Shown: piece by piece, positions 1 to 64,000 of the stretch
Numbering within the stretch: position 1 is the stretch's first letter
How the letters are laid out: every line of letters begins with the position of its first letter
Source: an uncultured Spirochaetota bacterium
GTDB taxonomy: Bacteria; Spirochaetota; UBA4802; UBA5550
NCBI GenBank assembly: GCA_963827275.1
Contig: CAWHAA010000008.1
Coordinates: 256,001 to 320,000 of the forward strand
Length of the DNA stretch: 64,000 nt
Direction: 5' to 3'
The notes under the pieces: generated by a model
The model's database searches: none
Seen by the model: only the letters and a program-made list of their open reading frames with translations
What the model was told of the DNA's origin: nothing
Translations under genes and position numbers: made by a program

Positions 1-1
1 T

Positions 2-1387
2 GGTAAAGGAATTGGGTTGGACAGTGACATTTGACCCCGCCAGATAGAAGGTGGTCGTGGTGGAGCCGGTGGCCCCGTTCGGATTATAGGTAACCGCATA
101 CTCAGGCAGGATGATATAGGTCTGCTGAACGATCGGGGAACTGTTCCAGCCATCCAGTATCGCGATGGCGCGGATTGTTATTGTGGACGGCAACGGCAAG
201 CTGATATAGTCGCCGCTGCCGATCTGTGTGCCGACGCCCTGCGCGGGATCGGTGACGCCGTCCGTGGTGTACCAGATCTCCGCCGACGCAGTACCGCACG
301 TTACGAGGATTAGCTGATTCGGCGGATAGGTGCCGCTCCCCGGATTTAATACCGGGTTCGACACCGTGCCCAGGGCGGCTGTCGAGAAGACCCAGGTATA
401 ATCGGCCGCCAGGCCGTTACCTTCAAGGTCCCTCACTCCGGCGGTAACCGTGGCGGTATATGATTCGAGCCCGTCCAGCGCTGCACCTGGCGTGAATATT
501 GCGGTCCAGGTCAGCGCATCATAGGTGACCGTGCCGCTTACGGGATTGCTGTCACTGTCCGTCAGGGTAAATGTAGAGGTATTGATAGACGTCCCGTCCA
601 TCGATTTGCTGAAACGGGCTTCGATGACACTCGAGACCGCAACGCCTGCGTCGCCGTTCGCGGGACTCACTGACGTAACTGCAGGCAGGATCGTATAGGT
701 CCTGCTAGTAATGGACGAATCATTCCATCCCGACAGTACCGCTATGGCACGGAAGATCATATTGGTGGATACGGTAACCGTCCCGCTGCCGCCGGTGATC
801 GGGGTGCCGACGCCGCTGGCCGGATCGCTGCCGTTGGTGGTATACCAGATTACGGCCCCGGTCTCAGTGCAGCTAATGGTGACGTCAAGCGGCCCGGTAT
901 ATGGGCCGGACAGGTAATTGAATTCCGGCGCCGGCACTGTGCCCGCTGCGACCGTGGTAAAGCGCCATGTAAAATCCGCCCCAAGGGTGTTCCCTTGGAG
1001 ATCCGCCACCGCCGCGGAAACGGTGGCAGTGTAGGATGAAAGCATGTCCAGCGTCGCGCCGGGCGTGAATGTTGCGGTCCAGTTCACAGCATCATAGGCG
1101 ACCGTGCCGCTTACGGGATTGTTATTGCGGTCAGCAAGGGTAACGGTGGAGGCGCTGATGGAGGCCGGGTCAATGGCCTTGTTGAAACGCGCCTGTATCA
1201 CGACGTCCGTTGCGATGCCCGTTGAATTGTTTTCCGGGCTCACGGACGCAACACGCGGAAGCACATTGCCATCCAGGCCAATGAGCGACAGCAGGTCGGC
1301 ACTGCCGCTTTCAAGCTTGTTGCTCCAGCAGCCGAGAGACAGCATCATGGACGCGACAAGACCCGCGGTCACGAATTTTCTCATCAT
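2..1387 (-). CDS. Surface lipoprotein with alternating Ig-like (Big_5/SbsA-type) and chitobiase-C/FN3-associated domains; 3' end runs off the window
   Basis: Not in the ORF track because it has no stop in the window. Manual translation from ATG 1387 gives MMRKFVTAGLVASMMLSLGC (lipobox), then VASVSPENNSTGIATDVVIQARFNKAIDP...VSGTVAYD...ATFTP...YTATV...FTT and PAPEF...VTISC..GAVIWYTTNGSDP. Both units recur. Confidence 0.8.
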   Translation of the reverse strand, partial: MMRKFVTAGLVASMMLSLGCWSNKLESGSADLLSLIGLDGNVLPRVASVSPENNSTGIATDVVIQARFNKAIDPASISASTVTLADRNNNPVSGTVAYDAVNWTATFTPGATLDMLSSYTATVSAAVADLQGNTLGADFTWRFTTVAAGTVPAPEFNYLSGPYTGPLDVTISCTETGAVIWYTTNGSDPASGVGTPITGGSGTVTVSTNMIFRAIAVLSGWNDSSITSRTYTILPAVTSVSPANGDAGVAVSSVIEARFSKSMDGTSINTSTFTLTDSDSNPVSGTVTYDALTWTAIFTPGAALDGLESYTATVTAGVRDLEGNGLAADYTWVFSTAALGTVSNPVLNPGSGTYPPNQLILVTCGTASAEIWYTTDGVTDPAQGVGTQIGSGDYISLPLPSTITIRAIAILDGWNSSPIVQQTYIILPEYAVTYNPNGATGSTTTTFYLAGSNVTVQPNSFT

Positions 1388-1609
1388 GAATCCCCCTGAA
1401 CAGGCCAGGACATAAGACATAACACATCACGGATGAATATACTAAGCTTTACCCAATAGATTTAATATATCAGTTATCAATAATTCAGGCAATTATTATT
1501 TTTTCATGCATGTAAGAATAATGGAAGGAATGCCCGGTAAGGGCCAATAATGCACATGATTGAAGGCAAAAAGGGCTGCACAAGGACCTTGGAATGTATA
1601 CCTGGGGGG

Positions 1610-1624
1610 ACCGATAACTATCGG
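1610..1624. repeat. 15-bp intergenic palindromic repeat ACCGATAACTATCGG, copy 1
   Basis: CCGATA-AC-TATCGG inverted repeat; an identical 15-mer lies at 4851-4865. Confidence 0.7.
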
Positions 1625-1723
1625 ACAGGTTTACTCTGACACCCGGTCAGAGTTTCGCCTATCATATCCCTTTCTACGAATAACTGCATCTGGGCGAGGA
1701 GGAGCCCGGCACAACGTGCCGGG

Positions 1724-2047
1724 CTATTCTTTGTCATCCTGTTTCTTCTGCTCGTAGTATCTCTTCAGACGCTTTTCAATCTGCAGATACCGCAATACCC
1801 CGATGACAATAAGGACCACGCTGATGCCTATCGCGAGATAGCCGATCCACATGATTTCGGTGAAATCCTGCAGCTGGAGGAAGGCGATGCCGCCGAGGAG
1901 CATGTAGAGCGACGTCCTCGAGTAAGACAGCAGCGTCCGCTCGTTTGCCAGCCTGGTGCGCTCCAGGGCAAGATAGTCCCGGAGGATCAGCTCCTCGTTG
2001 TTGTAGAAGATATCCCTGAAAATTTTAAGCTTTTTAAATAGTTCCAT
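1724..2047 (-). CDS. DUF202/YidH-like small inner-membrane protein
   Basis: RDYLALERTRLANERTLLSYSRTSL motif followed by 2 TM helices; likely start MELFKK at 2047. Confidence 0.8.
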   Translation of the reverse strand: MELFKKLKIFRDIFYNNEELILRDYLALERTRLANERTLLSYSRTSLYMLLGGIAFLQLQDFTEIMWIGYLAIGISVVLIVIGVLRYLQIEKRLKRYYEQKKQDDKE

Positions 2048-2164
2048 TTTTGTTGTTCTGTTATATGATAAATACCACGCGCTACCGCGTAATAATATAC
2101 AATCCACTATCATTTTTTTTCAACTAAAATATTAATCAGGCGAAACGCAAAAGCGGCGATAATC

Positions 2165-3938
2165 TCAGAAGAGGGGCCAGAAATACATGATAAGGGGGAC
2201 GCCGATCAGCACGATCACCATCTCAAGGGGAAGCCCCATGCGCCAGTAATCGGTGAAGCGGTACCCGCCGGGGCCCATCACCAGAGTGTTTGACTGGTGG
2301 CCTATCGGCGTGAGGAACGCGGACGAGCCCCCGATCGCGACCGCCATGAGGAAGGGGTCGATCGAAGCGCTTATCCCGTGCGCGACGCCGATGCCGATGG
2401 GGGCCATCAGCACTACCGTGGCCGCGTTGTTTATGATGTCCGACAGGAACATGGTGACGATAAAGACGATGGCGAGCATGGCCCAGGATGGAAGGTCGCC
2501 GGAAAGGCCGAGTATCTGCGACGCGATCGAGATCGGCCCCGCCCGTCGTTTCGAGGGCCTGCCCCACCGGTATCATCGCCCCGAGAAGGACTATGACCGG
2601 CCAGTCCACGGAGTCGTAGACCTCCCTGGCGGGAATGAGCCCGGAGAGCACGAAGGCGACAGCGGCCATGCCGAAGGCGACCTGCACGCTCAGCAGGCCC
2701 GCGGCCGTCAGGACAATCGATACCCCGAATATGCCGAGCGACATGACCAGGTTCTTCCGGTAGCCCATGCGGAGTTCACGCTTGGCCAGTGGCAGGCACC
2801 TCATGGCCTTCATCGTGTCATGAAGCATGTGGCTCCTCCCCTGGAGAAGGATAACGTCGCCGGGCATGAAGACCAGATGGTCGAGCCGGCTCTGCATCCT
2901 GGTCTCCCTGCGGGCTATCGCGAGAAGGTTGAGCCCGTAGGTGGAGCGCATGCTGATGCTGGCGGCGGACTCCCCCACGAGGGGCGAGTCATTCATGATG
3001 ACGGACTCGGCGAGCTCTATGTCTTTCGATCCGCGCGCGTCGTTCCGGAATTTTTTTCCGCCCACGAGCCTGACGCCCCCGTTGTTTATGAATTTTTCCA
3101 GGGCCGCCGCGTCCGCCTCGATTATCAGGATGTCGTTTACCTTCAGGACTTCATCCAGGGACGGCGCATGGATCCTCTTCTTCTGCCTCACCATCCCCAG
3201 GATGTTTACGTCGGTGTCCGTCTTTTTATTTACTTCGGCGATCGTCAAGCCGCGGATTTTAGATTCGCGGACGACCTTCGCCTCCGTGATATACTCGTTG
3301 ATCCTGAAAAGATCGTTGGCGCTGTTCTGCGACGTCCTCCGGGGGAGAAGCCGCCATCCGATGAGCGAAACGAACAGGATGCCGACGGCCGCCACCGCCA
3401 GGCCGACCGGGGCGTACTGGAACATGCCGAACGCCTCGCCGCCGTGGGAGGCGCGTATGGTCGCGATGATGATGTTCGGGGGCGTGCCGATAAGGGTCGT
3501 CATCCCTCCCAGCAAAGAGGCGAACGCTATGGGCATCAGGAACACAGAGGGGGAATTGCCGCCACGGCGCGCGATGAAGATCGCGACGGGCATCATGATC
3601 GCGAGCGCGCCGACGTTGTTCATGAACGCCGAGGCGAGCGCGGTTATGGCGGAAAGCGCGGCTATCTGCAGGACGAGGTTGTTCCCGACCCGTGAAACCA
3701 CCTGCCCGAGAAGGTCGACCACGCCCGACCGCTCCATCCCGGCGCCGATAATCAGCACGCTCGCGACAGTGATGACCGCCGGGTGCCCGAACCCGCTGAA
3801 GGCCCCGGACGGCGGGACTATTCCGGTCACCGTCACCGCGAAGAGGGCGATCAGCGCCACGAAATCGTGCCGTATCCTCCCCCACGCGAACAGGACGAGG
3901 GCGACGCCGAGCGTGATGAACACAATGGCCTGGCTCAT
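2165..3938 (-). CDS. SLC13/CitM-family permease with two TrkA-C (RCK_C) domains; +1 frameshift near 2528
   Basis: SAFMNNVGA, GGMTTLIGTPPNII and the C-terminal AFLTPIGHQSNTLVMGPGGY are split across ORFs 2223..5009 and 2165..2479. Removing one base gives a continuous GGADLIASQIL. True start is MSQAIVF at 3938. Confidence 0.85.
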
Positions 3939-4175
3939 GCGCTTCTTTTCACCTTGAAAATGAAACATGCGCCGGAGCGGGGAACAGGCTGAATACGCGC
4001 CTGATTCGCCCCCCGTGCGTCTGATAAGAGAGCGCCCGCCAGCCGCTCCAGTCAAGCCAATTTCTCCAGGCCATTCCCCGGTGCGCGGGGCGGACTGATC
4101 GCCGGCCGGGTAAAATGTGGTTGAATTATCGGCCGTACCGTGCATAAATAAAGACAACCGTAAAAGGAGGCCCCC

Positions 4176-4814
4176 ATGTTCCACCTCTTCACCATTGACG
4201 GAAAAAAGGCCGACCTGCCCCTCGAAAAAATCGGCCAGAACCCGAGGGTCGGCAGAATCAGCAAGAAATACAGGTCCAGGAAGCAGATAGCGGTCGACGT
4301 GCACGGCGGGGATGATCGGCCCGCCCGTGAAGATGTTGACAACCGCTATGTCAGGGAGGCGTACCGGGGGGCCGGGCGCATGGAGGAGACGCGCGAGCGC
4401 GTGTACCGGGCCTTCGAGATAATGAGCTCGCCGGTCATCACCATCGGGCCCGGGGTGACGGCGGCGGAGGCCTGGACCAGGTTCAACGAGCACGGCTGCC
4501 GCCACATGCCGGTCGTTTCCGGCGAGGGGACAATAATCGGGATCCTGTCCGAAAGGGAGCTGCTGAAGCAGCTGATAATCAGCGACGGGAAGGTGGAAGA
4601 CGCGCGCGATATAACCGTCCGGGACATCATGTCCCCCGACGTCATCGCCACGGCCCCCCAGACGGACATCCGGCGGGTCGCACGCGCAATGCTGGAGCAG
4701 CACCTGGGCCTTATGCCCATCATCAATGAAAATGGAGGGCTCGCCGGCGTGGTGACGCGGAGCGACATCCTCAACGCCATCATCAAACATCCCGGCTTCA
4801 GCCTGTGGGCGTAG
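4176..4814 (+). CDS. CBS-pair domain protein with N-terminal extension
   Basis: IMSSPVIT, RHMPVV..IIGILSERELL, IMSPDVI, MPIINE.GGLAGVVTRSDIL; RBS AAGGAGG. Confidence 0.85.
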   Translation: MFHLFTIDGKKADLPLEKIGQNPRVGRISKKYRSRKQIAVDVHGGDDRPAREDVDNRYVREAYRGAGRMEETRERVYRAFEIMSSPVITIGPGVTAAEAWTRFNEHGCRHMPVVSGEGTIIGILSERELLKQLIISDGKVEDARDITVRDIMSPDVIATAPQTDIRRVARAMLEQHLGLMPIINENGGLAGVVTRSDILNAIIKHPGFSLWA

Positions 4815-4850
4815 CGACAGGCAGCCGGGTATTGTATGCTGACCCTTGCT

Positions 4851-4865
4851 ACCGATAACTATCGG
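4851..4865. repeat. 15-bp intergenic palindromic repeat ACCGATAACTATCGG, copy 2
   Basis: Identical to 1610-1624; lies between convergent genes. Confidence 0.7.
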
Positions 4866-5032
4866 CCATGCGTTGCCCTGTTTATCATGTGAAGCCCCCT
4901 CCGGCACAAAACGCGTCGGGCAGGGGCCTTGCTGGTACCCTGGCACCGGGCGGCGGCTCGTCAGGGAGCTGGCGGCAGTTGTGCAGGGAAAAAACGGCGC
5001 GTTTATCACGCGCCGTTTTTCCGACGCCGGGG

Positions 5033-6499
5033 TCAGATCAAATATCGGTCGCCAGGTACCCGAGGCCTGATGATCGCCAGGCCCGGAAGGGAAAACGCTC
5101 CGAGCGCGTGATCCGTCACTTCCACGCTTTCGTCTTTAACCGTGAATGTGAGGTTCGTAACGGTCGCCTTGCGGGTGCTCATCTCCAGCTCTGTATCGGT
5201 GACGGCGCCGCTGCCGTTCATCTTCAGCACCATGTAATCGTATCCCCCCGTGCCGTACATTTTCGTGCTGCCGGCGCCGACAAACCCGCCTCCGCTGACC
5301 GGGGCGAAGGCGCGCAGGTCCATCAAGTTTTTTGTGACCTTCACTGTAATTTCACCGCTTGTAAGCAGATAATAGTATTCCCAGGTAGTGGTGTACGTGA
5401 ATGTTTTTTCCCGGTAATTCTCCTGCCACTCTATCGCGCCGCTCGAGGAGAGCTTGATGATCCACGCCGCCTGGTCGAATCTTTCCGTGGCGGTAACAAT
5501 GGATCCGCAATCGTACTCGCTTGTTCCCGCGAACACATACCCGCCATCGGCAAGGGGGTATGCCGCTATCGGCACGCTCGTCGTATAGGTGTTCGAATTC
5601 GACCTGATGATCGAGGATATCTCCCTGGCCCACAGCCTGTTTCCCGACGCGTCGATGCGCAGGACCCATACCGTGTTCCCCCACTGGCTTTCTCCGGCAA
5701 GCACGTATCCGCCGTCCTGCGCCTGTTCAACCGACACGAAGCCATCGTAATTTTCGCCGTACTCAAGGTCCTTGATCCCGCCGGACGGCCCGTAGGTCTT
5801 CTGCCATTCAACCGCGCCGCTCCCGGTCATTTTGATCGCAAAGGAAAGAGAGGTGCCCGGGGAATCCCCGGTGCTCGATGGGAAATAAACACTTTCGGCC
5901 ATGATGCATCCGCCGTCGGACGTGGCCCGTATCGAGAAGTAGGGCCTTCCGTAGTGAATATTGATCTTCTTGCACCAGAGGGTATCCCCGGCCGCGTCCT
6001 TTTTCATCACAACGGAAAATTCATCCCAGACATAGAGCGTATATATCGCGCCCGTGCTTTTATCGACATCAATGGCGCACCAGGACAGGGACCCCTGCCA
6101 GTCATTGCTCTTTTCCCACAATTCATTACCGCCGGAGTCAAGCTTTATCAGGACATCGGATGAATACGTGCCCTGGCCGGCAACGACAAGGTCTCCTTCC
6201 GCGGTCTCGCCGAGCGCCATCAGCGTGAGCCCTTCCTGGCCTGTTGCGAAGCGTTTCTGCCACAGGACGGCGCCCTCTCCGTTCAGCTTGACGATGTCAT
6301 TCGCATCACCGAGCATGACAAATCCTCCGTCAACAGTCGGTATGATTTTGTGGGGATACGCCTCATCGCCCGCGGCGGTCCCGTACGCCTTCACCCAGTT
6401 TGTTATGCCGTCATCGGAGCCGCCGTTATCGCACGATATGCAGATCGCAGCGGCGCCGGCAAGCAGGATCATGATAATCGACATTTTTTTCTTTTTCAT
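5033..6499 (-). CDS. Lipoprotein with beta-propeller-like repeats (DGG(Y/F)V...W(I/V)xKLxxxGxxxWQK)
   Basis: Signal/lipobox MKKKKMSIIMILLAGAAAICISC; repeated units such as KLDSGGNELWEK, KMTGSGAVEWQKTYG and KLSSSGAIEWQE. Confidence 0.75.
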   Translation of the reverse strand: MKKKKMSIIMILLAGAAAICISCDNGGSDDGITNWVKAYGTAAGDEAYPHKIIPTVDGGFVMLGDANDIVKLNGEGAVLWQKRFATGQEGLTLMALGETAEGDLVVAGQGTYSSDVLIKLDSGGNELWEKSNDWQGSLSWCAIDVDKSTGAIYTLYVWDEFSVVMKKDAAGDTLWCKKINIHYGRPYFSIRATSDGGCIMAESVYFPSSTGDSPGTSLSFAIKMTGSGAVEWQKTYGPSGGIKDLEYGENYDGFVSVEQAQDGGYVLAGESQWGNTVWVLRIDASGNRLWAREISSIIRSNSNTYTTSVPIAAYPLADGGYVFAGTSEYDCGSIVTATERFDQAAWIIKLSSSGAIEWQENYREKTFTYTTTWEYYYLLTSGEITVKVTKNLMDLRAFAPVSGGGFVGAGSTKMYGTGGYDYMVLKMNGSGAVTDTELEMSTRKATVTNLTFTVKDESVEVTDHALGAFSLPGLAIIRPRVPGDRYLI

Positions 6500-6954
6500 G
6501 GCATTTAACCCTCGCATATTTTTTAACATATCCATCTGCCACAGGCCCGGCCAGCTCTCCACTGCCCTGTGCGCCAGGTCGGTGATCGTCAGTTCCGAAA
6601 AATCATCAGTTTTCAAAAGAATATCCGGCTGATGCGCGCTCCTGTCAAACAACGTGAAAGAGAGGTGCGTCATGGCCGCCATGCGCGGCTTTCCCCCATG
6701 GCGGGAACCATGCAGTTCAACAGGATCATGTAGTTTATATTAAACAGATGGACGGACGGCCGCAGTCTCTGCACTGCGGCTCTGTATGTTTATGCTTTTT
6801 CTTTATGTTGGGTCATACTAATTCTTGTTAGTTTTTATTTGCAACAAAAAAATCAGCAATGAATTTAGAATTCAGCAGATCGTGGGGATCTGCGCCGAAT
6901 AAGTTTTGAGCGGCATGCGCCCGGATATCGCTTTACGGTCGAGCTATCGCACGG

Positions 6955-7800
6955 TCAGAATTTCATGCCTATGCTGAAATACGGTATGCCCAGCGGCAAA
7001 AATAGCCACAGGGACTTTATGTACCATTCTTCCAAGGGGAGTATGAAGCCAATATCCCCGAATACATCCCCGCCATGCCCCCTGAACCCGTACATGACCG
7101 CCCACAGCTGGCCGTATTTATTTTTCGAGACGTTCCATGACAGTGATTTATTAAAATCAATCACGAACGGGGTATGTACCTCGAGCAAAAAGGCCCAGTT
7201 CTTGTTGATCGAATACCGGTACCCGAAGCTGGCAAGGACCCCCAACCCTTCTACGATAGAAAATTTACTTTTTTTGTTGAAGCCGGCGCAATCGGCGGCC
7301 ATGACCCCGAGATTCACCATGTGCGGGCCCTTCACCCAGGTCGCGGCAGCATGCCCGCCAAAGCCCATATACACATTCCCGTCACCATTATCCACGTATG
7401 GTACCCAGACGCCGGCAAAGAGCCCCGCGCCGAGGGCGAAATTCCTGGTCACATACTTGTTGAACGAAATATGCGGAATGGCCCCGACGGACAATATCGG
7501 CAGCTGCACCGCGACACCGATTGTCACGTTCGGGTTGACCGTATAATCAATGTCCCATATTCCCGCGGCGTATCCGGTCAGGTGCAGGTCCCGCGGCCTG
7601 TTCCCGAGAGCCGTTCTGCTGAATATGATGCGGTCCTGGGTCTGATCGCAGGACTCGTCCTCCACGGCGGCTTTGTCATCTTTCTTCACGGTTTCATCGA
7701 TTATGACGGTGTTATCAGCGGCGCTTCCCGCGTCTTCCGCCATCAGCAGGACGGATGGCGACATGATAAACAATAGCAATAACGGCAAGAAATTCAACAT
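6955..7800 (-). CDS. Hypothetical exported, beta-rich protein (possible outer-membrane beta-barrel)
   Basis: Signal-peptide-like N-terminus, alternating amphipathic strands and C-terminal Phe (FSIGMKF); start uncertain. Confidence 0.55.
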   Translation of the reverse strand: MLNFLPLLLLFIMSPSVLLMAEDAGSAADNTVIIDETVKKDDKAAVEDESCDQTQDRIIFSRTALGNRPRDLHLTGYAAGIWDIDYTVNPNVTIGVAVQLPILSVGAIPHISFNKYVTRNFALGAGLFAGVWVPYVDNGDGNVYMGFGGHAAATWVKGPHMVNLGVMAADCAGFNKKSKFSIVEGLGVLASFGYRYSINKNWAFLLEVHTPFVIDFNKSLSWNVSKNKYGQLWAVMYGFRGHGGDVFGDIGFILPLEEWYIKSLWLFLPLGIPYFSIGMKF

Positions 7801-8048
7801 CCCTCCCATCACCCCAACCCTCGCCGGCAACCAGCTTTTCATACTCCCCTCCCTTCATTCATTTCCCGAAAAATTGCACATCATTACGGCATCACGCACG
7901 AATACCCTTCGCACCTCTTTACTGAAAAGGATGCTCGTTTTTCATGCGGGCCATACTGTTGGAAATTACCTGATGGAAGTCAGTAAATCTAATACGATGC
8001 GGCCAGTATCCCCGATTGTTATGAACAATTTCGGAGAATCCGGATCTG

Positions 8049-9593
8049 TTAATTGCCTGATTTGATTCTGGCGCGGTATTCCGAGGGGGTAAGGTCCATG
8101 ATGGCCTTGAAGGATCGGTTGAAAGAAACAATATTGTCGAAGCCGACCGAGAACGCGATATCGATGATCCTGGTGCTGCCAGAGCCCAGGCGTCCGGACG
8201 CCTCCTCGATGCGGAGCTTGTTGATGTACTCGCTTATTTTCATGCCGGTATAGGTCTTGAAAAGCTTGCTCATGTAATCCGGATTCATGCCAACCGCCTC
8301 TGACAGGCCTTCGCGCGCTATATCCGACCGGTAGTTCTCCTTTATGAAATCGATGACCCATTTGAGCTTGTCCTCGGTTTCATTGGTTATCGACAGCGGC
8401 TTCTTCCCGGCCCTGTTCTTCAGCGAATCGTACAGGTGTTCCATTGTGCGCAGCCTGTTGTATATGTCGCGCCCCGCCAGGACAATGATGATCAGGTTGA
8501 TGATAAGGGCCCCGAGCGCGGGCACCAGGAGCATGGTCCTCCCTCCCCGGCAATAGACGGCGATATCCCAGGCAGCGGCGATCTGGGACAGGATCACCAG
8601 CAGCACTATGCGGTGGAACTTGTAGCGTTCCTGCCGATCGCGGGGCAGCCGCCTCAGGAGGTACGCCACGTAGCCGACAAACAAGAGCTCGGCTGCCACC
8701 GCACAGGCCGGTCTGATCCAGGATTGATACTCCCCCGCATGGCTGGCAATAATCATCGCGGACACGACGCCGAAGAGCCCTGCGACAGCGATGTTCTGGT
8801 AGTAAAAATATTTCCGGAAGAGCGACTGGATGAATATGATGAGCAACATGGCCAGGACCGGATAGAGGAGCCAGTGAATGATGAAGATCCAGTCGAAGGG
8901 AATCACCAGCAGGGCATGAGGGGAAAACAGGGCGACGATATACAGTGTCATGACCAGGGTTATCAGGCCCCCATAAAGAAAAATCGAATTCTTCCTGTTC
9001 CAGAAATAGAACACCACTATGACAGTCAGGAACGCTGCCAGGCTGATGGCGATCGCGAGAGGGATCTTGTCGAAGGCGGTCTCGCTGAACATTTTTTCCC
9101 GGAGATATTCACGCTTCTGAAGGACATGCACCTCGTCCGGCAGGCCGCCCCATTCCCCGCTGCAGATGCCGAGGCGGACAAGGAGCGCGTTTTTTCCCGT
9201 TTTGACCACGCCCGGCGGGATCACGTAGGTGCTCGGGAAATGGATATTGGCGTAATCCCCGGGCGCCTGGGAGTCGATGAATGTCCCGTTGATGAATACT
9301 TCATCCGTGTGAAAGGTCCTCCCCAGGGATATCCCGTAATAACCGGCGGGATCGCCGGATACGGTGAATTTACCCCTGAACCAGGCATAACAAAAGGCGC
9401 CCGGTTTCCGGCATTTTGCTTTTATCAAACCGGGAACGGGCAGGGGGATCCAGCCCTCCGCCGGCGGACCGGCCCCGCGGGCGGCTTCTGTTTCCAGGGA
9501 ATAGCTCCAGTCGCTGACCGCAAGGGAACCATCCGCGCCAAGGAGACATTGCGCCAGCAGGAAGATGAACAGTATGGAGTGAACAAGCTTCAT
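8049..9593 (-). CDS. Membrane-bound AraC-family regulator: exported sugar-binding-like domain, 7TM region, AraC HTH
   Basis: Signal peptide; AWFRGKF..DEVFING (7TM-DISM-type jelly-roll); about 7 TM helices; C-terminal IIDIAFSVGFDNIVSFNRSFKAIMDLTPSEYR. Confidence 0.85.
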   Translation of the reverse strand: MKLVHSILFIFLLAQCLLGADGSLAVSDWSYSLETEAARGAGPPAEGWIPLPVPGLIKAKCRKPGAFCYAWFRGKFTVSGDPAGYYGISLGRTFHTDEVFINGTFIDSQAPGDYANIHFPSTYVIPPGVVKTGKNALLVRLGICSGEWGGLPDEVHVLQKREYLREKMFSETAFDKIPLAIAISLAAFLTVIVVFYFWNRKNSIFLYGGLITLVMTLYIVALFSPHALLVIPFDWIFIIHWLLYPVLAMLLIIFIQSLFRKYFYYQNIAVAGLFGVVSAMIIASHAGEYQSWIRPACAVAAELLFVGYVAYLLRRLPRDRQERYKFHRIVLLVILSQIAAAWDIAVYCRGGRTMLLVPALGALIINLIIIVLAGRDIYNRLRTMEHLYDSLKNRAGKKPLSITNETEDKLKWVIDFIKENYRSDIAREGLSEAVGMNPDYMSKLFKTYTGMKISEYINKLRIEEASGRLGSGSTRIIDIAFSVGFDNIVSFNRSFKAIMDLTPSEYRARIKSGN

Positions 9594-9755
9594 TGTCAGG
9601 GAAATTCAATCCTTTTCTCGGGCAGGCCGGGGACGGCATGTTTATTATCAGGTCCTGCCCGGCATCAATCGCGCACATTACATAACCGCCGGACAGGCGC
9701 CGTACCACTTCACGCGCCGTGTACAATGCGATAAACATTGCAAATGGATAAAGAA

Positions 9756-9786
9756 AACCCGCCCCCGATTATTGGAGGGGCGGGTT
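9756..9786 (-). terminator. Rho-independent terminator downstream of the MCP gene
   Basis: AACCCGCCCC...GGGGCGGGTT stem followed by a T-rich tract on the minus strand. Confidence 0.65.
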
Positions 9787-9923
9787 GCATAAATAGCAAG
9801 ATAAATTTATTGCTATCAGGGAAATTGCTTCTTCATCGGTACAGGCCTGTGCGATTGAATGCGCTGTATGGGCTGCTCCCTTCCCAATGAGTCCTCTTCT
9901 ATGGGGGTATTTAGCAGGTAATT

Positions 9924-11471
9924 TTAACTGGAAAGCTTCCCGCCCAGGGTCTGGGCCAGTTTGCTGACGCGGTCCGACTGCTGGTGCATCTGAACCGCGC
10001 CCGCGGAGTTCGCCTGGGTGGCCTCATTGATCCCGGCAACGGCCCTGGTGATCTCGGTGACGGCCAGCTTCTGCTCCTCGGTCGCGATCCTCATCTCTTC
10101 GGAGGAAGCGATGCCGTTTTCGGCCTCTGAATTGACGGCAGTGTTGATCTCCTGCTGGTACTTCATCTTTTCGGATACCGTGTTGATCATTTCATTTATT
10201 CCGTTGATGCCCTCGATGATTCTGCTTATGACGGACACGGTTTCTTCGACCGCTTGTTTGCCCCTGTCGATTTCATCATTGTTGCTCTTGATATGGCTGT
10301 CGATCTCTTTGATGCTGGATGATGTCTGGTCGGCCAGCTTGCCGATTTCATCGGCGACGACCGCGAACCCCCTGCCGTGTTCGCCGGCGCGGGCCGCCTC
10401 AATGGCCGCGTTCAGTGAAAGCAGGTTGATTTTATCGGATATATCATTGATGATCCCGACGATGTTTTTCATTTCGTCCGAACTGCTGATTATCTTGCCC
10501 ATGCTGTCGCTCATGGTCGTCATGGACTGCCCGCCGCTGTTGGCCTGGCCCACGATCTCCTTGGTCGAACCGAGCGCCTTGATGATGGTCGCGCCCATAT
10601 CCGCTATGGCCTGGGTCTGCTCCCTTATTTTCATGAGCAGCCCTTCCATCCTGCCGTACTGTTCTTTCGCGTTCACGGCAATGGTGTCGACCCCGGCCGA
10701 GACCTCCTCTATGGACGCCATGATCTCCTCGGTCGTGGCAGCCTGGCTCTGTGTGTTTTGGGAAAAGGCCGAGGCCGTCATGGTCATGTCCTGGGAGGAC
10801 GAAGTCAGGTCGCGGGAGACCTCGGATATGGATTTCATCAGGTCCTGCACCTTCAGGTAGCTCTCACGGATCTGGTCGGCCTGCTGCTCCATGTTGTCGA
10901 GGGACTGCTTGTTTATGATCATGATGAAAAGCCCCACGGCAAAAGTGAAAATCAGCGAAAAGGAGGAATCGATCATTCCCACCTTTGCGGACTGAAGCTG
11001 GAGCCCTTCAAGGCGGGTACTTGCCAGGATATAAAAAACGATATCCGCAGACAGGAATATGAGAAAAAGAAACAAGACGAAGGAGCGTTTACAAAAAAGC
11101 ACCGTGGCCACCAGTATGGCTATCATGAAATATATATAAGTGTTGTATCCGTTGTGAACGTCCCTGCCCAATTTAATAAAAAGGCCCGCACTTACACCGA
11201 GCGCCATAATGCCGAAAATAAAATTCGCGGCCAGGTTATATTTACCGATCTTCAATATGATCAGGGTGATCACGCCTGATATTAAAACGGCCCAGATGGT
11301 AACGCCCGCCTGAACTACCAACTGCGGAACAAATATAACGAAGGAAATAAAAATCAACAGCATCAGGAGAATCGTCCAGAACGAGAAGAACATCAGTGCC
11401 CTGGCCTTTCTCTGGATGATAAAATTGGCAGATTCGTATTGAGTAAGAAAGAAGTTGGCTATCGTTTTCAT
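9924..11471 (-). CDS. Methyl-accepting chemotaxis protein with multi-TM sensor
   Basis: [33 protein letters not shown] signature; about 6 N-terminal TM segments. Confidence 0.95.
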
Positions 11472-11791
11472 CGGGTTTCCTGTTTTTTATCTGATAGTTG
11501 TCTGAAAAGTATCATAAAATATTTCCATTGAAAAATATTATATGATGTTATTATGAAGGTATGATAATACTGCATTATTAAAATTATTCAAATAATAAGC
11601 TACAGTCAAGATATATCATTATTAATTCAAGAATAATACTGCAATTGGAACTGATGTTGATGGCAAAATATTTACTATGCAGGAATTCCTTCCTTCCGGG
11701 AACGGGGACCCCTCGGCTGAAGATCATTTATGGTGAATGCGTGCCCCTGTGGAGGAGCAGGAGGGTCTGGATGTAAAGGGTGCGGGGCATG

Positions 11792-12460
11792 TTAGCGGTC
11801 CCTGGTCGCCCTTTCGCGCAGCTCCTTCACGTTTTTGTTTACGTCACCCCCCTTGAAGGCGGAGCTGCCGGCGACGATGATCTCCGCCCCCGCCCGCACG
11901 ACGCGGGCGATGTTGTCCAGATTGATGCCGCCGTCGACCTGGATGCGGGTCTTTGTCCCGGCAGTGGTGATGAAGGCGGAAAGCTTTTCTATTCTTCCGA
12001 TCGCCGGCTCCATGAACGACTGGCCGTAGAAGCCCGGCTCGACCGACATGACCAGGGCCATGTCGGCGTAGGGGAGGAGATCGAAGATCGATTCCACCGG
12101 CGTGGACGGGTTGATGGAGATGCCGGCGACGATGCCCGCGCCGCGGATCTGCTGCAGCACCCTGGCCGGGAACCTGGTGCTTTCGTAGTGGATGACGAGC
12201 GACCAGGGCCCTGTCTCGATATACTGGTCGATGGACCGCCCCGGCTGCTCGATCATCAGGTGGACGTCAAGGGGGATGGCGGTATGCGCCTTGAGCGACT
12301 TGATGTAGCCCGGCCCGAAGGTCAGGTTGGGGACGAAGTTGCCGTCCATCACGTCAAGGTGCAGCAGGTCGATGCACCCCGCGTCAAAGCCGCGGACCTG
12401 TTCGCCGATCGTCGTCAGGTCGGCCGCTATTATGGAGGGGGATATCAGTATTTTTTTCAT
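11792..12460 (-). CDS. rpe: Ribulose-phosphate 3-epimerase
   Basis: SPSI, HLDVMDGNFVPNLTFG, DVHLMI, MSVEPGFYGQ, VDGGI. Confidence 0.97.
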   Translation of the reverse strand: MKKILISPSIIAADLTTIGEQVRGFDAGCIDLLHLDVMDGNFVPNLTFGPGYIKSLKAHTAIPLDVHLMIEQPGRSIDQYIETGPWSLVIHYESTRFPARVLQQIRGAGIVAGISINPSTPVESIFDLLPYADMALVMSVEPGFYGQSFMEPAIGRIEKLSAFITTAGTKTRIQVDGGINLDNIARVVRAGAEIIVAGSSAFKGGDVNKNVKELRERATRDR

Positions 12461-12470
12461 GTCACTCCGC

Positions 12471-13484
12471 TTAATCCACGTCTATGTCAAAATCGTCTAT
12501 CGGTTTTTTGTTCCGGCGTATCGTTATCACGGCGTTTCCCTCGCGCCTGAAAACAAAGATGATCTTCTCTTTCGGTCCCGCTTTTTTTGAGAAACGGACC
12601 CGCTTGGAGTATGCGTCCTCTATGTAGGCCTCGAACAGGCCCGGCTGCTCATCGTCGGGGATCTCGTATTCAACCTTCTCGTACGCGGTATACGGGTGCT
12701 TGTCGATAGCGAACCAGTTGACGCGAAGCGTGCAGGTACCGCCCCTTGCCACTGCCGTGCCCCTGGCAGGGGCCTGCGATACGATAGTGCCGCTTTCGGT
12801 GATGTCGCCGGTCGGGACGACCTCCTGGATGACGGTGAGGCCCTTCGCGCGGAGAAGGTCATAACAGAGCTCTATCGACTGGCCCGTTACGTTTGGCATG
12901 AAGGCGTCCGGCGCGCTTTTGCCCGCCGACACCAGCAGGTTGATCCTCCTCTCGGGCCTGATTTTTTCACCGGCCCCCGGGCTCTGGTCTATGACGATAT
13001 TGTCCGCGACCTTCGACGAGGGGATGAAGGAGATGACGCCGGTGCCGAGCGAGAGCGTCTTTTCGTGACGGTGGATATTCTTCAGGTTGTTCAGCGCCAG
13101 GGGAAGCTCCTTGCCCACCAGGTTCGGGACCTCGATGGTATACCGTGACCGGCTCACCGTGAGTTTTATTTTGCTGTTAGCGGGCACGACCTTGCCGCTC
13201 TTCGGGTACTGCGAGAGCACCGTGCCGTCATCGATATCGGGGATGTCCTTGAACTTGATGTCCGGCTTTATGTTTTTCCGTATCAGGCTGTTGTATACCT
13301 CGATGAACTGCTTGCCTTCGACATCCGGGACCACGACCTCCTGCTCGGGTTTGGTCAGGAAGATGAGGATGATGGTTGAAATGACGAGAAAAAGCGAAAA
13401 GCCGATGACAAATATGACCGCGATGCGGCCGATCTGGCCCCAGTATCTGAACTTTTCCTTGCCGGATTGATCTTTTGTGTTCAT
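12471..13484 (-). CDS. Membrane-anchored PASTA-domain protein (3 PASTA, no kinase)
   Basis: One TM helix, then VPDVEGK, VPNLVGK and MPNVTGQ repeats each with a QxP motif; likely start MNTKDQ at 13484. Confidence 0.88.
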   Translation of the reverse strand: MNTKDQSGKEKFRYWGQIGRIAVIFVIGFSLFLVISTIILIFLTKPEQEVVVPDVEGKQFIEVYNSLIRKNIKPDIKFKDIPDIDDGTVLSQYPKSGKVVPANSKIKLTVSRSRYTIEVPNLVGKELPLALNNLKNIHRHEKTLSLGTGVISFIPSSKVADNIVIDQSPGAGEKIRPERRINLLVSAGKSAPDAFMPNVTGQSIELCYDLLRAKGLTVIQEVVPTGDITESGTIVSQAPARGTAVARGGTCTLRVNWFAIDKHPYTAYEKVEYEIPDDEQPGLFEAYIEDAYSKRVRFSKKAGPKEKIIFVFRREGNAVITIRRNKKPIDDFDIDVD

Positions 13485-13861
13485 GTGATAACTCTCGGAA
13501 TCTTTATACACGCATCTTCGGCCGCTTGTTCCGCCCCGCGCGCTCATTATGTCATGTTGCGATAAAAACGGAAAGAGGCTTCCATTACGGGAGCAGATTT
13601 GTCTTTTTGACCCCGAACCGGTATTTGTCAATAAAAAAACGGATAATGGCAGACTCGCCGCTACAGGGTATGCTCTGCTGGCCAAGGCCCTTCCCGCTTG
13701 TCCGCCGCACCGCGGGCGGGGCAGGGAGGAATAATAAGAAAAACGGCAAGATCCTTCTCCAGGCACGGGAAAATTTAAAGAAAATATCGATATTCAACGA
13801 CAATTGAGATAGGGCGTCATTCGCAAAAGAGCATACGACCACCTGCGCCCGGACGGAACCT

Positions 13862-14989
13862 ATGGACAGCGAAATTAAATTATTGTTCATGTCAGACCTT
13901 CACCTCGGAATAAAGGGCGATTATCCGGAGATACCCGAGCATGCGCGGATGAGCACGTTCAAGCGTATCATGGCCATTGCGCGGGATCACGACCTCCTCC
14001 TCATCGGCGGGGACCTGATCGACTCGAACGCGGTGGATAACGATATCATCGATCTGATCAGGACCGAGTTCGAGTACCTGAAGGGCGCCAATACGGAAAT
14101 AGTCTATACCCCCGGCACCGGCGAGCTGGGAAGCCGGGCGGTTATGCCCTCCTTTCTCCTTGATCTGAATGTATCCTGCCTCTTTTCAAACACGTTCAAT
14201 CCTTCGCCGTACATGTATGAGAAGAACGGGCAGAAGCTTTTTATCTACGGCGTTCCCGCAACGTCGGGGTTCGATATCTCGAAGATACGGAAGATATCGG
14301 ATGAGGGCTTCCATCTCGGCCTGTTTCACGTCGATTTTGATTTTGACGGGGAGGCCGGCGCCAGTCCGGTCTACCGCATCCAGAAAAACGACATACGGAC
14401 CGTGGGCCTCGATTTTTACGCCTTCGGCTTCAATCACAATTTCCGCATGTTCAAGATCATGGACCGGATCATCGGCGTTTGCCCGGGCACGCCGGAATCC
14501 ACCTCGTTGAATGAGCTGGGGGACCGGTACGTGATATCCATCGTGATCAAGGAAAACCGGCTGTACCAGATAAAGCGCCTTACCGTCAACTCCATGAAGC
14601 TGTTTAAAAACTCGGTTGATTGCTCGGACCTGGTCACGATGGGCCCCATCAAGGAGCTGCTTGAGGGCAACAAGTCAAAGAAGGCGGTACAGCTGCTGCT
14701 GCTTTCAGGCCGCAGGGATTTTGTCCTCCACCGGCAGGATCTGGAAGAGTACGAAAAAGATTTTCATACGCTGGTCATCGACGACCGGAGCGAACCCACG
14801 CTCGAGGCGCTGGTCGAGGAATTTCAGAACGAGAAAACCCTGCGGGGGGAATTTTACAGGTTGATCAAAGAGCAGATTGACCGGGACGGAATTCCGCGTG
14901 ATATTGACAGGTCTGATTTTGCGGCGTCACTCAACAGAATATCGAAAGACGGGTTTGAGAACCTGGAGGAATGGCTGTGCAATTTATAA
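13862..14989 (+). CDS. SbcD/Mre11/YhaO-like metallophosphoesterase with degenerate motifs
   Basis: SDLHLG and GGDLID are intact; the C-terminal TLRGEF tail resembles YhaO-like proteins; motifs III and V are altered. Confidence 0.75.
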   Translation: MDSEIKLLFMSDLHLGIKGDYPEIPEHARMSTFKRIMAIARDHDLLLIGGDLIDSNAVDNDIIDLIRTEFEYLKGANTEIVYTPGTGELGSRAVMPSFLLDLNVSCLFSNTFNPSPYMYEKNGQKLFIYGVPATSGFDISKIRKISDEGFHLGLFHVDFDFDGEAGASPVYRIQKNDIRTVGLDFYAFGFNHNFRMFKIMDRIIGVCPGTPESTSLNELGDRYVISIVIKENRLYQIKRLTVNSMKLFKNSVDCSDLVTMGPIKELLEGNKSKKAVQLLLLSGRRDFVLHRQDLEEYEKDFHTLVIDDRSEPTLEALVEEFQNEKTLRGEFYRLIKEQIDRDGIPRDIDRSDFAASLNRISKDGFENLEEWLCNL

Positions 14990-17121
14990 AGTGCATAGTG
15001 TACAAGCACGGGTTGTTCGACAACCGGGTTCTCGATTTCAGCGACCGGTTGACCGTCGTGTACGGGAAGAACGGGTCCGGGAAGAGCCTGCTGGCGCGGA
15101 GCATGGTGGACGCGGTGTGGGGAAAATTCACGGGCCGGAATCTCCTCGGTGACGATGTGTGGAATTCCCTTTACATGGACATCCTCTTTTCCATCTCAGA
15201 TTCGGGATGGTACCGCATCTGCAACACCAGTGATTCAAGCTACCGGGTGCACTATGTCCGGAACAACAGGGAGAAACTGCTCTACGCGGAAACGAAGATA
15301 CATGCCGCGGGGGGCGCGGTACGGGATGAAATCGGCGCCTCTGCCGAAGGAAAGCAGTTCCTGGAGTTCATCGACCGGATTGACAGCAACACCTTCATGC
15401 ATTCGTCATTTGTCCCGTCGTCAACCGACCTTGCCGGCGGGACCATCATTGATTACGGGGCGCTGAAGAGGATACTCCTGAATGACAGGTCTGATTTCTA
15501 CGGCATCTTCACGAACCTCAACACGCTGTTCAGCGGCACCCTTGCCGGCGATGCCCTTCCCCCCGAGGTGCTCCGGTACGAAGAGAAGAAGCGGGACCTG
15601 GAGAAGCGGATACAGATCGTCGATATCAGCGGTTCGCGCCATGAAAAGCTGATAAGGGAAAAGAAATCAATCCAGCGTGAAGTCGATGAGCTGAACAGCT
15701 CGCTTGTTTCGCTGGGCAGCCAGAAGGAGATACTTGCCAAAATTATCGAAAACCTGAACAAGGTTGAAGAGCTCAAGGGAGAGTTCGAGGCGATCAAGGA
15801 CGAGATACAGGACGAACAGCGGAAGATCAAATCAATTTCTGAAATGAAGAGCGAGCTTGACACCATGTTCCCTCAGTTCAGCGATATTGACATAACCGAC
15901 ATCAACAACCTGGACCATCTGCAGGAGGTCTTCAACGATATACGGAACCTGAACGAGAAGATCGATACCATCTATTTTTCCCGCGAGCTGAAGAAACGGA
16001 AATTGAAGAAGGCGGCCGTCGCGATCGCCGCTGTCGGTCTTGCCGCCGTTCTCGGGATACTTGCCAGGGACGGCTTTGATCTCCTCCGGCACCTTCCGGT
16101 CTGGGGCGGCATCCTGGGCATCGTCTGCGCCGTTGTCGCGTCGATAGCCCTGTACCTGTTTGCCGCTTCCCGGGATGCGGAGATAGACCGTCTCGAGGAG
16201 GAGCGGCAGGGCTACAAGGAGCGGATCAAGGTCCTCATGGAAAAAAGCAAAGTCGAGGTTGAGGACTTCAAGCTGACCGAAATATACGAGCTGCTCCTCC
16301 AGTACTTCGAGGACTACGTCAACTACACCGAACGGAGGAAGGACCTCGCCAGGATCAAAAGCTCCCTGAAAGAAGAAGAATACATGGTGCGGATACAGAA
16401 TAAGCTTGACGCTCTCAAGAGAGAGGAGGAGATCATAAAAGACGAAATCCACACGAGCATCGACACGCTGAACATTGTTGATGATATTGAAAATGAGACA
16501 AGCAAGATAGAGGAGCTGATACGTAATATCGAAACAGAGAGTGCTATCATACGGGAGAAGGCGGCGACCAAGGACAGCATCCTTCAGCAGATCGACGCCG
16601 AATTCATCCAGGCGGCCGGCAACAGCGGCGCCATGAACGCGCTCATCGAGGAAAAGAAGAGCGTGGACCGCATCCTGAAAAAATGGAAGGTCAACCGTAA
16701 TTCAATGCGGTACATCACGGAAACCCTGGCCCGGTCGGCGGACAGGAGCGAGGAAAAGCAGTTCAGGAAGCTCCTTGACGGGACGCTCGAAAAGTTCAAC
16801 CATCTGACCGGTAACCAGTATATCACCACCATCGACGATGCCATGCTGATGCGGCTGATAACCGAGAACAGGATACTCCCCGAGATGACCCCGCCGGTCA
16901 TCCATGCCCTTCTCCTGTCGCTGAAGTTCACCATTTCCGATTTCCTGATAAACGGCGAGGCGGCGATCCCATTATTGATTGACGAACCGTTCCAATTCAT
17001 GGATGATGAACGGTGCGGCAGGTTCAGGGACCTGGTGATGGAAATCGCACGCAGGCGGCAGGTGATCATATTCACCCATCACAGCAACAAGCGGAACTGG
17101 GGCGGCTACATAGAGCTATAA
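14971..17121 (+). CDS. SbcC/Rad50/YhaN-like SMC-type ATPase with coiled coil and two central TM helices
   Basis: Walker A GKNGSGKS, long coiled coil, Walker B/D-loop LLIDEPFQFMDDER, H-loop IIFTHH; overlaps the upstream gene. Confidence 0.8.
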   Translation: MAVQFIKCIVYKHGLFDNRVLDFSDRLTVVYGKNGSGKSLLARSMVDAVWGKFTGRNLLGDDVWNSLYMDILFSISDSGWYRICNTSDSSYRVHYVRNNREKLLYAETKIHAAGGAVRDEIGASAEGKQFLEFIDRIDSNTFMHSSFVPSSTDLAGGTIIDYGALKRILLNDRSDFYGIFTNLNTLFSGTLAGDALPPEVLRYEEKKRDLEKRIQIVDISGSRHEKLIREKKSIQREVDELNSSLVSLGSQKEILAKIIENLNKVEELKGEFEAIKDEIQDEQRKIKSISEMKSELDTMFPQFSDIDITDINNLDHLQEVFNDIRNLNEKIDTIYFSRELKKRKLKKAAVAIAAVGLAAVLGILARDGFDLLRHLPVWGGILGIVCAVVASIALYLFAASRDAEIDRLEEERQGYKERIKVLMEKSKVEVEDFKLTEIYELLLQYFEDYVNYTERRKDLARIKSSLKEEEYMVRIQNKLDALKREEEIIKDEIHTSIDTLNIVDDIENETSKIEELIRNIETESAIIREKAATKDSILQQIDAEFIQAAGNSGAMNALIEEKKSVDRILKKWKVNRNSMRYITETLARSADRSEEKQFRKLLDGTLEKFNHLTGNQYITTIDDAMLMRLITENRILPEMTPPVIHALLLSLKFTISDFLINGEAAIPLLIDEPFQFMDDERCGRFRDLVMEIARRRQVIIFTHHSNKRNWGGYIEL

Positions 17122-17127
17122 GGCGCG

Positions 17128-18108
17128 ATGGACAAGAACGGTCAACTTACATTTTCGGACGATCCGATACTGAACGGCATCAACGAGGTCTACCAGCTCC
17201 TCGAGCGGGGGGAGTTCGCGGCCGCGGTCGGAAAGATTGACGAGCTCATGGACATCGATGCCGATTATCCCGGCCTCATAGAGGCCTACCGCGTGGCGAA
17301 ATTCTGGCACAACCGCGAGCGGGAGATGAAGACGCTCGAAGAGGGAAAGGACACCGCCGAATTCCTTATGCGGGAGTGGGAAATTTTCGATGAATATTCG
17401 GAGAGCAAGAACCTCTCGTCCTCGTCCGCGTTCAAGTCGGCCATGCGGTATATTTTCTTCAAGGCGGCGGACCACTATAAATTCGCGTTCCGCGAACAGC
17501 AGGACACTTCGAGCAACTTCCAGTTTCTCCTTAACCTGGGGGACTGTTTTTTACGCCTCGAGGAATACACCAATGCCATCGAGACCCTTGAGTACGCGAA
17601 GGGATCTTACAAGAGCAACGCGCGGCTCATGGCGATACTGGGAGAGGCGTACTTCCACACGGGCGACATACCGAAGAGCCTCATCTGCTTCCGCGAGGCG
17701 TTTTTCATCGATCCGGCGGAGATCGACCTGGGCACCCTGAAAGCCAGGCCGATCGTGGAGCTGGCGGAGATCGTTAAAAAGGAGCGGGCCGGCCAGAAGG
17801 ACATCAACGAATGGATCCCCATCTACGGGTTCATCCATGATGTTTTTTACGTCAAGCGGAACCTGAACGCGCACCAGGTCGAGAGCATCGAGAAGGACGT
17901 CTACAGCCTTGAAACGACCTACCAGAAGATGAACCGGACGCAGGTGGAGTCCTCGAACATCGTGCCCCGCCTCATCAACAAGTACCTCTGGCTCATCGAT
18001 TACTACACCCTCCAGAGCTACAATTTCGACACCGTGTCCCAGATCAGGGACCGGCTGCTCGCCATCGACCGCAATCTGTTCCAGGACTACTTCAGCAAGA
18101 AAAAATAG
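17128..18108 (+). CDS. Tetratricopeptide-repeat protein
   Basis: LGDCFLRLEEYTNAIETLEYA and LGEAYFHTGDIPKSLICFREAFFIDP TPR-like helices; starts 6 bp after the ATPase gene. Confidence 0.75.
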   Translation: MDKNGQLTFSDDPILNGINEVYQLLERGEFAAAVGKIDELMDIDADYPGLIEAYRVAKFWHNREREMKTLEEGKDTAEFLMREWEIFDEYSESKNLSSSSAFKSAMRYIFFKAADHYKFAFREQQDTSSNFQFLLNLGDCFLRLEEYTNAIETLEYAKGSYKSNARLMAILGEAYFHTGDIPKSLICFREAFFIDPAEIDLGTLKARPIVELAEIVKKERAGQKDINEWIPIYGFIHDVFYVKRNLNAHQVESIEKDVYSLETTYQKMNRTQVESSNIVPRLINKYLWLIDYYTLQSYNFDTVSQIRDRLLAIDRNLFQDYFSKKK

Positions 18109-18183
18109 GGATTGTCCCGCATGCCCTCGGGATCCCCCGGAGGGGGGATTACACGATAGCACCGTTACACGGCCGGCGCGGGC

Positions 18184-18217
18184 AAAAAAAAAGCGCGGAT
18201 TTGCATCCGCGCTTTTT
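18184..18217. terminator. Bidirectional rho-independent terminator (acs / TPR gene)
   Basis: A9-GCGCGGAT-TTGC-ATCCGCGC-T5; the loop reads GCAA on the minus strand. Confidence 0.85.
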
Positions 18218-18236
18218 GTGTTCTCTGTAACGAGGC

Positions 18237-20219
18237 TTACTTGCCCTGCGCTTCCTTCGCGCCGGCGATCAGCGTGTCAACGACACTCGGGTCGGCGAGG
18301 GTCGAGGTGTCGCCCATGCCGCTCTTGTCGAAGTCGCTGGCCGCGATCTTCTTGAGGATCCGCCGCATGATCTTGCCTGAACGGGTCTTGGGAAGAACGT
18401 CCGCCCACTGGATGATGTCCGGTGTGGCGATGGGGCCGATCTCCTTGCGGACCGTCGCGACGAGCTCTTTCTTGAGTTCGTCTGACTTCGCAATGCCGGA
18501 TTTCAGCGTTACGAACGCGTAGATCGACTGGCCTTTGATCGGGTGCGGGTAACCGACGACAGCGGACTCGGCCACGTTCTTGTTGGATACGAGGGCCGAT
18601 TCGACTTCAGCGGTGCCCATCCGGTGCCCGGATACGTTGATAACGTCGTCAACGCGGCCGGTGATCTGATAGTAGCCGTCCTTGTCGCGCTTGCAGCCGT
18701 CACCGGTGAAGTATTTGCCCGGGAACTGCGCGAAGTAGGTGTCGAACATCCGCTTAGGATCTCCGTACACGCCTATCATCTGGCCCGGCCATGACCGCTT
18801 GATGCAGAGGTTGCCGGTGCAGACGCCTTCGAGCTCCTTGCCCTCGTCGTCAACGATGCAGGGCTCGACGCCGAAGAAGGGAACCGTCGCCATGGCGGGT
18901 TTGATGTCGATGGCGCCGGGGAGCGGGGTGATGAGGATACCGCCGGTCTCTGTTTGCCACCAGGTGTCAACAATCGGGCACTCGCCGCGGCCGATCTTCT
19001 GATAGTACCAGTTCCAGGCTTCGGGGTTCAGTGGCTCGCCCACTGATCCGAGGAGCTGGAGGCTCTTGATGTTGTGCTTGTCAACCCAGCTGTCGCCTTC
19101 TTTCGCGATGGCGCGGATGGCGGTCGGCGCTGTGTAGAATATGTTGACTTTGTGCTTCTCGACTACTGCCCAGAAGCGGCCCGGATCCGGATAGTTGGGA
19201 ACGCCTTCGAACATGACGGTGGTCGCGCCGTTGGCGAGAGGACCGTAGCAGATGTAGGAGTGCCCGGTTACCCAGCCGATGTCGGCGGTACACCAATAGA
19301 TGTCGCCATCATGGTAATCGAAGATCATCTTGTGGGTAAAGGCACAGAAGGTCAGGTATCCGCCGGTGCTGTGCATGGCGCCTTTCGGCTTTCCGGTTGA
19401 GCCGGAGGTGTAGAGAATGAAGAGAGGATCATTCGCATCGACCTGCTCGGGTTCGCATTTCGCGTCAACCTTCGCCATTTCCGCATCGTACCATTTGTCA
19501 ACCTTGTCGTTCCAGGTGCACTTGATCTGGTCGCCGACCCGTTTCACGACGATGTGGGTTTTTACCTGCGGGCATTCCGTAAGGGCCTTGTCCGCGTTGT
19601 CTTTCTGGGGAACGGCCTTGGCGCCGCGGAACGTACCGTCGCAGGATACGAGCACGCGGGTATCGCTGTCATTGACCCGGTCGCGGAGCGCTTCAGCTGA
19701 GAAGCCGCCGAATACGACACAGTGGACAGCGCCGATGCGTGAAGAGGCGAGAATGCCTATCATCAGCTCGGGAATCATCGGCAGATAGAAAGTGACGCGG
19801 TCGCCTTTCTTGACGCCGTTTTTCTTGAGAACGTTCGCGAATTTGCAGACTTCTTCATGCAGCTGCTTGTAGGTGAACTTCCTCGTTTCGCTGGGGTCGT
19901 TGCCTTCCCAGATGAGGGCTAACTGGTTCCCTCTTTTGTCCAGGTGCCTGTCGAGGCAGTTGTAGGACACGTTCAGTTTGGCGCCCTTGAACCACTCGAC
20001 TTTGAAGTCTTTCATGTCCTTGGCATAGTTGCTGCTGTTGACAACGTCCCATTTCTTGAACCAGGTCACGTACTCCTCGGCAATCTTTGCCCAGAAGGCG
20101 TCTGAATCTGCAAGGGACTCTTTCCACATTTTTTCGTAGTCAGCGCGGCTTTTGATGTATGCCTTTTTTTTGAAACTTTCGGGCACTGGATAAATCTCTT
20201 TAAGAGTAACTTCAGCCAT
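18237..20219 (-). CDS. acs: Acetyl-CoA synthetase (AMP-forming)
   Basis: [53 protein letters not shown]. Confidence 0.98.
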
Positions 20220-20295
20220 GTACTACCTCCCATAAAATTTTTAATTATTTATTATTGGTCTTCGCCGGTGTATCTATTATTGCAAAACTGCTTAA

Positions 20296-20931
20296 TTACC
20301 GGGGAATCTCAATATATTTTTTTTCGGTCATACTGCGCAACTCTTTTTGCCGCAGATATTCCGATATTAAACGATCGTATCCGGACGTCATCTCGAAGAC
20401 CTTGACGGCCAGCTGCAAATTGGTCTCCGGCGTTACGGCGCCGTTGTTTGCCCTCATGTCATCGATGACCATCCGGTAGTCATCCGCGTCGACCACGACG
20501 GTCACGCTCTCGAAATTCTTTGCAGCGGACCGGAGGAGCGCGATTCCGCCGATGTCTATGGTGTTCATCACGTCGTTCAAAGAGCGTCCCGCGAAGCCTG
20601 CCGCGTGCTCAAAGCCGTTCACGTTCACCACGACCATGTCGATACTCTCGATGTTATACCGGTCCATCTCGCGGAGATGCTCGGGATTTGAGCGCACACC
20701 CAGCAGACCGCCGTGGATCTTAGGATGGAGGGTCTTGACCCTTCCGTCCATCATTTCGGGAAATCCGGTATAATCGGACACGTCCATGAGCTCCAGTCCG
20801 TTTTCCCTGAGAATCCTGGCCGTTCCTCCAGTTGAAATGAACTGGATATTGTATTTCGCTATCTCCCTGGCAAAATCCACAATTCCGGTCTTGTCGGATA
20901 CACTGAGAAGAGCCTTGCTAATTTTTGCCAT
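20296..20931 (-). CDS. purH: Stand-alone IMP cyclohydrolase (PurH N-terminal MGS-like domain only)
   Basis: ALLSVSDKTGI, STGGTA, TGFPEMMDGRVKTLHPKIHGGLL, IDIGG, AAKN; ends at the domain boundary with no AICAR transformylase half. Confidence 0.8.
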   Translation of the reverse strand: MAKISKALLSVSDKTGIVDFAREIAKYNIQFISTGGTARILRENGLELMDVSDYTGFPEMMDGRVKTLHPKIHGGLLGVRSNPEHLREMDRYNIESIDMVVVNVNGFEHAAGFAGRSLNDVMNTIDIGGIALLRSAAKNFESVTVVVDADDYRMVIDDMRANNGAVTPETNLQLAVKVFEMTSGYDRLISEYLRQKELRSMTEKKYIEIPR

Positions 20932-21096
20932 AGGGATTGATCAAACTTCACAGGATTTTCTCTGAATACGCTTTCTATCGCATGCGTAGTTCGACACAAT
21001 ACCAATTACCAAAGGGTATAATAAAAAAACAAGTATTTTTTGCGTGAATTTCAGAAATGGTCGGTCCGGGAGAGCGCCGAACGGCCGGCCGGCATC

Positions 21097-21747
21097 TCAT
21101 TGTCCGTCGTTTTTGTCCCCGGAACCCCTTCGATTTTTCAGGAGTTTATAGATACCATAACCTGCAACAAACAGGGCGATGAGTATTCCCGCCCCGATAT
21201 TGTAACGCCGGATAAGGTCGCCGGCCCTGTCACGGACGGAGTCCCAGTTGTTTCCAAGGAGAAAGCCGGTCTGAATCCAGATAAGGTTCCAGACACACGC
21301 GCTGATAAGGCTGAAAAAGAAGACCCTGAGCGGGTTCATCCGTGTCAGGCCGGAAACGAGTGAAATGACCGACCTGATGCCGGGCAGAAAGCGGTTGGCA
21401 AGCACCACGAAGGAGCCGTACCGGGCAAACCATGATTCCGCGGCGAGTATGCTCCGTGCTGAAAAGAAACGGTAGTTTTTTTTCATGAAAAATTCCCGCT
21501 CGAGGAGCCGGCCGGCGAAGGAGAGGGCCATGAACCCGGCCACGCTCCCGGCGGTCGTTGCGAGATACACAAGGGGATAGGAAAGCCTTCCGGTGCCGAC
21601 CAGGAACGCCCCGAGAATGGTAATGGTGTCGCCGGGGATGGGCGGAAACAGGTTCTCGATGACCGCGCTGGCGAACAGGAATACGTACAGAAACAGGTCA
21701 TTCCGGGGAAGCAGAAAGGCGATGATGTCATTGATGGCTTGTTGCAT
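21097..21747 (-). CDS. DedA family membrane protein
   Basis: ENLFPPIPGD, WFARYG, RFLPGIRSVISLVSG. Confidence 0.92.
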   Translation of the reverse strand: MQQAINDIIAFLLPRNDLFLYVFLFASAVIENLFPPIPGDTITILGAFLVGTGRLSYPLVYLATTAGSVAGFMALSFAGRLLEREFFMKKNYRFFSARSILAAESWFARYGSFVVLANRFLPGIRSVISLVSGLTRMNPLRVFFFSLISACVWNLIWIQTGFLLGNNWDSVRDRAGDLIRRYNIGAGILIALFVAGYGIYKLLKNRRGSGDKNDGQ

Positions 21748-21860
21748 ATATCGATGCCGTATCCTAACTTTTACTGCCTGATGGACCCACTCATGCAATC
21801 AGGCCCGGCCGGTTTTTTGCAAGGATTATTTTTTCACCGGCGCCTCCGCGGCCGGGGGCG

Positions 21861-21891
21861 AAAAAAAAGACAGCTTTTTCAAGCTGTCTTT
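21861..21891 (-). terminator. Rho-independent terminator
   Basis: AAAGACAGCTT-TTTC-AAGCTGTCTTT stem with an A8 tract (U-tract on the minus strand). Confidence 0.75.
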
Positions 21892-21926
21892 CCGCTGAAC
21901 ATCATATCAGCATTACACGCGGTGCA

Positions 21927-23450
21927 TCAGAAGGAGTAGCGGGTCTCTGAAATTATCATGTTGCGCTCGTCACCGAGCCTCTTCGCGAAGACAAAGCCGA
22001 GGGAGGTGCTGACGCCGTTGGTGAATTTGTACATAAAGTAGGGATAGACGACGTAATCCCAGTTTTTCAGCTTCGGGTCGGCATACAGGGCGAGGCGCAC
22101 CTGAAAGTCAAGGGCGTCGCTCTCAAGGAAACTCCGCGATATGTTGCTGACGAGCATCCACTTGTAGGGGTACTGGTGCCCGTTGCCTTCGTCCACCTGG
22201 TTGCTGATGAAGGACAGGCTGCTCTGCTTCCTGTATTTGAGCACCCACATCTGCCCCAGGTAGAGCCCCACGTATATCTTGGCGAACAGGTTCGGCGATT
22301 CAGGGCCGGTGAGATAGGTGACGGTGGATTTTTTAATCATGTTCATTTCAACATCCATGACCGTGTTCACCCCATCGGTTATGGGTATGATCTTCATGGC
22401 GTTTTTTTTGTCGAGCAGGTCCTTCGTCAGGTTGGCGCTCGCCGATAATTTCCAGGACATCACCTCGCCAAGGCCGAGGCCGATGTCAAGCGCGGGCATC
22501 ATGACGCGGTTGTAGTACATGTTTGTTATCTGCGCCAGGACGCTGAACGCCGGGGCGGTCTGGACGGGCAGCTTTATGAGCGTGTCGGGCATATCGTCAA
22601 AACCGTAAACAAAGCCAAGGCCGTAGCGGAACGAGTTCCCGAGGTTCCCGGAGAGGCGCGCGGCGTACTCGCCGTTCCGCACTTCAAACGGGGGCCGCGT
22701 GATATTGGTCACGCCCCTCTTGTAGAGTGATTCAAGCGGCAGCTTTGCGGGCTGGAATATGGGCATCCAGATTACCTGGAACTGCTGGTTGGCGAAGTAA
22801 AAATTCAGGTTCGCCGCGGTGACGCCGACGCGGCCGAATTCGAAATAGTTGCTCATGGTGGTGTAATCCCACGGGATCACGATGTCCGACGGCGCCTCGA
22901 CGCCCTCGATCTCGCCCCATGATATGATCTGGTGCCCGAGCCGCAGCGAGACGTGCTTGCCGTACAGGTCGACATAGGTCTCCCTGATGTTGATCGTCGG
23001 GTACTTGTTGAGCTCGTCACGCTTGAAGTCGGCATTTGATGCAAAATAGGTGGACTGCATGCCGGGCATCAAAAAATTCGGCCAGTAAAATTTCGGGAAG
23101 TTTGTTTTTTCCCCCGCCGCGTTGTATTCTACCTGCACCGCCGAGAAAAAATGCGCCACATCGTACGCGTTTCCTTCAAACTCGAGCTGGAGCGTGGCCC
23201 CTATCCGCGGGAATTCATACTTCGAGTTGAGCCACTTGTTTCCCTTCGTCCCGATATCGTTCCGGGAAACCACGATGTTTCCCTGGGCGTACCCGTGGAT
23301 CGCGAAGGAGGTGTCCTTCTCCTTTTCCCCGTCGGTCTTGACCGCTCCCTGCTTGTCCTGCTCCTCCGCGAGGTCCTCGATTTGCCCGTAGGACGCGCCG
23401 GTGAAGAACAGGAACAGGGCAATCAGGACTGCTGACCGTAATACTTTCAT
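21927..23450 (-). CDS. Putative outer-membrane beta-barrel (DUF1302-like)
   Basis: Signal peptide; IRETYVDLY..LRLGHQIISWG motif; C-terminal RYSF; RBS GGAGG. Confidence 0.65.
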   Translation of the reverse strand: MKVLRSAVLIALFLFFTGASYGQIEDLAEEQDKQGAVKTDGEKEKDTSFAIHGYAQGNIVVSRNDIGTKGNKWLNSKYEFPRIGATLQLEFEGNAYDVAHFFSAVQVEYNAAGEKTNFPKFYWPNFLMPGMQSTYFASNADFKRDELNKYPTINIRETYVDLYGKHVSLRLGHQIISWGEIEGVEAPSDIVIPWDYTTMSNYFEFGRVGVTAANLNFYFANQQFQVIWMPIFQPAKLPLESLYKRGVTNITRPPFEVRNGEYAARLSGNLGNSFRYGLGFVYGFDDMPDTLIKLPVQTAPAFSVLAQITNMYYNRVMMPALDIGLGLGEVMSWKLSASANLTKDLLDKKNAMKIIPITDGVNTVMDVEMNMIKKSTVTYLTGPESPNLFAKIYVGLYLGQMWVLKYRKQSSLSFISNQVDEGNGHQYPYKWMLVSNISRSFLESDALDFQVRLALYADPKLKNWDYVVYPYFMYKFTNGVSTSLGFVFAKRLGDERNMIISETRYSF

Positions 23451-23508
23451 TTGACCCTCCAAAAAATATAACATGTGATCAGTATAACGTGAAACAACTA
23501 TCGGGCAT

Positions 23509-23537
23509 CCCTCTCCCCCGGCGGGCGGGGGAGAGGG
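23509..23537. promoter_or_regulatory. Strong intercistronic hairpin (12-bp stem)
   Basis: CCCTCTCCCCCG-GCGGG-CGGGGGAGAGGG, no U-tract. Confidence 0.5.
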
Positions 23538-23584
23538 CGCGTTTCATGCACAATGCCGGTCCGTTCTCCGTGCGGAGAAATAGT

Positions 23585-24427
23585 CTACCACCATTTCTGC
23601 GTGAGATACTGCTCGGTGAAGATGTCCGTCCGCAGGTTCGCTTCACCCTCGGTCTTTACATCGGAAAAGAGCAGGTGGCTCTTCGACCCGGTCTTGACGT
23701 TTTTCATCTCGATGCCGGTCTCGTAATTTACTTTCTGGCCCTTTATGTTGGGCTTGGTGATGAAAGAGAGAAGGCGCAGCTCCTTGATCTTTATGAGGTT
23801 TTCATCATAGTGGTCCCTCTGCAGGGTGAGCAGCGACTTTTTCTCGAAATACGAAACCATCCTCCCGCACCCGTATTCGTTCATGATGCTCTTGTCCCTG
23901 GGTACGGATTCGACCTTGTAGCAATCGAAGGTCTTTCCCTTGAAGGTGACCTTGTCGTCGCCGAGGTACTTGTATTTCCATTCCTGGTAATTCGGTTTGC
24001 CCGTTTCGCCGTTGGTGAAGTCGCTGCCGAAGAAACTCAGCTTTTTATCGGCGCCGGTCACCTTTTTTGCCTTGCGGATGCCCTTCAGGTACACCCACTT
24101 GATGTCAGGCTGTGTCTTGTAGTGGTACATCATGAACGAGTTGCCCTGGTCGTCGGCCGGGGCCATGAAATACGCGATATACATTTCGCAGAACTGCGGG
24201 GTACCCATGTTCGTCGTGTAAACGCCGATCTGGATCATTTTTTTAAACCTGACTTCGCCGCCGCTGCTGAAGATGACAAGCGTTCCCTTTGCCTTGAGCT
24301 TCTCAAAGACAGGGCGGTCGTCGTTCATCTTCATCAACCGTGCGCCCATCTCTTCGGGTGTCTCGGAAAATGCGGCCGGTGAGAAAGCGACCATAACAAG
24401 AAGTGCCAAAACCAATCTGATACGCAT
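23585..24427 (-). CDS. Outer-membrane lipoprotein-sorting (LolA-like) periplasmic protein
   Basis: Signal peptide; FMAPADDQG, WVYL..IRK.KK, SFFGSDFT, IFTEQYL. Confidence 0.8.
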   Translation of the reverse strand: MRIRLVLALLVMVAFSPAAFSETPEEMGARLMKMNDDRPVFEKLKAKGTLVIFSSGGEVRFKKMIQIGVYTTNMGTPQFCEMYIAYFMAPADDQGNSFMMYHYKTQPDIKWVYLKGIRKAKKVTGADKKLSFFGSDFTNGETGKPNYQEWKYKYLGDDKVTFKGKTFDCYKVESVPRDKSIMNEYGCGRMVSYFEKKSLLTLQRDHYDENLIKIKELRLLSFITKPNIKGQKVNYETGIEMKNVKTGSKSHLLFSDVKTEGEANLRTDIFTEQYLTQKWW

Positions 24428-24943
24428 GATGCATTCCTCCATTAAAGTGGTTGTTTTTCAACTATATTTCAGTCAGGCCAGCATGGTTTGTGCGCGACCC
24501 GCTGCCGGTGTGATAGACGGACAGCACGTGCCGATGATAGCCTGTTGGGTGAATTGTGAACAAGATGCACGCGGTCCCTCGCGAGGAACGGCCACTGTCA
24601 CGCGGCGCCGCGCATCCAACCCGATACATCCTTTCAGGACAGTATATTGCGGAATGATTATTGTGGTATGGTACAATCCATTGACATTCCTCCGACTATA
24701 TATTTTTTTATATGTTTAATCACGTGTGCCACGCTAAAACAGCGGATTTTAAAAATCAATATAATTTTTCGCCTGGATCTAAAAAGAACGGTACCCGAAC
24801 TCTCACTGTCCGCGGCGGGCCGGACCTTCAAATTATATTTTTTTATTGAATTATTTACCTGTTGCTGTATTATATTCAGCAGTGATAGGGCGATGGCCGG
24901 CTTCCCCTCTATTTTTCTTGTTACCGGGAGGATTGTTTCGATT

Positions 24944-26890
24944 ATGAAACCAGCTGTTAACGGACCGGTATCGAACAGGCTCAAGACCGGGAATGTAAAA
25001 AAATCATACGGCCCGGTGGCCAACCTTGAGGAATATGTCAATCCCGACTGGTGGAACAAGATCTTCAACGCCGTGTATCTTAAAACGGACGCTGACGCTG
25101 TCGAGGACCATGCCGTCACCGCGCGGGAAGTGGACCTCTTCTCCCGGATCGTGAACCTTTCTCCCGACGACCGGATCCTCGACCTCTCCTGCGGGCAGGG
25201 GCGGCATTCCCTGGAGCTGGCCCGCCGCGGCTTCAGGAACGTAGAAGGCCTCGACCGGTCGCGCTATCTCATACAGCGCGCCAAGATGCAGGCGAGAAAG
25301 GAGTTCCTGAGCGTCAGGTTCCGCGAGGGGGAGGCACGGATGCTGCCCTACAAGCCCGATACCTTCGACGTCCTCTTCATCCTCGGCAACAGCTTCGGCT
25401 ACTTTGAAACGGTCAATGACGACCTGCGGGTGCTGCGCGAAGTCTTCAGGGTGCTGAAGCCGTGGGGGCGGCTCCTGGTCGATGTGGCGGACGGTGACCA
25501 CCTCCGGCATAACTTCCATCCGCGCTCGTGGGATTGGATTGACCGTAACCATTTTGTCTGCCGCGAGCGTTCGATATCCGTTGATAAGCAGCGGCTGATC
25601 TCCCGCGAGGTGGTGACCCACGTGGAAAAGGGGGTCATCGCCGACCAGTTTTACGCGGAGCGCCTGTATAACAGCGAGGGCCTGCAGGAGCTCCTGAACG
25701 CCGCAGGCTTCAGCGACATCGCCCTCCATCACGATGCTGACGGCGGGCCGCCGGCCGCCCAGGAGCCGGCGGCCGGGAAGCGGATCATCATGTCCGCCTG
25801 CGTCAAAAAGGACTGGACGCCGGCCCGGCAGCGGAAGACGGACATCAAGAACGTGACGGTCATCATGGGCGATCCCGCGAAAAAGGACCCGGTCAGGCCG
25901 TCGCTCGTATTCGATGATGACGACCTGTATGACATCGACCAGATGAAGGATGCGCTGAAGGGCCTTGAAGAATACAGCTTCACCTATATCGGCAGTCATG
26001 ATTCGCTGATCAATGACCTGTCGCGGATCAGGAAAAACGCCGATTTTATTTTGAACCTCTGCGACGGGGGCTACAACAACGACGCGCGCAAGGAGCTCCA
26101 TGTCCCCGCGCTCCTGGAGATGATGGACATCCACTACACCGGCCCGGGCCCGCAGTGCCTGGCCTTCTGCCACGATAAGTCCCTGGTGCGCGGCGTCGCG
26201 AAGGAGATGGGGATCCCGGTCGCCAGGGCGTTTTTCATCAAGCCGGAAGACGACACCTTCGAGCTCCCGTTCGGGTTCCCGGTCATCGTCAAGCCCAACA
26301 CGGGCGATTCCAGCTTCGGGATCACGCGGCGGAGCGTGGCGACGGGCATCGAGGAGCTGATGAACGCCATATCGGAAATCAGGGACAAGCTGGGGTACGA
26401 ACGGCCCATCCTGGTGGAGGAATTCCTTCCGGGGAAGGACCTCAGCGTGGGGATCATCGGGAACCTGCCCGGCTCGTACCGCGTGCTGCCGATGATGGAG
26501 GAGGATTATTCCCTGCTGCCGCCTGAATTGCCGAAGATCTGCGGCTACGAGGCGAAGTGGCTCCCGGATTCGCCCTACTGGAAGGTGCGGCCGGTCCCGG
26601 CGGTGATACCCGAGGACACCAGGAAGTATATAGAGGAATGCTGCCTGAAGCTGTTTGAACGTCTCGAGTGCCGCGACCACTGCCGCTTCGACTGGCGGCT
26701 GGACGTCAGGGGAAAGCCGAAGCTCCTCGAGGTGAATCCAAACCCGGGATGGCGCTGGGACGGGCACCTGGCACGGATGGCGGGGTTCGGCGGGATGCCG
26801 TACGCGGAGCTGCTGGGCGAGATCCTCCGCGCCGCTGAGCACCGGATCCGGCTGGCGGGCCTCAAGAACGGCAGCGCGCACAGTGACTGA
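24944..26890 (+). CDS. Class I SAM methyltransferase fused to a D-Ala-D-Ala-ligase-like ATP-grasp domain
   Basis: ILDLSCGQGRHSLELA and GNSFGYF; then IVKPNTGDSSFGI, LVEEFLPG, RFDWR and LLEVNPNPG; start MKPAV after GGAGG. Confidence 0.85.
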   Translation: MKPAVNGPVSNRLKTGNVKKSYGPVANLEEYVNPDWWNKIFNAVYLKTDADAVEDHAVTAREVDLFSRIVNLSPDDRILDLSCGQGRHSLELARRGFRNVEGLDRSRYLIQRAKMQARKEFLSVRFREGEARMLPYKPDTFDVLFILGNSFGYFETVNDDLRVLREVFRVLKPWGRLLVDVADGDHLRHNFHPRSWDWIDRNHFVCRERSISVDKQRLISREVVTHVEKGVIADQFYAERLYNSEGLQELLNAAGFSDIALHHDADGGPPAAQEPAAGKRIIMSACVKKDWTPARQRKTDIKNVTVIMGDPAKKDPVRPSLVFDDDDLYDIDQMKDALKGLEEYSFTYIGSHDSLINDLSRIRKNADFILNLCDGGYNNDARKELHVPALLEMMDIHYTGPGPQCLAFCHDKSLVRGVAKEMGIPVARAFFIKPEDDTFELPFGFPVIVKPNTGDSSFGITRRSVATGIEELMNAISEIRDKLGYERPILVEEFLPGKDLSVGIIGNLPGSYRVLPMMEEDYSLLPPELPKICGYEAKWLPDSPYWKVRPVPAVIPEDTRKYIEECCLKLFERLECRDHCRFDWRLDVRGKPKLLEVNPNPGWRWDGHLARMAGFGGMPYAELLGEILRAAEHRIRLAGLKNGSAHSD

Positions 26891-28067
26891 TACCCGTCCC
26901 CGTCGCATATTCCTCGACCGCGACCTCCAGATTATTTTCGGGATAACGCTGATCTCCGTGATCGGCGTCACGTCGATAGCACCGGCGCTTCCCATGATCG
27001 CGAAAGACCTGCGGCTGACCGGGAGCCAGGTGGTGATGCTCATCACCATATTCACCCTGCCCGGCATATTCCTGTCTCCCGTGATGGGGGTGCTGGCCGA
27101 CCGCTTCGGCAGGAAGAAGGTGATCGTCCCCTCGCTCTTTCTCTTCGGAATTGCCGGCACCGCCTGCGCCTTCACGGACAGCTTCCCTCTCCTGCTCTCG
27201 CTTCGATTTGCAAACGGCGTGGGTGCCGCCGCCCTCGGCGGGCTGAACCAGACGGTCATCGGCGACCTGTTCAACGGCACCGAGCGGGCCGAGGCGCTCG
27301 GGTACAACGCCACGGTCCTGAACATCGGCACCATGGCCTACCCGGCGATCGGCGGCGCCCTGGCCCTCATCGGATGGAGCTATCCCTTTCTGCTGTCCGC
27401 GCTCGCGCTGCCGATGGGGGCGCTGGTGCTGCTCTTCCTCAAAAACCCCGAGCCGTCTTCGCCGCCGCCGATCAGGGGCTACCTGGCCGGCGTCATGAAT
27501 TCGGTGAGCGGCGGCGGGATCGTGCCGGCCTACCTGGCCACCATGGCGGCATTCATGCTGCTCTACGGCGCGCTCCTGGCCTATTTCCCCTTCCTCCTGC
27601 ACGCCAGGTTCGGCGCCTCGCCATCGACGATCGGGCTCATGCTCGCCGCGACGTCCGTGAGCAGCATGCTCGCGGCCTTCAATCTGGGAAGGATTTCGCG
27701 CCGCTTCAGCTATAAAACCATCATTGTCGTCTCGTTCGCCCTCTACGCCGTTGTCCTCGGCGCGGTCCAGTGGATCGACACTATATACCTGATGACGGTG
27801 CCCGTCCTGTTATACGGATTTGCCAACGGCATGAACATTCCCGGTATCCAGACTTTCCTTTCGGGCAACGCCCCCATGGAATACCGCGGCGCATTCATGT
27901 CGATGAATTCGATGGTCCTGCGGCTGGGGCAGACACTGGGGCCGATCTTCACCGGTATCGCATATCACCGGTGGGGCATGGAGGGGGTCTTTTATTCGTC
28001 GGCGCTGTTCGCCGCGGCCTCGTTCCTTGTGCTGGCGGTGGTGCTGAAAAATGACCGCCGAAAATAA
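26883..28067 (+). CDS. MFS transporter (DHA1-like)
   Basis: GVLADRFGRKKV motif A; about 12 TM helices; GTG start overlaps the upstream stop. Confidence 0.92.
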   Translation: MTDTRPRRIFLDRDLQIIFGITLISVIGVTSIAPALPMIAKDLRLTGSQVVMLITIFTLPGIFLSPVMGVLADRFGRKKVIVPSLFLFGIAGTACAFTDSFPLLLSLRFANGVGAAALGGLNQTVIGDLFNGTERAEALGYNATVLNIGTMAYPAIGGALALIGWSYPFLLSALALPMGALVLLFLKNPEPSSPPPIRGYLAGVMNSVSGGGIVPAYLATMAAFMLLYGALLAYFPFLLHARFGASPSTIGLMLAATSVSSMLAAFNLGRISRRFSYKTIIVVSFALYAVVLGAVQWIDTIYLMTVPVLLYGFANGMNIPGIQTFLSGNAPMEYRGAFMSMNSMVLRLGQTLGPIFTGIAYHRWGMEGVFYSSALFAAASFLVLAVVLKNDRRK

Positions 28068-28079
28068 CCGATTTGTTAC

Positions 28080-28107
28080 TTGACAACCGTCCCATTTATA
28101 GTAAAAT
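28080..28107 (+). promoter_or_regulatory. Putative sigma70 promoter for the OmpA/PD40 gene
   Basis: TTGACA-N16-TAAAAT. Confidence 0.45.
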
Positions 28108-28156
28108 CCCGTGAAGACAATCTGAGCATGCAGAATTATTCACAGGGGTGTTTGAC

Positions 28157-29683
28157 ATGAAGGGATATCGTGCGTTTCTCGTTTTCAGTGCCGGCGTCAT
28201 CGCGGTGCTGCCGCTCCTCATCTTTTTTTCCTGCTCATCGGCGGGCTCCTCGTCGAAATCGAGGGGGTACCAGTACTCTGAATACAGTCCCACCATATCG
28301 GCCGACGGGAAGACGATGATATACCAGGCGGACATCGACAAGCCGAAAAAATACCAGATATACGCGAAGCAAAAGGTCTTTGACAAGTGGAGCAAGCCGG
28401 TGTCGCTGGATGCAATCAACTCGCGGTACAATGACGGCGGGTGCTTCATCACCTACGACCAGAACTCCCTGATCTTCACCTCGGACAGGCCGGGCGGCCT
28501 GGGGAACTGCGACCTGTGGGTCTCGCAGCGGAAGGGCGACAGGTGGTCGGAGCCGGTGAACATGGGGGCGCCGATCAATTCTGCCGGGTATGACGGGTTT
28601 GCCTCGCTCGCCCCGGACGGAAACACGATCTACTTTGTCAGGGAGTGCCCTGAAAAGAAAGGCTGCAAGGAACGCCTCGGGATCTTTTACTCCGAGAAGG
28701 TGGACGATGTATGGACCACGCCGAAAAAGATGCCGGCCCCCATCAATACCGACTACTGCGAATTCGGTCCGGTGATCCTCGCGGACAACCTGTCGCTCAT
28801 ATTCAGCTCCACGCGCCCGGGCGGGAGCGGCGGCTACGACCTGTACAAGGTGGAGCGGACCGAATCGGGCGGCTGGGGCAGGCCGACAAACCTGGGCGGC
28901 TTCATCAACACGAAGGGGGAGGACAGCCTCATCGCCATCCCCGCCTCGGGTGAAATCATGTACTACACGAAATCAAGGAGCGGGCAGGAGGACGAGAAGC
29001 GGGAGGGTGTCCGGAGGATCTTTTCCGTTCCCATCCCCGAGAACCTCCAGCAGACGAAGGTGGTCATCGTCAAGGGCACGGTGCGCGACAAGCGGAGAAC
29101 CGAAAAGACCCTCTTTGCCGAGATCGCCATCACCGATATCAATTCGGACGCCAGGCCGAAGATCATCTACAGCAACCGCGACGACGGAAAGTATATCGTC
29201 ATCCTCAACAAGGGGAAAATCTGCGACTTTTCGGTCAGGAGCGCCGGGTATCTTTTTTATTCGAGGAAAATCGACCTGACCGACGTCCGGCAGTACAGGG
29301 AAATCAACGAGGACATCCTTCTCGAGCCTATCGTGGTGGGCGCCAATATCGTCCTGAATACCATGTATTTCGAATTCAGAAAATACAAGCTCCTAAAAGA
29401 GTCAAAATACGAGCTGAAGCGGATCATAAAGCTGCTGAAGGAAAACCCCACCATGAGGGTGGAGATCAGCGGGCACACCGACAACATCGGTTCAGACAGG
29501 GCGAACCAGAAGCTGTCCATGCAGCGGGCGGAGGCGGTAGTGGAGCACCTGGTGGATAACGGCATTGCGAAGAACCGGCTCGAGGCGAAGGGATACGGCA
29601 AGCAGCGGCCGATCGCGACCAACAAGAGCGAGGAAGGGCGCCAGGAAAACAGGCGGGTCGAGATCGAGGTGCTCTCCATCTGA
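28157..29683 (+). CDS. Lipoprotein with PD40 (TolB-like) repeats and C-terminal OmpA peptidoglycan-binding domain
   Basis: IFFSC lipobox; FTSDRPGGLG.CDLW repeats; EISGHTDNIG..NQKLSMQRA..NRRVE. Confidence 0.92.
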   Translation: MKGYRAFLVFSAGVIAVLPLLIFFSCSSAGSSSKSRGYQYSEYSPTISADGKTMIYQADIDKPKKYQIYAKQKVFDKWSKPVSLDAINSRYNDGGCFITYDQNSLIFTSDRPGGLGNCDLWVSQRKGDRWSEPVNMGAPINSAGYDGFASLAPDGNTIYFVRECPEKKGCKERLGIFYSEKVDDVWTTPKKMPAPINTDYCEFGPVILADNLSLIFSSTRPGGSGGYDLYKVERTESGGWGRPTNLGGFINTKGEDSLIAIPASGEIMYYTKSRSGQEDEKREGVRRIFSVPIPENLQQTKVVIVKGTVRDKRRTEKTLFAEIAITDINSDARPKIIYSNRDDGKYIVILNKGKICDFSVRSAGYLFYSRKIDLTDVRQYREINEDILLEPIVVGANIVLNTMYFEFRKYKLLKESKYELKRIIKLLKENPTMRVEISGHTDNIGSDRANQKLSMQRAEAVVEHLVDNGIAKNRLEAKGYGKQRPIATNKSEEGRQENRRVEIEVLSI

Positions 29684-29766
29684 CCCGGGTGCGTACCATT
29701 TTTGCCGAATGGAAAAAAATAGTATGCCGGGCGGAAGGCCCGGCAGGGGCGATGAGAACCTGACAA

Positions 29767-31455
29767 GTGAAAGATAAAAAAAACAGCGTAATCGGGGATC
29801 AGGACCTGTTCCGGCTTCTCACGGAAAATTCTTCCGATACCCTCTGGACGATATCCCTCGACGGGATCCTACAATACATAAGCCCTTCCTTTACGGAGAT
29901 GACCGGCTATACCCAGGAAGAGGCGATCGGCTCGCCGTATTCGAAATTTATCGTGCCCGAGTACCTTCCCTATATCCATGAACTGCTGGCCGGCGAGCTG
30001 GCCAAATCCCGGGAGGAACAGTCCGGCGTAAAGGTGCTCGAGCTCCAGGAGCTGGCCAAGGACGGGTCGGTCATAGATGTTGAGCTCACCGCAAAATGGG
30101 TCTATGACAGATCGGGGAACCCTGTCGGGGTGCAGGGGAGTACCCGCGATATCCGCAAGAGGAAGCAGGCGCTGCAGGAACTCGAGGAGAGCGAGGACCG
30201 GTACCGCGCGCTGGCCGAGCGCTCGCTTGACCTGCTGTTTATCCACGACTTCAAGGGCAACTTTATCGACGCCAACAGCGCCGCCCTGAAAACGCTGGGC
30301 TACAAGCGGGAGGACATCACAAGCATTAATTTTGTCACCCTGCTGACGGAGCGCCAGATCCCCAAGGCCTTTGAGGTCATCAACGAGGTGCTGGAAAAGG
30401 GCACGCAGAGCGAGCTGTCCGAGTTTGAAGTGCAGACGAAGGACGGCAGGCGCATCTTCCTCGAGACGCAGTCGTTCCTGATCTACAAGAACCGCAAGCC
30501 ATTCGCCGTGCAGGGGGTGGGCAGGGAGATCACGGAGCGTAAAAAAGAGATCGAGGAGCAGCGCTGGAACCAGGAGAAGCTCGAGATGCTGGTGCAGCAG
30601 CGCACCGCGGAGCTCAAGGACATAAACAAGAAGATGATCCAGGAGATCATCGTCAGGAAGCAGGTCGAGAACGAGCTGCGGATCAGCGAAAACAATCTCA
30701 GGAACCAGAACGAAATAATGCTGAGGGAGCTTGAAAGCGCCCGGCTCATACAGAAGGCCCTCATGCCGAAGGAGGTCCCGGCGTTCCCCCGGCTGTCGAT
30801 CGATTACCGCTACCAGCCGCTCGAGGCCGTCGGAGGGGACTACTTTTCCTTCACCCCTCTTGAAGAGGGCGGCCTCGGGATATTCCTCGGCGATGTGACC
30901 GGCCACGGCGTCCCCGCGGCGCTGTTCCTGTCGCTGGTGCGGTCGATTTCCAACAAGGCGTGCCGCAGGTACGGCATGACGCCGGGCAAGTATATCGAGA
31001 CGATAAACAACGAGGTGTTCAGGGGGATGCCGTCATACTACCTGACCGCCATGTACGGGGTCTTCAAGCCGGGGGCGGATGACACGCTGACCTTTACCTT
31101 CGCGCGGGGCGGGCACCCCTATCCGATCCTGTGCTGCCGCGAAACGGACCGGGTGGAATTCATCAAGTCGTCGGGGAACCTCCTCGGCTGGCAGGAAAAC
31201 AGGGTGTTCTCGGAGACCACCGTTACCCTGAAGCGGGGGGACAGGCTCTTTCTGTATACGGACGGCATCCCGGATACCGTCAATCCCAGGAGCGAAATGC
31301 TCGATTCGCAGGCGGAATATTTTGACCTGTACCGCGACCCGGAGGGCCGCACGCTTCCCGAAAAGCTCGACGCCATCATGGACGACATTACCCGGTTCCG
31401 TGACGGCACTCCCCTCGTGGACGACATCGTCCTCATCGGGATCGAGATAACGTAA
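29767..31455 (+). CDS. PAS-PAS-SpoIIE (PP2C/RsbU-type) phosphatase
   Basis: Two PAS/PAC domains; VGGDYF, GDVTGHGVPAA, LYTDG, DDIVL. Confidence 0.92.
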   Translation: MKDKKNSVIGDQDLFRLLTENSSDTLWTISLDGILQYISPSFTEMTGYTQEEAIGSPYSKFIVPEYLPYIHELLAGELAKSREEQSGVKVLELQELAKDGSVIDVELTAKWVYDRSGNPVGVQGSTRDIRKRKQALQELEESEDRYRALAERSLDLLFIHDFKGNFIDANSAALKTLGYKREDITSINFVTLLTERQIPKAFEVINEVLEKGTQSELSEFEVQTKDGRRIFLETQSFLIYKNRKPFAVQGVGREITERKKEIEEQRWNQEKLEMLVQQRTAELKDINKKMIQEIIVRKQVENELRISENNLRNQNEIMLRELESARLIQKALMPKEVPAFPRLSIDYRYQPLEAVGGDYFSFTPLEEGGLGIFLGDVTGHGVPAALFLSLVRSISNKACRRYGMTPGKYIETINNEVFRGMPSYYLTAMYGVFKPGADDTLTFTFARGGHPYPILCCRETDRVEFIKSSGNLLGWQENRVFSETTVTLKRGDRLFLYTDGIPDTVNPRSEMLDSQAEYFDLYRDPEGRTLPEKLDAIMDDITRFRDGTPLVDDIVLIGIEIT

Positions 31456-31567
31456 CTGGTGACCCTCCAGACCATATTTTTAAAAGCCGGTGTATCATAT
31501 TGCGTATGTAAGGCAGACGGGCGATGGACCCCCCGCGAAAAAATTATGACCCGGTTTTAGTTCCGGG

Positions 31568-33751
31568 CTATCGCCGGGAAAATATCTTCTTCACGAATTC
31601 CAGCACCCTGGCCTTCACCTCATCGGACCCGCCGTCGCGTATGATCCCGTGATGCCTGGCGTATATGCGGATGAGCTGTTTCTGCTCCGTTCCGATGCGC
31701 CCGAATATCTCCAGCCCGCTCACCGGGTCGACGACCGGGTCGTCCGAGCCCTGGATAATCAGGGCGGGATCGGCCACGAACCCGAGGCGTTCCTCGACCA
31801 CCTTCATGAGCTTTCCCAGCTCGTTCACGCCGGAGACCGGGTTTCTGAAGTAATTGATATGCTGGTTTTCAGGCACATTGCTCACGAATTCCATTTTTCC
31901 CTTTTTCATGCGGATGGAGGAGAGGAACCTGTTCCACATGACGACCGCCGATGAAAGGCGCGACGTGATGTTCTGGAGCCTGAGGGGCGCGTTGATGGAA
32001 ATGACCCCCCTGAACCTCCCGGGCTTGTTCGCCGCCTGGAGGAGGGCGATGCCGGCGCCGGTGGAAAAGCCGCAGATGGCGAAGTCCTTCACGCTGTTCT
32101 TCATGATGATGTAGGCGCGTCCTGCGGAGTCGTACCACTTTTCCCAGTTGCGGACCGCCAGGTCCTCCGGCGCGGTGCCGTGGCCGCGCAGCCGCGCCCC
32201 GTACACGGTAAAGCCCTTGCGGTAGAGGAAGTCGGCCAGCGGGCGTATCTCCTCGGGCGCGGCCATGTACCCGTGGACCATGATGATGCCCCGTTTCCTG
32301 AAAAACCGCTTCAGGAAAAACGGCCGGCCGATTTCCATCGGCTTGCTTTCGCCCTTGATAAAATATTTTTGATAGTCCTGCTCGAAGAGGGTCCGGTCCA
32401 GCTCGATGAAGCGGTTCCTTATCGTTCTCCTGATCCAGAAGGCCGGCTGGAACATGATGCGGTCAAGCTGCCTGGTGAACTCGCCCAGGGGCTCGATCTC
32501 GTTTTTGAGCACCTCGATGAAGTTGTCCTTCCGTATGGTGTGGAAATCTTTCAGGTTTGCGAAGCGCCCGGCGTTCTTTACGATAACGCCGTTTTTCAGC
32601 GAGATGAGGCCGTCATGGAGCGCGGCGTCGATGAAGGCCGAGTATTTGTCATGACGGTCGTCGGTGAGGAGATAGAACTGCTTTTTCTGCAGGGCGGTGT
32701 GAAAGTTGGTCAGCCCGGTCTTGCGGAGGATGTCCAGCGCCAGGAAGGCGCGGTTCTTGAAATCGTCCTCGCGGATCCGGGTGCCGGGGTAGCGGGTCAG
32801 CAGGTATGAGAAGACATGCTCATGGTTCACCGTCGTCATGCCGTATATGTCGTCCATGTACTCCTGCATCATGCTGATGTCCAGACCGTGGAAGGCGTTT
32901 TTCAGGCCCGCATTGTCCGGCGGCAGGTAGAGGTTGTCGTCATCGATCATCCTCCTGGCCAGTTCGCTTGATTCAAGGTAGCCCTTCGCCCGGATCGGCG
33001 TCCCGAAGTTGATGTCGATATCGACGCCCTTCATGAGCATGGTGCCCTCGACCTCGAGCTCCTCCTGGAAGCGGGCGGAGATGTCCTTCACGAACCTGCC
33101 CACCAGCTTGTTGATGGCGTTGTCCCGCGCCCTGATCGGGTAATAGGTGATGTTCACCGGCACGATGGTCGTCTCGAGGGAGGTGATGGTGCCCACCTCG
33201 GCCGCGGTGAAGCCGTACGCCGCCGCGTATCGCCCGACCTTTTCAGCGTCCCCTTTTTTGTGGAAGCGGGCGATCTTTTCCCTCATCAGCTGCGAGAGGA
33301 GGGCGGTGCGGGCCGCGCCGGTGTGGGGGGGCCTGCGGATGCCGGCATTGTAGACCATGTATTTCCCCTTCTCCACGATCTTCTTGTCCTTGATCATCTG
33401 GCCTTCGGGAAAGATGATGACCGGGTGGCTGTCTGTCAACAGCGCGCCGACCATGATGGCGTCCCGGTTCTTGTCCGCGGTTGAAAAGGCGCCGACCTTG
33501 TCCATGAGGTCGGCCATTTTCCCGCTGAAGAACGAGCTGTCCGCAAGGGATATCGGGTACTTGCCGATGTGTTTTTTGATAAGGTAGGGCATCAGCACTG
33601 TTTCCATCCGCGTGAAATGATTTATCACGTAGATGACCGGCTGGTCCGGGACGTTCTCCTTTCCGTGGAGCCGGATATCGGTGCCCGATGCGTTGAATAT
33701 GGCATCAAGGGTGATTTCGAAGGTCTTCAGAAGGGGGTTGGATATTTTCAT
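31568..33751 (-). CDS. PlsC-type acyltransferase fused to an alpha/beta hydrolase (carboxylesterase-like)
   Basis: NHFTRME and IIFPEG acyltransferase motifs; C-terminal VHGY, GHGT, GFSTG and GSDDPVV; true start MKISNP after GGAGG. Confidence 0.85.
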
Positions 33752-33773
33752 TCGTTGCATCCTCCGGTCAAGG

Positions 33774-34198
33774 TCAGTATTTCCGCCCGCGGTAATCGCG
33801 CAGTATGTCGGCGTGGTCGAAGGCCATCGGTCCCGGCAGGCTGTCGATGCTGAAGACCCCAGCCTCCGCCGCGTCATCAGCCGCCGCGGGGACGCCGCGC
33901 GCCGTGGCGATGAAGACCGTGGATGATGGTGTGCCGGCGCGGGTCGCGCGCCGGGTCGGAATAGGTGTGGAACTGCCGCACCAGCGTCACCGCGAGGGAG
34001 GTCTCCTCGGCCGCCTCGCGGACAGCCGCCGCCTCGAGCGTCTCGCCGTAATCGACGAAGCCGCCGGGTAGTCGCCCAGCCGTAGGGAGGGTTCTTTCGT
34101 TTGATGAGGACAATATTCCGCGCCGCGGCGCCGGCCCCGTCCTCGATTTCGATAATAATATCCACTGTTGGCACGGGGTTTCGGTACTGTTCGGTCAT
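33774..34198 (-). CDS. NUDIX hydrolase (two +1 frameshifts near 34072 and 33925)
   Basis: Correcting two single-base insertions gives [10 protein letters not shown]...[26 protein letters not shown]...[17 protein letters not shown]...[10 protein letters not shown]. Confidence 0.85.
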
Positions 34199-34455
34199 TG
34201 CTGTATTCGTATCCTGGAATAAACGTATGATCTTCGATATGGTGGGTAGTGCGGGTTGTTTTGCAAGTAAAATATGGGGCCCGGACAGCAGGCATTGGAC
34301 CCTCCCCCGGCATGAGCCCGTGTCCAGGTACTCATCATTATCCTGGGATTTTCACCCTTCCCGGCGCCGGCCTGTGGGATGCGATGCATTGTATGTATGC
34401 AGGACGCCCCGCCGGAGCCGTGCCTCCGGCGGGCAGAAATGAAAAAATCAGTACC

Positions 34456-35556
34456 TCAGCGGTTTTTCGCGATGCGGAAGCCTATTGATACAAACTGGTC
34501 ATCAGGGCCATCATTAGTCCCGTCACCGATAGTCATTCCGTTTGCATTTTCGTGGATACCGCCGCCCACCAAGATGCGGTTATCAGCGTCATACTGTGTA
34601 AAGCACCACTCCCACACGTTGCCGCTCATGTCGTAGATATTGAGGCCGTTGAAGTCCTTCAGGCCAGCGTCCTTGGGCACCTCTCCGATTGCGCCCGATT
34701 TATACCATGACACCGCGCGGGTCTCGGTCTCGTGCGTGTAATCCGCGGCCGCGCCGCTTGCGTAATCGCCCGGTGTCCAGTAATACCCGGCAGTAAGGGA
34801 AGCGCTTCCTCGTATGCCCTGTGCCACATACTCGGCCGCAAGGAGCCCCGCGGACGGCGCTGTGGTCCCTATATACCTGGCCGCGAACTGCCATTCATCG
34901 CCCGTGGGCAGGCGGAATCCGGACTTTGCTGAATCCGCAACGGTCTCAGCGTGATCCCATGTGGTGTCTATGCCGCCGTACACGACGTTGTTCACATTCC
35001 CGTCCGACATTTCGGTAAGCCAGTTGCAGAACATGACCGCTCCGTACCAGGTGACTTTCGTGACCGGCTTGTTCCCGCTGTCCGTCGCAACAGTGAAGAC
35101 ACCGCCGGAATAATCCACGGTCGGAGATCCCGCCAGGTTGATCAGCTGCTTCCCGCCATACTTCGCGGTCGTGGAATCGATGCCGTTATGGTCGGTCACC
35201 GTATCGCTGAACCTGCCGTTATCGTAGGCCCACTGGTACACCGTGACAAAAAGGCCGCTGGTCGCCTCTGCCTGGCCGATGAAAAAGTCGCCGGACATGG
35301 CGGCGGTACCGGTATCGTCCAGCCCGGTCGGAAAAGTGATTTCGGTCCCGTCATTGGCGTATGCCATGACAAAGGTTTTCTGTCCGGCGGTAAACGCAAC
35401 AAGGTCGCCGCGAGCCAGCCCGGAGGGAGCGGGCGGCGTGCCGCCATCTGCGCCCGGGAGCGGCAGCAGCGTGGTTTTCCCCGAGCCGCCGCAGGCGGCA
35501 CAGAAAAGCGCGCAGACAAGAGCGAGCGCGAAAGAGAATAGTGGATAATGTTTCAT
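34456..35556 (-). CDS. Lipoprotein with FGE-sulfatase/SUMF1 (C-type-lectin-fold) domain
   Basis: Lipobox CAAC; PVTKVTWYGAVMFCNW, FRLPT.DEW, YDMSGNVWEW, IGFR. Confidence 0.88.
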   Translation of the reverse strand: MKHYPLFSFALALVCALFCAACGGSGKTTLLPLPGADGGTPPAPSGLARGDLVAFTAGQKTFVMAYANDGTEITFPTGLDDTGTAAMSGDFFIGQAEATSGLFVTVYQWAYDNGRFSDTVTDHNGIDSTTAKYGGKQLINLAGSPTVDYSGGVFTVATDSGNKPVTKVTWYGAVMFCNWLTEMSDGNVNNVVYGGIDTTWDHAETVADSAKSGFRLPTGDEWQFAARYIGTTAPSAGLLAAEYVAQGIRGSASLTAGYYWTPGDYASGAAADYTHETETRAVSWYKSGAIGEVPKDAGLKDFNGLNIYDMSGNVWEWCFTQYDADNRILVGGGIHENANGMTIGDGTNDGPDDQFVSIGFRIAKNR

Positions 35557-35615
35557 ATGTCCTCCAGAAAGTTGTTCATCTTAGCAGGCTTTTTCTAAAC
35601 CAGATGACAAGTACA

Positions 35616-35650
35616 GTATTCCTCCGCCGCCATAAACGGCGGAGGAATAC
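35616..35650. promoter_or_regulatory. 14-bp perfect hairpin between the two lipoprotein genes
   Basis: GTATTCCTCCGCCG-CCATAAA-CGGCGGAGGAATAC. Confidence 0.55.
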
Positions 35651-35715
35651 ATGATAGTCCAATCAATCGACGTTATTGATTATCAATTACCGCGGGGGCC
35701 AAGCCCCACGCGGCC

Positions 35716-37362
35716 TTACTCGTTCATTCTCATGGTCACGAAGGCGTCGGCGAAAACTCCTACGAATGTCTCTCCGTCAAAATTAGCGTCTACGTAACCC
35801 GTGACAAAACAGGCTCCGGAGGAAGTTGCAGCAATCCCATACACTAATATATTTTTCCCCGCCGTACCCATCTGCTTGATCATTCTGGATGTCCCGTCCG
35901 TGCCGTACGAAATAACGAAAGCATCTTTCGTACCGGTAAGGACACCGGGGCCTTCACCGTCAAGATCCGCGTTGGTCTCTCCGGCAATATAGCAGTTCGC
36001 ATCCGCATCAAGCGCGATGCCTTGTCCGGTGGCATATTTTCCCGCGGCTGAGGTCTGCCTGAGCCACTGCAGCTCACCCGAGGTATTGTATTTCATTACA
36101 TATACATCGGGATATCCGACCAGTACTCCCGGGCCGGCGCCGTCAAGATCACCCTGCGTATTACCGGTCACATAGCTGTTCCCGTCGGCATCCGCGGCAA
36201 TACCGTACCCATAGGTGCTTTTAAGGCCTGCGGCCACTCCCATCTGCTTTACCCATTGTATAGTTCCAGTCGTATTGTATTTAAGGACAAAGACGTCTGG
36301 ATCCCCGGCTTTAGTATTGCCGTAAAGTCCGCCTTCTGTTTGACCGGTCACATAACAATTACCAGCGGGGTCAACCGCAACACTGTTGCCGTACGTTCCC
36401 ACGCCTGCCACCCCGAGTTGCCGGACCCAGAGCTGCGTGCCGTCCGTATCGTATTTTGCGACATAGACGTCGTAGGTTCCGGTAAGGACGCCCCCGCCAG
36501 TGCCGTCAAGATCGGCATTGGTATAGCCTGTGACGTAGCTGTTGCCGTCAGCGTCAACCGCGATGGCTTTACCATAGGTGTTTTTGTCCGCTACGCCCGC
36601 CTGGGTGGCCCATATCTTGTTTCCATCATTATCGTATTTTATCAAGAAGACATTATTATTGGTTCCGGTACCGATTTTAACGGCGTCATACACGCTGCCG
36701 TTAGTGACGCCGGCAACATAGATGTTCCCGTCAGGGTCAGCGGCAATTCCCCATCCCTGGGTCGTCTTCCCGTCCTGCCCGGTGGGCTGTTCGACCCATT
36801 GTTGTACGGCATCTTTATCATACTTGACCAGATAGACGTTATTGTTGCCAGTGGTCGTATTGTCAGGATCGAGAAGACCTGTTGTATAACCGGTAATGAA
36901 GCTGTTGCCGTCCCCGTCAACAGCAAGGGCGCAACCGAAGGTGTTATTGAGCGCATGACCCAGCAGGCGCGTCCAGGCAGGCATTCCGCTCGCCACGGCG
37001 CTGAAATCGCTCGTTCCCGCAGCGTTCTTTGCCTTCAGCCACACGTAATAGGTCGTGCCATTGTCAAGCCCGTCAACAACATGGCTTGTCCCGGCGAGGT
37101 CACCGCCGTCCTGCGTCGCGGTCGCGGAATCATTTATTTCATTATACCAGACCTCGTAGACGGTCGCGCCGTCCACGGCGGTCCAGCTCAATTCAACCTG
37201 GGACACTCCCGGCGTCACGGTTGGCGCTGCCGGCTCTGCCGGAGCCACGCCTCCACCGCCCAGCAGTGCCAGCAGAGAATTGTAATCAGAAGTCGTTTTG
37301 GTGCAGCCTGTCATGATCAGGGCGCAGGCAAGGATCAGCAAGGATGTCAACTTGAGCTTCAT
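35716..37362 (-). CDS. Lipoprotein with FN3 domain and SBBP beta-propeller repeats
   Basis: MKLKLTSLLILACALIMTGC; FN3 (LSWTAVDGATVYEVWY..GTTYYV); repeated IAVDADGNSYVTG..D.(Y/F)V.KY..G. Confidence 0.88.
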   Translation of the reverse strand: MKLKLTSLLILACALIMTGCTKTTSDYNSLLALLGGGGVAPAEPAAPTVTPGVSQVELSWTAVDGATVYEVWYNEINDSATATQDGGDLAGTSHVVDGLDNGTTYYVWLKAKNAAGTSDFSAVASGMPAWTRLLGHALNNTFGCALAVDGDGNSFITGYTTGLLDPDNTTTGNNNVYLVKYDKDAVQQWVEQPTGQDGKTTQGWGIAADPDGNIYVAGVTNGSVYDAVKIGTGTNNNVFLIKYDNDGNKIWATQAGVADKNTYGKAIAVDADGNSYVTGYTNADLDGTGGGVLTGTYDVYVAKYDTDGTQLWVRQLGVAGVGTYGNSVAVDPAGNCYVTGQTEGGLYGNTKAGDPDVFVLKYNTTGTIQWVKQMGVAAGLKSTYGYGIAADADGNSYVTGNTQGDLDGAGPGVLVGYPDVYVMKYNTSGELQWLRQTSAAGKYATGQGIALDADANCYIAGETNADLDGEGPGVLTGTKDAFVISYGTDGTSRMIKQMGTAGKNILVYGIAATSSGACFVTGYVDANFDGETFVGVFADAFVTMRMNE

Positions 37363-37492
37363 AAAACCTCCAGGAAAATAGTAAATTAACAAATAATTTT
37401 TTTTAGTCTTCTTTAATATAGTACCGGCAACACGCCGACCTGTATATCCATCGAACGATTGAGAGAGGGAAAAAATAACCAATAATCGACAA

Positions 37493-38749
37493 TCAGGAGT
37501 GTTTGTTCAGGAGGTTCGCCAGCTCGACGCGGTTTGAAAGCCCTGTCTTGTGATAGATGTTGTGGATGTGGCTTTTGGCTGTCTGCAGGGAGATTTCGCA
37601 CTCGTCCGCTATTTCGCCGGCCGAATGGCCGCCTCCCAGAAGGAGCAACACCTCGAGCTCGCGGTCCGTGAGTCCCGCCTGCTTCTGCAGCTCCCCGAGC
37701 CCGGTCTGCTCGCGGGCGATTACGAGTACGCCCGCGCAGGCGCCGATTTCATTTACCAGCGGGTGCATGAAGAGCTCTACGATGACGGCCTGTTTCCCGT
37801 GCAACAGGCTGAATGTTACTGAGCGGGCCGGCGATGCGCCGGAAAGTATCTTGCTGAGAGAATATTGAAACGATTCACTCTCCCTGAAGAGTGCGGCAAG
37901 GGAGAGCTTCCCGCAGCACCCGGTGGCGCCGAGGACGATCTCACGGGCGCGGTCGTTCATGAACACCAGATCGCCGCGTCCATCGGTGAGAAAAACCGCG
38001 TTGCTGATTCCGCTGAAAATCTCGGACGCGGTGCTTGCCGGCACCACGTTCATGAGCTTGTATTTCCAGATGGCGAACCGCATCGCACCGATGAAAAATA
38101 TCGCTACCGCCTGGTGGTAGGCGTCGCCGATGCGAATGGTCACTTCCGCGGGCAACAGCAGCGTGAGGGCGTTCTGCGCCAGCGACAGAACGGCGGTGGT
38201 GGATGCGGCCGCCAGTATCATCCCCGCCTGCTTCCTGATTTTATCCGTGGTGGTGTTTCTCCGCCAGCTCATGAGCGCCGCGATGCCGGGCAGAAGGATC
38301 ACGGAAGAATAGTTGAACGCGACCCAGAACCAGGGAGACGCGAGATCGTAGAGGACCGTCCATCCCCAGGGGCTTTTATACAAGCCTTTCACCACCGGGA
38401 CGAAGCAGCTCATCCCCGCGATGACGCACGCGCCGCTGCCATAAAGCAGTGCGAGGAAATACGGGCTTCGTGAGAGGTTGCGATACCGGGTCAGCTCCAT
38501 GATGAAGTGTATGATCAGCATAACCACGAGAAAAAAGAGAGGGGAGTAGAACATCAACCATGCCCTGGCGGCGGTTGCGTCCGGCGAAACAATGAGCTGC
38601 ACGTACGCCAGGGAAAAAACGGCATAGAGAAACGCGGCCGCTGCATAGAGGCGGTTGGCAAGGGCCTTCCGGTTTAGCCTATAGACTGTTATGCTGCATT
38701 CGAAGCAGAAAAGCGTGGTTGCATAATAGATGAGTATTTTCAGGATCAT
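37493..38749 (-). CDS. HisKA_7TM-like membrane sensor + PAS-like domain + LuxR HTH (one-component regulator)
   Basis: About 7 TM helices; ISNAVFLTD.RG...FMN PAS start; LTDRELEVL..G.S..EIA....ISLQTAKSHIHNIYHK; start approximate. Confidence 0.8.
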   Translation of the reverse strand: MILKILIYYATTLFCFECSITVYRLNRKALANRLYAAAAFLYAVFSLAYVQLIVSPDATAARAWLMFYSPLFFLVVMLIIHFIMELTRYRNLSRSPYFLALLYGSGACVIAGMSCFVPVVKGLYKSPWGWTVLYDLASPWFWVAFNYSSVILLPGIAALMSWRRNTTTDKIRKQAGMILAAASTTAVLSLAQNALTLLLPAEVTIRIGDAYHQAVAIFFIGAMRFAIWKYKLMNVVPASTASEIFSGISNAVFLTDGRGDLVFMNDRAREIVLGATGCCGKLSLAALFRESESFQYSLSKILSGASPARSVTFSLLHGKQAVIVELFMHPLVNEIGACAGVLVIAREQTGLGELQKQAGLTDRELEVLLLLGGGHSAGEIADECEISLQTAKSHIHNIYHKTGLSNRVELANLLNKHS

Positions 38750-39162
38750 TGCACAAGAGGTCATTCCCTGCATAAAAAAGACGCTGTAATTACAGCGCGG
38801 ATACAAGTGTGGCGGAGGGCCCTGTGCGGCGCAAGGACTTTTTCTTATGAATCTGACGCCAGGACGCAGGCCGCAGCATGGGCCCATCGGCTTCGCCCGG
38901 AGCAGACCTGTCGAAAAGCCGCGCGATATCGACCGTTTGCAGGTACATGCAGGAAAAACAGACGGGAACTGCGGATGATGAAGAGCATCCTTTTGCCCTC
39001 CGTCCCCATGAACAGGGAAGGAGGCCGGGGGCGGTCCCGCGCGGCCGGTCGGGGGCAATTGAGCGATTATTGCATGAAATTTCCACTTCGGTCTTGACAA
39101 AATAAAATTTTTAGCCACTAGTATACCACGCCCGGGGGGTGCCGCGGGGACGCGGTGTCATT

Positions 39163-39678
39163 ATGAATAAAACGCCAGCCGACATTCTGGAATCAGCCGC
39201 AAATTTCGATGAATTTCGCGAAGGCATTGCTGCGCTCAATGGGTGCTTCCCCCTCGACCGGGAGGAGATGCTCCGCCTCGGGAAGGTGTATTTCCAGCGT
39301 TATCCTGACTCCTCCCCGGACCGCATCATGGAGAATGTCCACACCGGATACAAAATTACCCGGACCTGCTTGATCGAGAAGCTCATCGAGGGGATCGAGG
39401 AGCGGCACCGGGACACGGTGCGCGGCATGCTGGATGATTTCAGGTTCATCGATGACGGCCTTGCCATGCTTGAGCGGGAAATCGGGATCGAGGAGATAGA
39501 GAGCATCGTGTATGTCATCGAATGCAATCTCGACCGTCTCAGGAACATTATCGAAGAGCTCCCGAAGGGGATGATCAAGGAGCGGTTCGTCGGAGGAATA
39601 TCAAAATTTTTTAATGATGTGTATCTGATAAACCTGGCGGTGAAAAGAATTAAAGGCCAGGGCGAAGAGGTGCGATAG
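39163..39678 (+). CDS. Hypothetical soluble protein
   Basis: 171-aa ORF with genome-like codon usage; no motif recognised. Confidence 0.65.
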   Translation: MNKTPADILESAANFDEFREGIAALNGCFPLDREEMLRLGKVYFQRYPDSSPDRIMENVHTGYKITRTCLIEKLIEGIEERHRDTVRGMLDDFRFIDDGLAMLEREIGIEEIESIVYVIECNLDRLRNIIEELPKGMIKERFVGGISKFFNDVYLINLAVKRIKGQGEEVR

Positions 39679-39780
39679 CGGCCCGGGCGGCACAGACGCG
39701 CCCTGCTCTGTTTTCACGGCATCTGCGTGCCGCTGAAAGCCGTGAGTGATAAACGATCTTACAATCAAGGAGATAAGAAA

Positions 39781-39963
39781 ATGAGCAAGGGGATGAACAA
39801 CAACGCTTCGGGAGGCGCGGTGTACGGTCTTGGCCTCATCGGCGCGGCGGTGTATTTCATTTCGAACGCCACCGGTTTCTGGTTGGGCGTCCTGGGATTT
39901 CTCAAAGCGCTTGTATGGCCCGCCTTTTTTGTGTATGAGACGTTCAAGCACTTCGGGATGTAA
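39781..39963 (+). CDS. Small (60-aa) two-TM hypothetical membrane protein
   Basis: RBS AGGAG; GAVYGLGLIGAAVYFI..ATGFW.GVLGFLKALVWPAF. Confidence 0.7.
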   Translation: MSKGMNNNASGGAVYGLGLIGAAVYFISNATGFWLGVLGFLKALVWPAFFVYETFKHFGM

Positions 39964-39975
39964 TGCGCGTTCTCC

Positions 39976-40437
39976 TCATCTGATATCAGGCATCAGTGCC
40001 CACTTGATGACCCAGGCCCCTGTCCCCGGATACATGTCCAGGCACACGATGCCGCCGTTCTGGAACCGGAACACGGGCCGGTTCGCAGACCCGGTGACCA
40101 TGAAGGACGCCAGCTTCTCCATGAAGGGCAGGTGTCCCACGAGCATCTGGCTGTGCCCCGCGTCGAGACCATAGGCAATATTCGCCACGTCGTCATTCGG
40201 GTCCATGCCGCTGACCGCGGTGACGGTGATGCCGGGCCCGAGCCATTCGGCAAAAATCTCTGCGGTCTGGCGCGCCCGTTTCTTCCCGCTGTGAAGGATC
40301 TCTGCCACCCGCACGTTGTACCCCTTCGCCACGCCCGCGATCCGCTCGACCTCGGCCCTCCCCTCGTCGCTCAGGCCCCGTTCGGGATCGATGTCCGGCG
40401 GCAGCGCCCTGCCGTGCTGCACCAATAAAATTGGCAT
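39976..40437 (-). CDS. sixA: Phosphohistidine phosphatase SixA
   Basis: LVQHG.A, RGLS..G, HSGKKRARQTA, LVGHLP. Confidence 0.88.
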   Translation of the reverse strand: MPILLVQHGRALPPDIDPERGLSDEGRAEVERIAGVAKGYNVRVAEILHSGKKRARQTAEIFAEWLGPGITVTAVSGMDPNDDVANIAYGLDAGHSQMLVGHLPFMEKLASFMVTGSANRPVFRFQNGGIVCLDMYPGTGAWVIKWALMPDIR

Positions 40438-40557
40438 GCGTTTCCCCTTTAATAGATTCACTCTGAATAATTAAAAATTAATGATTTACAATGAATTAAT
40501 CATTAAAAAAACAGCAGGCGCCCGATTTTTTATGCTGCAGGAATATTGCAGGTCAAA

Positions 40558-41997
40558 TTACACGGCAGGGCATTCCCTTCCCGCCAGGTACCGGTCGATC
40601 CCTTCAGCCGCCATCCTGCCGTCCTGTATCGCGTGCACGACCAGCGAGGCGCCGCGCGATGAGTCGCCGGCGGAGAACACGCCGTCAACGCTTGTCATGC
40701 GGTTGTCGTCGATCGCGATGTTGCCGCGGCCGTCGAGCGCGAGGCCGAGGTCCGCCACCAGCCCGGTGTGGACCGGGTGAACGAAGCCCATGGCGATGAG
40801 GACAAGCTCGGCGTCCAGGGTGAATTCTGACCCCGGGACCTCTTCCATGGATGGAGCGCCGTCCGCCCCCGTACTCCACTCGACCCTGCGCGCCGCTATC
40901 CCCGCGACACGGCCGTGGGACCCTGTAAATTTTTTCGTGGATATGTTCCACATCCTCGTGCACCCTTCCTCGTGGGAGCTCGAGGTCTTCATGAGCTTCG
41001 GCCAGAGCGGCCACGGCTCGCCCGCCGAGCGGGTGGGCGGCGGCTGCGGCAGGAGCTCAAGCTGGGTCACGCTCCGCGCGCCCTGGCGGTTCGCGGTGCC
41101 GACGCAGTCCGAGCCGGTATCGCCGCCGCCGATGACCACGACGTTTTTGTCAAGGGCGCGTATGATCCGGTCTTCCGGTATGGCGGCCCCTTTCACCATC
41201 ATGTTCTGCTGGATCAGGTAATCGAGGGCGAAATGTATGCCCGCAAGCTCCCTGCCTTCGATGGGCAGGTCCCGGGGCTCGCGCGCGCCGATCGCGACGC
41301 ACACCGCGTCGAAATTCATCCTGATTTCCGATGAAGAGATCTCCCTTCCCGCCATGATCCCGGTCTTTATAATGATTCCTTCCTCGGTAAGTATCCTGAC
41401 GCGCCGGTCGATGATCTGCTTGTTCAGCTTGAAGTCGGGTATGCCGTAGCGGAGGTACCCGCCCACGCCGTCGGCTGATTCGAAAACCGTCACGGTATGG
41501 CCCCTTTTATTCAGTAAATCGGCGCAGGCCAGGCCCGCGGGACCGCCGCCGATCACCGCGACCTTTTTTCCGGTCCGGCGCGCGGGCGGCTCCGGCTTCA
41601 CCAGTCCGAGCGCGAAGGCCTTCTCTATGACCGCGAGTTCGTTCTGTCGTATGGTGACGGCCTCGTCTCCTATGGAAAGCACGCACGACGCCTCGCACAG
41701 TGCGGGACATACCCTGCCGGTGAACTCGGGAAAGTTGTTTGTCTCCCGTAAAATGTCGTACGCGCCCTTCCAGTCGCCGCGGTAGACGCGGTCCTGCCAC
41801 TCGGGCATGATGTTCGACACCGGACAGGCCCAGTGGCAGAAGGGCACGCCGCATTCCATGCAGCGGGACGCCTGCAGGCGGCGCTCGTCCTCGGGGAGCT
41901 GTTTCTCCACCTCGCCGTAGTCGTCGATCCGCTCTTCAACGGGCCGGTACCCGGCCTCCTGGCGTTTTATTTTTTGAAAGCCCTTTGGATCACCCAT
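40558..41997 (-). CDS. gltD: Glutamate synthase small subunit
   Basis: RCMECGVPFC, NNFPEFTGRVCPA.CE, GGGPAGL, GGGDTGSDC. Confidence 0.97.
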   Translation of the reverse strand: MGDPKGFQKIKRQEAGYRPVEERIDDYGEVEKQLPEDERRLQASRCMECGVPFCHWACPVSNIMPEWQDRVYRGDWKGAYDILRETNNFPEFTGRVCPALCEASCVLSIGDEAVTIRQNELAVIEKAFALGLVKPEPPARRTGKKVAVIGGGPAGLACADLLNKRGHTVTVFESADGVGGYLRYGIPDFKLNKQIIDRRVRILTEEGIIIKTGIMAGREISSSEIRMNFDAVCVAIGAREPRDLPIEGRELAGIHFALDYLIQQNMMVKGAAIPEDRIIRALDKNVVVIGGGDTGSDCVGTANRQGARSVTQLELLPQPPPTRSAGEPWPLWPKLMKTSSSHEEGCTRMWNISTKKFTGSHGRVAGIAARRVEWSTGADGAPSMEEVPGSEFTLDAELVLIAMGFVHPVHTGLVADLGLALDGRGNIAIDDNRMTSVDGVFSAGDSSRGASLVVHAIQDGRMAAEGIDRYLAGRECPAV

Positions 41998-41998
41998 G

Positions 41999-44900
41999 TC
42001 AGTATGTCGCCCCCAGCTGTTCTTCTTCCCTGATCCGCGCGAGTTTTTCGTCGATCTGGGCGAGCCTCTGTTCGTCCATCGCCCGCTTGTATTCGAGCGG
42101 CAGCACCTTCACAAATTTCGTCAGATATTCGTGCCAGTTTGTCAGGATCTCTTTCGCGACCGTGCTCCCCGTGTATTTCAGGTGCTTCTCAAGGCACTCG
42201 ATGATGAATTCCTGGTCCTCGAACTCGCGGAGCGGCGACAGGTTCACCATCCCCCTGTTGCAGAAGTATTCGAAGGTCGCGTCGCGGTCCAGCACGTAGG
42301 CGATCCCGCCGCTCATGCCGGCCGCGAAGTTCCGGCCCACGCCCCCGAGCACGATGATGCGTCCGCCGGTCATGTATTCCGCGCAGTGGTCGCCGGTCCC
42401 TTCCACGACGGCAATCGCGCCGCTGTTCCGGACCGCGAAGCGCTCGCCCGCGATCCCGCGGATATAGGCCTCGCCCGACGTGGCGCCGTACAGGACCGTG
42501 TTGCCGATTATGATGTTCTCTTCAGGGGCGAATGTGCTCCCCGCGGGCGGCACTGCGATCAGCCTGCCGCCGGAGAGCCCCTTGCCGAAATAGTCGTTCG
42601 CGTCGCCCTCCAGCCGGAAGGTGATGCCCCGCGCCAGGAAGGCGCCGAAGCTCTGGCCCGCGCTTCCGCGGAAGGTGCACTGGATGGAATCCTCCGGCAG
42701 ACCCTCCTCGCCGAAGCGTTTTGAGACTTCGTAGGAGAGCATCGTACCCACGGCCCGGTCAGTGTTGCGTATCGGCATGCTGACCGTGACCGGCATGCGC
42801 CCGTAGGGGGCCATCGCCGGGCTCGACCGCTCGATGAGCGTGCGGTCCATGACATCGTCGATCCGGTGTACCTGCGCCTGCACGCAATGGGCCGGATTCA
42901 GTTTCGCCTCCGCAGGGACAAAGAGGAGGGCGGACGGGTCCACGGTCCCCGCCTTCCAGTGGTCGATGGCCCGCACCGCGAGGAGGTCCCTCCTTCCCAC
43001 CAGGTCGTCGAACGTGCGGATGCCGAGCTCCGCCATGATCTCCCGCACCTCCGCGACGAGGAAGCGGAAGAAGTTTACGAGATGTTCCGGCCTGCCGGTG
43101 AATTTCTTTCTCAGCTCCGGGTCCTGCGTGGCCACGCCGACCGGGCAGGTGTTCTGGTGGCACTTGCGCATCATCACGCAGCCGAGCACGATGAGCGTCG
43201 AGGTGCCGAACCCGAACTCCTCGGCGCCCAGGATGGCCGCGATCACGATGTCACGGCCGGTCTTGAGCTGGCCGTCGGTCTGGAGGCGCACCCTGCCGCG
43301 CAGGTCATTCATGACCAGGGTCTGGTGGGTCTCGGCCAGGCCGATCTCCCAGGGAAGGCCCGCGTGCCTTGATCGAACTGATGGGGCTCGCGCCCGTGCC
43401 GCCCTCGAAGCCGCTGATCAGGATGTTGTCGGCGTGGGCCTTGGCCACCCCGGCCGCGATAGTGCCCACGCCGGACTCGGACACCAGCTTCACGCTGATG
43501 CGGGCGCGTCGGATTGGCGTTTTTCAGGTCGAAGATAAGCTGCGCAAGGTCCTCTATCGAATAGATGTCATGATGGGGCGGCGGCGAGATGAGCGTCACG
43601 CCCGGCGTCGAATGCCTCGTGCGCGCGATGATCTTGTCCACCTTGTAGCCGGGAAGCTGGCCGCCCTCGCCGGGCTTCGCGCCCTGCGCTATCTTTATCT
43701 GGAGCTCGTCCGCGTTCGCGAGGTAGTTGCTGGTGACGCCGAACCGCCCCGACGCAATCTGCTTGATGGCGCTCCGCACCGAGGTGCCGTCCGGCCGTGG
43801 CAGGAAGCGCTCCGGGTCCTCGCCCCCTTCGCCGGAGTTGCTCCGCCCGCTCAGGGAGTTCATCGCCGCCGCGATTGCCTCGTGCGCTTCCTTCGATATC
43901 GACCCGAAGGACATGGCGCCGGTGGTGAGGCGCTTCAGTATGTTTTTCTCCGGCTCCACTTCGTCTAGGGGGACCGGGGTCTGCGGTTTGAAGTCAAACA
44001 GTCCCGCGGATGAAATGCGGCGTCCGGTTCTCCGCGTCCGCCAGGCGCGTGAATTCCTTGAACGTAGCGTAATCGCCCGTGCGCGTTGCCCACTGGAGCA
44101 GGTAGATCGATTCCGGGTTCCAGGCGTGGCGTTCGCCCTGCTTGCGGTACTGGTACTGCGCCCCGTGATTCGAGGAGCTCCGGCCGCCGGTTGAAGGCGA
44201 TGTCGTGCTGCAGCAGCGCCTCGCGCTCGACTTCGGCCGTGGCCGATGCCGCCGATGCGTGACTCGGTGCCGGTGAAGTAGGAATCGATGAGCTCCGGCG
44301 CCGAGGCCGACGGCCTCGAAGATCTGGGCGCCGCGGTAGCTCCGGAGGGTGGAGGTCCCCATCTTGGAGAGCACTTTTAGAAGTCCCTTGTTGAGCGCCT
44401 TTATGTAGTTGTCTTCGGCCTTCATGTAGCGGAGGTTGTTCAGCTCTCCGCGGGTCGCGAGGTCGTGGATGGTCGCGAAGGCGCCGTAGGGGTTGACGGC
44501 GCTCGCCCCGTAGCCGAAGAGGAGGGCGAAGTGCATCACCTCGCGCGCCTCGGCGGTCTCGATGATGAGGCCGATGCGGGTGCGCTTCTTGGTCGCGGAT
44601 CAGGTGGTGGTGGACCCCGGCGCAGGCAAGGAGGGACGGGATCGGGCGCGTTGTCCCGGTCGGCGCCCCGGTCGGAGAGTATGATGTACGCATACCCCTG
44701 GTCAATTTTTTCCTCAACAGCGGCGCAGAGGGCGTCGAGCGCGCGCTTCATGCTCCCCGGCGCGGTCTTTACCGGGAAGGTCATGGGGAGCGGTGACGGC
44801 CTTGAACTCCGGGATTGTCGTTCGCCCGCATGGTCTCGATGTTGCGGTTGGTAAATATCGGGCTCTTGAATTTGATCATGCGGCAGTGCTCGGGCGTTTC

Positions 44901-46551
44901 ATCCAGGAGGTTTTTCTGCTCGCCGATATAGCTGGTCAGCGTCATGACCAGCTCTTCGCGGATCGGGTCGATCGGCGGGTTGGTCACCTGCGCGAAGCAC
45001 TGCTTGAAATAATTGAACAGGCGCTGGGGCCTGTCCGAGAAGACGGCCAGCCGGGCGTATCGGTCCCCATGGAGCCGGTCGGCTCCTGCGCGGTTTCGGC
45101 CATCGGGGCGATGATGTCGTCGATGTCCTCCCGGGTGTACCCGTGCATCAGCTGCATCTCATGGAGCGCTTCTTCATCGAGCGCGACCGGGACATCGCCC
45201 GTTACGTCCAGGTCCTCCAGGTTTACCCGGTTCAGCTGCACCCAGAGGCGGTACGGCTTCCGGGTGTAGATCGGACCGCTTGATCTCGTCATCGGGTATG
45301 ATGCGCCCCTCCTCCATGTCGACCAGCAGCAGTTTGCCGGGCATGAGGCGCCCCTTGTAGACGATCTCGTCGGGCAGGAAAGGTCTGGACCCCCACTTCG
45401 GAGCCCATGACGATCAGGTCGTCGCGGGTGATCACATAGCGCGATGGCCGCAGGCCGTTCCGGTCCAGCGTGCCGCCCACGTACCGCCCGTCGCAGAAGA
45501 CCATGGAGGCGGGGCCGTCCCATGGCTCCATGAAGGTGGAGTGGTACTCGTAAAAGTACTTCAGCTCCTCCGGGATCGGGTTCTTTTCGTTCCACGATTC
45601 CGGGATGAGCATCATGAGGGCATGGGGCAGGGAGCGGCCGGCGAAGTAGAGCATCTCCAGCGCGTTGTCGAAGGAGGCGGAATCGCTTTTTCCCGGCTCG
45701 ATGACCGGCAGGATTTTCTTTATGTCGTCGCCGAACCGGGGAGACACGAAGGCGGATTCGCGCGCCGACATCCAGAACCGGTTTCCCTTGATGGTGTTGA
45801 TCTCGCCGTTATGGGCGATCAGCCTGAAGGGCTGCGCCAGGTCCCACGAGGGGAAGGTGTTGGTGCTGAAGCGGGAATGGACCAGGGCGACGGCGCTTTC
45901 GATGCGCTGGTCGAGCAGGTCCCGGTAATAGTGGCGCACCTGGTTGGGCATGAGCATGCCCTTGTACACGATGGTCCTGCCCGAAAGCGACGGGATATAG
46001 AAAAGGCCTTTCTGCGCCAGGGCGGAGTTCCTGATCCTGTTTTCGATCGTCTTGCGGATGACATACAGCTTCTGCTCCGGAACAACGGCGTCCCCGCCCG
46101 CCGCGATAAATACCTGTTTCATGGCCGGTTCGGAGGCCCGGGAAATTTTCCCCAGCACGGAATTGTCCACGGCGATCTCGCGCCATCCGAGGGTCTTCAT
46201 CCCTTCTTCGGCGATAACACGTTCGAGCTCTGAAACGCACTGCGCCGCCTCGCGCTCATCGCGGGGAAGGAACACGATGCCGGTGCCGTAGCGTCCCGGG
46301 TCGGGAAGGGAGGGCAGGTCGGCCCTGTAAAGCCCGTGCGGGATCTGCATCAGGATGCCCGCGCCGTCGCCGGTCTTGTTGTCGGCGCTTTCCGCGCCAC
46401 GGTGCTCCATCCGCTCCAGCACCTCGAGCCCGCGGCGGATGATATCGTTCGAAGGCGTCCCCTTTATATGTGCGACAAATCCGATGCCGCATGAATCGTG
46501 CTCATGGGCGATGTCGTAGAGTCCTTCCTGTTCCGGTCGCTGCTGCATCAT
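41999..46551 (-). CDS. gltB: Glutamate synthase large subunit, interrupted by many frameshifts
   Basis: HDSCGIGF N-terminus, [52 protein letters not shown] and C-terminal GXGXG. Span is about 4.55 kb (full length) but split over 8 or more ORFs. Confidence 0.93.
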
Positions 46552-46662
46552 CTCCTGCGGGCTCCTCGTGTCGTTATATCACCGTGATGGTTCCGGCCGT
46601 TTCTATGCAGGGTCATATGTAACCTGCCGATGATTCTAATCAATAATATATCATAATCTATA

Positions 46663-46676
46663 TTACAAAAATGTAA
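46663..46676. promoter_or_regulatory. Candidate operator palindrome TTACA-N4-TGTAA
   Basis: Perfect inverted repeat in the divergent gltB / XRE-gene intergenic region. Confidence 0.35.
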
Positions 46677-46793
46677 AATTAATTATTTCTTACAAATTAT
46701 TAAGTGATTCTTAACAGGCGGGGATTATATTGACAATTGAAAGGCAGTGGTGTAATACCATATAACGTTTTCATGAGGCACGGGACACGAACT

Positions 46794-48062
46794 ATGATAA
46801 GTACCGGTCTGGCATATCTGGACAGGTTGACGGGCGGCCTGAAGCTCGGCGATAATGTCGTATGGGAGGCGGCGGACGGTGTGCCGGTCGAGAACTTCAT
46901 CAGGAGCTTTTTCGATGCGGCGCCTAAATTCAGCGGGACCGTAATCTACATCAATTTCAATTTTTCGCCGCACACCCTGCTCAGGCGCTATGACTGGCTG
47001 TTCAACAAGAAAAATTCCATCCTCGTGGACGCCTTCACCCACGGGAAGGGCAACAGCGACAATGTGTTCCTTGATTTCTACACGAGCGGGCAGCATGACC
47101 CGGAGCGCTTCATCTGCATAGAAAATCCGAGAAACATAACCTCCTTCGTGAGTATCCTGAATGAGATAGAGATGAAACACAAGGAGGGGTCGTTTTATAT
47201 TTTTGACGGCGTCACCGGGATGAACGAGCTGTGGAAAGACGAGACGGCGGTCCTCGATTTTTTTACCTTCACCTGCCCGAAGCTCTATGACCTGAACGCG
47301 CTCGCCTACTGGGTCCTCAGCCGCGAGGCGCATTCCCGCGAGTTTATCGCCGGCATCATGCATATCACACAGATCGTATTTTCAATAAACGCCACCGATT
47401 CCGAATATTACGAGCTGAAGGTCCACAAGCTGCAGGACCGGACGCCGCTCTACGGCTCGCAGCCCAGCTATTTCAGGATGATCGAGCAGAAGATCGTGTT
47501 TGATGACAAAAAGATCAACGAGCAGATAAGGATCGGCGAAAGGGTGAAGGGCCTGAGAAAATCGGCGCGCATGACCCAGGCGGAGCTTGCCGCGGCCCTC
47601 ACTATGACCCCGGGCGCCGTGTCGCAGATTGAAAACGACATCATCACGCCGTCGCTGCAGACCCTGCTTCAGCTCTCGTCGGTATTCGGCAGGCCCGTTG
47701 ATTACTTTATCGGGCTGTCCGACGCGGGCAAGGGGAGCAGGGGCTATACCGTCTCACGGAGGGGCGGGTATCTGCCTGTTCCGCACCGGGGCGCGGAGGT
47801 GCTCCGCATTCTTGAAAAGGAATACGGGGGATTTACGCCCTACCTGGTGACGCTGGGCGCCGGCAACACGGTGCCCGGACCGGTCCTTCTGCATAAGGGA
47901 AGGGAATTCATACTGGTGACCGGGGGGTCGCTCAGGCTCGAAGTCGATGACGAGACCATCGTTCTCGATGAGGAAGACGCCATGCTGATAACCGATTCGT
48001 TCGTGTCGAAATGGGAGAGCGCGGGCGATGCCGGTTGTACATTCATATACATGCTGCTGTAA
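46794..48062 (+). CDS. KaiC/RecA-like (no Walker A) domain + XRE HTH + cupin transcriptional regulator
   Basis: ISTGLAYLDRLTGGLKLGDNVVW start; IGERVKGLRK...TQAELA...VSQIEN..TPSL; cupin HKGREFILV..G. Confidence 0.85.
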   Translation: MISTGLAYLDRLTGGLKLGDNVVWEAADGVPVENFIRSFFDAAPKFSGTVIYINFNFSPHTLLRRYDWLFNKKNSILVDAFTHGKGNSDNVFLDFYTSGQHDPERFICIENPRNITSFVSILNEIEMKHKEGSFYIFDGVTGMNELWKDETAVLDFFTFTCPKLYDLNALAYWVLSREAHSREFIAGIMHITQIVFSINATDSEYYELKVHKLQDRTPLYGSQPSYFRMIEQKIVFDDKKINEQIRIGERVKGLRKSARMTQAELAAALTMTPGAVSQIENDIITPSLQTLLQLSSVFGRPVDYFIGLSDAGKGSRGYTVSRRGGYLPVPHRGAEVLRILEKEYGGFTPYLVTLGAGNTVPGPVLLHKGREFILVTGGSLRLEVDDETIVLDEEDAMLITDSFVSKWESAGDAGCTFIYMLL

Positions 48063-48072
48063 GGGGTCCGGG

Positions 48073-50661
48073 ATGAAGACATTGATGAAGATAACCACCG
48101 GTCTGGCAAGCCTTGACGAGGTGTGCGACAGCCTCCGGCTGGGCGACAACGTGGTATGGCAGGTCGATTCGCTGTACGATTACGAGCAGTTCATCCTGCC
48201 CTTTGCCAGCAGCGCCCTCAAGGGCGGCCGGCGGGTGGTCTATATACGTTTCGCGATGCACGAGCCGCTGCTGGCCCCCCACCAGTACAGCGCCATGTAC
48301 GAGCTTGACGCGCAGCGCGGGTTTGAGCTGTTCACGACGGCCCTCCATGCCATCATCGGGAAGGAGGGCCTGGAGGTCTTCTACGTGTTCGATTGCCTCT
48401 CGGATCTGCAGAGCGCCTGGGCCACGGACCTGATGCTCGGCAATTTTTTCAGCATCACCTGCCCCTACCTGTACGAGCTGGATACCATCACCTATTTCGC
48501 GCTGTTGCGGAACAACCACTCTTTTAAAACGATTGCGCGGATACGGGACACCACGCAGCTGCTTATCGAGGTCTATCACACCGAAAACAACAGCTATATC
48601 CATCCGCTGAAGGTATTGAACCGCTACTCCCCGACAATGTTTTTTCCTCATCTGAAAAAGGGGGAGATGTTCACGCCGATCATAAACAGCATCGAGGCGA
48701 CGCAGCTGGTCCGGCACATACAGAAGCGGGGCCTTGAGAGCACCCTGCGGATACTTGATTACTGGGACCGGATCTTCCTGAAGGCCGAGGACCTGATGCA
48801 GATGTCTGACAGCACCGCCGAGAAGGAGGAGATGGTCCGCCAGCTCTGCAGGATGATCATGGGGCGCGATGAAAAGATCCTGACGCTCGCGCAGGAATTC
48901 TTGACCCTCGAGGACTTTCTCGAGATCAAGGACCACCTGATCGGCACCGGGTTTATCGGCGGCAAGTCGGTCGGGATGATCCTCGCGAGAAAGATACTGG
49001 CGAGCAGGAACAGGTCGAAGTGGGAACGGCTCCAGGAGGCGCATGATTCGTTCTATATCGGCTCGGACGTCTTCTATACCTACATCGTCCATAACGGCTG
49101 GTGGAAGCTCTTCATGGAGCACAAGACAGACGAGGGGTACCTGACCGCCGCCGCGCAGCTGCGCGAGCGCATACCGACAGGAAAATTCCCGGACGAGCTC
49201 AAGGACAAGTTCCGCCAGGTAATCGAGTATTACGGCCAGTCCCCCATCATCGTCCGCTCGAGCAGCCTCCTGGAGGACGCGTACGGCAACGCCTTCGCGG
49301 GCAAGTACGAGAGCCTCTTCCTGGTGAACCAGGGCCCGCCGGAGACCCGCTTCGCCGAATTCTCGAAGGCGGTCAAGCAGATCTTCGCCAGCGTGATGAG
49401 CGACGACGCGCTCGCGTACCGCGTCGACAAGGGCCTGCAGAAGCTCGACGAGCAGATGGGCCTGCTGGTCATGCGGGTGTCCGGTTCGTACCATGACAAC
49501 TGCTTCTTCCCGGACATGGCGGGCGTCGGCCTGTCGTACAACCACTATATATGGAACAGCTGCATGGAGCCCGGCGCGGGGATGCTCCGGCATGTCGTCG
49601 GGCTCGGAACGCGCGCGGTCAACCGCACCGAGGGCGACTATCCCAGGATCATCGCGCTGGACTGCCCGCTCATGAAGCCGGTTTCGGGAATCAGCGATGA
49701 GCGGAAATTTTCACAGCGGCATATCGACGTGCTCAATATCACGGACAACAAGCTGGAAACAATAGACGTCGCCGATTATTTCAGGAACAACCAGGTCGCC
49801 ATGTCGCTGATCGGGAAGCGGGACTCGGCCATGGAGCAGCAGCTGCGCGAGCGGGGACTGCCGGAGGGCGAATCATGGCTGGTCGATTTCGACGAATTCA
49901 TAAGCAAGACGCCGTTCGTGAAGGACATGCAGACGGTGCTCAAGATGCTCGAGGAGGTGTACAGGAACCCGGTTGACATAGAGTACACGGTGAATTTCAC
50001 CTCCGAGGGCAATTACCGCATCAACCTCCTCCAGTGCCGTCCGCAGCAGGCCAGGTGGCGCCAGGATACGGTCGTGATGCCGGAATCGGTCGAAGAAGAC
50101 AGACTGTTTTTCAGCTCAAGAGGCGGGTTCCTGGGAGGGAATATCGCGAGCGACATCAAGTGGATCATCGCCATCGACCCGGCCGCCTACAGCGACCTTC
50201 CCCAGGGGGACAAGTATAACGTCGCCCGCCTCATCGGGCAGATCAACAGGAAGATACAGAACAGGCGGGAAGCCCCCGTCATGCTGGTCGGCCCGGGACG
50301 CTGGGGGAGCACGACGCCGTCCCTCGGCGTGCCGGTGAAATACTTCGAGATCAATAACGCGTCGGTCATCGTCGAGATCGCCTTCATGCGCGACGACCTG
50401 ATCCCCGAAATCTCTTACGGGACGCATTTCTTCCAGGACCTGGTGGAGAACGATACCTACTACATCGCGATGACGCCCGGCAAGGAGGAGGCGCGCTTTA
50501 ATCCGGCCGTGCTTTCCCGGTACCGGAACATCGTGGGGGAGATCATCCCGGATGAGGGACGCTTCCATGATGTCATTGCCGTGTATGATGCTGATTATTC
50601 CGTGAGGCTCCTCGCCGATACCGCGAGCCAGAAGGTGCTGTGCTTCGTTCACCAGGACTGA
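48073..50661 (+). CDS. KaiC/RecA-like domain + PPDK/PEP-synthase N-terminal ATP-grasp domain protein (no pyruvate-binding barrel)
   Basis: ITTGLASLD...LRLGDNVVW; IGGKSVG, IIVRSSSLLED..AFAGKYES, GLGTRAV, DIEY, LLQCRP; C-terminal GPGRWGS...SYGTHFF. Confidence 0.85.
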   Translation: MKTLMKITTGLASLDEVCDSLRLGDNVVWQVDSLYDYEQFILPFASSALKGGRRVVYIRFAMHEPLLAPHQYSAMYELDAQRGFELFTTALHAIIGKEGLEVFYVFDCLSDLQSAWATDLMLGNFFSITCPYLYELDTITYFALLRNNHSFKTIARIRDTTQLLIEVYHTENNSYIHPLKVLNRYSPTMFFPHLKKGEMFTPIINSIEATQLVRHIQKRGLESTLRILDYWDRIFLKAEDLMQMSDSTAEKEEMVRQLCRMIMGRDEKILTLAQEFLTLEDFLEIKDHLIGTGFIGGKSVGMILARKILASRNRSKWERLQEAHDSFYIGSDVFYTYIVHNGWWKLFMEHKTDEGYLTAAAQLRERIPTGKFPDELKDKFRQVIEYYGQSPIIVRSSSLLEDAYGNAFAGKYESLFLVNQGPPETRFAEFSKAVKQIFASVMSDDALAYRVDKGLQKLDEQMGLLVMRVSGSYHDNCFFPDMAGVGLSYNHYIWNSCMEPGAGMLRHVVGLGTRAVNRTEGDYPRIIALDCPLMKPVSGISDERKFSQRHIDVLNITDNKLETIDVADYFRNNQVAMSLIGKRDSAMEQQLRERGLPEGESWLVDFDEFISKTPFVKDMQTVLKMLEEVYRNPVDIEYTVNFTSEGNYRINLLQCRPQQARWRQDTVVMPESVEEDRLFFSSRGGFLGGNIASDIKWIIAIDPAAYSDLPQGDKYNVARLIGQINRKIQNRREAPVMLVGPGRWGSTTPSLGVPVKYFEINNASVIVEIAFMRDDLIPEISYGTHFFQDLVENDTYYIAMTPGKEEARFNPAVLSRYRNIVGEIIPDEGRFHDVIAVYDADYSVRLLADTASQKVLCFVHQD

Positions 50662-50745
50662 TCCGCCCCGGCAAACAGGGCGGGGCCTGAATGGAATTTC
50701 AAGAAGGATGGCCCGGTTTCAACCCGCCGCATGCAAGCAGCGTTA

Positions 50746-51498
50746 TTAACTCAATTCTTTTATCTTTTCACGCAACGCTCTTTGGAGCGCGTTATAAATA
50801 AACATCTGGATATGCTCCTTGACCGCGGGATGATTTTCGTATTTAAACATTATTATGCATATATTATTCTCATTTCTTGAAGAAATGGCCTTGCCTGAAA
50901 TTTTAAAGACCTTGCCGTCGAGGCGGATTTGAAGATCGTTAAAACAGGTGTCCGCTTTTATTTCTATATTTTCCTGGAAGGAGCATGCCATCGCGAATGT
51001 GCTTATGTCATGGATTATGCCGACATGGATCGCATCACCTATTTTTATGCTGAAAGAGGCCCTGTGCATCTCTTCGCATTTCGCCCTGATATATTTTCTT
51101 TTGCCCCTCGCGTTATGTTTCTCAAGCAGCTCGAGTATTGATTTCGAACAGAGTTCAATGCCGTTCTCGAGGGATACGCATACGCTGGACAGCGATTTGT
51201 ACGGATCAATCTTTTCTGTTTCCTTTGCAATTGCGCCGACCATCACATTCTGGATCGAGTTTATCTGGTCGATCTCTTTAATATATTCATCCCAATTGGA
51301 GTGCCTGAGCGGTTGGTCAACATTGACGAACAGCAGTGATTTGTTTAATTCGGTGAGTAATTTACGGGCTGCCGCATGGTCATTGATTAAAAATGCCTCA
51401 TATTCATTTGTTATAATGTCTTTGATAATCCTGGTCTCGGTTTCCTGGTGCGGGTATAGAAAAAAAATTCTCCTGGAATCGCTGTTCGGATTCAACAT
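50746..51498 (-). CDS. PilZ-domain protein (AT-rich)
   Basis: RKYIR (RxxxR) and DISTFA (DxSxxG-like) in the C-terminal half. Confidence 0.65.
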   Translation of the reverse strand: MLNPNSDSRRIFFLYPHQETETRIIKDIITNEYEAFLINDHAAARKLLTELNKSLLFVNVDQPLRHSNWDEYIKEIDQINSIQNVMVGAIAKETEKIDPYKSLSSVCVSLENGIELCSKSILELLEKHNARGKRKYIRAKCEEMHRASFSIKIGDAIHVGIIHDISTFAMACSFQENIEIKADTCFNDLQIRLDGKVFKISGKAISSRNENNICIIMFKYENHPAVKEHIQMFIYNALQRALREKIKELS

Positions 51499-51814
51499 AG
51501 TAGTAATTTCCTTGTTCTCGTTATAACTTCAGCTGATTGCTTTTTTTGTTGCAATGACACTATCGTTAAGCCGGTTATTTGTAAAAAGAAAAATTAGCGG
51601 GAATAAAAAAATTTCAAGGCCCCTGCCGCGTGGATAGGCAGTACCGGAGAGATTCCGCTCTGTTGTAGCGTCGTTCCGGTTGATTCACAGGTTTTCCAAT
51701 TGATTTTCCCGGCTGATATTCCTTCTCTGTGTTAAGCAATGCTGAATTATTTGCCATATGTCCTTCTTTTGCCCTCTTGCGCTCCGTTATTATGTCACTT
51801 ATCTGAATAAAATT

Positions 51815-51828
51815 TAACATATATGTAA
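51815..51828. promoter_or_regulatory. Candidate operator TAACA-N4-TGTAA upstream of gdhA
   Basis: One mismatch from the palindrome at 46663. Confidence 0.3.
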
Positions 51829-52025
51829 CAAAGGAAATTGAAAATTAATTTGAATTTATACTATAAATAAGGGGTTTAGTTTCACTAATAAGAAATTTTA
51901 ACTGTTCTATAGTTTTGATCAAGCCCTGAAAAAATCCTGAACAGGCTTGAAGCGCATGGTTTGTAACGATTGTATTGCCCACCGTCAGGGTATAATCGCT
52001 CTTTCAGGAATTATTTAACAATTAG

Positions 52026-53393
<1,368 letters not shown>

Positions 53394-53419
53394 TAGTTTT
53401 GACTGACAGCTGCTGAAAC

Positions 53420-53452
53420 AAAAAACGGCGATGCAAATCGCCGTTTTTTTTT
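53420..53452 (+). terminator. Rho-independent terminator of gdhA
   Basis: AAAAAACGGCGAT-GCAA-ATCGCCG-T9. Confidence 0.88.
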
Positions 53453-53617
53453 CAGAAGGCGCCACAGACGTGAAATTTTCCACGGATAGCGCCGCCGGCA
53501 TCCTTTTTTGTTTGACGTTCACAGGGTATTTAAAAACATATGCCTGTGAGAATGTTTGGCAGCGGGACCGGGGAAGGGCGCACGGGTACATACTTCGATC
53601 ATAACAGGAGAACGGCA

Positions 53618-55418
53618 ATGACGAAAAACCAGAAACTCGCAGAATGGGTAAAGGAAATAGCCGCACTGACAACTCCCGACCGCATCCACTGGTGCGACGG
53701 CTCGAAAGAGGAATACGACTCTATAATAAAGATAGCCGCTGACGAGGGGATTGCCACGCCCCTTAATCCGGACACGCTTCCCGGCTGTTATCTCTTCCGC
53801 TCCGACCCGTCGGACGTGGCCCGCGTGGAAAACCGGACCTACATCGCATCACTGACGAAAGATGAAGCCGGCCCGACGAACAACTGGATTGATCCCGTGG
53901 AGCTCAAGGGCATCATGAAGGGGCTGTACAGCGGCTGCATGAAGGGCCGCACCATGTACGTCATCCCCTTCAGCATGGGCCCGGTCGGGTCGCCGATATC
54001 GAAGATCGGGGTGGAGATAACCGATTCGCCGTACGTGGTCGTCAACATGCACATCATGACCCGCGTTGGCACCAAGGTGCTCGACGTACTCGGAGAAACG
54101 GGCGAATTCATTCCCTGCCTGCATTCCGTGGGCAAGCCCCTGGCCCCCGGCGAAAGCGACAACGGCATCTGGCCCTGCGCGCCGCTCGAGAAAAAGTATA
54201 TATCCCATTTCCCCGAAGAGCACGCGATCTGGTCCTACGGCTCCGGGTACGGCGGCAACGCGCTGCTCGGCAAGAAATGCCTCGCCCTGCGCATCGCCTC
54301 GGTGATCGCCCGCGACGAGGGCTGGCTCGCCGAGCACATGCTCATCCTCGGCATCACCAGTCCCGAAGGGAAGAAAAAGTATATCGCCGGCGCGTTTCCC
54401 GTCCGCCTGCGGCAAGACCAACCTCGCCATGCTGATTCCTACCATGCCCGGGTGGAAGGTGGAAAGCGTGGGCGATGATATCGCATGGATGAAGTTCGGG
54501 AAGGACGGCCGGCTCTACGCGATCAACCCGGAAGCGGGCTTTTTCGGCGTCGCCCCCGGCACCTCGATGCAGTCGAACCCCAACGCCATGAAGTCGATTG
54601 ACCGGAATACCATTTACACCAACGTCGCCCTTACCGAGGACGGGGACGTCTGGTGGGAGGGAATCGGATACGATGCCCCGGGAAAGCTTATCGACTGGAC
54701 CGGCAAGGAATGGGAGGCGGGGAAGTCGACCGCACCGGCAGCTCATCCCAACGCGCGTTTCACCGCGCCGGCGCGGCAGTGCCCGGCGATCGACCCGTCG
54801 TGGGAAGACCCGAACGGCGTGCCCATCAGCGCCTTCCTCTTCGGCGGGCGCCGTCCCACCACCATCCCCCTGGTCCACCAGTCGTTTGACTGGAATCACG
54901 GCGTCTTTCTGGGTTCGATCGTGGGATCCGAAATCACCGCAGCGGCCCTGGATCTTGCCCACGGGACCGTCCGCCGCGATCCCTTTGCCATGCTGCCGTT
55001 CTGCGGCTATCACATGGGTGACTATTTCAAGCACTGGATCAAGATCGGCAAGAAGTCAACGGCTGACAGGCTGCCGAAGATTTTCTATGTCAACTGGTTC
55101 CGCAAGACGGCCGACGGCAAATGGCTCTGGCCGGGATACGGGGAAAACAGCCGTGTCCTCAAGTGGATTTTCGAGCGGTGCGACGGTGACGGCGACGCCG
55201 TTGAAACGCCGATCGGCTATATGCCGACACCCGGTGCGATAGACCTCGCCGGCCTGGACGGCGTGAGCGACGCCGACATGCGCGAGCTTCTTACCGTTGA
55301 CCGGGAGGGCTGGCGCAGGGAGTTGGGCCTGGTCAGGGAGCACTACGCGAAGTTCGGCTCCCGGCTCCCGGCCGAGCTTGCCCGTGAGCTTGAAGCGCTG
55401 GAAAAGCGCCTTTCGTGA
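53618..55418 (+). CDS. pckG: Phosphoenolpyruvate carboxykinase (GTP); +1 frameshift near 54399
   Basis: [26 protein letters not shown]. Removing one C restores [10 protein letters not shown], continuing into VGDDIAW, HPNARF, FGGRR and DPFAMLPF. Confidence 0.93.
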
Positions 55419-55714
55419 CCTCAGGCCTGCGTCGGCAGGAGGCCGGGCGCGCCTGACGTGCGCCGTCGCAGCCGGGAAAAAAGAAGCTTGATTTTATACT
55501 GGCCTGCTTGATAGAATGCTCCCCATGACGATACGCCCGCGCGAGACGGGGCGTATCCGTTTTATGTATTCATCCTTCATACGCTATGAACGTATCAATG
55601 TTTACACAAGGTGCGCGTGTTCGGAGGGCTTCCGTGCCCGCACGCAATGTTGCGATTGGTGAATTCCGGCGCGATGATCGGTGCGTTCTGATTTGATCGT
55701 ATGGACCATGCATC

Positions 55715-56863
55715 ATGAACATAGAAATAAACAAATTATTCCTGAAAGTTTTGACCAATTCCCTGGAAACCGGCCAGACCAATTATCTGGGCGCGATGCT
55801 TGATCCCGGTTTCAATGTCTACACGGAATCCGGATTTTATACAAATGCCCCGTTGCCCCGCAAGACCGCGGCCGAGGTGCTCCTTGGATATTTCAAGGAG
55901 GAAGACCAGGTGGCAAGGCTCTTCAATATCATGCTTCTCCACGAAGGCCAGCGTTTTTATAACGCGGTGTTGAACATCTGGGGAAGGGATGAGTTTTTAC
56001 GCCTCCTGAAGAGGTACAAGTGGATTTATGACCCGGCCCTTGTCCGTTTGTCCCGCGACCCGTTTTATGAACGTGAAATAAATTTTCTGAAAGAAATACG
56101 GATTATCGACCTCCGCCGGGAGATCCCGGTCAAAGACATCATAAAGGGCATAGAGAAAACCAGCGCGAAGATGAGCGTTCATGACCTTGAGTGGCGCATA
56201 ACGCTGCGGTTATACGACATTGACGCTGAATCGGGAGAGCTCATCAGGAAAATACTCCTGCTGCTGCTCTCCCGGCAGAATTTACAGGAATTCATGCACG
56301 AGATATACGTGTGTCTGAAAGAGCTGGCGATCAATGCGAGCAAGGCAAATTACAAGATCCTTTTTGAAAAGTTTGTGACCCGGCGCCAGGGCATCTCTCC
56401 GGACAGGGACTACGTGCGTTTTTTAAAGCTTTTTAAGGACGAGATAGAGCAGAATGGCAACAAACGGCTCCTCGAGCTGGCCAGGCAGAAGGACCAGTAC
56501 ATCACCATAACATTTCAATCGACAATTGACTCGATTGAGGTCTGGGTCAGCAACAGCCAGAATATTTCCCTTATCGAGAAGCAGCAGATCCTGAAAAAGA
56601 TAAGCAAGAACGAGATCCAGTATAACAAGGAGGCGGAGCCTGACGATGAGTATACCGAAGGCGCCGGTTTCGGTTTGAACCTTATCCTCAGCATACTGCG
56701 CAGCAGCTCACATGACCCCGAACCCCTCAAGGTCATTTATTATCCTGATTTTATCAAAATCGGCTTTGAATTGTTGAGGTCCGACCTCCGGGAAAAGAGC
56801 AGAAAAGCAGCCGCCGAAGCCGCTGCTGCAGCCGCGGGCGGTGAAAAACCTGCCGGGTTATGA
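55715..56863 (+). CDS. Hypothetical protein with HATPase_c-like (anti-sigma/switch kinase-like) C-terminal domain
   Basis: LKELAINASKAN (N-box-like) and GAGFGL (G2-box-like); no HisKA domain. Confidence 0.6.
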   Translation: MNIEINKLFLKVLTNSLETGQTNYLGAMLDPGFNVYTESGFYTNAPLPRKTAAEVLLGYFKEEDQVARLFNIMLLHEGQRFYNAVLNIWGRDEFLRLLKRYKWIYDPALVRLSRDPFYEREINFLKEIRIIDLRREIPVKDIIKGIEKTSAKMSVHDLEWRITLRLYDIDAESGELIRKILLLLLSRQNLQEFMHEIYVCLKELAINASKANYKILFEKFVTRRQGISPDRDYVRFLKLFKDEIEQNGNKRLLELARQKDQYITITFQSTIDSIEVWVSNSQNISLIEKQQILKKISKNEIQYNKEAEPDDEYTEGAGFGLNLILSILRSSSHDPEPLKVIYYPDFIKIGFELLRSDLREKSRKAAAEAAAAAAGGEKPAGL

Positions 56864-57053
56864 ACACGGCCTGCCCCTGTTTTTTATCACGCCATGTCGG
56901 TACAAATAAACCCTCTATTTTTTTATATAAAAATTTTCATTCTCTATATCTGATCTGATCAATAATTTACCAGCTGGATTGGTCTATTACGATTGACAAT
57001 GTGTTATTTTTAATACATTATATTGTATTAAAAATAATGAAAGGGTACCAGTT

Positions 57054-58367
57054 ATGAAAAAGTATACACTAACAAACAGTATACTGACAATAATTGTATT
57101 CGTAGCGGCAGTGTTGTTTAATTTGAGCTGCAAGAATGGCGTTCCTGTTTCTCCCCTGGCGGGGTTGCAACTGTCGTTGAATTCCCAGACGGGCGGGACA
57201 TCCCCGGACACCGGCACGCCGGGTGACGGCGATACGCCGGTAAATGTTCCAGTGCTCGATTCCGTGGAATTTGCCCGGCGACTTGAAGCGGCGCGAAGTT
57301 CGTCCGTGACCAAAAGCGTTTCCGCCGCAATAATGACCGGTGATGGCACTATTTATACAGCCGTTGCCAACCAGGCAGGGGACCTTTACGCCGTGACTTC
57401 CAACATGCACTTCAGCATTGCGAGCTGTACCAAAATGTTCATTGCCGCGTGCGTGTTTCAGATGGTAGAAGACAATCTCCTCTCTCTTGATGATACCCTC
57501 CAGACCCTGATCTATGACACACGAATTTTAGACACAGCATACATGGCAAAAATAGACCCTCATATCAGGGTCCGCGACCTGCTCAATCATACCACCGGCC
57601 TTGATGATTATCTCGGGAACGGGTATTACTACGATATAATCCTCAATGTCTATGCAACATGGTTCCCCAAAAAAACACTTTCGTATGTTGACGATCCGGT
57701 GTATCCGTACAACTACGTCAACCCGGAAGACAACCCGTGCAATTATTCAAACACAGATTATATAATCCTCGGCATCATTATAGAAAACCTGACCGGCCAG
57801 AGTGTCAGCAGGGTGGTCAGGGATTATTTTCTCGATCCGCTCGGCCTGGTCAACACCTTCATGGTCGGCGTACTGCCATACCTGGGGCTGACCTGGGCGC
57901 CTGGTCCCAACGCGATCGGGTTTGAGCCCACTACCGACACCGACAGCTGGGAAAAGGCCTGGATCAAGTCAAGCACCCTGATCGACATAGACGCGATCGC
58001 GCTGTATTCATCGACCTGGACAAGCGGGAACATGCTGTCGGACGCTTCGGACATGGTGCGCTGGGCACGGTACTTCTACCGCTACCAGGAGGACAAGGGG
58101 TATCTTGCCGACGAGGCGTTTCACGAGGCTTCCGTCGTGTCAGATTTTTTCACCGGGCGGAAGTTCGGATACGGGATCGAATACCTGAAGCATGTCAGCG
58201 GCAGCGAACTGTGGGGGCACACCGGTACGATCATGGGGTTCAACAGCATGGTGTTTTACATGCCTGAAAAGGACGTCAGCATCGCCATCCTTATCAATGA
58301 CCACTACATATGGAGATGGGGCATCCTCCATGTCCTTGTCGACTACGTGAACAGCGCCTCGGAGTGA
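57054..58367 (+). CDS. Lipoprotein serine hydrolase, beta-lactamase/R61 DD-peptidase family
   Basis: NLSC lipobox; SCTK (SxxK), LLNHTTG, YSN, GHTG. Confidence 0.9.
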   Translation: MKKYTLTNSILTIIVFVAAVLFNLSCKNGVPVSPLAGLQLSLNSQTGGTSPDTGTPGDGDTPVNVPVLDSVEFARRLEAARSSSVTKSVSAAIMTGDGTIYTAVANQAGDLYAVTSNMHFSIASCTKMFIAACVFQMVEDNLLSLDDTLQTLIYDTRILDTAYMAKIDPHIRVRDLLNHTTGLDDYLGNGYYYDIILNVYATWFPKKTLSYVDDPVYPYNYVNPEDNPCNYSNTDYIILGIIIENLTGQSVSRVVRDYFLDPLGLVNTFMVGVLPYLGLTWAPGPNAIGFEPTTDTDSWEKAWIKSSTLIDIDAIALYSSTWTSGNMLSDASDMVRWARYFYRYQEDKGYLADEAFHEASVVSDFFTGRKFGYGIEYLKHVSGSELWGHTGTIMGFNSMVFYMPEKDVSIAILINDHYIWRWGILHVLVDYVNSASE

Positions 58368-58377
58368 CGGGCCGCGT

Positions 58378-59118
58378 TCACCGCATGAGCCTGCTCTCCC
58401 TGGTCGCGATGGTCGTAACGATCATCGTGTCAGGATAGAAGACCGGGACGTTGACCCGGACCTGCACCGTCCCTGATTGCACCACCGGCACCCTGTCGAG
58501 CGGGACCATCTGCAGCTCGATCCTGAAAGAGGTGAGGGGGAAGTCCAGTTTTGCAACGGTCCCCTCGATCAAGACCGACTCCAGCGTGTCCTTTTTGAAA
58601 AACATGTCGCCGCTGAAATGGCGCATCGTCTCCTTTTTTGGTGTTACCCGTACCCGGTAGCATGCGGCGCCGTTTATCCTGACCGTGTCTTCGAGGGTGG
58701 TCGAATAATGCTCGTCGCCGTGCGCGTCGAAGACGGGATGGGTCGGCTTGCTTTTCATGACCCGAAATTTTGACGGGTTCATCTCCTTCCCGTCCTTTGT
58801 ATATGACACTACCTCTATCTCGGGGGCCCTGTAAAAATAGTCCTTCCGCTTCATGGTCACTTCGGAGGTGCTTTTCAGCGCCCCGGTCGCCGGATCATAT
58901 TCCTTCACGGTCTCTGTCCTCAGGGACTCCACCCCGATGTATGTTTCGTATATTTCAAGGCCCCTGCTCTTCAGTGTCGCGATTACCCGCCCCGCTTCCT
59001 CTGTCTGCACGGGCCGTTTCGGCCGGTCCGCCGATATCGTTCCGCCCGCAATGCCGGCTGACTGACAGAGAGCGGACAGGAGAAGTGCCGCGCAGGCGGC
59101 ACAGACGGATTGTTGCAT
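58378..59118 (-). CDS. Hypothetical exported protein (LolA/MucB-like beta-sheet fold possible)
   Basis: Signal peptide; INGAACYRVRVTPK..FSGDMF pattern. Confidence 0.55.
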   Translation of the reverse strand: MQQSVCAACAALLLSALCQSAGIAGGTISADRPKRPVQTEEAGRVIATLKSRGLEIYETYIGVESLRTETVKEYDPATGALKSTSEVTMKRKDYFYRAPEIEVVSYTKDGKEMNPSKFRVMKSKPTHPVFDAHGDEHYSTTLEDTVRINGAACYRVRVTPKKETMRHFSGDMFFKKDTLESVLIEGTVAKLDFPLTSFRIELQMVPLDRVPVVQSGTVQVRVNVPVFYPDTMIVTTIATRESRLMR

Positions 59119-59168
59119 GATAACACCCCCGGATTTCTTGTTACGGACACGCCAGCGTCGGCGTGCTG

Positions 59169-61082
59169 CTACTTCATGTTGAATTTGATCGATACCACGC
59201 CGTCTGAGAATTTTGATGTATGTTCAGTCTTCATCTTGTTGAATACGGCCAGCATCTTCTTGTTTTCTGGCAGTACGTTTGCGTAGAGGGTCTTTATTTT
59301 CCGCTCCCCCGCAATTTTAACAAGGTATTCGGCGAGGAAGGACGCGATGCCCTTGCCCTGGAACTCTTCATCCACGATGAAGGCAAGCTCATGCTTCTTT
59401 TCCCGGGGATACAGGGCGTAGCGGCCTTCCGCAATGATCTCTTCATTTTTATTCCTGGTGATCACCGCGACGATGGAGAACGTGTCGATATAATCGATGT
59501 TCACGTATTTCTGCATCTCCTGGTGCGGCATCGCGGACACACGGGTAAAGTAGCGGAGGTATTTCGATTCGTCCGAGAACTGGTAAAACAGGCGGCGCAT
59601 CATGTCCTCGTCGGACGGCCTGATGGGCCTGAATTTTATGTCGAGCCCGTCCCTGAAGGTCTTCATTGTCTCCAGCTCGGCCGGGTAATTTTTCGCGTTT
59701 TTAGCCACGTATATCTGGTCCCTGTAGGCAAGGCCGTTCTTCCGCGCCTTTTCCATGAGCTCTTCACGGTGATCGGGGTGTGCGATGTCGATCAGGGAGA
59801 GAACGCGCTCCCGTATCGATTTGCCGAACAGGTTGGCGACGCCGTACTCCGTGACCACGTAGCGGGCGATCCCCAGCGTCGCGCGTACGCGGTCCTTTTC
59901 GTGTTCGTGCGTCAGGACGATGTTGCTGGTCCCGTCAGGCGCCACCGAGCGGAGCGTGATGATGGTCTTTCCCCTCCTGGCCATGGCGGCGGCCATGGCG
60001 AAGATGAACTTGCTCTCGTAGCCGGTAAGCAGGCTGTCCCCGGAATGGAACACGACCGATTCGCCGGATATATCGATCTTTTTCACGTTCATGATGCTTA
60101 TCAGGTTCGGGACCCTCCCGATGACGAAGGGGTTGGCAAGGCGGGGGATCGGATAGAATTCGAAGACCGGATTGCGGTTGACGTAGTCGTACAGCTCGCG
60201 CGTCCCCCAGCAGTAGCTGGCGGTTATCTGCCCGCCGCGGTACCGGCTCCTGTTGTACGGCACCGCGCCCGATTCGACGAGGTCGATCGCCCAGTCGGAT
60301 ATAACGTTTGAATAGATCCCGAGGTTCTTCTTTGTCTTCAGGTGGGACGCGATGGCGTCAAACATCTTCCCCGCGTGGAGCACCACGGTGGAGCCGTCGT
60401 CGATCAGGTTCGCGATGTGCCACCCGATCCGCTCCTGAAGCGGGTCCCACATCTTCCAGGGACGTTCGAGTATCGGCCGGTCGGTTTCGATGATGTGGTT
60501 GACCTGGTTTATGTGGATCAGCGTCTCGCCATAGGTGACCGGCATGGTGGGGTTGACTTCCGCGATTACCAGCGGCGCCTTCTCCACGGCAATGTTGGAT
60601 ACGTCCACCGCCACCCCGAGGCTCATGAACCCGTTGCTGTCAGGCGGGGAGGTGGTCACGATTGCGGCGTCCATCCCGACCGACCCGCTGCCGAGCAGGA
60701 CGGGGATCTCAATGAGATTGGCCGGTATGAAGTCGATGTTCCCCCCGTGGAATTCCTGGTTGATGCTCTCGCCGATGTTAAAGGTCTTCAGCCTGAATTT
60801 ATTTTCGCGCTCGGGGCTCATCGCGAGATGGTCGCCGAGCGTGAAGAGGTGGATCATCTCGAGGTCCTGGACGTTGGGATGGTCGGAATTAATTATGGAT
60901 TCCACGGAAGTGGCCGGTATGGCCGGACCGCTGCTCAAAAATATCCTGTTGCCCGGCTTGATGAGCTCCAGGAGGTCGTCCGCGGTGATGAGCTTCTGGC
61001 TGTATTCTTTGTCGATTTTCATGATTTTTGCTGTTACGGGAACGGTGTCGTTATGAGTGCCAGATGTCGGCGTTTTTGTCAA
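59169..61082 (-). CDS. Acetyl-CoA hydrolase/CoA-transferase-like domains fused to a C-terminal GNAT acetyltransferase
   Basis: SPPD..GFMSLG, AEVNP.MP, YVVTEYGVANL.GKS..ER...LI.IAHPDHR; GNAT RPIRPSD..LS.ESKYLRYF..VDEEFQGKGIA; start TTG 61082 or ATG 61023. Confidence 0.88.
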   Translation of the reverse strand: MTKTPTSGTHNDTVPVTAKIMKIDKEYSQKLITADDLLELIKPGNRIFLSSGPAIPATSVESIINSDHPNVQDLEMIHLFTLGDHLAMSPERENKFRLKTFNIGESINQEFHGGNIDFIPANLIEIPVLLGSGSVGMDAAIVTTSPPDSNGFMSLGVAVDVSNIAVEKAPLVIAEVNPTMPVTYGETLIHINQVNHIIETDRPILERPWKMWDPLQERIGWHIANLIDDGSTVVLHAGKMFDAIASHLKTKKNLGIYSNVISDWAIDLVESGAVPYNRSRYRGGQITASYCWGTRELYDYVNRNPVFEFYPIPRLANPFVIGRVPNLISIMNVKKIDISGESVVFHSGDSLLTGYESKFIFAMAAAMARRGKTIITLRSVAPDGTSNIVLTHEHEKDRVRATLGIARYVVTEYGVANLFGKSIRERVLSLIDIAHPDHREELMEKARKNGLAYRDQIYVAKNAKNYPAELETMKTFRDGLDIKFRPIRPSDEDMMRRLFYQFSDESKYLRYFTRVSAMPHQEMQKYVNIDYIDTFSIVAVITRNKNEEIIAEGRYALYPREKKHELAFIVDEEFQGKGIASFLAEYLVKIAGERKIKTLYANVLPENKKMLAVFNKMKTEHTSKFSDGVVSIKFNMK

Positions 61083-61181
61083 TTAGATAACAGGCAGCGC
61101 GCGCCCGGGCGGTATCCAATATTTTACCGGGCGCAACGTATTTTAGTTGAATTTTTCAAACGATGAGGGCATCATAAGGAA

Positions 61182-62234
61182 TTGATGCGCAAAATAACCC
61201 TTCGGTGCGTGCGGACAGTGGAACTACCATTCATCCATAGGAGAAAAGACGGCCAGTCGCGTATATCCTCTCCCTCGCCGCGGGTGATGAGGAAGGCCAC
61301 GGGCATCATAAAGTCGGGCGGCATCATCGCCTTTCCCACCGAGACGGTCTACGGCCTCGGCGCTGACGCCTTCAACCCCATCGCCGTGGCCCGCATCTTC
61401 GAGGCAAAGAACCGGCCGCTCTTCGACCCGCTTATTGTCCACATCGCCGACCTGTCGCAGCTGGGCACGCTCGTCTCCGGCATAGACCGGCGTGCGGGAA
61501 GGCTGGCCGGCAGGTTCTGGCCCGGCCCGCTCACCCTCGTTCTTCCGAAGAGCGAGCGGGTGCCGGACATCGTGACCGCGGGCCTTGACACGGTGGCAGT
61601 CCGCATGCCGGACCACCTGATCGCGCTCGATCTGATCAAGGGGTCGGGAACGCCCATCGCGGCGCCCAGCGCAAACCGGTTCGGGTACATCAGCCCCACC
61701 AAGGCAATCCACGTGCTCGAGCAGATCGGCGACCGCGTGGACATGATCATCGACGGCGGTGCGTGCAGCGTGGGGGTCGAGTCCACCATCATCAAGATCA
61801 CCGGCGAGCGGAGCGTTATCCTCCGGCCCGGCGGCGTGCCGGTAGAGGAAATTGAAGCGATCATCGGGCCGGTGGAGGTTGCCCCGGAGACTGCCGGAGA
61901 CCCGGAGTCCCCCGGCAGGCTGCCGTCGCATTATTCACCCGCCATCCCTGTGTACCTCGCGGCCAGCATCCGCGATATCGACTTTACCCGTTCTGACGCC
62001 GGATTTCTCCTGTTCCGGAGGCCGTCCCGTGACGTGCCGGTCGAGCGGACGGAGATACTCTCGATCGACGGCGATCTGAACGAGGCTGCGGCGAATCTCT
62101 TCTCGTCCCTGCATCGCCTGGATAAAATGCCGGTAAAGGCCATCATCGCCGAGCAGGTCCCTGAGCACGGGCTGGGCATCGCCATCATGGACCGGCTCAG
62201 GAGGGCGGCGCGCAGGGGGGACGGGGACGCATGA
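61182..62234 (+). CDS. sua5: L-threonylcarbamoyladenylate synthase, Sua5 type
   Basis: AFPTETVYGLGA, AKNRP..DPLIVH, WPGPLT, AAPSAN, ESTI and a SUA5 C-domain; start uncertain. Confidence 0.95.
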   Translation: MMRKITLRCVRTVELPFIHRRKDGQSRISSPSPRVMRKATGIIKSGGIIAFPTETVYGLGADAFNPIAVARIFEAKNRPLFDPLIVHIADLSQLGTLVSGIDRRAGRLAGRFWPGPLTLVLPKSERVPDIVTAGLDTVAVRMPDHLIALDLIKGSGTPIAAPSANRFGYISPTKAIHVLEQIGDRVDMIIDGGACSVGVESTIIKITGERSVILRPGGVPVEEIEAIIGPVEVAPETAGDPESPGRLPSHYSPAIPVYLAASIRDIDFTRSDAGFLLFRRPSRDVPVERTEILSIDGDLNEAAANLFSSLHRLDKMPVKAIIAEQVPEHGLGIAIMDRLRRAARRGDGDA

Positions 62235-62857
62235 GACCAGCGATGGGCCGGGGGCCGCTCTTCATCGTTTTCGAAGGGATCGACGGGTCAGGCAAGTCGA
62301 CGCAGTGTGATCTCCTCTTCCGTTACGCCGTGGCGCAGGGCGCTCCGGCGGTCCGCCTCGCCGAACCCACTGGCGGGGAGTGGGGGACGCGTATCCGGGC
62401 GATGCTGAAGGAGCCGGCCATGGCGCCGGCGGAGGAGCAGCTCCGGCTCTTCCTGCTGGACCGGAAGGATGACGTGGAGCGGAACATCGTTCCCGCATTG
62501 AAGGAGAGCAGGATCGTTATCATGGACCGGTATTATTATTCGAACGCGGCCTACCAGGGCGCCGCCGGCATCGCGCCCGGGCGGATTATCGCCGAGAACA
62601 GAGCGCTGTCGTTTCCCGAACCGGACCGCATCTATTATGTCGATATACCGGCCCCCGTGGCCATGCGCAGGATCGCGGGGCGGAGCGGGAAAGGGACCGA
62701 GGTCTTTGAAAAAGAATATTTTTTGCAGAGGGTCAGGGAGATCTTCCTCTCCTTTTCCGGCGATCGGTTCATGGTGGTTGACGGGACACAAGGGATAGAA
62801 GATGTGTTCGCCGTCATTAAAAAAGATTTTGACGCGCTCGCTCCGCGTCCTCAGTAA
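62231..62857 (+). CDS. tmk: Thymidylate kinase
   Basis: FEGIDGSGKSTQ, EP, MDRYYYS.AAYQG. Confidence 0.95.
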   Translation: MRPAMGRGPLFIVFEGIDGSGKSTQCDLLFRYAVAQGAPAVRLAEPTGGEWGTRIRAMLKEPAMAPAEEQLRLFLLDRKDDVERNIVPALKESRIVIMDRYYYSNAAYQGAAGIAPGRIIAENRALSFPEPDRIYYVDIPAPVAMRRIAGRSGKGTEVFEKEYFLQRVREIFLSFSGDRFMVVDGTQGIEDVFAVIKKDFDALAPRPQ

Positions 62858-62879
62858 CGCGCGCCGGGCATTTATTTGA

Positions 62880-62930
62880 TTGACAAATTATTATTAATTT
62901 ATCATAATTTTTTTACCGATATGCGGTAAA
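62880..62930 (+). promoter_or_regulatory. Sigma70-like promoter followed by a palindromic operator/hairpin
   Basis: TTGACA(62880)-N17-CATAAT(62903); TTTACCG-ATATG-CGGTAAA at 62912-62930. Confidence 0.6.
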
Positions 62931-63095
62931 GTCAGGTAGCGCAATAATCCGAGAGCAAACGGACGGATAGCTTCAAGCGCCTCACTCAGGGTTTCAGGGC
63001 CAGCGCATGGCAGATTGCGCAACATGATCTGCCTTCGTCTCCGGCCGTGCATGCGGGGACGGCATAATAATACGCCGCCAGGGGAGTTACAAGGT

Positions 63096-64000
63096 ATGAA
63101 TATCTTATTGGTAAACAGCACCCAGTCTTTCAAAACAGCGGTTTCCAGCTCGCTGAAAGGCGCCAAGCCAAAAATACTGACTTCCGCGGGGATCGAGAAC
63201 GCACTTGTTGACATACAGAAGCATACCATCCATGTCGCCATCATCAACTGGTCGGACGGGGATTTTGACATCGAGGCCCTGTGCAGGCGGATACGGAAAA
63301 TCAAGTCAAACAAGGTCATCTACCTGCTGGTGGTCGCTCCACGGGACAGGGAGCAGGCCCTTGAAAAGATCCTCCTGGCGGGGGCCAATGATTTTATCTT
63401 TAAGCCTTTCGGGAAGGGCGAGCTCCAGTCGCGTATCAGGATCGCGGAGCGGAACATCAAGCTGGAAGAGGAAATCCTCAGGAACAAGAAACGGATGCTC
63501 ACACTGGTCAAGGAAGACCCGATAACCGGCCTTATGAACCGCCGCTGCCTCCTGGATGACATACTGAGCGAAATGGGCCGCGCGTCGCGCGAATCGAGAT
63601 ACATTTCATCGCTGATGGTGGGCATTGTCAACTTCAAGGAGCTGACGGAAATCCACGGGATGAAAATCATGGAAGAGGTCCTGGCCGAATGCGGCAGAAG
63701 GATCAAGATGTCATGCAGGCCCTATGACAAGCTCGGGCGGTACACGGTCTCGGAGTTCCTCCTCTTCCTGCCCGGTTCAGGAAAGATGAACACGGCAAAG
63801 GTTGCGAAGCGGATCGTGGGATCGCTCGTGGCCAAGCCATTTTATGTCAGGGAGATCGGGATCCAGCTTTCGCTGGCCATCGGCATAGCGGAGCTCGATC
63901 CGAAGCAGATTTCGAAGAACAACACGGTGGACAGCCACCTCCTCAATGACCTTGTCCTGGACTCAATCATAAAGAAAACGGAAATTGCAGTGAAGCAGGC
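63096..64000 (+). CDS. Pseudo-receiver + degenerate GGDEF protein; runs off the window
   Basis: Manual translation: MNILLVNS...AIINWS...AGANDFIFKPF...DPITGLMNRR...RPYDKLGRYTVSEF; RBS GGGAG. Confidence 0.8.
   Translation, partial: MNILLVNSTQSFKTAVSSSLKGAKPKILTSAGIENALVDIQKHTIHVAIINWSDGDFDIEALCRRIRKIKSNKVIYLLVVAPRDREQALEKILLAGANDFIFKPFGKGELQSRIRIAERNIKLEEEILRNKKRMLTLVKEDPITGLMNRRCLLDDILSEMGRASRESRYISSLMVGIVNFKELTEIHGMKIMEEVLAECGRRIKMSCRPYDKLGRYTVSEFLLFLPGSGKMNTAKVAKRIVGSLVAKPFYVREIGIQLSLAIGIAELDPKQISKNNTVDSHLLNDLVLDSIIKKTEIAVKQ

Follow-up and report, generated by a model that had tools for sequence, protein, structure and literature searches.

A candidate operator for an XRE-type regulator with a P-loop-less KaiC-like domain between gltBD and gdhA in an uncultured Spirochaetota bacterium

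The window analysed here, a 64,000-nt stretch of contig CAWHAA010000008.1 from an uncultured Spirochaetota bacterium, contains two plus-strand genes lying 10 bp apart. The first (46794..48062; 422 aa) encodes a regulator composed of a P-loop-less KaiC-like domain (aa 1-235), an XRE HTH (253-305) and a cupin-like domain (351-414), and the second (48073..50661; 862 aa) encodes a dikinase-like protein, hereafter the enzyme, with a P-loop-less KaiC-like domain, a PEPS/RPH-type ATP-grasp domain and a His-bearing C-terminal domain. The pair is divergent from gltB (41999..46551, minus strand) and gltD (40558..41997, minus strand) and has downstream of it pckG and gdhA, the latter encoding an NADP-specific glutamate dehydrogenase (52035..53393, plus strand; 747.9 bits against a cut-off of 536), as the first-pass annotation had described. 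That annotation passed over a 250-aa ORF with no family match (50746..51498, minus strand), which parts the enzyme gene from gdhA. pckG is split into two frame-shifted pieces. gltB was aligned in eight pieces in changing frames; in close relatives it is intact (1514-1520 aa), and the frame changes are probably assembly indels.

The N-terminal domains of the two proteins (46794..47498 for the regulator subtype and 48085..48693 for the enzyme subtype, both plus strand) were homologous, as had been claimed, with 28% identity over 218 columns (E 2e-24), and the motifs quoted for them (TGL..LD, GDNVVW, YxF, FYxFD, TCPxLY, HS and TQ) were found and proved conserved across 34 aligned rows spanning the two types. 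A Walker A motif, GxxxxGK(T/S), followed GDNVV in neither window protein and in 0 of 362 homologues with the GDNVV motif, after 23 of the 385 homologues examined had been set aside for lacking that motif. Neither domain had a Pfam match. The proposed RecA/KaiC fold, that of the PF06745 ATPases, was recovered both by profile search (PH0284, 2dr3, E 3.8e-5; KaiC, E 0.0065) and by structure search with AlphaFold models (pLDDT 87 for the regulator and 83.5 for the enzyme), in which PH0284 was matched at E 6e-12 and KaiC at E 5e-9 (Z 20.1, rmsd 3.2, 210 aligned). D138, K212 and R216 were invariant in the alignment, retaining what we take, by role, to be the Walker B Asp and the K..R finger motif, and GDNV and TCPxL were invariant in the remodelled pocket. 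The regulator subtype retains a DAFTxGKG segment, as in PH0284, and the enzyme subtype has an internal deletion of about 40 aa relative to it. Domains of this family also stand at the head of sigma-54 activators, of histidine kinases and a Ser/Thr kinase, and of PAS-DUF835 proteins, and some stand alone. These many fusions are consistent with the earlier suggestion of common ligand sensing, and as they include sigma-54 activators and kinases, they speak for a sensor that moves between proteins rather than for a heterocomplex peculiar to this pair. The shared domain is thus likely to be an independent, reusable module that senses one nitrogen-status signal, and not what joins the two proteins.

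Of the XRE-cupin fusion assigned to the regulator, the HTH was confirmed (HTH_3, 49.8 bits, cut-off 23), whereas the cupin score fell under its threshold (Cupin_2, 22.8 bits, cut-off 27.2); in a fold search, the C-terminal half of the regulator model matched HppE/1y9q HTH-cupin folds. Linkage of the regulator to nitrogen genes was also found elsewhere: GOGAT-type, GDH, amtB, PII or glnA genes were present at 53 of 80 regulator loci, across phyla, against a baseline of 147 of 3902 windows of the own genome (3.8%), while 27 of the 80 loci had no core nitrogen gene. A literature search, with most subscription papers beyond its reach, returned nothing on the regulator family or the enzyme family. 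The regulator is an undescribed XRE-type protein, predicted to bind DNA, that carries a P-loop-less KaiC-like domain.

The ATP-grasp fusion in the enzyme was likewise as described, with PPDK_N at aa 295-673 (PF01326; 48955..50091, plus strand) and K298, R395, E401, D402, E637, Q654 and R656 invariant in 106/106 homologues. The 183 aa that follow (50110..50658, plus strand) contain GPGRWG and SYGTHFF motifs and His785 (codon 50425-50427), which is conserved in 106/106 close and 27/28 diverse homologues. The PEP-binding TIM barrel PF02896 was absent, there being no Pfam match and only those 183 aa past the ATP-grasp domain, and the NCBIfam PEPS models scored 48-56 bits against cut-offs of 598-883. 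The His domain matched the swivel domain PF00391 by hhalign only within the range of shuffles (E 0.25), and was given no assignment by a PDB profile search or the ESM Atlas; the whole-model fold search hardly probes this part. The closest structures to the enzyme model were RPH 5hv1 (Z 23.9, rmsd 3.1, 294 aligned), PEPS and HpeI.

Across the 121 genomes of the order, 37 carried both enzyme and regulator, 37 the enzyme only, 12 the regulator only and 35 neither; the corresponding counts for enzyme and gdhA were 71, 3, 9 and 38. Thus 71 of 74 enzyme-bearing genomes carry gdhA, within 5 kb in 60 of the 71, and in a second phylum gdh lay within 1.5 kb at 14 of 28 enzyme loci, including loci of forms with another N-terminus. 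The first-pass annotation had proposed that the two N-domains hetero-oligomerise, letting an ATP-using enzyme control a regulator that toggles GOGAT versus GDH. In keeping with that circuit, the domains are homologous RecA folds with the K..R finger motif kept, and the two genes adjoin in 13 of the 37 genomes with both and share a locus in 12 of 80 regulator loci. However, enzyme and regulator were not coupled over the 121 genomes, whereas enzyme and gdhA were tightly so: the regulator is missing from 37 of 74 enzyme-bearing genomes and the enzyme from 12 of 49 regulator-bearing ones, the enzyme family comprises at least 8000 clusters against the 125 returned by the regulator search, enzyme forms lacking this N-domain also adjoin gdh, and the two N-domain subtypes differ by the 40-aa segment. 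We therefore consider control of the regulator by the enzyme improbable.

A stronger competitor makes the enzyme a metabolic dikinase or ligase whose substrate is a small molecule (glutamate or 2-oxoglutarate, for instance, being activated); the GDH protein would then not be regulated by it, and the linkage would reflect a shared pathway. Its nearest structures are indeed small-molecule phosphotransferases, and GOGAT-type genes as well as gdh are among its neighbours (19/28 loci), but neither a substrate-binding barrel nor an RPH-type domain was found, its N-terminal domain can be swapped and elsewhere heads signalling proteins, and co-occurrence with gdhA is near one-to-one. We regard this as a reading of appreciable weight, though less likely than not.

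The operators described here at the gltB/regulator and gdhA promoters, which we call Box A and Box B, are new. Box A (TTACA-N4-TGTAA, no strand assigned) lies at 46659..46680 (core 46663-46676) on the gltB/regulator side, where it is the genome's best PWM site and resembles a GlnR box, and at 51811..51832 (core 51815-51828) upstream of gdhA. It was found in 74 of 79 gdhA promoters irrespective of the regulator, and 13 of the 17 best sites in the own genome precede nitrogen or glutamine genes, the targets being gltB, GSIII, gdhA, purF, two amtB genes, carB, pyrG, carA, asnB, glmS, gatA and a NifA-like gene. Compared with GTnAC-n6-GTnAC, an actinobacterial consensus applied here to a Spirochaetota host, 67 of the 74 boxes had one mismatch, 7 had two and none was perfect. 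The genome also encodes a GlnR-like OmpR protein near amtB-glnK (G000:C2:54373-55020), whose best PDB matches were 8hih, 8hig and 8hml (E 6e-37 to 2e-30; next family 2e-22); entries 8HIH and 8HML are GlnR. As both promoters bear a box resembling that of actinomycete GlnR and such a protein is encoded, the annotation's description of the circuit as independent of Ntr and GlnR is likely wrong on the GlnR side. The GlnR-like gene was detected in 98 of the 121 genomes, but Box A stood at gdhA in 15 of 17 genomes without it and in 59 of 62 with it, so co-occurrence gives no support for this protein as the Box A binder. The literature search, for the papers within its reach (most subscription papers were not), returned no account of GlnR in spirochaetes.

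Box A was rejected as the operator of the XRE regulator because its strict pattern, which misses Box A in family f2, was matched in 99 of the 121 genomes, some of them in regulator-free groups (Box A versus regulator: f3, 10/12 versus 0/12; g12, 8/8 versus 0/8; g30, 9/9 versus 0/9). A NifA-like sigma-54 activator was not favoured as its binder, being found in 69 of 121 genomes and 0 of 9 in g30 in a first look that scored 12 candidates per genome; only the two amtB genes have a sigma-54-like promoter after Box A. A search of the own genome (92% complete) for an NRD-domain protein, as in NrpR, gave no matches. A single CRP-family gene was located there.

Box B is a 13-bp palindrome, T(T/A)AG-N5-CT(T/A)A, present at 46701..46713 (TAAG-N5-CTTA), 38 bp from Box A on the gltB/regulator side, and at 51876..51888 (TTAG-N5-CTAA) upstream of gdhA, with no strand assigned to either copy. 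It occurred in 35 of 189 upstream regions (shuffles: mean 5.1, maximum 11). Upstream of gdhA, it was found in 27 of the 34 genomes with the regulator and in 1 of the 45 that lack it. Kin genomes contribute to these counts and are not independent, and discovery loci may account for up to 9 of the 34 positives, 6 of them with Box B; with those set aside, 21 of 25 remain. Gain and loss of box and regulator also covary inside genus g1 and families f6 and f7. In the window, the gdhA copy begins 38 bp after TTGAAA, with TATAAA 18 bp past that element, which we read as a promoter, and the gltB/regulator-side copy is followed 16 bp on by TTGACA (46730). A relaxed Box B lay near the gdhA -35 in 24 of 25 regulator-bearing genomes against 1 of 14 lacking it, with starts clustered at +21..26, +38/39 and +45..48 from TTGACA, so that the gdhA box covers the -10/start zone; these promoter positions are consensus readings, for which a scan gave 5 against 4.6 expected. 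Box B was also seen beside regulator genes with alike recognition helices at spirochaete, Nitrospirota and other loci. Given this covariation and the position over the -10/start zone, Box B is a likely candidate operator of the regulator at the gltB-side and gdhA promoters, as predicted from sequence. Syntrophales-type regulator loci have a different palindrome (CAATAC-N6-GTATTG) and hardly any Box B. A wider Box B regulon was dropped, as the 13 genome-wide matches in the own genome were not above those of permuted matrices (7-58); the top sites there include a second carB, gdhA, purL, a PTS IIA gene and trx.

Alternatively, Box B could be a site for another factor or part of the promoter, its co-segregation with the regulator being incidental. 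Its left half-site overlaps the -10 position, the lineages are not independent, and the strict box is missing from 7 of 34 regulator-positive gdhA promoters; yet its gain and loss track the regulator within one genus and two families, tandem copies lie 17 bp apart, it is found by regulator genes in other phyla, and it is absent from the AT-richer promoters of regulator-negative genomes. We judge co-segregation alone to be a poor explanation, about as improbable as the hetero-oligomer circuit.

The two promoters differ in geometry: on the gltB side Box B is distal to Box A (by 38 bp in the window, L004 and L006, and 37 bp in L001), while at gdhA it is the proximal box and overlies the promoter. 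This would suit the hetero-oligomer circuit, although the gltB-side copy could serve autoregulation only, and it would also suit a regulator that, on its own ligand and without the enzyme, represses gdhA and activates gltB. For the latter, the consensus gltB promoter implies a start that lies about 64 bp after the centre of Box B, but that promoter call is at chance level, Box B stands upstream of just 3 of 8 gltB regions, and GOGAT-like FMN genes have the gdhA-type geometry. We think it unlikely that the regulator alone toggles the two routes, and a GOGAT-versus-GDH toggle as such is possible.

We favour, with moderate confidence and from sequence comparison, a model in which the regulator binds T(T/A)AG-N5-CT(T/A)A and represses gdhA by covering the -10/start, the enzyme acts on or alongside GDH, and the shared domain is an independent nitrogen-status sensor. 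Each N-domain would bind, in its remodelled pocket, either a PII-like partner or a small molecule (glutamine, glutamate or 2-oxoglutarate, for example) and would thereby switch its fused output. Box A would be read by the GlnR-like OmpR protein as the upper tier (GS, amtB, GOGAT, GDH and glutamine amidotransferases), and the XRE regulator, binding the Box B with which it covaries, would form a second tier acting on glutamate-forming genes and itself. In the weakest step, the enzyme might split ATP at its ATP-grasp site and pass the phosphoryl group to His785 and then to GDH or a glutamate-related metabolite. A bolder extension, which we put forward only tentatively, makes the GDNVV/TCP pseudo-KaiC domain an unrecognised nitrogen-status sensor to be set beside PII, NrpR and NtcA. 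It would be built into a repressor, into sigma-54 activators and kinases, and into a family of more than 8000 dikinase-type proteins by which GDH is phosphorylated via phospho-His; in these spirochaetes it would supply a second tier of control, subordinate to what would be the first GlnR-type regulon outside actinobacteria.

Little has been described of nitrogen control in anaerobic Spirochaetota, Nitrospirota and Desulfobacterota. The present analysis supplies a regulator, a precisely defined 13-bp candidate operator that covaries with it at genome level, and a second box whose glutamine regulon is coherent and for which a binder can be proposed. As the 200-aa domain is common to several output types, one ligand screen would be informative for thousands of proteins, and the enzyme family, very large and currently carrying the wrong label 'PEP synthase', is nearly always found together with glutamate dehydrogenase.

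Among known systems, the enzyme shares with rifampin phosphotransferase, PEP synthase and PPDK an ATP-grasp domain with conserved catalytic motifs and an invariant C-terminal His, but it lacks the PEP-binding barrel or rifampin domain, carries an N-terminal iKaiC, and has a His domain without a match to the swivel domain. With PuuR and SutR (HTH_3-cupin, 1y9q), which we take to act as XRE-cupin regulators, the regulator has in common HTH_3 and a cupin-like C-terminal half; it differs in its extra 235-aa iKaiC domain and its predicted operator, and it scored 30.8 bits against the PuuR model (cut-off 211). The RecA/KaiC fold is held in common with UPF0273/KaiC-like ATPases (PH0284 2dr3, SSO2452, FlaH), and inactivated 'iKaiC' domains such as DUF835 and MEDS serve as parts of signalling proteins, according to PMC5847659; in contrast to these families, the window domain has its own GDNVV and TCPxL signature, is mainly bacterial, is tied to nitrogen genes and is joined to XRE-cupin and ATP-grasp outputs. 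In Geobacter, GnfL/GnfM control gdhA, and, as in Klebsiella NAC cited in the same paper (PMC2995071), regulator sites overlap the gdhA promoter and give repression, but GnfM is a sigma-54 activator with a kinase, whereas sigma-70-like promoters and a one-component XRE protein are seen here. The actinobacterial GlnR regulon with its GTnAC-n6-GTnAC box, as presented in PMC3087709 and PMC10235972, is resembled in an orphan-looking OmpR protein closest to GlnR and a box that mostly comes within one mismatch of that consensus at glnA-type, amtB and gdhA genes, and differs from the present system in the Spirochaetota host, the AT-rich palindromic flanks, the mostly glutamine amidotransferase targets (predicted) and the second-tier XRE regulator.

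The regulator gene (46794-48062, 422 aa) and the gene for the dikinase-like enzyme (48073-50661, 862 aa) are separated by 10 bp, as the first-pass annotation had placed them, and their products begin with homologous domains (28% identity, E 2e-24). The KaiC/RecA-like fold proposed for these domains was borne out by a joint profile, which matched the RecA-family protein PH0284 (E 3.8e-5) and KaiC, and by AlphaFold models of both proteins, which matched PH0284, KaiC and FlaH. The lack of a P-loop likewise held: Walker A was absent from all 362 GDNV-bearing sequences among the 385 homologues examined for motifs, and in the joint profile alignment W(Q/E)xxxGxxxE occupies the position of GGPGTGKT. 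The CPxL motif was present in 368 of the 385. In a 34-row alignment covering both types of protein, the Asp of Walker B was invariant, as were the two residues of a K..R pair. Neither N-terminal domain of the window matched any Pfam family. A profile search at E 0.001 recovered 1338 representatives, the best 150 of which include fusions to GAF-sigma-54 activators (three), a Ser/Thr kinase, PAS/GAF histidine kinases and an archaeal PAS-DUF835 protein (homologues P0255, P0268, P0276, P0264, P0308, P0321, P0374 and P0344), as well as stand-alone proteins, all with the GDNV and CP motifs and all without a P-loop. Because so many outputs are fused to it, we read the shared domain as a probable input domain, whose expected fusion pattern this is; the idea of signalling proteins with inactivated KaiC-like domains is already known (PMC5847659).

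An AT-rich ORF of 250 aa (50746-51498, minus strand) lies between the enzyme gene and gdhA; it had no family match, and BLAST against the 80 related loci found no counterpart. The genes gltB (41999-46551) and pckG (53540-55418) are split into eight and two frame-shifted pieces, respectively, probably by assembly error, and together with pyrG, carA and carB elsewhere in this genome, which also appear truncated, they suggest an indel-prone assembly. The window also encodes a 7TM-PAS-LuxR one-component regulator (37493-39118, minus strand) and a 382-aa ORF with no family match (55715-56863, plus strand).

A genome scan yielded 289 relatives of the regulator, and we used the best 80 loci. The linkage to nitrogen genes seen in the window was borne out in this neighbourhood survey, as a core nitrogen gene was present in 53 of the 80 loci versus 147 of 3902 own-genome windows of similar size (GOGAT-type in 43 loci, GDH in 12, amtB in 9, PII in 8 and glnA in 6). 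The other 27 loci had none; they include a large group from spirochaetes in which the regulator lies next to RNase J/FtsK. Twelve of the 80 loci carried the enzyme gene, 11 of them together with GDH. At 18 loci the genes after the regulator are NuoEFG-like. A stand-alone protein of 520-550 aa, whose match to the glutamate-synthase FMN domain is no more than weak (E 3.5e-15), often takes the place of gdhA next to the regulator (L068:3854-5437, L006:5149-6810 and at least 30 other loci), its gene having the same Box A/Box B layout as gdhA. The regulator would be a one-component regulator of otherwise known kinds with a new pseudo-ATPase input.

Palindrome counts in 189 upstream regions, compared with shuffles, gave two candidate operators: Box B, T(T/A)AG-N5-CT(T/A)A, in 35 regions (shuffle mean 5.1, maximum 11), and Box A, TTACA-N4-TGTAA, in 21 regions and in no shuffle. 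Both occur in the gltB/regulator gap (Box B at 46701, Box A at 46663) and before gdhA (51876 and 51815). Of the 80 genomes with a gdhA match we set aside the window's own; among the remaining 79, Box B lay in the 350 bp upstream of gdhA in 27 of 34 regulator-positive genomes versus 1 of 45 regulator-negative ones. This sole exception is 73% complete and belongs to a genus with the regulator in six of eight genomes. The split persisted within one genus (g1) and two families (f6 and f7), and dropping up to nine possible discovery loci, an arithmetic correction that assumes overlap, left Box B in 21 of 25 positives; the Fisher P of 1e-13 is an overstatement, since related genomes are not independent. 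A TTGAC(A/T) hexamer begins 45-51 bp after Box A in 39 of 74 gdhA promoters, and Box B, often in tandem, starts 21-26, 38-39 or 45-54 bp past it. Box B would thus lie on the predicted -10 element or start site, which suggests a repressor position. Regulators from different phyla have similar recognition helices, and Box B is again found ahead of GOGAT-type genes at loci of Nitrospirota and elsewhere. Across the window's own genome (G000), Box B matches did not exceed those of permuted matrices, and we therefore claim only local targets; strong sites at G000:C4:707246, C7:210757 and C2:148264 precede a second carB, purL and a PTS IIA gene, at a genome-wide frequency no higher than chance. Syntrophales-type loci have CAATAC-N6-GTATTG in place of Box B before GOGAT-type, gdh and regulator genes (L045, L048, L056-L058, L062, L071), and most of these loci also hold an NtrC-like gene.

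Box A was rejected as the regulator's site, as its strict form occurs in 99 of 121 genomes of the order versus 49 with the regulator, including whole genera that lack the regulator; in these, Box A is nonetheless located upstream of gdhA, the enzyme gene, GOGAT-type genes, GSIII and amtB. Of the gdhA upstream regions, 33 of the 34 from genomes with the regulator and 41 of the 45 from genomes without it had Box A. With the window's own sites left out of the training set, a Box A matrix gave 17 matches of at least 12.8 bits in the 4.1 Mb own genome (permuted matrices, 2-11), and 13 of these, against a backdrop of about 1664 intergenic gaps, precede gltB/regulator, GSIII, gdhA, purF, amtB (twice), carB, pyrG, carA, asnB, glmS, gatA and a NifA-like gene. 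The Box A core fits the Streptomyces venezuelae GlnR consensus GTnAC-n6-GTnAC (PMC3087709) with one mismatch at 67 of 74 sites, two at 7 and zero at none. The genome encodes a GlnR-like orphan OmpR regulator of 216 aa (G000:C2:54373-55020; L264:373-1020), 2.2 kb after amtB-glnK, which in the PDB matches GlnR entries best (E 6e-37, against 2e-22 for the next family); 8HIH and 8HML are GlnR structures (PMC10235972). Its gene is single-copy in 98 of the 121 genomes. Box A is also present in 15 of 17 genomes where this gene was not found, so co-occurrence gives no support, and incomplete assemblies may account for such genomes. We consider it fairly likely that Box A belongs to the GlnR-like protein, whose predicted glutamine regulon would comprise GSIII, purF, carAB, pyrG, asnB, glmS, gatA and amtB, and the earlier description of the circuit as GlnR-independent is therefore probably wrong. 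Sigma-54-like -24/-12 elements follow Box A at both amtB genes (G000:C4:229699-229780 and C2:50348-50412); a second Box A overlaps this element at amtB1, and amtB2 is preceded by a NifA-like activator gene.

The ATP-grasp domain of the enzyme is of the PEPS/RPH type with invariant catalytic-motif residues, its model's top fold match being RPH 5hv1 (Z 23.9, rmsd 3.1, 294 aligned), and the PEP barrel is absent. His785 of the C-terminal domain was conserved in all 106 close homologues and in 27 of the 28 diverse ones; by eye, its surroundings look similar to the phospho-His helix of swivel domains, but profile comparison of this domain with swivel domains gave E 0.25, within the shuffled range. 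The family comprises at least 8000 clusters. Taking 74 of 76 genomes as enzyme-bearing (two with only weak or fragmentary matches were excluded), the enzyme and gdhA were both present in 71 of the 121 genomes, the enzyme alone in 3, gdhA alone in 9 and neither in 38, and the two lay within 5 kb in 60 of the 71. For the enzyme and the regulator the corresponding numbers were 37, 37, 12 and 35, with 13 of 37 pairs within 5 kb. A dedicated heterodimer module, one of the two roles first suggested for the shared domain, would predict coupling of these two genes, which was not seen among the 121 genomes. In a second phylum, gdh lay within 1.5 kb of the enzyme gene at 14 of 28 loci, and gdh or a GOGAT-type gene at 19; this set includes a 760-aa form with a different N-terminus. 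The enzyme has GDH as its constant partner, whereas the enzyme's N-terminal domain is exchangeable. At one locus (L199), two NrpR genes and a GOGAT-type gene flank the dikinase-like gene. In some proteins the dikinase-like unit occurs in tandem, one copy with and one without the N-domain (P0009, P0010 and P0020, 1460-1510 aa; Geobacter sp. OR-1 is an example); paralogues of about 1065 aa have a different N-terminus; and one 948-aa ORF (L094:1054-3897) joins GatA to a non-discriminating Asp-tRNA ligase, by fusion or frameshift.

We propose a tiered circuit. In its upper tier the GlnR-like protein, acting on Box A, would control GS, ammonium uptake, both glutamate routes and glutamine-consuming enzymes; in the second tier the regulator, as its covariation with Box B suggests, would bind Box B to repress gdhA and the GOGAT-like FMN genes and would also act on its own gene or gltB. 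Post-translationally, the enzyme, given its linkage to GDH, may act on or beside GDH, and one ligand sensed by the shared domain could coordinate the regulator and the enzyme. Literature searches, mostly at listing level, returned nothing on the regulator or enzyme families, and we regard as new the regulator family; Box B; Box A, together with the predicted glutamine regulon and the GlnR-like protein as its candidate reader; and the observation that enzyme and regulator are not coupled. A self-contained GDH/GOGAT toggle may also operate, because Box B is placed differently at the gltB-side and gdhA promoters; the sites of Geobacter GnfM likewise differ in placement between promoters (PMC2995071).
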